64,000 bases of DNA, from the NCBI GenBank assembly GCA_028826165.1, contig JAPDFW010000142.1, forward strand, positions 1 through 64,000, in the 5' to 3' direction. The position numbers were made by a program, and so were the translations under genes. The notes below the pieces were generated by a model, which was given only the letters and a program-made list of their open reading frames with translations, did not search any database and was not told the origin of the DNA. This stretch comes from Anaeramoeba ignava BMAN. Its lineage: Eukaryota > Protista > Anaeramoebae. Each line of letters opens with the position of its first letter. Position 1 is the stretch's first letter. Shown piece by piece: positions 1 to 64,000 of this stretch.

Positions 1-11325: not shown

Positions 11326-14300
11326 ATGCAAAAATATCTTGAACAAAAAAATTTTCAACCAGTTGGAAAAGCAATTTCTGAGCCAATTAAAATTGAAAAA
11401 GAAGATTCAGAAGAAAAAAAATTGCTTCATAGTGGCAAAAGAAGGCCAACAAATCAATTACAAGAAATTCTTTCTGAAGTTAAAAATTTAATTGAAAAAC
11501 CAAAAGAAAAAATTCAAGATCCAAAAGAAATTCAAAGAAACAATGCAGCTATTCAAATACAAAAAATTTGTAGAGGTTTTCTTGATCGAAAAAGATTATT
11601 AACTTGTCGTAAATTAAAATTTATCCAAAAACTTTTTTCTTTTTTAATTATTGAATTTTGAAATTTAAAATTTCAATTCAAAAATTCAATTCAAAATTAC
11701 AATCATTATTACAAACAAATTTCAAAATTAAAATTAAAATTAAAATTAAAATTAAAATTAAAATTAAAATTAAAATTAAAATTAAAATTTATAAAATTAA
11801 AATTAAAATTAAAATCAAAATTAAAATTGAAAATCAAAATTAATTTTTAAAAAAAAAATTCAAAAATTAAAATTAAAATTAAAATTAAAATTTAAAATTA
11901 AAATTTAAATTAAAATTTAAATCAAAATTCAAAATGAAAATTAAAATTAAAATCAATATTAAAATTAAAATTAAATTTAAAATCAAAATTAAAATTAAAA
12001 TTAAAATTTAAATTAAATATAAATATTAAAATTAAAATTAAATTTAAAATTAAAATTAAATAGAGAATTTCGACCGGCAATTAAAAAGAGCTTTATTAAA
12101 TGAATTAATTGAAACGGAAAAAAACTATCTTCATCATATTGCTTTAATGCATACATATTATAGAAAACCATTAAAAGAGAAAAAATTAGTTAAAAACGAA
12201 TTACTAGATCAAATATTTTCGAATTCAGAACAACTTTATCAAGTTAATACACTTTTTATGAAAAACTTTTAGCAAAGAAAAAGTGATCCTAATATATTTT
12301 ATTATGGAGATATTTTATCAGATTTTATTCCTATTTTTATTAAACCTTATAGTCATTATGTTAATAATTATGATAATGCTTATAAAATTTTAGATGCTTG
12401 CATGAAAAATTCTTCAATTGCAAAATTACTTGCAAAAATTGCTGCTGATCCTCTTATTAAACGTTTAGATTTACAAACTTTACTTATTACTCCTGTTCAA
12501 AGAATTCCTCGTTATTCATTACTTTTTGAGGTATTTCAATTCAATTCAATTCAATTTAATTCAATTCAATATTCAATTCAATTCAATTCAATTTAATTCA
12601 ATTCAATTTAATTCAATTTAATTCAATATTTAATTCAATTCAATTCAATTTTAATTCAATTCAATTCAATTTTTAAATCAATATTCAATTTAATGTTCAA
12701 TTTAATTTAATTCAATTTAATATTCAATTTAATTTAATATTCAATTCAATATTCAATATTCAATTTAATATTCAATTCAATTCAATTCAATTCAATATTT
12801 AATTCAATATTTAATATTCAATATTTTTTTAGGGTTTTTTGAAATATACAGAACCTCAACATCCAGACTTCCAATTTTTAACTCAAGCATTAGAAAAAAT
12901 TAATGAAGTTGCACAACAAGTAAATAGAAATAAAGCAGAATCAGAAATGTTTGAAAAATTACTCTCAATTGAGAAACAATTCAAAGAAGAAAAAATTGTA
13001 AAAAAATCAAAATAATTAAGATTAAATAGACATTATTTTGTTGATATTCTTTCTAATCAATATAAATTTATATTGATGAATAATTTTTTAAATTAGGTTT
13101 TAGCTGAATATGGAAGAAAACTAATTTTCGAAAAGAAAGTTAATATTTTTTATCAGCAAAGAAAAAGTACTTTAATTCTTTTCTTATTTAATGATATTGC
13201 TTTATTTGCTAAAAGAAGAAAAGAAGGAAGATTAACTAAAAGACATTTAATTTATATTCGAAATCTTATAATTACTGTTAAGAAAAATGATCCAATGTGG
13301 ATTATTTTATTTCCTGCTGAAATTTTTATTTTTTGTCATGATGAAACTGAAAAAACTTTTTTAGTTGATACTTTTGTTACTGTTATAAATGATTTTAATG
13401 AACATGAAATTGATTTATTGGGTAGAAATCAAAATCAAAATTCATTTATAAAATTAAAATTAAAATTAAAATTAAAATTGAAATCAAAAATTAAAATTAA
13501 AATTAAAATGAAATTAAAATCAAAAATTAAAAATCAAAAATTAAAATTAAAATTAAAATTAAAATTAAATTAAAATTAAAAAATAAAATTTAAATTAAAA
13601 TTAAAATCAAATTAAAATTAAAATTTAAAATTAAAATTAAAATTAAAATCAAAATTCAAAATTCAAAATTTTAAAATTAAAAATTAAAATTAAAATTAAA
13701 ATCAAAATTAAAATCAAAATTAAAGAATTAAAAAAATTAAAATTAAAATTAAAATAAAATTAAATTAAAATCAAAAATTAAAATCAAAATTAAAATTAAA
13801 ATTGAAAATCAAAATCAAAATTAAAATTAAAAATCAAAATTAAAATTTAAAATCAAAATTTAAAATCAAAATTAAAATTAAAATTAAAATTAAAATCAAA
13901 ATTAAAATTAAAATGAAAATTCAAAATTAGGTTTTAAATTAAATTAAAAATTAAAATTAAAATCAAAAAAAGAAAATTAAAATTAAAATTAAAATTAAAA
14001 TTAAAATTAAAATTAAAATTAAAATTAAAATTAAAATTAAAATTAAAATTAAAATTTAAAATTAAAATTAAAATTAAAATTAAAATTAAAATTAAATTTA
14101 AAATGAAAATCAAAATCAAAATTAAAATTAAAATTAAAATTAAAATTAAAATCAAAATTTAAAATCAAAATCAAAATTAAAATTAAAATTAAAATTCTTT
14201 TTGATATCCTTTTCAGATACAATAAGATGGAGAAGATTACCAAACAAAGGAAGTGAAATTCCACCAGGACTTATTTGGTCATCATCTTGTATTTTAGATG

Positions 14301-17300
14301 AAAAATACTTTTTTATTTTTGGAGGACAATTATTATCAGGAGAAATTTCAAATCAACTTTATCGTTATGATTTAGGTTGAAATGAATTAATTTGAAAAAA
14401 AACATTTTTAAATAATTCAAAAACAATTAATATTTGATTTAATATTTTTTTTTGATTTAGAAAATGGAGAATGGATTGAAATGAAAGGAAAAGGTGATAA
14501 TCCTTCTCCTCGTTTTTCTCATTCAATGGTTGGTCTCTCTCCTTATTTATATATTTTTGGAGGAACAAATGCTGGTGTTAGATTTGGAGATTTACATCTT
14601 TTTTTAACTGGTTATTTATCCCAAAATTAAAATTAAAATTAAAATTAAAATTAAAATTAAATTTAAAATTAAAATTAAAAATGAAAATGAAAATTAAAAT
14701 CAAAATCAAAATCAAAATTAAAATTAAAATTCAAATTAAAAATTTAAATTAAAATTAAAATCAAAATTAAAATTAAAATTAAAATTAAAATCAAAATCAA
14801 AATCAAAATCAAAATCAAAATTCATTTATAAAATTAAAATTCAAATTAAAATTAAAATTAAAATTAAAATTAAAATCAAAATCAAAATTCAAATTAAAAT
14901 TCAAATTAAAATTAAAATTAAAATAAAAATTGAAATCAAAATTAAAATTAAAATTAAAATTCAAATTAAAATTAAAATTAAAATTAAAATTAAAATAAAA
15001 ATTAAAATCTAAAATTAAAATTAAAATCAAAATCAAAATGAAAATTAAAATCAAAATTCAAATTTAAAATTAAAATGAAAATTAAAATTAAAATTAAAAT
15101 TAAAATTAAAATTTAAATCAAAATTAAAATTAAAATTAAAATCAAAATTAAAATTAAAATGAAAATTTAAAATCAAAATGAAAATGAAAATTAAAATCAA
15201 AATTTAAATCAAAATGAAAATTAAAATCAAAATTAAAATTAAAATTAAAATTAAAATTAAAATTAAAATTAAAATTAAAATTCATTTTGAAATCAAAATC
15301 AAAATCAAAATTAAAATCAAAATTAAAATTAAAATTAAAATTAAAATTAAAATTAAAATTAAAATTAAAATTAAAATTAAAATGAAAATGAAAATTAAAA
15401 TGAAAATTAAAATTAAAATTAAAATTAAAATCAAAAACAAAATTAAAATGAAAATTAAAATTAAAATTAAAATTAAAATTAAAATTAAAATCAAAAAAAT
15501 CAAAATTAAAATCAAAATCAAAATCAATCCAAAATTAAAATTATAAAAAAATTAGATGAAATGGAATGGGTAAATGAACCACAAACAACTGGAGAACCAC
15601 CATGTGCAAGATCAGGACATTCAGCTTCAATATATTACAATCAAATGTGGATTTTTGGAGGAAGAGGAAATGATGATAATTATTTAAACGATTTATATGT
15701 TTTTGATGCATTCACTTATTCATGGTATAGAATTGAAATAGAAAATTCACCAATTCCTCCTCCAAGAGGTTTACATACTACTAACTTTTTTGGATCAAAA
15801 ATGTTTTTGTTTGGTGGTGGTTCTTTTACAAAAAGTTTTAATGATATTTGGGTTCTTGATACTGGTATATATAGAACTGAATTAATATTCAAAAATATTT
15901 AATAATATTTAATAATAATATTTAATAATAATATTCAATAATAATATTTAATAATAATAATATTTAATAATAATATTTAATAATAATATTTAAAAATATT
16001 TAATAATAATATTTAATAAAATTTAAAATATTTAATAAAATTTAATAATATTTTAATAATAATATTTAATAATATTTAATAAAATTAAAATAATAATATT
16101 TAAAAATATTTAAAAATAAATTAATATTTAATAATATTTAATAATAATATTTAATAAAATTTAATAAAATTTAAAAATAATATTTAATTAATAATATTTA
16201 ATAATATTTAAAAATAAATATTTAATAATATTTTAATATTTAAAATAATATTTAAAAAATAAAAATATTCAAAAATATTTAAAAAATATTTAATATTTAA
16301 AAATAATATTCAAAAATATTTAATAATAATATTCAAAAAATTTAATAATATTTCAATAAAATTAATAATAAAATTTAATAATAATAATATTTAATAAATT
16401 TTAATAATATTTTAATAATATTTAATAATAATATTTAATAATAATATTTAAAAATAAAAATATTCAAAAAATTTAAAAATATTTAATAATATTTAAAAAT
16501 AATAATATTTAATAATCCAAATTTAAATTTATAAAAATTTAATAATATGGAATAATAAATGAATTTAAAAATAATATTTAATAATATTTAATAATATTCA
16601 AGAAATAATATTCAAAAAAATATTCAAAAATATTTAAAAATATTCGAAAATATTTAATAATATTTAATAATATTTAAAATATTTAAAAATATTTAATAAT
16701 ATTTAATAATATTTAATAATAATATTTAAAAATATTTAATAATATTTAATAATAATATTCAAAAATATTCAAAAATATTTAAAAATATTTAATAATATTT
16801 AAAAATATTTAATAATAATATTCAAAAATATTCAATAAAAATATTTAATAATAATATTTAATAATATTTAATAATATTTAATAATAATATTCAAAAATAT
16901 TTAATAATATTTAAAAATAAATATTTAATAATATTTAATAATATTTAATAATAATATTTAATAATAATATTTAATAATATTCAAAAATATTTAAAAATAT
17001 TTAAAAATATTTAAAAATATTTAAAAATATTTAATAATATTCAAAAATATTCAATAATATTTAATAATATTTAATAATATTTAAAAATATTTAAAAATAT
17101 TTAATAATATTTAATAATATTTAATAATAATATTTAATAATATTTAATAATAATATTTAAAAATATTTAAAAATAAAAATATTCAAAAATATTTAAAAAT
17201 AATATTTAAAAATAATATTTAATAATATTTAAAATATCCCAAAAGAAAATTACTCTTGGAAATTGATAGAAACAAAAGGAAAATCTCCTGAATCAAGATT

Positions 17301-20154
17301 CGGTCATTCAGCAACAATATGCAAGAATAGACTTTATATCATCGGTGGAACTTCAGCTTTTGCAACTTTTCAAGACGCTTTCTTTTTAGATTTAGAAGAT
17401 TTTTCATGGAATCAAGTCAATGAAAAAGGAGAAAGATCAGTTTCACGATCAAAACTAACATCTTCATTATATAAAAATGATAAAATAATTACATTTGGAG
17501 GCAAAAAAGATGACTATAAAGCTATTTATTCAAACTTTATTCATCTTGTTGATGTTTCTTTCCAAGAAGGAATTATTACAAAAAGGAAAAAAAAGCAAAA
17601 AGAACAACAATTTTATGAGAATTTATTGATCAAAGAACAAGCAGAACTTCTTAAGAAGAAAAGTTCCATTTTAGGAAGTATTGAATATCCACAAAATATT
17701 CTTCATTCAGATTCTTTACAAGATCCAAAAAATATTCAAGATTTTGATCAAACTAATTCAGATATAACGAATGATCAAGATCAATCAAATTCAGATTTGA
17801 ATATGGATCAAGATTCTTCTCAAGAAACATATCATGAAATTGAAGATTTTATTGATTTGGAAACATTTCTTTCCGAATCTGAAAATCATTATCAAATGGA
17901 AAATCAAAATCAAATGGAAAATCAAAATCAAATTGAAAATCAAAATCAAATTGAAAATCAAAAAAAACCTGAAAATTTCGATCCAGAATATTCAAATCCT
18001 GTTTATGTAATGAAATATCCAAAAAATAGACCAGTTTCTGTTGCTTGGCAAGTTGAAAAATTTCTTTTTTTTTCGCATGTTTCAGATAAAAAAGGTTATA
18101 ATGATTCTGATCAAGCTCATTTAGAATTTGAAGATTTTAAGAAAAAATATGAACAAACAATACGTTCAAGTCAAAAAAATTTACTAGATGGTAAATTATT
18201 TGAGAAAAAAGAAGAAATTAAAAATGGAAATGAAATTAAAAATGAAAATGAAATTAAAAATGAAAATGAAATTAAAAATCAAGATGAAATTAAAAATGAA
18301 AATGAAATTAAAAAAGAAGAAATTAAAAATGAAAATGAAATTAAAAATGAAAATGAAATTAAAAATGAAAATGAAATTAAAAATGAAAATGAAATTAAAA
18401 ATGAAAATGAAAATGAAAATGAAAATGAAATTAAAAATGAAAATGAAATTAAAAATAAAGATGAAATTAAAAATCAAGATAAAATTAAAAATGAAAATGA
18501 AATTAAAAATCAAGATAAAATTAAAAATGAATCCAAAAAAACTTCTAAACCAATTAAAGTTTTTCATTTTGTTACAAATAGAAAAAATCCATTTCTTCAA
18601 AAAGAAACAGAAAATCAAAATCAAAATCAAAATCAAAATGAAAATAGATCAGTTCGCAAAACTCAATCAAATCCAAAACCTATTCAAGATATGCTTGAAA
18701 AAATATTTCAAAAAAGAAAAATTCCACAAAAAGAAAGAGAAACAAATCAAAAACAAATAAATCAAAATCAAAAACAAATAAATCAAAATCAAAATCAAAA
18801 TTTAAATCAAAATCAAAATCAAAATCAAAATCAAAATGAAAATGAAAATGAAATTCCAAATAATCAAAATCAAATTGAAAATAAAAATCAAAATCAAAAT
18901 CAAAATCAAAATCAAAATAAAAATCAAAATAAAAATCAAATTGAAAATGAAAATGAAAATCAAAATAAAAATCAAAATCAAAATCAAAATAAAAATAAAA
19001 GTAAAAAAGAAAAAGAAATGGATAAAAAAGCTCAAAAACAAATTCAAAAACAAAAAATAAAACAAGAAAAAGCTGAAAAAGCCAAAAAGAAAAAAGAAAA
19101 TAGAAAATCAAATAAAAAAGAAAATAGAAAATCAATTAAAAAGGAAGAATCAAATAAAGAAATTAAAGAAAAAGAACAACAAATTAAAAAAGAAAAAAAG
19201 CAAGTAAGAAGAATAAAGAAAATTACATTGAAAAAATCCAAATCAAAAAAAGAAGAAAATCAAAAAGAAAATGAAAATGAAAAAGAAAATGAAAATCAAA
19301 ATGAAAAAGAAAATCAAAATGAAAATCAAAATCAAAATGAAAATCAAAATAAAAATGAAAATGAAAATCAAAATGAAAATCAAAATGAAAATGAAAATCA
19401 AAATGAAAATCAAAATGAAAATGAAAATGAAAATGAAAATGAAAATGAAAATCTTAATTTAAATTTAAATTTAAATCCAAATCTAAATCCAATTAGAAAT
19501 CAAATTCAAATCACAAAACATCAATCTATTCATGCTGAATTACAAAATTTATTCCAAAAAAGACAATCTATAAATTCAAATAATCAATTTTTTCGACAAT
19601 TACCACAAAAAAGAGGATCATTATCACCAAGAACACATTCAACAGCATTTCCACTTCCAAAATTTCCTTCAAAAAAAATACTTCATTCACAATCTCTACA
19701 AAATCCAAATCCAAATTTAAAACAACATTTAAATGAAAATCAAAATTTAAATGAAAATGAAAATCAAAATGAAAATCAAAATGAAAATCAAAATGAAAAT
19801 GAAAATGAAAATAAAAATGAAAATCAAAATGAAAATAAAAATGAAAATCAAAATGAAAATAAAAATGAAAATCAAATTCAAAATCAAAATGAAAATCAAA
19901 ATCAAATTCAAAATCAAAATCAAAATGAAAATCAAAATCAAAATCAAAATCAAAATGAAAATGAAAATCAAATTCAAAATCAAAATGAAAATGAAAATCA
20001 AAATTTAAATAAAAATGAAAATCAAAATCAAAATCAAAATCAAAATCAAAATCAAAATCAAGTTAAAAAATCAATTAAAAATCAAAGATCAAGATCAAGT
20101 ACAATTCAATTCAATAGATCAGTTATCAAAAAAAATCCAACATTTAAAAAATGA
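11326..20154 (+). CDS. IQ motif - RhoGEF (DH) - PH - Kelch-repeat protein with long N/Q/E low-complexity tail (in-frame TAG at 12270)
   Basis: Exons 11326-11608, 12064-12530, 12833-12997, 13097-13421, 14217-14375, 14461-14610, 15556-15864 and 17246-20154 join in phase. IQ motif (IQIQKICRGFLDRK); DH (LNELIETEKNY, IFSNSEQL, YSHYVNNY, LLITPVQRIPRYSLL, HPDF); PH (LFLFNDIALF); Kelch repeats (PRFSHS, ARSGHSA...IFGG, PRGLHT, SRFGHSA). Confidence 0.85.
15865..17245 (+). repeat. 1.38-kb intron filled with (AATAATATTT)-type repeat
   Basis: GT at 15865, AG at 17244-17245; the interior is almost entirely AATAATATTT/AAAAATATT(T/C) variants. Confidence 0.9.
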
Positions 20155-20547
20155 TTAACAAAAAACAAAATTTAGAAAAACTTAATTTAGATAAATTTAA
20201 TTCCGTTTTTCTTTTCTTTTTCTTTTTTTTCCTTTTAATTCCACTTTTTTTTTTTTTAATTTTTTTTTTTCTCCTTTTTTTTCATTTTTTTTTTTCATTT
20301 TTGTTAAAATGTAAGAAAAATTTCTTTTTTAAAATATAAAAAACAAAAACAAAAAACAAAAAAAAAACGTTATATTTTCAATTTGAGAATAAATTTAATT
20401 TAAAAATTGAAAATAAAAATAAAATAAAACTAAAAATAATAAAACTAATTGAAGAAAAACAAAAAAAATTTTTTCAAACAATCAAAAAAAAAAAAATAAA
20501 AACAAAAACAATTTCCACTTAATAAGACAAATAATAATCAAAAATGA

Positions 20548-22071
20548 AAAATCGATCAGAATTTAAAAGAGAATTTAAAAGAGAATTCAAAAGAGAATTC
20601 AAAAGAAAATTCAAAAGAGAATTCAAATGAGAATTCAAAAGAGAATTTAAAAGAGAATTTAAAAGAAAATTCAAATGAAAATTCAAAAGAAAATTCAAAA
20701 GAAAATTTAAAAGAAAATTCAAATGAAAATTCAAAAGAAAATTTAAAAGAAAATTCAAAAGAGAATTCAAAAGAGAATTCAAAAGAGAATTTAAAAGAAA
20801 ATTTAAAAGAGAATTCAAATGAAAATTCAAAAGAGAATCTAAAAGAAAATTCAAATGAAAATTCAAATGAAAATTCAAATGAAAATTTATATTATGAAAC
20901 AATGGAAAAACAATTAAGAAAAGAAGCAGCAAAACAAGCAGATAAAATGATGGAAGAAGAAAGACAAAGAAGAATTAATGAGGAAAAAGAAGAGCAAAGA
21001 AGATTAGAAGAAGATATAAAACAATCAAAACGCAAAGTAATTGAATTAACTGAAAAAGAAAGAGAAGAAAGAAAACAATTTGATTTGAAAATTGATTTAA
21101 TGGAAAAACAATTAAGAAAAGAAGCAGCAATCCAAGCAGATAAAATGATGGAGGAAGAAAGACAAAGAAGAATTGAAGAGGAAAAACAACAACAAACAAA
21201 ATTTCATCTTGAATTATTGGAAGAATGGAAAAAAATTAGTGTTTTAATTGAAAAAGAAAGAGAAGAAAGAAATCAATTGGATTCAATGAATAAAAAATTG
21301 GAAAACCAATTAAGAAAAGAAGCAGCAAAACAAGCTGATGATTTAATGGAAAAAGAAAGACAAAGAAGAATTGAAGAGGAAAAAGAAGAGCAAAGAAGAT
21401 TAGAAGAAGATATAAAACAATCAAAACTCAAAGTAATTGAATTAACTGAAAAAGAAAGAGAAGAAAGAAAACAATTTGATTTGATGAATTTGAAAATGGA
21501 AAAACAATTAAGAAAAGAAGCAGCAAAACAAGCAGATAAAATGATGGAAGAAGAAAGACAAAGAAGAATTAATGAGGAAAAAGAAGAGCAAAGAAGATTA
21601 GAAGAAGATATAAGACAATCAAAACGCAAAGTAATTGAATTAACTGAAAAAGAAAGAGAAGAAAGAAAACAATTTGATTTGAAAATTGATTTAATGGAAA
21701 AACAATTAAGAAAAGAAGCAGCAATCCAAGCAGATAAAATGATGGAAGAAGAAAGACAAAGAAGAATTGAAGAGGAAAAACAAGAACAAACTAATCTTCA
21801 TCTTGAGTTATTGGAAGACTGGAAAAAAATTAGTGGTTTAATTCAAAAAGAAAGAGAAGAAAGAAATCAATTGGATTCAATGAATAAAAAATTGGAAAAT
21901 CAATTAAGAAAAGAAGCAGCAAAACAAGCTGATGATTTAATGGAAAAAGAAAGAATAAGAAGAATTGAAGAAGAAAAACAAGAAATTGAAAATTATGAAA
22001 AATCAAAACCAAAAAGAGTTGAAATTATCAAAGAATTCGAACAAAAAATTCATTCAAAAAATGAGAAATAA
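20548..22071 (+). CDS. Charged coiled-coil repeat protein (ENSK 4-aa repeats, then 66-aa repeats organised as a 198-aa higher-order unit); true start uncertain
   Basis: The ORF 20902-22071 extends upstream in frame through 12-bp GAGAATTCAAAA repeats to a TGA at 20545. The unit MEKQLRKEAAKQADKMMEEERQRR.. recurs every 66 aa in the pattern A-B-C-A'-B'-C'(partial). Confidence 0.65.
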   Translation, partial: KIDQNLKENLKENSKENSKENSKENSNENSKENLKENLKENSNENSKENSKENLKENSNENSKENLKENSKENSKENSKENLKENLKENSNENSKENLKENSNENSNENSNENLYYETMEKQLRKEAAKQADKMMEEERQRRINEEKEEQRRLEEDIKQSKRKVIELTEKEREERKQFDLKIDLMEKQLRKEAAIQADKMMEEERQRRIEEEKQQQTKFHLELLEEWKKISVLIEKEREERNQLDSMNKKLENQLRKEAAKQADDLMEKERQRRIEEEKEEQRRLEEDIKQSKLKVIELTEKEREERKQFDLMNLKMEKQLRKEAAKQADKMMEEERQRRINEEKEEQRRLEEDIRQSKRKVIELTEKEREERKQFDLKIDLMEKQLRKEAAIQADKMMEEERQRRIEEEKQEQTNLHLELLEDWKKISGLIQKEREERNQLDSMNKKLENQLRKEAAKQADDLMEKERIRRIEEEKQEIENYEKSKPKRVEIIKEFEQKIHSKNEK

Positions 22072-22232
22072 TTATTTTTACTTTTTTTTTTTTGTAATTA
22101 ATTGATTTGATTTGATTTGATTTGATTTGATTGAAGTTTTATTTTTTTTTTTTGAATGAAAATTGAAAATTGAAAATTGAAAATTGAAAATGAAAATTTG
22201 ATTCTTTTTTCTTTTTTCTTTCTTTTTTCTTT

Positions 22233-25200
22233 TTAGATTAAAATATCATTGAAAGTTGAATAAACTAATTCTTTTGTTCGATTGAAATCCAAATCTAAAT
22301 TTTCAGATTTTTCAATTAAATTTGGATTTGGAGGATATTTTTGATTAAGATCAATTCTTTGATGAAAACCACTTAAAATATTTTGAATGAAAAGAATTTT
22401 CTTTTGAATATTTTGAACAGAAGTCAAATTTTGGAGATTCAAAGAAACTTGATTCCAAAACAAAAGCAATTTTTGGATTTGTTTGTTTTGAGGATAATCT
22501 GAAAGGATCAAAGAAAGATTTGAAGAGAATTGAGGATTTTTGAAAATCAAATTTGAAATTCTTGCAGCCATTTCCATTGAATCAAAAAGTGGATCAAAAT
22601 CCTTAATTGGGATTTCATTTGGATTCATGAATTTTTGTATTATAAGAAGAACGCAAATATAAACAAGATTTTCTAGTTCATCAAGAATTTTTTTGTGCCA
22701 AATTTGTTTTTCTTGATGCGATCCAAAAGAAATATCGTTGAAAATATAAAGAAATAGCGATAAAGCATCATTGATATCAAGAGAGAGCATAAGCTTCATT
22801 GCGGAAACAAGGATTTGATAAATCCAATTGAGGCGAGAAAATTCACTGCGAAGTTTTTTGAATTCTTCGAGATCTAAAGGTGATTCAAGAATGCTTCTGT
22901 AAAGCATTGATACCAGTTTTTCCTCCTCTTGGATGTCCTGAATTACATCCGAGTCGCGCAGATTCGGGTTGAAAACATTCCTGAGAAGCTCGAATTTGGC
23001 GAAGTTGGTTTTTTCTTTTTCAAGCAGAAAATGAGAAAAACTTATTAAAGCCGTTGACTTGCTCACTTTCTTCGCGTTTTGTGTCTCCAACAGAACATTT
23101 TCAAACCGTGTGTTGAATTGCTGAACCATTTCTTTTAGTGTTCGATATGTTGATTCTTGTTCCGATTTAGTTTTCCATTTTGCCAAATCCTGTTCGAATT
23201 TGACGTTTTCTTCTTCAATTTCTTTTTGCAAGAAAATGGGTATTTTTTTTTTGGAATTTTCAGTTGAGTTCCCAAGACTCTTTTGAAGGTCTTTGGAGAG
23301 ATATATCAAGCAATAGGCATTTGTATTCTGTCTTTCTCCGATGGAGTTCTGGAACACCTCCTTCTCAGAAACATATGTGACTTCTCGATCGTTGTATTTT
23401 CTCCATTTTTGATTTTCTGGATCGTAAATATAAGCCCAATAATGGCCACTTCCAGCATAACCGCTGTGAACCAAAATTGAGTGAATATTGTACTCATGGT
23501 TTTTCATGTCGTCAAATACCTCGTTTAGACTTTTTCTTGTGATGTCAATTTGTTCCCGCAAATAATTCATTTTTTTGCGGATATTTTCCAGTTTTTTTTT
23601 GATAACCGCACAAACTTCCTCAACCTCCTTAAGTTTCACCTCCTGCTTTTGAATCAACTCACTGTTTTCTGGGTTGCTTGAAATTTCTGTTTTTATCCGT
23701 TCAATTTCCTTGGAATAAAAGATGTGACTTTTTTGGATGATAATGTCCAACGAAAAACCTGAATTTTGAAAGTTTAATAATTTATCAAGTGATTTTGTTA
23801 AGAAAATGTATCTTTGCTTCATTTCTTTCGACATTTCTTTCTTGCGTTTAGTTTTGTCAGCGTTTTCAAATAAAAGACGATCGAGAAAAATTTTTTTGTG
23901 GAAATGGAAGGGTTCATTTTTCTTAATTGGCTGTTGAGTTTTTTCATCATAATAAACGCGATGAACAAGAAATGTCAAAATATTCGGCGGCTCCAAAACA
24001 TATGTTGTTTTGTTTGCTTGTGTTTTTGTGCCGTCGGTTGGTGTGAATTCGATTTTTGAAGGATTTACAAAATCATCAATACTTGAGTCTAAATCTTTGC
24101 TGTCAAGTTCTAACATAATTTCGTGAAATGGTGTTTCATGTTGAATTGATTTGAATTCGTTTTCTTGGATTGCTTCTATTGTTTCCATGTATTTTCCGTA
24201 GAAAAAATCGGAAATGAAAGTTGATGTTTGAATTTCATTTTGAATTTCATTTTGAATTTCATTTTCATTTTCATTTTGAATTTCATTTTCATTATTATTT
24301 TCTTTTTTTCTTATTTCTGTTGCTAAATTGCATGCTTTTTCTATTTCTTCGCATAATAAATGTGAAAATTCTGTTACGTCTTGTTGATCTCTTGAGAAAA
24401 TTTTTGCTCTTTTTTCTCCGTTTAAAAGATTTACAAATAAAGTTGGATCCATATATTTTTGATTAGAGGATAATAATTTACTGAATAATCTTTGAAGTTC
24501 ATGAATTACTATAAATTTTAATTTTAATTTTAATTTTAATTTTTAATTTTTAATTTTAATTTTTTGAAATAATACTTTTCAAAGATTGAATTTTAGGATC
24601 ATTTTTATCTGGTTTAACAGAATTATTTAATAATCTCCATTCTGTTTCTGTTGGAGAAAAATTTAAAATAAAATCTCTAAATTGAGGAATATGAAAATAA
24701 GTTTGAAGAAGTGAATTAACATAACAAGTATTTCCAACATTTTTCAATCCAATATGTTGATTTGAAATTCTTTGTTTTTCATTTGGATTTGAAGGTTCAA
24801 AACTGATATTTTGTTGGAATTGTTGGAAAATCATTTCTTGAATTCTTGGATCACTCTTTTTATTTTATAAATAATTTTATAAATAATTTTATATTTAATT
24901 TTATAAATAATTTAATAAATAATTTTATAAATAATTTAATAAATAATTTTATAAATAATTTTATAAATAATTTAATAAATAATTTTATAAATAATTTTAT
25001 AAATAATTTAATAAATAATTTTATAAATAATTTTATAAATAATTTTATATTTAATTTTATAAATAATTTTATATTTAATTTTATAAATAATTTAATAAAT
25101 AATTTTATATTTAATTTTATAATTAATTTTATATTTAATTTTATATTTAATTTTATAAATAATTTTATAAATAATTTTATAAATAATTTTATTAATAATT

Positions 25201-27421
25201 TTATAAATAATTTAATATTTAATTTTATAAATAATTTAATAAATAATTTTATATTTAATTTTATAATTAATTTTATATTTAATTTTTATATTTAATTTTA
25301 TAAATAATTTTATAAATAATTTTATAAATAATTTTATTAATAATTTTATAAATAATTTAATATTTAATTTTATAAATAATTTTATTAATAATTTTATAAA
25401 TAATTTTATAAATAATTTTATTAATAATTTTATAAATAATTTTATAAATAATTTTATATTTAATTTTTATATATAATTTTAATAATAATTTTATAAATAA
25501 TTTTATAAATAATTTTATAAATAATTTTATATATAATTTTATAAATAATTTTATAAATAATTTTATAAATAATTTTATATTTAATTTTATAAATAATTTT
25601 ATAGTTAATTTTATATATAATTTTATAAATAATTTTATAATTAATTTTATAATTAATTTTATAATTAATTTTATAATTAATTTTATATATAATTTTATAA
25701 TTAATTTTTATATATAATTTTATAATTAATTTTATAATTAATTTTATAAATAATTTTATAAATAAATTTTATAAATAATTTTATAATTAATTTTAAAATA
25801 ATTTTATAAATAATTTTATAAATAATTTTATAAATAATTTTTATATATAATTTTATAAATAATTTTATAAATAATTTTTATAAATAATTTTATATTTAAT
25901 TTTATAAATAATTTTATAGTTAATTTTATATATAATTTTATAAATAATTTTATAATTAATTTTTATAATTAATTTTATATATAATTTTATAATTAATTTT
26001 ATAATTAATTTTTATAAATAATTTTATAAATAATTTTATAAATAATTTTATATTTAATTTTATATTTAATTTTATATTTAATTTTTATAAATAATTTTAT
26101 AAATAATTTTATATTTAATTTTATAAATAATTTTTATAAATAATTTTTATATTTAATTTAATAAATAATTTTATAATTAATTTTTATAATTAATTTTATA
26201 TTTAATTTTATAAATAATTTTATAAATAATTTTATATTTAATTTTATAAATAATTTTATAAATAATTTTATATTTAATTTTATAAATAATTTTATTAATA
26301 ATTTTATATTTAATTTTTATAAATAATTTTTATAATTAATTTTATAAATAATTTTATAAATAATTTTTATAAATAATTTTATATTTAATTTTATATTTAA
26401 TTTTATTAATAATTTAATAAATAATTTTTATAAATAATTTTATATATAATTTTATAATTAATTTTATAAATAATTTTATATTTAATTTTATTAATAATTT
26501 TATAAATAATTTTATAAATAATTTTATAAATAATTTAATAATTAATTTTATAATTAATTTTGTAATTAATTTTATAAATAATTTTATAATTAATTTTATA
26601 AATAATTTTATAAATAATTTTATAAATAATTTTATATTTAATTTTATAAATAATTTTTATAAATAATTTTATATTTAATTTTATAAATAATTTTATATTT
26701 AATTTTATATTTAATTTTGTATTTAATTTTATAAATAATTTTATAAATAATTTAATAAATAATTTTAAATTAATTTTATAAATAATTTAATAAATAATTT
26801 TATATTTAATTTTATATTTAATTTAATAAATAATTTTATATTTAATTTTATATTTAATTTTATATTTTAATTTTATAAATAATTTTATAAATAATTTTAT
26901 ATATAATTTTATAAATAATTTTATATTTAATTTTATAATTAATTTTATAAATAATTTTATAAATAATTTTATAATTAATTTTAAAATAATTTAATATATA
27001 ATTTAATAAATAATTTTATATTTAATTTTATAAATAATTTTTTATAAATAATTTTATAAATAATTTTATAAATAATTTTATAAATAATTTTATATTTAAT
27101 TTTTATATTTAATTTTATTAATAATTTTATATTTAATTTTATATTTAATTTTATAAATAATTTTATATTTAATTTTATAAATAATTTTATAATTAATTTT
27201 ATAAATAATTTTATAAATAATTTTATAAATAATTTTATAAATAATTTTATATTTAATTTTATATTTAATTTTATAAATAATTTTATAAATAATTTTATAA
27301 ATAATTTTATAAATAATTTTATATTTAATTTTATAAATAATTTTATAAATAATTTTATAAATAATTTTATATTTAATTTTATATTTACATCAGTATATTC
27401 TGACATAATTCCATGCTCCAT
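22233..27421 (-). CDS. Ubiquitin-specific protease (peptidase C19, USP25/28/Ubp2-like)
   Basis: Exons 27421-27389, 24855-24576 and 24508-22233 join in phase. Cys box [23 protein letters not shown], His box [19 protein letters not shown]...WRKYND. Confidence 0.92.
24856..27388 (-). repeat. 2.53-kb intron composed of a 12-mer (sense AAAATTATTTAT)n
   Basis: Donor GTAAAT at 27388 and acceptor AAAAG at 24856 restore the USP frame; the interior is nearly pure 12-mer variants. Confidence 0.92.
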
Positions 27422-27429
27422 TGTATTTT

Positions 27430-27508
27430 TGTTGTAATTGTTTTAATTGTTTTAATTGTTTTAATTGTTTTAATTGTTTTAATTGTTTTAATTGTTGTAA
27501 TTGTTGTA
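27430..27508 (-). repeat. 9-bp tandem repeat (ACAATTAAA)n in the USP 5' UTR / divergent promoter
   Basis: ttgttttaa repeated about 8 times on the + strand; contains TAA in frame with the USP ATG, so it is non-coding. Confidence 0.75.
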
Positions 27509-27629
27509 AAAAAAAAGGAAAAAAAAATGAAAAAATAATTTTCCCCTTTTATTTTATTTTTTTTATTTTTTTAATTTAAATTCCACTTTTTATTTTTCAT
27601 TTTTTTTTTCATTTTTTTTTTAATAAAAA

Positions 27630-29171
27630 ATGCTTCCAGTTGATATTCAAGTTGCACTTAAAAAACTTTACAAAGACACAAAAACACAAGATTTGATACT
27701 AAAAATAGGAAAAAAAGAAACAGAATTAAAAGCACACAAATTCATACTTTCAACAAAATCTGAATTTTTCAAAAAAAAATTAACAAAAGAAACAAAAGAA
27801 TACAAAAACGAATCAATTGAACCTGAAATTATGCAGTCAATTATCAAGTATTTCTACATGGGTTACATTAACATTCATTCAGGAAATTGTGTTCCCCTTT
27901 TAACGGCTGCAATAGAATTTGGAATTGAGGAACTTGAACAAATTGTTTTGGATTTTTTTCAGGATTTTATTTCAGTTGAAAATGTTTTGGATCATTTTAA
28001 TTTGTTTGTGGAAAAAAAAATTCAGAGAGCAATTTCTCATTCATTGGCTTTAATTGCTCAAAATTCAAAAGAAATCCTTAAAAATGATAAGATTTTCCAA
28101 CTTCTTCCAGAATCTTTGAAATGGATCATCCAATCGGATATTTTGGAAATCTATTCCGAATTGGATATTTTTTGGCTGGTTTTAAATTACGCAAGAAAAA
28201 AATGCGGCGAAGAAAAATATGTTTATCAGAAAAACGCAATTCGAAGACAAAATCGGAAAATCAAAAAGGAATTCCAGAATTTCTCTCAATTCATTCGATT
28301 GTCTCAATTGCAGGACTATGAGTATGATGAGATTAAGCATTTCCATGTTTTCCTCCCAAAACATCTCATCGATATGAATCAATTCTGGGATTACCAATAT
28401 GACAAAAGCAACAAATTCGCAACTCAAATTGAGGAAATCAAAAAAAAATATGAGGATGTGGATTATTTCAGAGAAAAAAGATCCTACTCACAAAACAGGA
28501 ATATTTTGCGGCTTCTTCCGCAAACAAAGAAAACACTTGCGTCTGTTTTGGATGAGTCTCAAATTCAGCAATGGATCCCTGAATTCTCATCAGATATCCA
28601 GCCAATTTATTCAGCAAAAAGAGATGGATTTGATTGCCGATCTTATTTGGAAAAATGTCAAAATGTCCCGAATTTACTTTTTTTGATAAAAACAACTCGA
28701 GGAGATATTTTTGGCGCATTTTTAAATTCTTCTTTTGAAATTAAGGATCCTTTAGCTGTCATTCGTTTTAAGGATCCAAGTTGCTTTGTTTTTATTGCAA
28801 GAATATGCGATAAAGAGGAGTATATCAAGTGTGATCCCCAAAACAAGGATTCCGTCTCTTTTGCTTATTATCCAGACAGAGGCCCTTTGTTTGGTGAAGG
28901 TTGGGATATCGGTATTCTTGAGTATATGGTGATTCTTTCTTTGAAACTTGGTATTTCTTTTCAGAAACCTCAGATTCAAATGTCGGATGAAGCTGAGAAA
29001 ATTCTTTCTGGAGTTTTTAAGAAACTTGTTATTGAAGAGATGCAAGTTTATTCACTTTCTCAAAATCAAAATGAAAATCAAAATGAAAATGAAAATGAAA
29101 ATCAAAATCAAAATCAAAATGAAAATCAAAATCCAAAATCAGATTCAATATCAGATTTAGATTCCAATTAA
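27630..29171 (+). CDS. BTB/POZ - BACK - TLDc domain protein
   Basis: Intronless 513 aa. BTB (DLILKIG...KAHKFILSTKSEFF), BACK-like (SELDIFWLVLNYA), TLDc (IYSAKRDGFD...FLIKTTRGDIFGAF...GPLFGEGWDI...IEEMQVY). Confidence 0.88.
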   Translation: MLPVDIQVALKKLYKDTKTQDLILKIGKKETELKAHKFILSTKSEFFKKKLTKETKEYKNESIEPEIMQSIIKYFYMGYINIHSGNCVPLLTAAIEFGIEELEQIVLDFFQDFISVENVLDHFNLFVEKKIQRAISHSLALIAQNSKEILKNDKIFQLLPESLKWIIQSDILEIYSELDIFWLVLNYARKKCGEEKYVYQKNAIRRQNRKIKKEFQNFSQFIRLSQLQDYEYDEIKHFHVFLPKHLIDMNQFWDYQYDKSNKFATQIEEIKKKYEDVDYFREKRSYSQNRNILRLLPQTKKTLASVLDESQIQQWIPEFSSDIQPIYSAKRDGFDCRSYLEKCQNVPNLLFLIKTTRGDIFGAFLNSSFEIKDPLAVIRFKDPSCFVFIARICDKEEYIKCDPQNKDSVSFAYYPDRGPLFGEGWDIGILEYMVILSLKLGISFQKPQIQMSDEAEKILSGVFKKLVIEEMQVYSLSQNQNENQNENENENQNQNQNENQNPKSDSISDLDSN

Positions 29172-29942
29172 AATTCCAAATAATTTAAATTAAAATTCCA
29201 ATTAAAATTTAAATTAAAATTCCAATTAAAATTCAAATTCAAATTCAAATTCAAATTCAAATTCAAATTCAAATTCAAATTCAAATTCAAATTCAAATTC
29301 AAAATCAAATTCAAAATCAAATTCAAATTCAAATTCAAAATTAAAATCAAAATCAAAATCAAAATCAAAATCAAAATTCAAAATTAAAATCAAATTCAAA
29401 ATCAAAATTAAAATTAAAATCAAAATCAAAATTAAAATTAAAATCAAAATCAAATTCAAAATCAAAATGAAAATCAAAATGAAAATCAAAATGAAAATCA
29501 AAATGAAAATCAAAATCCAAAATCAGATTCAATATCAGATTTAGATTCCAATTAAAATTTAAATTAAAATTCCAATTAAAATTTAAATTAAAATTCCAAT
29601 TAAAATTTAAATTAAAATTCCAATTAAAATTAAAATTTAAATTAAAATCAAAATGAAAATTAAAATTAAAATCAAAATCAAAATTAAAATCAAAATCAAA
29701 ATTAAAATTAAAATCAAAATCAAATTCAAATTCAAATTCAAAATCAAATTTTAATAAAAAAGAAAAGAAAAAGAATTGATTATTTTGTTTTATTTTGTTT
29801 TGTTTTGTTTTGTTTTGTTTTGTTTTATTTTGTTTTGTTTTGTTTTGTTGATTGTTTTGCTTTGTTGAAAAAAAAAAAAAAAGAAAGAAAGAAAGAAACG
29901 AAATAGTTTTTGTGTTGTTTTTGATTTTTTGGATTCTTTGAT

Positions 29943-31520
29943 CTACTTTTCATCTTTATTTGTATCAACTTGATAAACAACATCAATAACAGTACCATCT
30001 CTCCACTGAACAATCCCGATAATTCTATCAGTAGTTTTTGGCTTAACATATGATCTGCCAGCAAGTTCAGCAGCTTTATCTCTCAATTGCTCTATGGTGA
30101 AAAGAGGGATATCAGTTTTTGATAAGTTTTCAATCAAATCTTTTCTTTTAGGATTAATAGCAACACCGACATCAGTAACAACAACATCAATACATTCACC
30201 AGGTGTTGTAATTGTTGTGACGTCATCAACAATAATCGGATTTGTCTTTCTTGAAATAGGTACTGTGATGATGGTTAGCTTGGCGCAAGCAGCCGTATCT
30301 TGATGACCGCCGATTCCATGAAGTAGATAACCATCAGAATGAGTATTCACGTTGACGTTAAAATTGACATCAACCTCAGTGGCGCCGAGAATAACAACAT
30401 CGAGAAGATTAACCAAGCATCCCTTATTAAAGGGGTTTGCGTAGAAATCGATATTTGTTTCGAGATGCAAAGGATCCTCTTTCATGGACTGAACGGAAAC
30501 GAGATCAAAGGCTTGGCAAGTGGAGACCTTTTCAATCAAGCCTTTCTTAAAGAGATCGATGACATATCTTGTTGTTCCGCCGTTTGCCCATGCTGCCTTT
30601 ATTCCCTTCGCCTCCATCAGCTCACCGAGAGATTTGACAACGGATAGAGAGATTCCTCCTGCGCCGGCTTGCAAGGAGAAGCCCTCTTTGAAATACCCTG
30701 AATGCTCAACAACATCGGTTGCGAATTTTGAGATCTTTTCGGAGATCGGATTGGATTGGATTGTTGTAGTTCCCGATACGATTTTGGTGTTATCGCCGAT
30801 GGAATCCACAACAACAACGTAATCGACGTTAATTTGGGAAATGGAAACAGGAATTGCTGGGTATTTAACAAGATTATCAGTAACAATAATGACCTTCTTG
30901 GCATAAAGCGAATCTGCATGGGAATAAGCAAGAGGACCGCAGGCATTTTTGCCGTACAATCCGTTGGCGTTTCCGTAAGGGTCTGCGGTAGGGGCTGCGA
31001 TGATGGCGATGTCTATTTTAAGGTCTCCCTGGCGAATGGCGCGGACTCTTCCGCCGTGAGAACGTAGAACGGCAACGGATGAAAGCTTGCCTTCGGATGT
31101 TGCGCGACCCACTGACCCATTCATTGACCCCTCAATTTGTCTTATTGTCCCGTCTTTCAAACTCTCGAGAATCATCTTATGGGTCTCAAAAAGGGCAGAT
31201 GGCGCTAATTTCAAGTTTTTTATCCCTAACTCTCTTATTGCTTTAATTGCCATATTCACAACTTCATCCCCTTCTCTTAAATGATGATGAAATGAGATCG
31301 TCATTCCGTCCTTAATTCCACTTTTTTCTAACGCCTCTTTTATTGTTCCTACTAGCTTTTCTCCCCCTGGTTTCTGGAATCCTGTTACTATCCGCATCTC
31401 GTTTTCTTCGATTGGTCCTGTTTCAAATGCTCCAAGAAATGGTCGTATTTCTCCGTATCCTTCAATGTATTTCGGTAGAATTCTTCCGCATGAATTTGTT
31501 ACTGTTTCTTTTTTTTCCAT
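29943..31520 (-). CDS. citF: Citrate lyase alpha chain / citrate CoA-transferase (bacterial type)
   Basis: Intronless 525 aa with CitF-family motifs: GIKDGMTISFHHHLREGD, LRSHGGRVRAI..GDLKIDIA..AAPTADPYGNANG, CGPLAY, FSLQAGAGG, LDVVILGATEVDVNFNVNV, GIGGHQDTA, TPGECIDVVVTD.GVAINP, WRDGTVIDV. Confidence 0.92.
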   Translation of the reverse strand: MEKKETVTNSCGRILPKYIEGYGEIRPFLGAFETGPIEENEMRIVTGFQKPGGEKLVGTIKEALEKSGIKDGMTISFHHHLREGDEVVNMAIKAIRELGIKNLKLAPSALFETHKMILESLKDGTIRQIEGSMNGSVGRATSEGKLSSVAVLRSHGGRVRAIRQGDLKIDIAIIAAPTADPYGNANGLYGKNACGPLAYSHADSLYAKKVIIVTDNLVKYPAIPVSISQINVDYVVVVDSIGDNTKIVSGTTTIQSNPISEKISKFATDVVEHSGYFKEGFSLQAGAGGISLSVVKSLGELMEAKGIKAAWANGGTTRYVIDLFKKGLIEKVSTCQAFDLVSVQSMKEDPLHLETNIDFYANPFNKGCLVNLLDVVILGATEVDVNFNVNVNTHSDGYLLHGIGGHQDTAACAKLTIITVPISRKTNPIIVDDVTTITTPGECIDVVVTDVGVAINPKRKDLIENLSKTDIPLFTIEQLRDKAAELAGRSYVKPKTTDRIIGIVQWRDGTVIDVVYQVDTNKDEK

Positions 31521-31629
31521 TGTTTTATTTAAATTTTGAAAAAGAAATGAAAAGAAAAAATGAAAAAAATGAAAAAAATGATTTGTTTTTTTTTTTTGAA
31601 ATTTTTTTTTGCTTTATTTTTTAATAAAA

Positions 31630-32449
31630 GAAAATTTCAACATTTCTTAATAAATTTTGATTAAATTTCTTTATAAATTTAATTATAAATTTTGATATAA
31701 ATTTCTTAATAAATTTTGATTAAATTTCTTGATAAATTTTGATATAAATTTCTTAATAAATTTAATTATAAATTTAGCTATAAATTTCTTGATTAATTTC
31801 TTGATTAATTTCTTGATAGATTTAATTATAAATTTTGATATAAATTTTGATATAAATTTTGATATAAATATAATTATAAATTTGATTATAAATTTAATTA
31901 TAAATTTAATTATAAATTTAATTATAAATTTAATTATAAATTTAAATATAAATATAATTATAAATTTAATTATAAATTTAAATATAAATTTCATTATAAA
32001 TTTAATTTTAAATTTAATTATAAATATAATTATAAATTCTTAATTAATTTCTTGATAAATTTAATTATAAATTTTGATATAAATTTAGCTATTAATTTAA
32101 TTTTAAATTTAATTATAAATATAATTATAAATTTCTTGATAAAATTCTTGATAAATTTAATTATAAATTTAATTATAAAATTCTTAATAAATTTCATTTT
32201 AATTTCTTAATAAATTTCATTTTAAATTTCTTGATAAATTTCATTTTAAATTTCTTGATAAATTTCATTTAATTTCTTGATAAATTTCATTTTAATTTCT
32301 TAATAAATTTCATTTTAAATTTCTTGATAAATTTCATTTTAAATTTCTTGATAAATTTCATTTAATTTCTTGATAAATTTCATTTTAATTTCTTAATAAA
32401 TTTCATTTTAAATTTCTTGATAAATTTCATTTTAATTTAATAATAAATT
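31630..32449. repeat. Intergenic AT-rich 12-mer and ~23-24-mer tandem repeats
   Basis: ATAAATTTAATT/ATAAATTTCTTG 12-mers, then TAAATTTCATTTTAAATTTCTTGA-type units abutting the VPS33 stop. Confidence 0.85.
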
Positions 32450-34452
32450 TCATTTATCAAAATTCTCATAAGCAGATTCAATCAAACTTTTCCCACTAAT
32501 AATATGAGTTGTAGCAACAATATAATCCAAACTATGATCTTGCATTTGAGACAATAATCTCAACGCAGAAATTTCAGCAAAAGTAACACCATTGATAAAA
32601 AAAACCAAACAAACATTTCTTTTTTCAGAAATCATAGACTGTTCAGAATTACTCAAATCATTTTCTTGAGAAAATTGACCAAACACACCATCAGAAAGGT
32701 ACCGAAAGACAGAGTCTTCAAGCCCTTGCCAACCTGAAGAAAAGGCCTTCTGGACAAGCCTTACTGTTATTGGTGCATAACCAGAAAAAACTGAAGAAAT
32801 GTCTTTTGTCTCCTCAAAATTTTCCGAAATTAAATTCAACGACTTTTTGAGTTGATTGAAATTAAAGCGGGTTTTGGAACGACCCTCAGACTTCTTAAAC
32901 ATGCCAATTTTCTCGAGATTGGCAAGTGTGAAGATATGCTGAAATCCATATGTTTCAAGAATTTCTCGCCGAAAATTATCGAAACTCTTTGATTTGAAAT
33001 CATTATTAACAAGTGATTGTAAACATAACATTCGAAGAACATCTTCCAGGGGTTTTTCACGATAGATCATATTCTGGATGGTGTCGTTTGCCTGGATGTT
33101 ATTGATCAATATCCCCATTTCGGTATCTATTTTATCTCGAAATTGATCGTCATCTTTGGTTTTATTCAAAATGTCTTCTACAATACTCAAATGTATCTTG
33201 AGGGAGAAATGCTCCTTCTGAAGTGTGGGGAGTTTACCGATGAAGACCTTGTATTCTTGAAGTTCCTGAAGGTCGTGACGGGAGTTATAGTCCTGGGAAA
33301 TCTTCTTTGCTTTTTGAGACAAAAACGGACCAACTTCACCCATATTTAAATCTCTTAATTCTTCGAAAAGTATATCATTTGAATTCAATGCGTATTTTTC
33401 CTTGGTTTGATTATCCTTGCCTAAGAAAGATCCATCAAGCTCAACATAACTGTGCTTGATAGTGTACATCTCGTCAATCAAACCTTCATATGTCAACTGA
33501 GTAATGACGGGAGTGACCAAATCAACATTTCGATCAATAAAAATCACGTGATTTATTTTCGGCGCGATATTCTCATCAATGGGGCTTTCTCTTCTCATCC
33601 GTAGCAACATTTCACCTGCTATTTTGCCATTTTTCCCAACGTACTTAATATCAGGAATCAATCCAAAAAACCGTTGTAATTTATGAACTGAACTTGATAC
33701 ATAATAAAGTGATGAAGTGTCACCAGAAATGAATTCTTTGAATGATGTTTCTAATCCCAATGTAAGCACATCATGATCAAGTGGTATCAAATCGAGATTG
33801 AATTCCCTGATTACTGCTGCCCCTTTTACTCCTGCTTGTTCTAGTAATTTTTCACAAATGAATGTTTTTCTTGGTACAAAATATATGAAACATCGTTTTT
33901 TTTGTGATTTATCTTCTGTATCATGAAATCTTAAATGTTTTGCAATGTGATCCATCATTTTCATTTTAGGTCTCACAAAGAAAATTAAAGTTTTTAGTTT
34001 TGTTCTTATTGGATCTGAATTTAATGAGAAAACATTTTGAACTAATCTTTCCTTTTAATATTAATTTTTAAAATGAATTTTAATTTTGATTTTGATTTTA
34101 AATTTTAAAATGAATTTTAATTTTAATTTTAATTTTAATTTTGATTTTAAATTTTAATTTTAATTTTAATTTTAATTTTAATTTTAATTTTTAATTATAA
34201 TTTTAATTTTAAAATGAATTTTAATTTTAATTTTAATTTTCATTTCAATATTAAATATTAAATTGAAATTACTTTTAAAGAATGAAATTCTGCTATTAAT
34301 CCTAAAGGAATCATAAGTTCATTTTCAAATACAATTCCTTTTGGTCCTTCAATTGAATCAAGTATCCTAAAAAGTTCTTGTTGAATTTCATCTCTAATAA
34401 GTCCTAAATCTTTAATAATTCTTGAATTTTCAAGATTAATTGCTCCACTCAT
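32450..34452 (-). CDS. VPS33: Sec1/Munc18-family vacuolar protein sorting protein 33
   Basis: Exons 34452-34273 and 34051-32450 join in phase. Motifs LDSIEGPKGIV, FFVRP, FVPRKTFICEKLLE, LDLIPLDHDVLTL, IFIDRNVDLVTPVITQLTYEGLIDE, FSGYAPITVRLVQ, VFFINGVTFAEISALR. Confidence 0.92.
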
Positions 34453-34735
34453 ATTAATTTTATTCTTTTTTAAAAGAAAAATGAAAAAGAAAATGAAAAA
34501 AATGAAAAAAAGTTTTTTTTGAAATTTTTTATTTTTTTTTTTGAAATTGAATTGTTTTTTTTTTAAAAAGAAAAAAATTAAGAAAAAGCAAAAAAAAATT
34601 CTTTAATTTGTTTGAAAAATCTTATTTTGAATCATTTTGAATTATTCTTAAAGAATTTTAAATTGAAATTAAAAGGAAAAAAATTTGTGGAAAAAAAATG
34701 TTTTGTTCTTCTTTTTTTTCTTTTGTTTTTGTTTT

Positions 34736-36245
34736 TTAATTTTCTTTTTTATCTTCTTTTTCTTTTCTCTAAATTAATTGAAAAAAAATAATATATAAAA
34801 AATGTTTTTTTTTAATTTAAAATTTTTTTTGGAATTAAAGTAAATTTTTTAAATTACTTGAGCTTCTCTTATTTCAGCAAGACTAACATTAGTTAATGAT
34901 CTTACTCCAAAAAGAAGATATTTATCAATCCAATCTGCATATTTATCAAGAATTGGTTCAATGAAGAACTGATAAATTTTTTATCCGATTTTTATTTTGA
35001 TTTTAATTTTAATTTTAATTTTAAAATGAATTTTAATTTAAATTTTAGATTTTAATTTTAATTTTAATTTTAATTTTAATTTTAATTTTAATTTTAATTT
35101 TAATTTTAATTTTAATTTTAATTTTAATTTTAATTTTTATATTAATTTTAATTTTAATTTTAATTTTTATTTTAATTTTAATTTTGATTTTAATTTTGAT
35201 TTTAATTTTAATTTTAATTTTATATTTTATAAATGGATTTTATACTCTCCACATTAAATTTGCTCCCTATTTAAAATAAAATATTTTTTAAAAAAAAAGA
35301 AGAATAAATATAAAATTTTTCAATTCAAAAATAAAAGAATAAATAAAATTACATTGAAAAAAGAAGGAAGTTGTAACCAAATCAAAAAGAGAACCTTTCT
35401 ATTTAATTAATAAAAAAAAAATAAAATAAAATAAAACAATTAAATTATTCTAGTAATAAAATCATTATCTTACAATTCAAAATAAAAAGGTAACCAACTA
35501 ATGACTAAAAAAAGTTAAAATTAAATTAAAATTAATATTTATAATTAAATTAAATTAAATTAAAATTAAAATTACTAAAATCAGCAAAATATTCAACAAC
35601 AGTAAAAAATCCACTAAAAATATTTTTGAAAATTATATTTTAAAATTATATTTAAAATTAAATTATTGTTTTTATTATATTATTTTTACGCAATTGTCCA
35701 ATCTATTTTAAACAAAAAATGCAATTAAAATTATTAAAAATTTAAAAAAAAAAAAGGAAAATAAATAATTACAAATCTAGATTAAAAAAAAATATAAATT
35801 AAACTAAACAAAAAGAATAAAGGAAGAAAAAGTAAATAAAATACAAGCTAAAAAAAAATGAAGTTAAAAAAATTTTTTTTCAATTATTTTTTAAAAGGAA
35901 AAAAGACAACTAACCCACTAAAAAATTCAATTTAAAATTTTAATTTAATTTTAATTTTAATTTAATTTAATTTTAATTTAATTTTAATTTTATTTAATTT
36001 TAATTTAATTTAATTTAATTTTAATTTAATTTTAATTTTAATTTAATTTTAATTTAATTTAATTTTAATTTAATTTTAATTTTAAATTTTAATTTTAATT
36101 TAATTTTAATTCAATTTAAAATTTTAGTTACTTCTGTATCATCATCTTTTTCTTCAGTTTTAATTGCTTTATAAGAACGATAAGCAGGATAAAGAAAAGA
36201 AATTAACATAGAAAATGTTTTACTTGCTGCATAACCAACTCCCAT
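34736..36245 (-). CDS. TB2/DP1/HVA22 (REEP5/Yop1-like) ER-shaping protein, 138 aa, 11 exons including micro-exons
   Basis: Exons 36245-36132, 35917-35915, 35847-35845, 35776-35773, 35702-35690, 35613-35576, 35504-35474, 35398-35353, 35266-35246, 34968-34858 and 34768-34736, every junction GT-AG. They splice to MGVGYAASKTFSMLISFLYPAYRSYKAIKTEEKDDDTEWLIYWTIAGFFTVVEYFADFIISWLPFYFELKVLFLIWLQLPSFFNGANLMWRFFIEPILDKYADWIDKYLLFGVRSLTNVSLAEIREAQRKEKEDKKEN*, matching the family signature and ending in a KKXX ER-retrieval motif. Confidence 0.9.
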
Positions 36246-36338
36246 TTTATTAAAATTTTAAAAGAAATTTAAAAAAAAATGAAAAAAAATTTTTTAAAAA
36301 TTTCATTTTTTTCTTTTATTTTTATTTTTATTTATTTA
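36246..36338. promoter_or_regulatory. 93-bp bidirectional promoter between REEP and POP5 with back-to-back TCATTTT initiator-like elements
   Basis: AAATGAAAA near 36277-36285 (minus-strand TCATTT) and TTTCATTTTT at 36301-36310 lie between two divergent ATGs. Confidence 0.6.
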
Positions 36339-37717
36339 ATGGTTAGAATAAAACAAAGATATTTACTTGTTGAAATTATTTGGAAAGATGCTGGTGTTGA
36401 TAAAAAATTAAATTCTCAAATTATTTTTAATTCAATTAGACAAAGTATTCAATATCATTTTGGTGAATTTGGAAATGCAAAATATCTTGAAAGATTAGCA
36501 AGTAATAATTTCTAAAATTCAAAATTAAAATTAAAATTAAAATTAAAATTAAATTTAAAATGAAAATTAAAATTAAAATTAAAATTAAAATTAAAATTAA
36601 AATCAAAATCAAAATCAAAATCAAAATCAAAATCAAAATCAAAATCAAAATCAAAATCAAAATTAAAATTAAAATCAAAATCAAAAATTAAAATTTAAAT
36701 TAAAATCAAAATTAAAATAAAAATTAAAATCAAAATCAAAATCAAAATCAAAATTAAAATCAAAATCAAAATCAAAATTAAAATCAAAATCAAAATAAGA
36801 AAGAAAATCAAAATCAAAATCAAAATCAAAATCAAAATCTAAATCTAAATCTAAATCTAAATCAAAATTAAAATCAAAATCAAAATCTAAATCAAAATCA
36901 AAATCAAAATCAAAATTCAAAATTAAAATCAAAAATCAAAATCAAAATCAAAATCAAAATCAAAATTAAAATTAAAATTAAAATCAAAATCAAAATCAAA
37001 ATTAAAATCAAAAATTAAAATCAAAATTAAAATAAAAATCAAAATGAAAATCAAAATGAAAATCTAAATTAAAATCAAAATCAAAATTAAAATCTAAATT
37101 AAAATTAAAATCAAAATCAAAATCAAAATCAAAATCAAAATCAAAATCAAAATAAATCAAAATCAAAATCAAAATCAAAATCAAAATCAAAATCAAAATC
37201 AAAATCAAAATCAAAATCAAAATCAAAATCAAAATCAAAATCAAAATCAAAATCAAAATCAAAATCAAAATCAATATCAAAATCAAAATCAAAATCAATA
37301 TCAAAATCAAAATTTAAATCAAAATCAAAATTAAAATTTTAAGTTAAATATTTAAGTCCTTTGAAAAATCTAACAATTATAAGATGTGCAAGAAAAAATT
37401 TAAGAGAAGTTTGGAGTTCAATAACTTTTCTTCGACAAATTAATACAAGAGAATGTATTTGTAGAGTTTTACATACTTCAGGAACTATTTTATCTTGTCA
37501 AAAACAAGCAATTAAATATTCTGAAGATTCATTATTAATTACAACAGTAGCTTTTAAAAATCAATTTAAATCAAATAAAAATGAAATTGAAAATCAAAAT
37601 CAAAATGAAAATCAAATTGAAAATGAAAATCAAAATGAAAATCAAAATGAAAATGAAAAAGAAAAAGAAAAAGAAAATGGAAAAAAAAGAAAGAAAATGA
37701 AATTTTTAGATTTTTAA
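36339..37717 (+). CDS. POP5: RNase P/MRP protein subunit Pop5 (Rpp14/Pop5 family)
   Basis: Exons 36339-36501 and 37344-37717. MVRIKQRYLLVEI, IRQSIQYHFGEFG, IKYLSP...IIRCAR...VWSSITFL...VLHTSGTILSCQK. The intron is AAAAT(C/T) microsatellite. Confidence 0.9.
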
Positions 37718-38900
37718 ATTTTTAGATGAAATTGTTGTTTATTCAATATCAAAATCAAAATCAAAATCAAAATCAAAATCAAAATCAAAATCAAAATCAA
37801 AATCAAAATTAAAATTAAAATCAATATAAAAATCAAAATCAAAATCAAAATCAAAATCAAAATCATTGAAAATCAATATCAAAATCAAAATCAAAATCAA
37901 AATTAAAATCAAAATCAAAATCAAAATCAAAATTAAAATGAAAATTAAAATGAAAATCAAAATTAAAATCAAAATCAAAATCAAAATCAAAATCAAAATC
38001 AAAATCAAAATAAAAATTAAAATAAAAATTAAAATCAAAATCAAAATCAAAATGAAAATCAAAATCAAAATCAAAATCAAAATCAAAATCATTGAAAATC
38101 AATATCAAAATCAAAATCAAAATCAAAATTAAAATCAAAATCAAAATCAAAATCAAAATTAAAATGAAAATTAAAATGAAAATCAAAATTAAAATGAAAA
38201 TAAAAATCAAAATCAAAATAAAAATCAAAATCAAAATAAAAATCAAATTGAAAATGAAAATCAAATTGAAAATCAAAATCAAATTGAAAATCAAAATCAA
38301 ATTGAAAATCAAATTGAAAATCAAAATCAAAATCAAAATCAAAATTAAAATTAAAATTAAAATTAAAATCAAAATCAAAATCAAAATCAAAATCAAAATC
38401 AAAATTAAAATCAAAATCAAAATCAAATTAAAAATCAAAATCAAAATTAAAATCAAATTGAAAATCAAAATGAAAATCAAAATCAAAATGAAAATCAAAA
38501 TCAAAATGAAAATGAAAATGAAAATGAAAATGAAAAAGAAAAAGAAAAAGAAAATGGAAAAAAAAGAAAGAAAATGAAATTTTTAGATTTTTAAATTTTT
38601 AGATGAAATTGTTGTTTATTCAAAATCAAAATCAAAATCAAAATCAAAATCAAAATCAAAATAAAAATCAAATTGAAAATGAAAATCAAAATGAAAATCA
38701 AAATGAAAATCAAAATCAAAATCAAAATCAAAATCAAAATCAAAATCAAATTGAAAATCAAATTGAAAATCAAAATCAAAATCAAAATCAAAATCAAAAT
38801 CAAAATCAAAATTAAAATCAAAATCAAAATCAAAATCAAAATTAAAATGAAAATCAATATAAAAATCAAAATAAAAATCAAATTAAAAATCAAATTGTTT
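37718..38900 (+). repeat. (AAAATC/AAAATT/AAAATG)n microsatellite containing a duplicated copy of the POP5 3' end
   Basis: Direct reading; 37643-37746 is repeated at about 38520-38623, and ATCATTGAAAATCAATATC occurs at 37862 and 38088. Confidence 0.88.
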
Positions 38901-38960
38901 ATTAAAAATTAAAATTCATTTTTTTTAAATTCATTTTTTTCTTTTCATTTTTTTTTTAAA

Positions 38961-39725
38961 ATGTTTCAAACTCCAAAAGAATTAAGACAAGAAATTAGAA
39001 AAGGAAATTTTAAAAAACCTACATCAGGTTTATGTCCAGGATATCTTCAAGCAAACTTAGTGATGATTGAAGAAAAATATGCAGAAAAATTCGAAGAGTT
39101 TTGTAAATCAAACAAAGAAGCATGCCCATTAATTGATATCACAGAAACAAATAAATATGAATCAAAACTAGCAAAAAATTCCGATTTAAGAACTGATTTA
39201 CCTAAATATAGAATTTATCAAAAAGGAATTTTAATAGATGAAGTTGAAAATGTGACCCAAATTGTCGAAAATTATAAAATGAGATGTTTTTTATTAGGAT
39301 GCTCTTTTTCTTTTGAAGATTTGCTAGTTCAAGAAAAAATTCCTGTTCGAAATATTGAAGAAAAAAAAAATGTTTCAATGTTCATTACAAATTTAGATTG
39401 TGTTTCTGTTGAAAATTTTAACACTAAACTTGTTGTTTCAATGAGACCAATTCCAGAAAATTTAATTGAAAAAACAATCGAATTAACAGAAAAATGTGGA
39501 ATTGCTCATGGAAAACCAGTTCATATTGGAAATCCTGATAAAATTGGAATTAAAGATATTTTTAAACCTGATTTTGGTGATTCTGTTTCCATTTTTGAAA
39601 ATGAAAAACCTTGTTTTTGGGCTTGTGGTGTTACTTGTTCTCTTGCTGCTCTTTCTATTAAATCTGATTTAGTTATAACTCATTCACCTGGTCATATGTT
39701 TGTTACTGATTCAAAAGAAGTTTAA
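38961..39725 (+). CDS. D-glutamate cyclase-like / DUF1445 (UPF0317, YcsI-like putative hydro-lyase), single-domain form
   Basis: Intronless 254 aa with PTSGLCPGYLQANLV, DLRTDLPKYRIY, FLLGCSFSFE, VVSMRP, HGKPVHIG.P..IGI.D...PDFGD, FWACGVT, ITHSPGHMFVTD. Confidence 0.88.
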   Translation: MFQTPKELRQEIRKGNFKKPTSGLCPGYLQANLVMIEEKYAEKFEEFCKSNKEACPLIDITETNKYESKLAKNSDLRTDLPKYRIYQKGILIDEVENVTQIVENYKMRCFLLGCSFSFEDLLVQEKIPVRNIEEKKNVSMFITNLDCVSVENFNTKLVVSMRPIPENLIEKTIELTEKCGIAHGKPVHIGNPDKIGIKDIFKPDFGDSVSIFENEKPCFWACGVTCSLAALSIKSDLVITHSPGHMFVTDSKEV

Positions 39726-39802
39726 AATTTTTTAAATTTGAAAGCAAAAAAAAAATTATTAATAAAAAAAAAGTGGAACAAAAAAAAATTTTTTTTTTAT
39801 TA

Positions 39803-42614
39803 TTAAATTTCTTTTTCAAAAATTTTTCCATTTAAATATTCCAAATCGGGACAAACAAAAATTGAATTGGGAAATTGAATCATTTCCCAAACATCTGTTT
39901 TATATTCTGTAAAATCAATATATTGTTTGAGAATTTGTAAAGAATCAGGAACTAAAGTTGGAGTTGGTTGTTTTTTATTCATAAGAATTACTAATTTTTC
40001 ATAAGGAAAAGGATTTGGATCGAAACTAAATACAAGAAAATTTGAATTAAAATTTGAATTAAAATTAGAAATTTAAATTTGAATTAAAATTTACTCATCA
40101 GGTGTGAAATTATAAAAAATTTGATAAATTTGATTTGATGATAAAGAAGGACAAATTTCTGTAAAAATTGATTTTTCTTCTGGAAATTTTTGTTCAATTA
40201 CATTTTTCATTAAAATACAATTAAGTGTATCTTTAAGTTGTTGTAATTCAACACTAAATTTAAAATTAAAATAAGCAAGAGTTCTTTTTTGTTTTTTGTT
40301 TTTTGTTTTTAAATCTAATTTACTTGACAATTGAAAATCCTGATCCAGAAATCCAATCTTCTAACGAACTAACAAGTATTTTAATTTGAACAAACAAATG
40401 GAATTGGCATAATTCCTTTTTTGAATAAATTTCCTTCATTAAAATGGCAACAATATTTTGAAGCACTTGTCGAATAAAAACCACAATTATATTTTCAGGT
40501 AATTTTTTAGATCTTAAATTTATCACAAATTGATCAAGCAAATGAAGTAATTTCTGTTCAAATTTATGCTGTTCATTTTCCTCGTTTTTAATAATTAATA
40601 AATCCTTTTTTTTCTGAATTTGTTTCAAATTATCATGTAAAATGGGCTTGATTTGCTGTTTCAGATTTTCTGAAATTTGGATGAAAAGTTGTGAGAAAAG
40701 TAGATACAGTTCTTGAACGAAAAACATCACAACTCGGTTATAATTTGGGTTATTTTGAGTGTTTTTTTGATCAGTAATATCATCTGGATTAATTTTATAA
40801 AGAATATTCCCAATTTCCGTTGGTGAAAAACTTTGAACCATAAAATTCTTCATTGTAATTGAATTAAGATACACAATAGTTGATAAAAGCCACATTAATT
40901 TTTCAGGTCGATTTTGGTGAATGGAAACTAAATACTGGAAATTATTAAGAAAGCTACGAATCAACGAATTATTTCGCTTCAATTCTTGATCTTGAAAAAT
41001 TCCCCAATATTTAAAAAATTTGAAAAAAAAACATGAAGGAATGGGAATATTATCTTCAAATAAATCAGTATGAAAATAAAGAAAAACTTCAAACAATTGT
41101 TTTTGTTGATTCAATAGGTTTTGTGTTTCAATTTGTTCTTGAAATAATTGAATTTGTTGTGCTTTTTGTTCAATTGAATTAGAAAATTGCTGAATTTTTG
41201 CTTTTTGGATTGGATTTAATTGTTTTGTTTCTTCAAATGGAATTTTTAATTCTTGGTTTGATTTGTTTTTTTTCTTTTTTATTTTTTCTGAATTTGAATT
41301 ATTGTTATTATTATTATTTTGATTTTGTTTTTCAAAAATTTGTTTTTTTTGAAATTTTTCTTGTTTGTTTTTCACCCAATTACTTTTAACATCATTTTCA
41401 AAAGAATCTTTTTTTTGATTTAGATTTAAATTTCTATTTAAATTTCTATTTTGATTTTGATTTTGATTTAAATTTTGATTTTGATTTTGATTTAAATTTT
41501 GATTTAAATTTTGATTTTGATTTTGATTTTGATTTTCATCATCATCATCATCCAAAATTTGTATTTTTTGATTTAGATTAATTTGTATATTTTCATTTTC
41601 ATTTTGATTTTCATCATCATTTTCATCATTATTTCCATCTTCATCATCAGCATCGTTTTTATCTTCTTGAAAATTTCCCACATCTGAAAAATCAAAATCA
41701 TTTAAATCTTCACTTTCATCTTCTGAATTATGTCTTAGTGAATTATCTGTATCAGTTTGCATAATTGTTTTAACAGTAATTTCAGAATAATCTTCAATTT
41801 TTACTAAATTTTCATTTTGATTTTCATTTTGATTTTCATTTTGATTTTCAATTTGATTTTGATTTTCAAATTGATTTTGATTTTCAATTTGATTTTCAAT
41901 TTGATTTTCAATTTGATTTTGATTTTCATTTTCATTTTCATTTTCATTTTCATTTTCAATTTCATTTTGATTTTGATTTTGATTTTCATTTTGGTTTTGA
42001 TTTTGATTTTCATTCAAATTTTCAATTTTTGAAACTGCTTCTTCAACTTCAGGATAAATCAATAAAGGAGGAGTTTTTTCAATTTCAGTTGAAAAAATTT
42101 TCAAACAATAATATAAAGAAGGATTTTTTGCATTTGGAATTTCTTTTTTAAGAACAAAATGAGTTTCTTGAATAATTGGAGATTCAATTCCAACAAAATC
42201 AGATAAATTAATAGATATTTTTCCAATTCTTTTTTCTTTATCACCAGTTTTTGATGACTAAAAAAAAGGAAAGAATAAAAATCATAACGAAAAAAATTTT
42301 TAATCACTTTTTGTTTCTTTTTGGAAAATCTTGTTATTAATAATAATAAATACAATTCTTAAAAAAAATTCAAGAAGTTTTTCATCAAATTTCTTTGTTT
42401 TTTTCTTTTGAAATAATGTTATTGGAATTTGTGTTTTATATATAAATTTTGCTATTCCATTTGAAGAAACTGTTTGTTTTTCTGTTTTTCCTTTTGTTTG
42501 TCCTCTTCTCCATTCAACTAATGTTTTTACATCTTCCATTGAGATGTTATTAACACTTATTATAATAAATGATAAAGTTGATTTTATTTTGGTTGTTTTT
42601 GAATGACGAAACAT
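39803..42614 (-). CDS. NT-C2 (EEIG1/EHBP1-type) domain + Dilute (DIL) domain protein
   Basis: Exons 42614-42354, 42257-40324, 40253-40095 and 40025-39803. NT-C2 (VEWRRG..KGKT...ITLFQ...FDEK...IGKISINLSDF); Dilute (LMWLLST, QIKILVSSLEDW, ICPSLSSNQIYQIFYNFTPDDFD). Confidence 0.82.
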
Positions 42615-42793
42615 TTTATTTATTTGGAAAAAAATGAAAAATGAAAAATGAAAAAAATGAAAAAATTTTTTTCTTAATTTTAATTTTGATTTTGATTTTA
42701 ATTTTAATTTTGATTTTAATTTTAATTTTGATTTTGAATTTAATTTTAATTTTAATTTTAATTTTAATTTTGAATTTAATTTTAATTTTGATT

Positions 42794-44671
42794 TTAATTT
42801 TGATTTTGATAATGAAATTTCCTGATTAATAAATCAAATAAATTTGGATTTGTTTGATTTAATTGAAAATAATCAATTCCTCTTTCAAATTCATCAATTA
42901 TTTTTTTTGTAATTTTATTTGTAGTTTCAGAATATTTTATGATTCCTAAATTTTCTTGGTTTAATTCATTGTAATCATCAAATTCAATTATTTCTTGTGT
43001 AATTTGAATTTCTTCTTTAATTTGATTTGAATAAATCCAATATTCAAATATTTGAAATGATTCTTCACTTAATTCACTATAATCTGTAACTTTATTAGAA
43101 GTATCTTCTGTTACAGATAAAAACATTCCTCTATATAATTCACTTCTCATTATTAATATTAATTTAGGAAATTTATATTGCTTTTCTTTTCTTTCAATTA
43201 TAAAATCTTTTTCATTTTCATTTTCATTTAAATAAATTCTTTTCATTGTTTCTTCTATTTTTTCATTTGAATTTATAATTTCTTTAATTTCACAATATAA
43301 TTTTGGATTTATTATTCTGTTTGAATAAATCATTTCAATTATTTGATTTGATTCTTTAATTGATTTTTTTGAAATAATTTCTTTAAGTTTTTGATTTTGA
43401 TTTTGATTTTGATTTAATCTATATTTCAATATTAATTTATGAGCTTCAATTATTTCTCCATTTTCTGTTTTAAATGAAATATCACAAAATTCTTTTCTTC
43501 TAAATAATTTTATCAAATCTTCTTCAAGATTAGAAAAAGAAAGAGAATAATAGAGAAATGATTTATTATCTCCACAAGAAATATGATAATTGGAAATATC
43601 TTCATTAAATTTTAATTTAGGAAGTTCAATTTGAATTGGAATCAATTCATATTTTGTATTTGTATTTCCTAATTCACCATATTCATTTTGTCCAAATCCA
43701 ATTAATTTTGAATTAGAAGTTAAAATCAAAGTATGGAAACATCCAACAGAAACATCAAGAATATAATCATCATTTTCAAATAAAGATGATTTGAATTCAG
43801 TAAATTCATAAGTATAGTCATATTCATCTTTAAAAAATTCATTATATCTAGAATCTCCACATGAATAAAGTTTTCTTTTTGGATTTTCATTTTCATTTTC
43901 AATCAACATTATTGAATGAGCATCTCCACATTTAATATCAATTATTTTGCCTTTTGGAATATTTTGGATTTTGGTTAATTTTTGGATTTTTTTTTCTTCT
44001 TTTTTTGATTCTCCTAATCCAAGTTGACCTTGTTCATTATATCCGCATCCAAATAATTCTTGATTTGAATTTAAAAGAAAAACATTAACTGAAGAATGTC
44101 CTGAAAATATTTTAGAAACATTTTTCATCATTAAAATTGGTTTTTCTGTATTTGGAAGTGTTTCAGAATCTAAACCAACTTGACCAAATTCATTTGAACC
44201 AATTCCATAAACATTTTGATTTGAAGTTAATAAGTAAATTGAATTAGCTCCACAAACAATATCTTCAATTATTCTATTATTTGTATCTTCAATTAATGAT
44301 GAAATATTGATAAATTTATTTGGATTATTTGGATCAATATCATAACCTTTTGCAAATACATTTCCTTCTATTGTTAAAATAGCTTCATTTTCAAAACCAA
44401 CAGTTACTTTTTGAATATTTTCTTCAATTTGGATTTTTTCAGGATTTTGATTTGAATCATTTTCATTTAAATATTCTATTGCTTTTCCATTTTTAAAAAG
44501 GAAAATTATTGAAAATCTTCCTGATGAAATTTGTTTAATTTGTTTTTCATTTTCATTTTCATTTTCATTTTCATTTTCAAATTTAAATTGAATTGGTTTT
44601 TTTATTTTATCTGATTCATTTTGGATAAGATTTGGATATTGATTTAAACCAAAAAATAAACAATCATTCAT
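42794..44671 (-). CDS. RCC1-repeat + BTB/POZ domain protein (paralog of 9015-10808)
   Basis: Intronless 625 aa sharing long near-identical blocks with the 9015 ORF (e.g. FSNLEEDLIKLFRRKEFCDISFKTENGEIIEAHKLILKYRL). Confidence 0.88.
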   Translation of the reverse strand: MNDCLFFGLNQYPNLIQNESDKIKKPIQFKFENENENENENEKQIKQISSGRFSIIFLFKNGKAIEYLNENDSNQNPEKIQIEENIQKVTVGFENEAILTIEGNVFAKGYDIDPNNPNKFINISSLIEDTNNRIIEDIVCGANSIYLLTSNQNVYGIGSNEFGQVGLDSETLPNTEKPILMMKNVSKIFSGHSSVNVFLLNSNQELFGCGYNEQGQLGLGESKKEEKKIQKLTKIQNIPKGKIIDIKCGDAHSIMLIENENENPKRKLYSCGDSRYNEFFKDEYDYTYEFTEFKSSLFENDDYILDVSVGCFHTLILTSNSKLIGFGQNEYGELGNTNTKYELIPIQIELPKLKFNEDISNYHISCGDNKSFLYYSLSFSNLEEDLIKLFRRKEFCDISFKTENGEIIEAHKLILKYRLNQNQNQNQKLKEIISKKSIKESNQIIEMIYSNRIINPKLYCEIKEIINSNEKIEETMKRIYLNENENEKDFIIERKEKQYKFPKLILIMRSELYRGMFLSVTEDTSNKVTDYSELSEESFQIFEYWIYSNQIKEEIQITQEIIEFDDYNELNQENLGIIKYSETTNKITKKIIDEFERGIDYFQLNQTNPNLFDLLIRKFHYQNQN

Positions 44672-44908
44672 TTTTGAAAAGAAAAAAATGAAAAAATGAA
44701 AAAATTAATTTTGGAAATTTTTTTAAAATTTAATTTTGAATTTTTTTTTAAAGATTCTTTTCTTTTTTTTTTTTTCTACTGTTGTTTTTTTTTTTGAAAT
44801 GAATCTAGAAAAAAAAATAAATTTTTTCTTTATCGGTTAAATTTAAAAAAAAAAGAAAAGAAAGAAAAAAAAAAGTGGAATTTTCTCAAAAAAAAAATTT
44901 TTTTTTTT

Positions 44909-47900
44909 TTAACGGCAATCCCAAATTTTCAACATACAATCAACAGAACCAGAAGCAAGTTGAGGAAAACGAGGATTAAAAGATAGAGTTTGAATAAAAT
45001 GTTCATGAGCTTCATATAAAATACGAATACATCTTCCAGTTTCAATTTCCCAAATTCTAATTGTTCTATCATCAGAACAACTAATTATAAATTTTCCACA
45101 AGGATGAAAAAGAACTTGTCTAACCCAATTATCATGTCCAATAAATGTTTGAATACATTGTCCTGTTGATATATCCCATAATTTAATTGTTTTATCTCTT
45201 GATCCTGTTACTAAATATGATGAAGGTTCTTTTTTGACAACTTTTTCTGATTTTTCATTTTGATTCTTTTTGATTTTTAATTTTTTATATTAATTTTAAT
45301 TTTAATTTTAATTTTAATTTTTTATATTGATTTTAATTTTAATATTGATTTTAATTTTTTATATTGATTTTAATTTTAATTTTAATTTTAATTTTGATTT
45401 TAATTTTAATTTTAATTTTAATTTTAATTTTAATTTTTTATATTGATTTTAATTTTAATTACAGATTCTATTTTTGAAATGTATTCATTTGCTTCAAGTG
45501 GTGAAAAATCAAGAGATTCAATAACATGCTCATGACCTTTTAAAACTTTTAAACATTTTCCAGTTGAAATATTCCAAATTCGAGCAGTCTTTTTTATTAT
45601 TAAATTTATTATTAAAATTATTATTAAAATTATTATTAAAATTATTATTAAAATTATTATTAAAATTATTATTAAAATTATTATTAAATTTATTATTAAA
45701 TTTATTATTAAAATTATTATTAAATTTATTATTAAAATTATTATTAAAATTATTATTAAAATTATTATTAAATTTATTTCTAAAATTATTATTAAAATTA
45801 TTATTAAAATTATTATTAAAATTATTATTAAAATTATTATTAAAATTATTATTAAAATTATTATTAAAATTATTATTAAAAATTATTATTAAAATTATTA
45901 TTAAAATTATTATTAAATTTATTTCTAAAATTATTATTAAATTTATTTCTAAAATTATTATTAAAATTATTATTAAATTTATTATTAAAATTATTATTAA
46001 AATTATTATTAAATTTATTATTAAAATTATTATTAAAATTATTATTAAAAATTATTATTAAAATTATTATTAAAATTATTATTAAAATTATTATTAAAAA
46101 TTTATTATAAATTAATTTATTATTAAATTTATTTCTAAAATTATTATTAAAAATTATTATTAAAATTTATTAAAATTATTAAAATTATTATTAAAATTAT
46201 TATTAAAATTATTATTAAAATTATTATTAAAATTATTATTAAAAATTATTATTAAAATTATTATTAAAAATTATTATTAAAATTATTATTAAATTTATTA
46301 TTAAATTTATTTCTAAAATTATTATTAAATTTATTTCTAAAATTATTATTAAAATTATTATTAAAATTATTATTAAAATTATTATTAAAATTATTATTAA
46401 AATTATTATTAAAATTATTATTAAAAATTATTATTAAAATTATTATTAAAATTATTATTAAAATTATTATTAAAATTATTATTAAAAATTATTATTAAAA
46501 TTATTATTAAAATTATTATTAAATTTATTTCTAAAATTATTATTAAAATTATTATTAAAAATTATTATTAAAATTATTATTAAAATTATTATTAAAATTA
46601 TTATTAAAATTATTATTAAAATTATTATTAAAATTATTATTAAAATTATTATTAAAATTATTATTAAATTTATTTCAAAAAAATTATTATTAAATTTATT
46701 TCTAAAATTATTATTAAAATTATTATTAAATTTATTATTAAAATTATTATTAAAATTATTATTAAAATTATTATTATATTTATTATTAAAATTTTTATTT
46801 AAATTTATTATTAAAATTATTATTAAAATTATTATTAAATTTATTTCTAAAATTATTATTAAAATTATTATTAAATTTATTATTAAAATTATTATTAAAT
46901 TGATTATTAAATTTAATATTAAATTTATTATTAAAATTATTATTAAATTTATTAATAATATTATTATTATATTTAATATTAAAATTATTATTAAAATAAT
47001 TATTAAATTTATTATTAAAATTATTATTAAATTTATTTCTAAAATTATTATTAAAATTATTATTAAAATTATTATTAAAATTATTATTAAAATTATTATT
47101 AAAATTATTATTAAAATTATTATTAAAATTATTATTAAAATTATTATTATATTTATTATTAAAATTATTATTAAAATTATTATTAAATTTATTATTAAAT
47201 TTATTATTAAATTTATTATTATAATTATTATTAAAATTATTATTAAATTGATTATTAAAATTATTATTAAAATTATTATTAAATTTATTATTAAAATTGT
47301 TATTAAAATTATTATTAAATTTATTATTAAATTTATTATTAAAATTATTATTAAAATTATTATTAAATTTATTATTAAAATTATTATTAAAATTATTATT
47401 ATTAAAATTATTATTAAATTTATTTCTAAATTTATTATTAAAATTATTATTTAAAATTATTATTAAATTTATTATTAAATTTATTATTAAAATTATTATT
47501 AAAATTATTATTAAAATTATTATTAAAATTATTATTAAAATTATTAATATATTTATTATTAAAATTATTATTAAATTTATTATTAAAATTATTATTAAAA
47601 TTATTATTAAATTTATTATTAAAATTATTATTAAAATTATTATTAAAATTATTATTAAAATTATTATTAAAATTATTATTAAAATTATTATTAAAATTAT
47701 TATTAAAATTATTATTAAAATTATTATTAAAATTATTATTAAAATTATTATTAAAATTATTATTAAAATTATTATTAAAATTATTATTAAAATTATTATT
47801 AAAATTATTATTAAAATTATTATTAAAATTATTATTAAAATTATTATTAAAATTATTATTAAAATTATTATTAAATTTATTATTAAATTTATTATTAAAA

Positions 47901-50003
47901 TTAATATTAAAATTATTATTAAAATTATTTCTAAATTTGGGAATGGATTGATTACTTGGTCACTTGAACAAGAAGCCAAAACAGAACCATCAAAATTAAC
48001 AATAACTTTTCTAACCCAATCATCATGACCAACAAAAGTTTTAATACAAAAACCAGTTGAGAGTTCCCACAATTTAATAGTTTTATCTCTTGAAGAAGAG
48101 ACGATTTGGAGACTTTTTGGTAAAAAAACAACACTTGAAACATTTTCTTCATGACCAATTAAAGTTTTCAAACAATTCCAATCACCATTAGTATCCCAAA
48201 GTTTAATAGAAAGATCTGCACTAGAAGTAACAAGTATAGATCCGTCCTCACTCCAATCAAGAGCCTGGACGACGCCTTTGTGGCCTCGAAGAGTGCGTTT
48301 GTATTCACCCATCTCGTAGTCCCAAATTTTAATTGTTCCATCTTCGCTAACTGTTCCAATAAGCGTTAATTTTGGATGATATTTTATTGATACTATCGCT
48401 TCTTGATGTCCTTCTAATGTAAATCGTGATGGTGATACCGGTGTTGCGTCAGATTTTGTTTCTCGTTGCTTTCCTAATGATGTTTGACTTAGATCTTCTT
48501 CTAATTTTTTTACTTTGTTTTCTAGTTCGAGAATCTTTTTATTTAATTTTTATTTCATTTTTTTATTTTTGATTTAAATTTGATTTTCAATTTTAATTTT
48601 CATTTTTAATTTCATTTTTAATTTTTAAATTTGAATTTCATTTCAATTTCATTTTGAATTTCATTTTAATTTTGAATTTGAATTTTCATTTTAATTTCAT
48701 TTTGAATTTCATTTCCATTTTCATTTTCATTTTCATTTTAAATTTGATTTTCATTTTAATTTCCAATTTCATTTTCATTTTCATTTCATTTCAAATTTCA
48801 ATTTTCATTTTAAATTTGATTTTTATTTTCATTTTGATTTTGAATTTAAATTTCATTTTCAATTCAAATTTGATTTTCATTTTCATTTTAAATTTGATTT
48901 TAATTTTCATTTCATTTTCATTTCAAATTTCAATTTTCATTTTCATTTTCATTTTCATTTTCATTTTCATTTTAAATTTGATTTTTATTTTGAATTTGAA
49001 TTTAAATTTCATTTTGATTTTGAATTTAAATTTCATTTTCAATTTCATTTTCAATTTCATTTTCATTTTCATTTTCATTTTGATTTTCATTTCATTTTCA
49101 TTTTAATTTTCATTTTAAATTTGATTTAAATTTGATTTTCAATTTAATTTTCATTTCATTTTCATTTTCATTTTAAATTTCAATTTTCATTTTGATTTTC
49201 ATTTTAATTTTCATTTTCAATTTCATTTTCATTTTCATTTTAATTTTCATTTCATTTTCAATTTCATTTTCATTTTCATTTTCATTTTCATTTTCATTTT
49301 GATTTCATTTTAATTTCATTTTCATTTTCATTTTGATTTTCAATTTAATTTTAATTTTCATTTTCATTTTCATTTTCATTTTGATTTTCATTTTCATTTT
49401 CATTTTCATTTTAATTTTGATTTTCATTTTCATTTTCATTTTCATTTTCATTTTAATTTTGATTTTGATTTTGATTTTGATTTTGATTTTGATTTTGATT
49501 TTGATTTTGATTTTAATTTTCATTTTCATTTTCATTTTCATTTTGATTTTGATTTTGATTTTCATTTTGAATTTAAATTTCATTTTAATTTTCATTTTGA
49601 ATTTAAATTTCATTTTAATTTTCATTTCATTTTTATTTTCATTTCAAATTTGATTTTCATTTTCATTTTAAATTTCAATTTTCATTTTAATTTTGATTTA
49701 AATTTGATTACTTTTCTTTGAAGTCTTAAAACAGAATTCCATTTTCGTTCAAGAATTTTAGAAGTACCATCTTGATCAATTAAATTAGCTTCTTTTTGAA
49801 ATTTAGAAATTGTTTGATTAAAATTATGATCTTTAAAAAAACCCAATAAAGATAAATGCCTTTTTAAAAAGAAAATTTAAAATGAAAAAATAAATTAAAT
49901 TAAATTTAAAATAAATAATTGAATTTTTTTTTTGTCTTTTGGATCTTTAAATTGATGATTACAATTCTCTTCTTTGTTTTGTATTTAATTTAATTTTCTC
50001 CAT
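44909..50003 (-). CDS. LIS1: Lissencephaly-1 homolog (LisH + coiled coil + WD40), dynein regulator
   Basis: Exons 50003-49963, 49859-49712, 48534-47956, 45588-45463 and 45265-44909. [13 protein letters not shown] (LisH), [22 protein letters not shown]40s ([50 protein letters not shown]), ending in WDCR*. Confidence 0.93.
45589..47955 (-). repeat. 2.37-kb intron composed of a 12-mer (sense TTTAATAATAAT)n
   Basis: Donor at 47955 and acceptor at 45589 restore the LIS1 frame; the interior is ATTATTATTAAA on the + strand. Confidence 0.92.
48535..49711 (-). repeat. 1.18-kb LIS1 intron of (AAAATG/AAAATC/AAAATT)n hexamers (sense)
   Basis: The + strand reads TTTTCA/TTTTGA/TTTTAA repeats between in-phase splice sites. 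Confidence 0.88.
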
Positions 50004-50210
50004 TTTAAAAAAATTTTGTTTATAAACTATTATAATAAAAATTACTCGAAACTGAGAAAAGAAAAAAAGAAAAAAAATGAAATTTTTTTTTTAAATTTTT
50101 TTTTAATTAAAAAATAAAAAAGAAGAAAAAATGATTAATTTTTTTAAAAAATTATTTTCTTTTTATATTTTTTTCCTCATTAAAATATCTTCATTTAAAT
50201 TAATTTTGAT

Positions 50211-50390
50211 TAATAAAATATAATGAAAAAATTAACTAAATTCTTTTGTTAATCAAAATTATCAGTTAAAGATTATAAATTTCTTATTAAATTAAGAAAA
50301 TAATAAAATATAATGAAAAAATTAACTAAATTCTTTTGTTAATCAAAATTATCAGTTAAAGATTATAAATTTCTTATTAAATTAAGAAAA
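50211..50390. repeat. Exact 90-bp tandem duplication in the LIS1/MAN1-like divergent promoter
   Basis: TAATAAAATATAATGAAAAAATTAACTAAATTCTTTTGTTAATCAAAATTATCAGTTAAAGATTATAAATTTCTTATTAAATTAAGAAAA at 50211-50300 and 50301-50390. Confidence 0.92.
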
Positions 50391-50517
50391 AAAAATAAGA
50401 AAAAGAAAACTATAAAAAAAAAACGAAAAAAAAATAAAAAATTTTTTTTCATTTTTTTTGTTTTAATAAAAAACAAAACAATTAAAAATTAAATTAAAAA
50501 ATTTATATTTGAATTAA

Positions 50518-53049
50518 ATGGAGCATTTATCAAATAAAGAATTAATTTCTAAAATTCAAAAATATGGAGGAACAATTCCAAGAAGATCAACAAAAACTCA
50601 ATTATTAAGATTATTTACAAAATTAAAAAATCAAAAATTAATTCAAAAATCAAACCAAAATTTAAAATCAAAAAAAATTCAAACTAAATTAACAAATTTT
50701 AATTCAATTCCAATTCCAAATCAAAAATCAAATCAAAATCAAAAATCAAATCAAAATCAAAAAATTAGAAAAACAAAATCAATTGAAAATCAAAATCAAA
50801 ATCAAAAATCAAATCAAAATCAAAATCAGAATCCAAAAATTAGAAAATCAAAATCAATTGAAAATCAAAATCAAAATCAAAATCAAAATCAAAATCAAAA
50901 ACAAAAACAAAAATCAAATCAAAATCAAAATCCAAAAATTAGAAAATCAAAATCAATTGAAAATCAAAATCAAAATCAAAATCAAAATCAAAATGAAAAT
51001 GAAAATCAAAATCAAAATGAAAATCAAAATCAGAATCAAAATCAAAATCAAAATGAAAATCAGAATCAAAAACAAAATCAAAAAGAAAAATTAACCAAAA
51101 AACCAAAAAGAAAATCAAATGAAAATGAAATGGAAATTCAAACCAAACAAAATTTAACAAATTCTTCATCAGGAAAAAAAAGGATGAAAAGAAAGAAAAG
51201 CAATAAAATCAATAAAGAAGAAAATCAAAATCAAAATCAAAATCAAAATCAAAATCAAAATCAAAATCAAATTCAAATTCAAAATCAAAATCAAAATCAA
51301 AATCAAATTCAAAATCAAAATCAAAATCAAAATCAAAATTTAAAAAATCAAGAAAAAAGAAGAAGACAAAAATCTTATTCACCAAAAAAACAAACAAAAC
51401 AAAATGATGATAATTTACAAAAAATTTCCAAACAAAATTCTCAACCTTCGTTAGAAGAACTTAAATCAAGTTATAATGTTTCTTCAATTGATACACAAAA
51501 TATATATAATTTATTATTAACGCAAACAAATGTAAATCCAATTCAAATTCAAAATCCAATTCAAAATCCAATTCAACAAAAAGTTCAAAATCCAATTCAA
51601 AATCCAATTCAACAAAAAGTTCAAAATCCAATTCAAAATCCAATTCAAAATCCAATTCAAATTCAAAATCCAATTCAAAATCCAATTCAACAAAAAGTTC
51701 AAAATCCAATTCAAAATCCAATTCAAAATCCAATTCAAAATCCAATTCAAAATCCAATTCAAAATTCAATTCAACAAAAAGCTCAAAATCCAATTCAAAA
51801 TTCAATTCAAAATCCAATTCAAAATCCAATTCAAAATCCAATTCAAAATCCAGTTCAAAATCCAATTCAACAAAAAGTTGAAAAAGTTCAAAAAGTTCAA
51901 AAAGTTCAAAAAGTTGAACAAGAATATTTTAGTCCTATTAAAGAAGATAATGATAATGAAAAAAATTTTTCACATTTTCAAGGTTTTTTTCCAAATCAAA
52001 AACAAAATCAAAAACAAATTCAACAAAAAATTCAACAAATTCAACAAAGTAATCAAAAACAAATTCAAAATCAACAAAGTAATCAAAATCAACAAAGTAA
52101 TCAACAACAAAGTAATCAAAAACAAATTCAACAACAAAAAATTCAAAATCAAAAAATTCAAAATCAAAAAAGTAATCAAAAAAGTAATCAAAAAAGTAAT
52201 CAAAAAATTCATCCAAAAATTCATCAAATCCAACAAAAAATTTCTCCAAAAATTCATCCAAAAATTCCACAACAAATTCAACAACAAATTCATCCAAACT
52301 ATCAAATCCCAAAATTCCAAAAACCAAAATTCCAAAAACCAAAAAAAATTCAAAATCAAAATCAAAATCAAAATCAAAAAAAAAATTTCATTTTATCAAC
52401 TCTTTTCAAGTTATTAATTTTTTTCATTTTCTTATCAAGTTTTTTTCTTATATTCATCCATTTCCAAAATTATTTTTCCCCAATTTTTAATAATTTAAAA
52501 AATCAACTTCCTTATTGTGATAATACAGATGAAAATACAAATGAAACTCAAGAATGTAGAAAATGTTTAGAAAATGCAATTTGTAATAATGGATTTTTAA
52601 CTTGTCAAAATGATTATTTGAATCTCAACAATCAATGTATTCATCAAACAAAAGTTATTGATCATCTTCCTCAACAAATTTCTCAAATTATTAATCAAAC
52701 TAATTCTTTATTTCAAATTTCAACATGCGATTTTTTCCAAAATTCAAATATTCAAATTGATTTGAATTCAAAATTAGCTCTTTTTCAATCAATTCTCAAT
52801 AATTCATTTGATGATGAACTCAATAGAGTTTTATCAAATTTTGAAAGTATTTTAATTAAAACTGAAGGAAATGAAAAAACTTTTTGGATCAAACCAACAA
52901 TTCAAAAAAATCTCTCGTGTCGAATTTATTCTTTTTTAAATACTCCTTTAGTAATCTTGATCATTAGTTTACAAATGATTTTTCTTATTCTCATTTTACT
53001 AATTAAATTATTTATCCTATTATTTCGGTTATTTTTAAAACTATTCTAA
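50518..53049 (+). CDS. Inner nuclear membrane protein, MAN1/Src1/Heh1-like (HeH/LEM-like N-terminus, low complexity, TM - Cys-rich lumenal segment - TM)
   Basis: N-terminal helix-extension-helix-like LSNKELISKIQKYGGTIPRRSTKTQLLRLF; TM LFKLLIFFIFLSSFFLIFIHF; lumenal PYCDN...CRKCLENAIC..G.LTC...C typical of the Man1-Src1 domain; second TM at the C-terminus. Confidence 0.7.
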   Translation: MEHLSNKELISKIQKYGGTIPRRSTKTQLLRLFTKLKNQKLIQKSNQNLKSKKIQTKLTNFNSIPIPNQKSNQNQKSNQNQKIRKTKSIENQNQNQKSNQNQNQNPKIRKSKSIENQNQNQNQNQNQKQKQKSNQNQNPKIRKSKSIENQNQNQNQNQNENENQNQNENQNQNQNQNQNENQNQKQNQKEKLTKKPKRKSNENEMEIQTKQNLTNSSSGKKRMKRKKSNKINKEENQNQNQNQNQNQNQNQIQIQNQNQNQNQIQNQNQNQNQNLKNQEKRRRQKSYSPKKQTKQNDDNLQKISKQNSQPSLEELKSSYNVSSIDTQNIYNLLLTQTNVNPIQIQNPIQNPIQQKVQNPIQNPIQQKVQNPIQNPIQNPIQIQNPIQNPIQQKVQNPIQNPIQNPIQNPIQNPIQNSIQQKAQNPIQNSIQNPIQNPIQNPIQNPVQNPIQQKVEKVQKVQKVQKVEQEYFSPIKEDNDNEKNFSHFQGFFPNQKQNQKQIQQKIQQIQQSNQKQIQNQQSNQNQQSNQQQSNQKQIQQQKIQNQKIQNQKSNQKSNQKSNQKIHPKIHQIQQKISPKIHPKIPQQIQQQIHPNYQIPKFQKPKFQKPKKIQNQNQNQNQKKNFILSTLFKLLIFFIFLSSFFLIFIHFQNYFSPIFNNLKNQLPYCDNTDENTNETQECRKCLENAICNNGFLTCQNDYLNLNNQCIHQTKVIDHLPQQISQIINQTNSLFQISTCDFFQNSNIQIDLNSKLALFQSILNNSFDDELNRVLSNFESILIKTEGNEKTFWIKPTIQKNLSCRIYSFLNTPLVILIISLQMIFLILILLIKLFILLFRLFLKLF

Positions 53050-53158
53050 AATCATTTTAATTCAAATTCAAATTCAAATTTTTAATTTCTTTCTTTTTTT
53101 TTTTTTAATAAAAAATCCAAAATTAAATTTAACAAACAAATCTTTTTTTTTTTTTTGA

Positions 53159-56063
53159 TTATTTTTTAGATCGAAGAATTGAATTAATTAAATTAATTAA
53201 TAAATTGATATTTAAAATAATTGATTCAAGATGAAGTTCTCTTTCTCCTTTAAATTGTTTTTCAAGTAAATCTTCTAATGAAATTGATAAAGAATCAACA
53301 ACAGAATCTTTAAATTTAATTTGAATATCAAAAATTCCTTTTTGAGTTGATTGAACAACAAATTTAAGCCTTTTTGTTCTATAAAAATTAAATTAAATTA
53401 AATTAAATTAATAAAAATTTTTAAATTTAATTTTTACAAATTCAAAATTTATTTTAATTTACTCGCGATTTTTTAATTCTGTGCTAATAATTATTCCATC
53501 TTTTTTGAATTTTTGAAAAGTAAATTCTAAAGGATTAATAGTAAAAGATTTTTCAGAATTTTCTTGTTGATTTTGATAAAGATTATTTCTTGCAGAATCA
53601 AGAAAAGAATTATATTCTGTCATTTGGCTATTAATATAATTTTTAGATTGTTGAATTGTTTCAATATTTTTCAATAAACGATCTCTTTCGATTAAATTTT
53701 GTCTTTGTATTCTATAAGAATTTCGAAGTTCAAAAATAACATCACTTAAAAGTTTTTGATAATTATTTTCTCTTGTAATCACTCTTTTTTGTTCTAAAAT
53801 TAAAATTTTCACTTTTAATGGAACAATAAATCGATCCACTATTTTTTTGGAAACGGAAAAAAAATGATCTCTTTCTAAAATTTTCATTTCTTCTTCGAGA
53901 TATTTTCTTGAATAATTTGGGATAATTGAATCACCCATTTGCGCTTTTGAAAATTCATTTTCAATTTCCCAATCTTCTAAAATTGCATCATTTTGATTTG
54001 AACTAATTTTAAATTTTAAATTTTAAAATAAATTTTAAATTTTGAAATGAATTTTGAATTTTAATACATTTCATTTGAATTCATTCCTTTTCCATTTTTA
54101 TCAAATTCATCATCAATATCATCTTCTTGTCCATTATCTTGAATAACATAATTATGAACCAAATCAAAAAGAGAAAAATCCAAAAGATAAGAGGACAAAG
54201 TAATTGAATAAAGAAGACGTTTTAAAAGTTCTTTCGCTTCATTATAAATGGTTTGAGTTTCGGCATCACGAATCGTATCAAAATGGAATTTATTGGCAAG
54301 AAACAAAACAACTGGAGTTTCATCAATTTCTTTTGGGATTTTAACATAATCAATTTCAGCCATAATCACCCTCAAATTATCTTCTTTTGAAGGCGCAATT
54401 TTGTGGAGAAATTTCTTAAAAAGTAAATGAGTTGAAACTAATTCCTTTTGCGAAATGAAAATATTTGGTGCTTCTCTTTGCGATAAATCAAAATTAACAT
54501 CAATTTCCAGGAATTCTTCTGGTTCTTGCACTTGTGTGACCAAAAGAGTAAAATTATCAAGTATTTTGGATTTTTCTTGAATAAAATCATTCAAAGGCAT
54601 CAAAAAATTAGGGTTATTTTCCAGTAGTTTTTTTGTGCAAATATTCTGGAGAATTTTCGAAATTAACGCAAGATTTTTTTGTCCATTAAAACTAATTTTC
54701 AAATCTTTTGGAATAATATTGTATTCTTCTGGCGAGATGATTGCGGGGATGATGTACCGATAATAAACAATGTATCCAATTATTTTCTTCAATTCGTCTT
54801 CCTTGCTTCTTGGGAACTTTTTCCGAATCTCGTTATAAATCTCTCTTGAGATGTATCGAATCCCGTAAGGAAGAAGATCGAGCGAGTCTGTTATTCTTTG
54901 GATAATATTACTGCAAATTTGCTTGATTTCTTGTAAATTATTTGAATATCTTTGTCTGACATTTTCAAATTCTAGTGTTTTTTCGTGTGTCACTAAAAGA
55001 GGCAGACTTGAAGGTTTTCCTGTTCTTGTTTCTTCTTCATTGATCATGTATCGATATAAAATTGTAGTATTTAGTTCTAAATCCAATTCTTTGTTTTCTA
55101 AAAGCGGGACAATAATAGGTGACAATAAATCGCATAAAAAAGATTGGTATTGAACTCTTCGGAAATAAAATACAAATAATTGCGTGATTACTGGGTCTTC
55201 TTTTGCAAAATCTTGTGGTTCCTTTTGTCGTTTAACTTGTTCTCTAATTGCCATCTTTATAATTATAATTTTATTTTAATAATTCTTTTAACTTTTTTAC
55301 TAATAATTTTTTTACAGTAAATAATCTTAATAAAAGATATTCTTCTCTTGGAGAAAAAGCATAACCAAATAAAGTAAGAATCATGGTTTGCAAAAATTGA
55401 TTAAGTTGTTCTTTTTGAACCAAATACAAAGTACGTGCCAGATATTTAGGTTCGAGTTGCAATAAATAAAACAAATGACTGTAATGTTGCAAAACTTCTT
55501 TTGGTAAATTTTTTTCTATTTGATTAGCTAGCTTTTTTGCATTTGATTCTTCATCAAATTCTCTTATTGAAATTCGATGTTTAATTAAAAGAGATATTTT
55601 TGAATCTAATTGTTGTAATTGAAGTTGTAATTCTCTTAATTCTCGAATTTCTACAACCCATTTTTTTCTTAATGATGATAATTCTTGATTTAAAGTTTGC
55701 GAATCAAATAATGATGTTTTATTCAATAAAAATTTGCAAATATAATTTAGTTCATAAAGTGAAAGATTTTTATTTGATTCTATTTTAAATTTTTTAAATT
55801 AAATTTTTTTAATTTTATTTTAAATTTATTTTTTCTTTTATTTTTTTCTACTTAATAATTTATATGCTTTTCTAATTAAAAATCCTCGTGAAATTGTTTG
55901 TATTTTTGTTGTTGATTGTTTTTTCTTTGTCCATCTTTTTTTTTTATATAAAAGAATTTTTATATTTTTTTTTTTAATTTTTTTTTAAAAATTTTTTTTT
56001 TTAATTTTTTTACTCAATATTTTCTTTTTTCATTTTTATAAATTGAATTAAAATTGATTCCAT
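53159..56063 (-). CDS. IQGAP-related RasGAP protein (IQ, GRD, RasGAP_C), short GapA/DGAP1-like architecture
   Basis: Exons 56063-56014, 55934-55852, 55779-55316, 55254-54068, 54002-53463 and 53378-53159 join in phase. IQ motif KIQTISRGFLIR; YSHLFYLLQLEPKYLA, LFGYAFSPREEYLLLRLF, LPYGIRYI, YYRYIIPAIISPE, KNLALISKILQ; C-terminal LEDLLEKQF...NINLLINLIN. Confidence 0.88.
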
Positions 56064-56208
56064 TTTTTTTAATTATTAAATAATCTAAGAAAAAAAAAAA
56101 ATGAAAAAAATGAAAAAAAATGAAAAATAAATGTCAAAAAAAAAAAAATAAAAATAAATAAAAGTCGAATTTTCTTTTTTTTTTTAATTCATTTTTTTTT
56201 GATCAAAA

Positions 56209-56837
56209 ATGGAACAAAAAATTCTATTCAAAGAAAAAAAACCTTCTGAAAGTAAGAAAGAAAAATAAAAAGAAAAAAAACAAATTAAAAATTAATTTAT
56301 TAAAAAAAAAAAAAAGCAATTTTTGAAATTTTTCGTTCTCTTTTTTTTAAAATTCAAAATCAAAATGAAAATCAAAATCAAAATCAAAATCAAAATCAAA
56401 ATCAAAATCAAAATCAAAATCAAAATCAAAATCAAAACATTTTTCCAATTTTACAAAAAATTCTTTTTAATCTTGAAAATTTTAATCATCAATTTTCAAT
56501 TCAAATTCAAAATCAAAACAAAATTCAATTTGAAATTGAAAAAATTAATCAAAAAATTTTAAATTTCAAAAATTTATTAGAAAAAAATCAATTATTATTT
56601 GAAGAAATTGAGAATAAAATTGAGAATAAAATTGAGAATAAAATTGAGAATAAAATTGAGAATAAAACAATTTCAAATTTTCATAATATTCTTAATCAAA
56701 AAAAACAAGAAATTAATAATTTAATTCAAGAAAAAAATAAAATTATCCAAATTCAAAAAAAAAATGAATTAAAAATTGAAACAAGAAAAAATGAAATGAG
56801 AAAATTTGTTAAAACAATAAATACAAAAATTAAATAA
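56209..56837 (+). CDS. Small (99 aa) two-exon coiled-coil protein of unknown function
   Basis: TTCATTTTT element at ~56188, ATG at 56209, GTAAGA donor at 56252, TAG acceptor at 56580; exon 2 is open in phase (IENK repeats, then heptad-like helix) to TAA at 56835-56837. No homology recognised. Confidence 0.5.
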
Positions 56838-56942
56838 AAATAAAAATAAAAAAAGCAAATAAATTTTTGGTTTCTTTTTATTATTTCTAATTGAAAAAAT
56901 TAAATCGAGAAAGAAAGAAAGAAAGAAAGAAAATCTTTTCTT

Positions 56943-59552
56943 TTAATATTTTTCAAAAAGTAATTTTGAAAAATTTTTTATTCTTCTAATTCCACGAATT
57001 TCAAAAGGATTTAAAGGAACTTTAACAACATGAAAATCTTGATAAAGAACTTCAACATCAGATAAATAATTTTGTTGCATTAAAGCTCTAGAATTGCATA
57101 ATGGACAATTTTCCATAATGCAAATTGTATCATTTTTATCAATAATTTGATTATCAATATTCATGTTATTATCATTGTTATTATTATTATTATTTTCATT
57201 CGTTATTAATTCATCATCATCTATTTTTAATATTTCAAGTAATTTTGCTGATTTTTCTGGAAAAATTAATTGATTCACAACTATATTTTGTGAATGAATT
57301 CCAAATCGGAAAAGTTCTTGAACCATTCTTTCAGTTTCATAAATGGATAAAAATTCAGGAATACAAACATGAACAAAAGTAGTTTTTTCCTTTTTTTTTT
57401 TTAAAAAAAATTTTAATCAATTCAATTATTTTGATTTTTTTCATTTACAAAAAATATATATATATATACTTTGTCTTTAAATCGAGATGAAACTGTATGC
57501 ATTGCTTTAGACATTTTATTTAATTTTTCTTGATTACTTTCATCATCATCTATATCATCTTTTCCAAGAAGAGAATTTGCAATCTAAAAAACAAAAAATC
57601 AAATGATTTCCATAAAAAAAAAATTCTTGTTTCAAATTAAAAATTGAATTCACTTTTGAAACTGTATCAAAAGTATCAGGATTTAAATTTAAAATTTGAG
57701 TAAGAGGTTGATCCATTGTTTCAGAAAGAGAAAGAAATCTAATTGTATGACCAGTTGGTGCTGTATCAAAAATAATTACAGAATATTTCATTTCTGAAAC
57801 CGATCTAATTAAAAATTTTTTTTAACATGAAAATTAAAAAATTTTTTTTAACATGAATTTTGATTACTTCATTAATTGTGAAAAACTTGTCATTTCATCT
57901 ACTCCTGGAACAGAAGTTGAAAGATCGTTTAAAAGATTTTGAAAAAAACCAAGGGATTCATCTTTTTTTGCTTTTTCAAAAATTTTTTCAGATTTTTGTT
58001 CGATTTGTTTTGTTTGTGTTATTGGATCAATTTCCTTTTCATTTATAATTAATTTAATAAATAAATTTATAAATAATTTTATATTTAATTTTATATTTAA
58101 TTTTATAATTAATTTTATAAATAATTTTATAAATAATTTTATAAATAATTTTATATTTAATTTTATAATTAATTTTATAAATAATTTTATATATAATTTT
58201 ATAAATAATTTTATATTTAATTTTATAAATAATTTTATAAATAATTTTATAATTAATTTTATAATTAATTTTATAAATAATTTTATAATTAATTTTATTA
58301 TAATTTTATAAATAATTTTTTATAAATAATTTTTATTTTATAAATAATTTTTAAATATTAATAATTTTATAAAATAATTTTATAAATAATTTTATATATA
58401 ATATTTTATAATTTTATAAATAATTTTATAATTAATTTTTATAAATAATTTTATATTTAATTTTATAAATAATTTAATAAATAATTTAATATTTAATTTT
58501 ATAATTAATTTTTATATATAATTTTATAAATAATTTTATATATAATTTTTTATATATAATTTTATAAATAATTTTATATTTAATTTTATTATTTAATTTT
58601 ATAATTAATTTTATAAATAATTTTATAATTAATTTTATAAATAATTTTATAAATAATTTAATAAATAATTTTATAAATAATTTTATAAATAATTTTATAA
58701 ATATAAATAATTTAATATATAATTTTATAATTAATTTTATAAATAATTTTATAATTAATTTTATATTTAATTTTTATAAACAATTTTATAAATAATTTTA
58801 TAATTAATTTTATAAATAATTTTATAATTAATTTTATAAATAAATTTATATTTAATTTTATAAATAATTTTATAAATAATTTAATATTTAATTTTTATAA
58901 ATAATTATATAAATAATTATATAATTAATTATATAAATAATTTTATAAATAATTTTATAAATAATTTTATAATTAATTTTATAATTAATTTTATATTTAA
59001 TTTTATAAATAATTTTATAAATAATTTTATAATTAATTTTATAATTAATTTTATAATTAATTTTATAAATAATTTAATAAATAATTTTATATATAATTTT
59101 ATAAATAATTTTATATTTAATTTTATAAATAATTTTATAAATAATTTTATATATAATTTTATAATTAATTTTATAAATAATTTTATAATTAATTTTATAA
59201 TTAATTTAATAAATAATTTTATAAATAATTTTATAAATAATTTAATAATTAATTATATAAATAATTTTATAATTAATTTTTGTACCATTGCAAATAAATT
59301 AGGGACACCATTAATTTGAGTTGGTTCTTTGCCAATATGTTGGTCAAAAGTATCTGAAAGATTATGAGCGGGATCAGTTGAAATAAGTAAAACTGATTCA
59401 CGAACTTCTGCAAATTTCATTGCAATACTACAACTAATTGTTGTTTTTCCAACTCCTCCTTTTCCTCCAACAAGAATCCATTCTAAATTTGGTGCTTCAA
59501 GTAAATTTTGTAAAGTTGATTCTAATTGTTGCAAATTTTCTGTTAATTCCAT
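56943..59552 (-). CDS. GET3: Get3/ASNA1 (ArsA-family) ATPase for tail-anchored protein targeting
   Basis: Exons 59552-59286, 58034-57868, 57804-57654, 57583-57470 and 57389-56943. [65 protein letters not shown] (CxxC). Confidence 0.94.
58035..59285 (-). repeat. 1.25-kb first intron of GET3 with the same 12-mer (sense AAAATTATTTAT) as USP intron 1
   Basis: The + strand reads ATAAATAATTTT variants between in-phase splice sites. Confidence 0.9.
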
Positions 59553-60521
59553 TAAAAATGAAAAAAAATGAAAAAAATGAAAAAAATAAAAATTAAATTG
59601 AATAATAATTTATTTATAAATTAATTTAAAATTATTAATAAATAATGAAAATATGTTTAAAATTGTAAATTTATTAATTAGAAATTATTATTTTATTTAT
59701 TAAAATATTTTATTAAATTTATTTAAAAATTTATAATTAAATTGAATAATAATTTATTTTGGAATTAATTTTAAATTATTAATAAATAATGGAAATATGT
59801 TTAAAATTGTAAATTTATTAATTAGAAATAATTATTTTATTTATTAAATTATTTTATTAAATTTATTTAAAAATTTATAATTAAATTGAATAATAATTTA
59901 TTTACAAATTAATTTTAAATTATTAATAAATAATGAAAATAAGTTTAAAATTGTAAATTTATTAATTAGAAATTATTATTTTATTTATTAAAAAAATATT
60001 TTATTAAATTTATTTAAAAATTTATAATTAGATTGAATAATAATTTATTTCTAAATTAATTTTAAATTATTAATAAATAATGAAAATATGTTTAAAATTG
60101 TAAATTTATTAATTAGAAATTATTATTTTATTTATTAAATTATTTTATTAAATTTATTTAAAAATTTATAATTAAATTGAATAATAATTTATTTATAAAT
60201 TAATTTAAAATTATTAATAAATAATGAAAATAAGTTTAAAATTGTAAATTTATTAATTAGAAATTATTATTTTATTTATTAAAATATTTTATTAAATTTA
60301 TTTAAAAATTTATAATTAGATTGAATAATAATTTATTTCTAAATTAATTTTAAATTATTAATAAATAATGAAAATATGTTTAAAATTGTAAATTTATTAA
60401 TTAGAAATAATTATTTTATTTATTAAAATATTTTATTAAATTTATTTAAAAAATTATAATTAAATTGAATAATAATTTATTTTGGAATTAATTTTAAATT
60501 ATTAATAAATAATGAAAATAA

Positions 60522-63260
60522 GGTAAAATTTTCGGCGATCCCAATTGGGAATGCCTCCCAATTTGGGATGATCTCCTAATAAGAAGAAATATTATTGTTT
60601 TTTCTTTTGTATTTTTATTTGATCCCAAAAGATCCCAAATTTAATTTTTTTAAAAAAATTTTTTTTTTTTCTGAAAAATCTTAATTGGTCTTTAAATAGA
60701 ATGAATTGAAAAAAAAATAACTTTGATAAAATATTTTTTAATAGTTAACGAATAGAGTCCGTTAATAATGCAAAAATCCATTTAAAAAATCTTACGTTCG
60801 AGTGATGCCTCTTTCATTTTTTTTTTTACCATTTTATTAAATTAAATTTTTTTCTTTAATTTTTGCAATGAATTATAATGGATTTGTTTGGTGGTCTAAA
60901 AATAAAACTGAAAAAGGTACCAATTATTACGCATGTTCCAGAAAAGGATGCCCTGCTACTCTAACCGTTACGATAGATTTACAATATAGAGAGAGGGAAA
61001 CATTCTACAGAATGCCTTGCAGAAAAAATGAAAAAGCAAAAGCAAAACTTACTGAATGAATTTCAAGAAGAAATTTTGAAACAAACACTGAACTTTTATA
61101 AAACACCTTCTCAAATATATCTGGAAGTAAAAGAAAAAATGATAAAAAAATCAGAAGATACAAATCTGCCCATATCTTTTCCATCACAAAACTCAATTAT
61201 TAATCAAATTTCTAAAGAAAGAAAATTACATTTCCCTTATGATCTAATCTTTATGTTAACAGAACCCCTTTTTCCTTAACAGATGATGGTTTGATTTTTG
61301 GAGAGGATCCAATTCCATAATGATAGGAAATAAAAAGGAATCATTTATTATTTGGACAACTGATAAATTGTCAGGTTTGTTATTACAAAATTCCCAATCT
61401 TTTTGATGGGACCTTTTTTAATTGCTCCCAAACCCTTCAAACAATTACTTGTGATAATGGGATTTGATTCAGAAACTGAAACTTATTATCCTTGTATATA
61501 TGCTCTTTTGACTGGGAAGCAAATGGAGTTATATGTTCAATGTTTCGAATACATTAAAAATACACTTCTTCAAAACAAATGGAATCCGAAATTCATTACT
61601 TGTGATTTCGAGAGAAGCTTGTTAACTGCTATTTGTAAAGTATTCCCCACTTCCAAATTAGTGGGGTGTTACTTCCATTTTAAACAAGCGCTTCAACGAT
61701 GGTGCACAAAAAGAGGGCTAATGAATGAAAGTATGAAATCTTCCACTGGAAGTTTGCTGCTAGAAATTGAGGTTCTCACACTAATTGAACCGAATCTGAT
61801 AATACCAACAATCAAAACATTGGAATCCAAATACCCAAACCAAAGCTTGTTTTGGAACTATTTTAAACATACTTGGTTATCCATTTTCCCTCCCAATTTA
61901 TGGAATATTCATTTCTTTAAAGGAATTGTACAGCGTACTAATAATGTAATAGAGAGAAATAATCGTTCGCTGAATAATTTAGTTAACCATCAAAAGCCAC
62001 TTTTAATGGAATTTCTACAAGTTATCAAAGAGGAAGATAATAAATGGAGAAAAAAATTAGATGAGAATCGGGATTCTCGCAGTCAAAAACAACTAAATAT
62101 TTATCCATTAGATCCAAACTCTCTCACATATCAATGGTTAGAAAAAGTGGATCTAAAATTGGAATTTGAGTACATGTTAGAAGAAAAAAATTTATTAACT
62201 GGAAACCAAATTTTAAATTTAATTCAAAAAAATCAACAAACGATACAGATTATGAGTCCAAAAGAAAAGCATGTCCTTACTCAATCTATTGTAACCTTCG
62301 AAATTTAATTTCTACTCTTTTTTTCTCATCCATTATTTTATCTTTTTTTAGGATTCAAATGAATCAACAAACACCGAAAAGGTCAAAATTGAGAAAGAAT
62401 CAAATTCAAATTCTAATACTAACATTTTGGATATCCACAATGATTCATCTTTGAAACTGATTCCAAGCTTAAAGGAGAAATTAATCAGCCCAAAAATTGA
62501 ATCCAATTCTCTTCCTTTCCAATCGAAAATGAAGTAACAAAAACTTTTCAACTAAAAAAAAACCTGACAATAATTGTTTTTTTTACATTTATTCTAGTTA
62601 TTTCCTACAGAAGGATGCAAGCAAACAATTAAATATTAATATCCCTTCAACAAAAAAAAGAAAAGATTGTGGAAATGAAAAATTCGATATTATATTACAA
62701 AGCACGCAAAAATGGGGAAAAATTCTTTAATGATTCCCAGAAAGTCGATAAAATAGATTGGGAGAAGATAGTGAATACTGATTCAATTTTTGATTTGAGG
62801 TAGGGAAGAAGATTTATCAAGAGATGCAAAGAAGACAAATCAAAAACATTTCATATTTGCTAAAAAAACATGAATTAATTAAAAATTTAGGACTTATTTA
62901 AATCAATAATTTAAAGTTACAATTTATCTAAAATTCTATCTTTTGATTCTATCAAAAAGGAGTTTGAATCATTTCAATAATTCAGAAAATTTTTTTTCAT
63001 AATTTTGATTTTTTTTGGGAGAAGATCCAAATTTCTCTTCCCCACATTTTCGATTAATTTTAATTTTTGATCCCAAAAAATTTTTCATTTTTGGGAGAAG
63101 AATTTTGATTTTTTCTAACAAATTAATCAATAAAATCAAAAAGAAAAATAATTTGGGATTTATTTTGGGTTTTTTATTTTTTCAAAAATTCAATAAGCTT
63201 AACCCCCAAATCAAAACTTTTTGGGATGATCTCCCAATTGGGAGTGCCGAAAATTTTACC
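60522..63260 (+). mobile_element. Mutator-like (MULE) DNA transposon, 2739 bp, 29-bp TIRs, 8-bp TSD GAAAATAA
   Basis: Left TIR GGTAAAATTTTCGGCGATCCCAATTGGGA (60522-60550) versus reverse complement of the right end GGTAAAATTTTCGGCACTCCCAATTGGGA (63232-63260). GAAAATAA at 60514-60521 and 63261-63268; the empty satellite site reads ATGAAAATAAGTTT. Confidence 0.93.
60868..62308 (+). pseudogene. Frameshifted MULE transposase (FLYWCH/WRKY-like N-terminus + DDE domain)
   Basis: Pieces in different frames: YNGFVWW...YYACSRKGCPATL; D-G-T-F at ~61405 shifted by one T relative to LIAPKPFKQL; YPCIYALL, ITCDFERSL...VFP...GCYFHFKQAL, FWNYFKHTWL, RTNNVIERNNRSLN. Possible further spliced 3' exons after 62290. 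Confidence 0.82.
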
Positions 63261-63566
63261 GAAAATAAGTTTAAAATTGTAAATTTATTAATTAGAAATT
63301 ATTATTTTATTTATTAAATTATTTTATTAAATTTATTTAAAAATTTATAATTAGATTGAATAATAATTTATTTCTAAATTAATTTTAAATTATTAATAAA
63401 TAATGAATTAAACATTGGATGATTTGGAAAAATTAATTTTATTTATTAAAATTTGATCAATTTTTTTTGCTTTTTTTTTTGTTCACTTAAAGAAAAAAAA
63501 TTATTTATTTCCAATTTTTCATTTTTCATTTTTATCTTTATTGGTTTTTTTTTTGAATTTTTTATA

Positions 63567-63932
63567 ATGAATATCAAAGTTTTGTTTTTACTTGTTCTTT
63601 TAGGGATTGTTGCATCTCAATCAATGGATTCAACAGTATCAGCATTAGCTTTATTTTATAGTGATGAATATTGCACTCAACAAATTGGTTCAGCTGAATT
63701 ACCTGCAGGAAGTTGTGTTATTCTTAGTGGTGCACAATCAACTGGTGCTGCTATGAAAACAAATGTTACAACTACCATTAATTATTATTCAGATACTACT
63801 GATTGTACTGGTAATTCAATTGTTTTGGATTCGACTGCTAATGTATGCTATTATAATGGAAGTGGATCTGGTTTTATTGCTGTTCAAATTGGTGTTATTG
63901 CTCTTCTTCTAATTTCATTTTTCCTCTTTTAA
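63567..63932 (+). CDS. Small secreted, probably GPI- or C-terminally anchored Cys-containing surface protein (121 aa)
   Basis: TCATTTT elements at ~63519-63530 precede ATG 63567. Signal peptide MNIKVLFLLVLLGIVAS, two YSDxx(x)C motifs, small-residue stretch NGSGSG, then hydrophobic tail FIAVQIGVIALLLISFFLF. Confidence 0.78.
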   Translation: MNIKVLFLLVLLGIVASQSMDSTVSALALFYSDEYCTQQIGSAELPAGSCVILSGAQSTGAAMKTNVTTTINYYSDTTDCTGNSIVLDSTANVCYYNGSGSGFIAVQIGVIALLLISFFLF

Positions 63933-64000
63933 TTTCAAACAATTTCTTTTTCTTTTTCTTTTTTTTCTTTTTTTTTTTCTTTTTCTTCCTTTCAAAAAAA

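What the first reader, a model, noticed from the sequence alone, without database searches (positions are those of the whole stretch)
34736..36245. Hidden 11-exon REEP/Yop1 gene with consecutive 3-, 3-, 4- and 13-nt micro-exons
Seen in sequence: the gene is invisible to the ORF track. The family-conserved WLxYW motif is only obtained by splicing TAG|TGG|GT (35917-35915, W), TAG|CTT|GT (35847-35845, L), TAG|ATTT|GT (35776-35773) and TAG|ATTGGACAATTGC|GT (35702-35690), separated by introns of 67-76 nt. All 10 introns are GT-AG, the phases close to 417 nt, and the product ends in KKEN (KKXX). Established knowledge: TB2/DP1/HVA22 proteins carry DDxQWLxYW, and 3-nt exons are rare and usually isolated. 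Inference: a run of single-codon exons implies pure intron-definition splicing or strictly ordered splicing in this lineage. Skipping the 3-nt exons would also delete single residues in frame.
Basis: partly seen in the sequence, partly recalled or inferred. Interest (0 to 1): 0.9.

Follow-up and report, generated by a model that had tools for sequence, protein, structure and literature searches.

The report
Single-codon exon chain in REEP gene
In the anaerobic amoeba Anaeramoeba ignava, the most conserved motif of a small ER-shaping (REEP/Yop1) protein is encoded by four tiny exons of 3, 3, 4 and 13 bases; a second gene copy keeps this layout and the public annotation misses it, which points to unusual splicing and intron gain in this organism.

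Summary
On the minus strand, 36245-34736, eleven GT-AG exons (114, 3, 3, 4, 13, 38, 31, 46, 21, 111 and 33 nt) close to 417 nt with no internal stop.

The gene is not hidden. GenBank lists it as KAJ5066463.1, a receptor expression-enhancing protein of Anaeramoeba ignava.

- **Paralog.** A copy on contig C130 has the same 114/3/3/4/13/38/31 layout, with identical TGG, CTT and ATTT micro-exons. Its introns are no more similar to the window's than shuffled sequence.
- **Annotated path.** The annotated splice path cannot exist in that paralog.
- **Family alignment.** Homologues need W-L-x-Y-W with no gap.

A. flamelloides encodes the motif in one exon, so introns 1-5 are specific to the A. ignava lineage.

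Genome-wide, pairs of TTAG-NNN-GTAA 40-70 nt apart occur 135 times. For spacers of 4, 5 and 6 nt the counts are 2, 2 and 1.

The parts
36132..36245 (-). Exon 1 (114 nt, ATG at 36245; encodes residues up to ...YPAYRSYKAIKTEEKDDDTE)
   Evidence: Alone it matches Pfam PF03134 positions 1-18 (E 0.018). It is 100% identical to residues 1-38 of KAJ5066463.1.
35918..36131 (-). Intron 1 (214 nt, GTAACT..TTTTAG), mostly (AAATT/AAAATT)n microsatellite; specific to the A. ignava lineage
   Evidence: Absent from the A. flamelloides homologue.
35915..35917 (-). Exon 2, TGG (Trp), 3 nt, phase 0
   Evidence: Identical TGG flanked by AG and GT in the paralog.
35848..35914 (-). Intron 2 (67 nt, GTTAGT..TTTTAG)
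35911..35917 (-). Alternative 7-nt exon TGGGTTA (donor GTTGTC at 35910), inferred as the exon used by the public model KAJ5066463.1, which gives EWVNW
   Evidence: Inferred by comparing the P0001 sequence with path [7,13]. In the paralog the same read-through gives TGG GTT TGA, a stop.
35845..35847 (-). Exon 3, CTT (Leu), 3 nt, phase 0
35777..35844 (-). Intron 3 (68 nt, GTATTT..ATCTAG)
35773..35776 (-). Exon 4, ATTT (Ile plus the first base of Tyr), 4 nt; required to keep the frame
35703..35772 (-). Intron 4 (70 nt, GTAATT..AAATAG)
35690..35702 (-). Exon 5, 13 nt (completes Tyr, then Trp-Thr-Ile and two bases of Ala); also present in the public model
   Evidence: The paralog is identical at 11 of 13 nt.
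35614..35689 (-). Intron 5 (76 nt, GTAAAA..TTTTAG)
35576..35613 (-). Exon 6 (38 nt); the intron after it sits at the same position and phase as in A. flamelloides
35474..35504 (-). Exon 7 (31 nt, ..ISWLPFYFEL); a 31-nt exon also in the paralog and in A. flamelloides
35353..35398 (-). Exon 8 (46 nt)
35246..35266 (-). Exon 9 (21 nt, GANLMWR); a 21-nt exon also in the paralog and in A. flamelloides
34858..34968 (-). Exon 10 (111 nt), the amphipathic C-terminal region
34736..34768 (-). Exon 11 (33 nt including the TAA stop at 34736-34738); the product ends KKEN
   Evidence: The A. flamelloides homologue ends KKDN.

Best explanation
This is a functional REEP/Yop1-type (TB2/DP1/HVA22) gene of Anaeramoeba ignava. 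It encodes a 138-residue ER-membrane hairpin protein with a C-terminal KKxx signal. Making the mRNA requires removal of ten short, extremely A+T-rich GT-AG introns. Five of these were gained in the A. ignava lineage inside one ancestral exon, and four lie within 23 nt of coding sequence. As a result the family's W-L-I-Y-W motif is assembled from exons of 3, 3, 4 and 13 nt. Shown here: the gene structure, its conservation in a paralog, the family membership and the lineage-specific origin of the introns. Inferred: the 3-nt exons are included in the mRNA. Also inferred: adjacent introns must be removed one after another. A 3-nt exon leaves no room for an acceptor complex and a donor complex at the same time, so each splice creates the longer upstream exon that the next splice needs. 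The public model (EWVNW) is most likely a gene-prediction artefact.
For: 1. The model closes: 417 nt, no stop, all introns GT-AG, and introns 2-8 of 67-86 nt. These lengths bracket the 76-nt mode reported for this genome.
2. Organism and identity: P0001 is KAJ5066463.1, A. ignava REEP. It scores 88 bits on PF03134 over the full profile, positions 1-77.
3. Paralog G000:C130 (L006 1501-3085) has exons of 114, 3 (TGG), 3 (CTT), 4 (ATTT), 13, 38, 31, 40, 21, 111 and 60 nt. They close to 438 nt without a stop. All 5 AG dinucleotides in the 379 nt between its exons 1 and 6 are the predicted acceptors. Exon 1 is only 75% identical in DNA and the introns are near shuffled-sequence identity.
4. Enumerating every GT-AG path shows that only [3,3,4,13] and its subsets that skip a 3-nt exon exist in both copies. 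The annotated [7,13] path does not exist in the paralog.
5. In an alignment of homologues the public model has a one-residue gap and V-N where the family has L-x-Y. The micro-exons fill exactly that gap.
6. A. flamelloides encodes the motif in one exon but shares the 31-nt and 21-nt exons and the intron positions after exon 6.
7. Genome-wide, pairs of TTAG-N(k)-GTAA 40-70 nt apart number 135 for k=3. The counts are 2, 2 and 1 for k=4, 5 and 6, and 24 for k=2, all 24 in one satellite.
8. An ankyrin gene shows 7 consecutive 3-nt exons.
9. A hydrophobic hairpin at residues 44-85 is followed by an amphipathic segment.
Against: No transcript evidence was obtained. The public annotation gives a different solution, and its authors had RNA-seq mapped to the genome, though whether it fed the gene models I could not establish. 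pN/pS between the paralogs over exons 1, 9 and 10 is about 0.9, so selection is not demonstrable outside the domain core. Exon 8 of the paralog is uncertain. The pattern tool's own reversed-pattern control for k=3 is 108 against 135 observed; I consider that control confounded by coding and low-complexity repeats. The two 3-nt exons are not needed for the reading frame.
Confidence: 0.85

Rival explanations
1. The public 9-exon model is the real main transcript. Exon 1 joins a 7-nt exon TGGGTTA (donor GTTGTC), which joins the 13-nt exon directly, giving EWVNW. On this view CTT and ATTT are just intron sequence.
For: It is the deposited annotation, it keeps the frame, and P0001 still passes Pfam at 88 bits.
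Against: The path is impossible in the paralog, where the read-through gives TGG GTT TGA and there is no alternative donor. It removes one residue and replaces L-x-Y of the most conserved motif. It leaves unexplained why AG-CTT-GT and AG-ATTT-GT are conserved at the same spacing in both copies, against chance expectations of 1e-2 to 2e-3 each. The same annotation demonstrably fails on the paralog, where KAJ5067348.1 skips exons 2-8 and loses the whole hairpin.
Confidence: 0.06
2. The micro-exons are real but variably included. Skipping one or both 3-nt exons gives in-frame isoforms that lack Trp and/or Leu, so the locus produces a mixture.
For: The paths [4,13] and [3,4,13] keep the frame in both copies. 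Very short exons are generally hard to recognise (established knowledge; PMC4317164 abstract).
Against: TGG and CTT are identical in both paralogs although the introns have diverged completely, and the residues they encode are conserved in the family. This argues for regular inclusion. No isoform data exist.
Confidence: 0.07
3. The locus is a decaying or unexpressed pseudogene, and the apparent exon chain is a relic.
For: pN/pS is about 0.9 on exons 1, 9 and 10. No RNA evidence was obtained.
Against: Two copies each keep an open frame across 11 exons and 20 intact GT-AG pairs, while their introns have drifted to background similarity. The domain core is well conserved. The C-terminal KKxx signal is shared with A. 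flamelloides.
Confidence: 0.02

Closest known systems
REEP5/DP1, yeast Yop1, plant HVA22 (Pfam PF03134, TB2/DP1/HVA22)
   Same: Full-length Pfam match, the YPAY...DDxxWLxYW motif, a hydrophobic hairpin followed by an amphipathic helix, and short size like the HVA22/REEP1-4 type.
   Different: Nothing unusual in the protein. Only the gene structure is unusual: 10 introns in 417 nt of coding sequence.
Conserved ultra-short micro-exons that are routinely misannotated in plants (Nat Commun 2022, PMC8831610; MEPDB, PMC12409088)
   Same: Exons of 15 nt or less that encode conserved domain residues, are missed or mis-placed by annotation pipelines, and can be recovered by homology.
   Different: As I recall, those micro-exons are mostly single and flanked by normal exons. 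Here four lie in a row, two of them single codons, separated by introns of about 70 nt, and the genome holds more than 100 adjacent 3-nt pairs.
Animal 3-nt micro-exons: CYTH1 (PMC6314551) and the three consecutive micro-exons of RPS24 (PMC11162997)
   Same: A 3-nt exon can be spliced by a normal spliceosome, and consecutive micro-exons exist.
   Different: Those are alternative, regulated exons within long introns. Here they are apparently constitutive, encode an invariant motif and sit between minimal introns.
Schistosoma micro-exon genes (MEGs) (from my own knowledge, not checked here)
   Same: Runs of many consecutive very short exons.
   Different: MEG exons are 6-36 nt, symmetric, and lie in fast-evolving secreted proteins. 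Here the chain includes 3-, 4- and 13-nt exons in a conserved housekeeping gene.
Recursive splicing at zero-length exons (AG|GT ratchet points) in Drosophila and human (from my own knowledge)
   Same: Stepwise removal of adjacent intron segments, in which each splice regenerates a usable 5' splice site. This is the likely way a 3-nt exon is handled.
   Different: Recursive sites leave nothing in the mRNA. Here 3-13 coding nucleotides remain at each step.
Introners / introner-like elements (PMC9860276, PMC12130899)
   Same: Lineage-specific bursts of intron gain.
   Different: No family of near-identical copies was found for these introns. The best non-self matches are 68-77% identical, which is about the background for such A+T-rich DNA.

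Membership tests
TB2/DP1/HVA22 (REEP/Yop1), Pfam PF03134 | Domain match above Pfam's gathering score | tested here: met
Exon 1 alone scores 15.4 bits on positions 1-18.
TB2/DP1/HVA22 (REEP/Yop1), Pfam PF03134 | Conserved YPAY...DDxxWLxYW motif without a gap | tested here: met
   Exon 1 plus the codons of exons 2-5 read ...DDDTE-W-L-I-Y-W-T. In alignment A1 the homologues have W/L-L-x-Y-W at this place, and the public model has a gap there.
TB2/DP1/HVA22 (REEP/Yop1), Pfam PF03134 | Hydrophobic hairpin followed by an amphipathic helix | tested here: met
   A Kyte-Doolittle scan shows a hydrophobic block at residues 44-85. The highest helical hydrophobic moments are at residues 91-118. This is a crude test.
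TB2/DP1/HVA22 (REEP/Yop1), Pfam PF03134 | ER localisation and membrane-curving activity | not testable with these tools
   The only indirect sign is the C-terminal KKEN, with KKDN in A. flamelloides.
Spliceosomal micro-exon | AG acceptor with an upstream T-rich tract and a GT donor directly flanking the short exon | tested here: met
   All four micro-exons have these flanks, in both paralogs.
Spliceosomal micro-exon | Conserved in a homologous gene while the flanking introns diverge | tested here: met
   Exons 2-4 are identical at 10 of 10 nt and exon 5 at 11 of 13 nt. The orthologous introns have identities of 0.33-0.75 against shuffled means of 0.33-0.69.
Spliceosomal micro-exon | Present in the mature mRNA | not testable with these tools
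The junction k-mer search was left out because a joined sequence has no reference.
Recursive splice site (zero-length exon) | AG immediately followed by GT, with nothing retained in the mRNA | tested here: not met
   Between 3 and 13 coding nucleotides lie between each AG and GT, and they are needed for the motif and the frame.
Introner-derived introns | Many near-identical copies of the intron elsewhere in the genome | tested here: not met
   Searching the genome with introns 2-5 gives only 68-77% matches to other A+T-rich intron arrays. Intron-to-intron z-scores are mostly below 3, with a maximum of 5.0.
Schistosoma-type micro-exon gene | Most of the coding sequence in symmetric micro-exons of a secreted, fast-evolving protein | tested here: not met
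   The 4- and 13-nt exons are asymmetric, and the protein belongs to a conserved membrane family.

The most novel reading that the evidence does not exclude
A. ignava holds well over a hundred places where introns of about 70 nt lie exactly 3 nt apart, with chains of up to at least 7 single-codon exons. The REEP gene shows that such chains are real coding exons, and that they can arise by inserting introns between existing codons without adding residues. If so, this lineage has two unusual properties. Its spliceosome routinely and constitutively processes 3-nt exons by obligate stepwise splicing. It also has an intron-gain mechanism with a built-in 3-nt register next to an existing intron. Neither is described in the Anaeramoeba genome papers I could read.
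Probability: 0.6. Interest if true: 0.9.

Novelty: new variant of a known kind. Interest (0 to 1): 0.8.

Why it matters
The protein is ordinary; the gene structure is not. Exons of 3 nt are known as rare, isolated and usually regulated events. A constitutive run of 3-, 3-, 4- and 13-nt exons that spells an invariant motif is different. It is kept in two diverged gene copies, in a genome with a roughly 70-fold excess of introns exactly 3 nt apart, and would be a natural test bed for three questions:
- How small can an exon be?
- Does splicing of neighbouring introns have to be ordered?
- How do new introns arise next to old ones?

This gene is the best calibrator for the many ankyrin and TLDc 'single-codon exon' candidates in the genome. 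Here the micro-exon residues can be checked against a conserved family motif, and the A. flamelloides homologue shows the uninterrupted ancestral state.

There is also a practical point. The public A. ignava proteome contains models damaged by this feature: both REEP copies are wrong, and one has lost its whole membrane domain.

Tried and rejected
1. **RNA evidence.** The neighbouring Pop5 gene was searched only from 36348 on.
2. **Joined product.** It was assembled only inside scripts to check frame and stops.
4. **Metagenome scan** with P0001: no relative found.
5. **The search for homologous proteins** with P0001: only itself and one fungal homologue.
6. **Introner hypothesis.** No high-identity copies of the introns and no clear similarity among introns of the chain.
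7. **pN/pS** between paralogs on the in-frame exons 1, 9 and 10 is about 0.9 and is uninformative.
8. **Reversed-pattern control.** The pattern tool's built-in control ranges from 29 to 120 across k. I judge it confounded by coding and low-complexity repeats, so I used the k-profile of the forward pattern instead.
9. **Literature.** The Anaeramoeba genome paper and its supplement, the intein paper and the A. pumila preprint do not mention micro-exons. No paper in the library links Anaeramoeba with micro-exons.

Full report
**What is in the sequence.**
Read on the minus strand, the stretch 36245-34736 contains an ATG-initiated 114-nt exon. It ends in codons for ...YPAYRSYKAIKTEEKDDDTE. After it come, in order, TAG|TGG|GT, TAG|CTT|GT, TAG|ATTT|GT and TAG|13 nt|GT, and then exons of 38, 31, 46, 21, 111 and 33 nt.

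- All ten introns are GT..AG.
- The exons sum to 417 nt.
- The frame is open for 138 codons up to TAA.
- The product ends KKEN.

Introns 2-8 measure 67-86 nt. The 518 nt between exon 1 and exon 6 are about 8% G+C and hold only 7 AG dinucleotides, five of which are the predicted acceptors. Given this composition, the expected chance counts of AGTGGGT, AGCTTGT and AGATTTGT in that stretch are 2e-4, 2e-3 and 1e-2.

**Whose gene it is.**
The translation of exon 1 was searched against 1.8 billion representative proteins. It found a 137-residue protein, 100% identical over all 38 residues. This is GenBank KAJ5066463.1, 'receptor expression-enhancing protein [Anaeramoeba ignava]'.

The window therefore comes from A. 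ignava BMAN. The genome paper describes that genome as 80.65% A+T, with 32,108 introns of modal length 76 nt and 8.14% G+C. The introns seen here fit that description.

The public protein scores 88 bits on Pfam TB2/DP1/HVA22 over the whole profile. It has a hydrophobic hairpin followed by an amphipathic segment. So the gene is not hidden, and the family assignment is secure.

The public version corresponds to a 7-nt exon TGGGTTA with donor GTTGTC, joined straight to the 13-nt exon. That path skips CTT and ATTT (path [7,13]).

**The decisive comparison: a paralog.**
Searching the genome with the second-best hit (KAJ5067348.1, also A. ignava) located a second copy on contig C130. Its sequence shows the following, in order:
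- a 114-nt first exon;
- TAG|TGG|GT, TAG|CTT|GT and TAG|ATTT|GT;
- TAG|13 nt|GT, identical to the window's 13-nt exon at 11 of 13 positions;
- exons of 38, 31, 40, 21, 111 and 60 nt.

These close to 438 nt without a stop.

All five AG dinucleotides in the 379 nt between its exons 1 and 6 are the predicted acceptors. Exon 1 is only 75% identical in DNA to the window's and exon 10 only 50%. The corresponding introns differ in length, and their identity is at or near that of shuffled sequence. The duplication is therefore old, and the ten micro-exon bases with their flanking splice signals have been kept while everything around them drifted.

I then enumerated every GT-AG path between exon 1 and exon 6 in both copies. 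The only paths present in both are [3,3,4,13] and its versions that skip a 3-nt exon. The public [7,13] path cannot exist in the paralog, where the read-through gives TGG GTT TGA.

The public model of the paralog jumps from exon 1 to exon 9. It loses the whole hairpin and no longer matches Pfam. This shows that the annotation pipeline fails on these chains.

**Origin of the introns.**
The A. flamelloides homologue (KAJ3431357.1, locus L005) encodes RSYKAIK...DDDTELLIYWTVVGFF... in one uninterrupted exon. It nevertheless has the intron after that exon at the same position and phase as intron 6 here, followed by a 31-nt exon, a 43-nt exon and a 21-nt exon.

Introns 6-9 are therefore older than the split of the two species. 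Introns 1-5 are absent from the only other Anaeramoeba homologue examined, so on that evidence they are specific to the A. ignava lineage, and they predate the duplication. Loss in the A. flamelloides lineage is not excluded.

The motif has the same length in both species. These introns therefore lie between pre-existing codons and added no residues. That does not fit a simple tandem duplication of 'intron plus codon'.

**Is this a property of the genome?**
I counted pairs of TTAG-N(k)-GTAA lying 40-70 nt apart in the 42.8-Mb assembly.

| Spacer k (nt) | Pairs found |
|---|---|
| 2 | 24, all in one 27-nt satellite on C123 |
| 3 | 135, spread over many contigs |
| 4 | 2 |
| 5 | 2 |
| 6 | 1 |

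None of the 100 listed first triplets for k=3 is a stop codon (read by eye).

Reading frame does not constrain the distance between two introns. The excess specific to 3 nt therefore says something about how these introns arise, not only about what is tolerated.

The tool's reversed-pattern control (108 for k=3) does not show this excess. Those controls swing from 29 to 120 across k, and I judge them dominated by coding and low-complexity repeats. This is a caveat.

One of the k=3 places, on C60, is an ankyrin-repeat gene. Seven consecutive 3-nt exons (GAA CAT TTT CTT TAT CAA GAT) precede a 93-nt ankyrin exon that scores 27.4 bits on Pfam Ank, and two more 3-nt exons follow it.

In the window itself, a TLDc gene (Pfam 48.8 bits) appears to use 3-nt exons AGG (8633-8635) and ATA (8702-8704).

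Earlier first-stage notes of this scan list similar ankyrin and TLDc cases. One note (s1-689482) reports the same REEP motif on another piece of this genome, probably the C130 copy. Those notes were leads only. What I tested is stated above.

**How it most likely works.**
The protein is an ordinary reticulon-like ER-shaping protein. The gene needs ten short introns removed.

A 3-nt exon cannot carry both an acceptor complex on its upstream AG and U1 on its downstream GT, because U1 pairs with the last three exon bases. Neighbouring introns must therefore be removed one after another. Each ligation lengthens the upstream exon for the next step, much as in recursive splicing. This follows from established spliceosome geometry and is inference, not something shown here.

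**What could not be done.**
No RNA evidence was obtained:
- The run search found only low-share holders.

The joined spliced product was assembled only inside scripts for frame checks. It was never submitted to a search, alignment or fold, and the junction k-mer search was left out.

The literature I could search holds no report of micro-exons in Anaeramoeba. Known parallels are:
- conserved, misannotated plant micro-exons (PMC8831610);
- 3-nt exons in CYTH1 (PMC6314551);
- three consecutive micro-exons in RPS24 (PMC11162997).

**Verdict.**
- The gene is already known, but its micro-exon chain is mis-annotated.
- The wider pattern of introns 3 nt apart is the interesting part and needs RNA confirmation.

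Noticed in passing
window 8103-8960 (+): A TLDc-domain gene (Pfam TLD, 48.8 bits on 8103-8546) seems to continue through two 3-nt exons in phase 1: AGG at 8633-8635 and ATA at 8702-8704. The donor lies after 8547 and the last acceptor before 8800. The first two introns share their 3' ends (atctttatgRaaatag).
   Followed up: partly
G000:C130:64121-65705 (L006 1501-3085): Paralogous REEP gene with the same 3/3/4/13-nt chain. The public model KAJ5067348.1 (101 aa) skips exons 2-8 and has lost the Pfam domain. Its intron 8 is a 491-nt (TTTAA/TTTTAA)n microsatellite. My 40-nt exon 8 is uncertain.
   Followed up: yes
L005 2001-2777 (A. flamelloides, GCA_027625915.1 JANTQA010000048.1): The public model KAJ3431357.1 jumps about 7 kb after its second exon. 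The likely true next exons (31 nt at about 2395-2425, 43 nt at about 2606-2648, 21 nt at about 2757-2777) lie close by and match the A. ignava exon layout. This species has an intron inside YPAY|RSYK that A. ignava lacks.
   Followed up: partly
G000:C60 about 118,400-119,300 (L016 600-1560, minus strand): Ankyrin-repeat gene with seven consecutive 3-nt exons (GAA CAT TTT CTT TAT CAA GAT) before a 93-nt Ank exon (L016:895-987, Pfam Ank 27.4 bits), and two more (TCT, AAA) after it.
   Followed up: partly
window 36339 onward (+): A divergently transcribed Rpp14/Pop5 (RNase P subunit) gene starts about 93 nt upstream of the REEP ATG. Pfam scores 33.4 bits on 36348-36500. Its first exon runs into a long (AAATT)n-type repeat, presumably an intron.
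   Followed up: partly
G000:C123:146884-148081: Tandem array of a 27-nt unit (TTAGAAGTAAATAAAATAGTTTTAAAT-like). It accounts for all 24 matches of the k=2 control pattern.
   Followed up: no
window 35918-36131 and 34969-35245 (-): Introns 1 and 9 of the REEP gene consist almost wholly of (AAATT/AAAATT)n microsatellite (2-3% G+C). Such repeats probably account for the low-share 'holders' returned by the sequencing-run search.
   Followed up: no
G000: C129:92264-92443, C93:961816-962040, C60:1344202-1344330, C73:287082-287243: Four further TB2/DP1/HVA22-like loci in the genome carry the domain in one open frame. Only C129 scores above the Pfam cut-off. The micro-exon chain is therefore confined to the C143/C130 pair.
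   Followed up: partly
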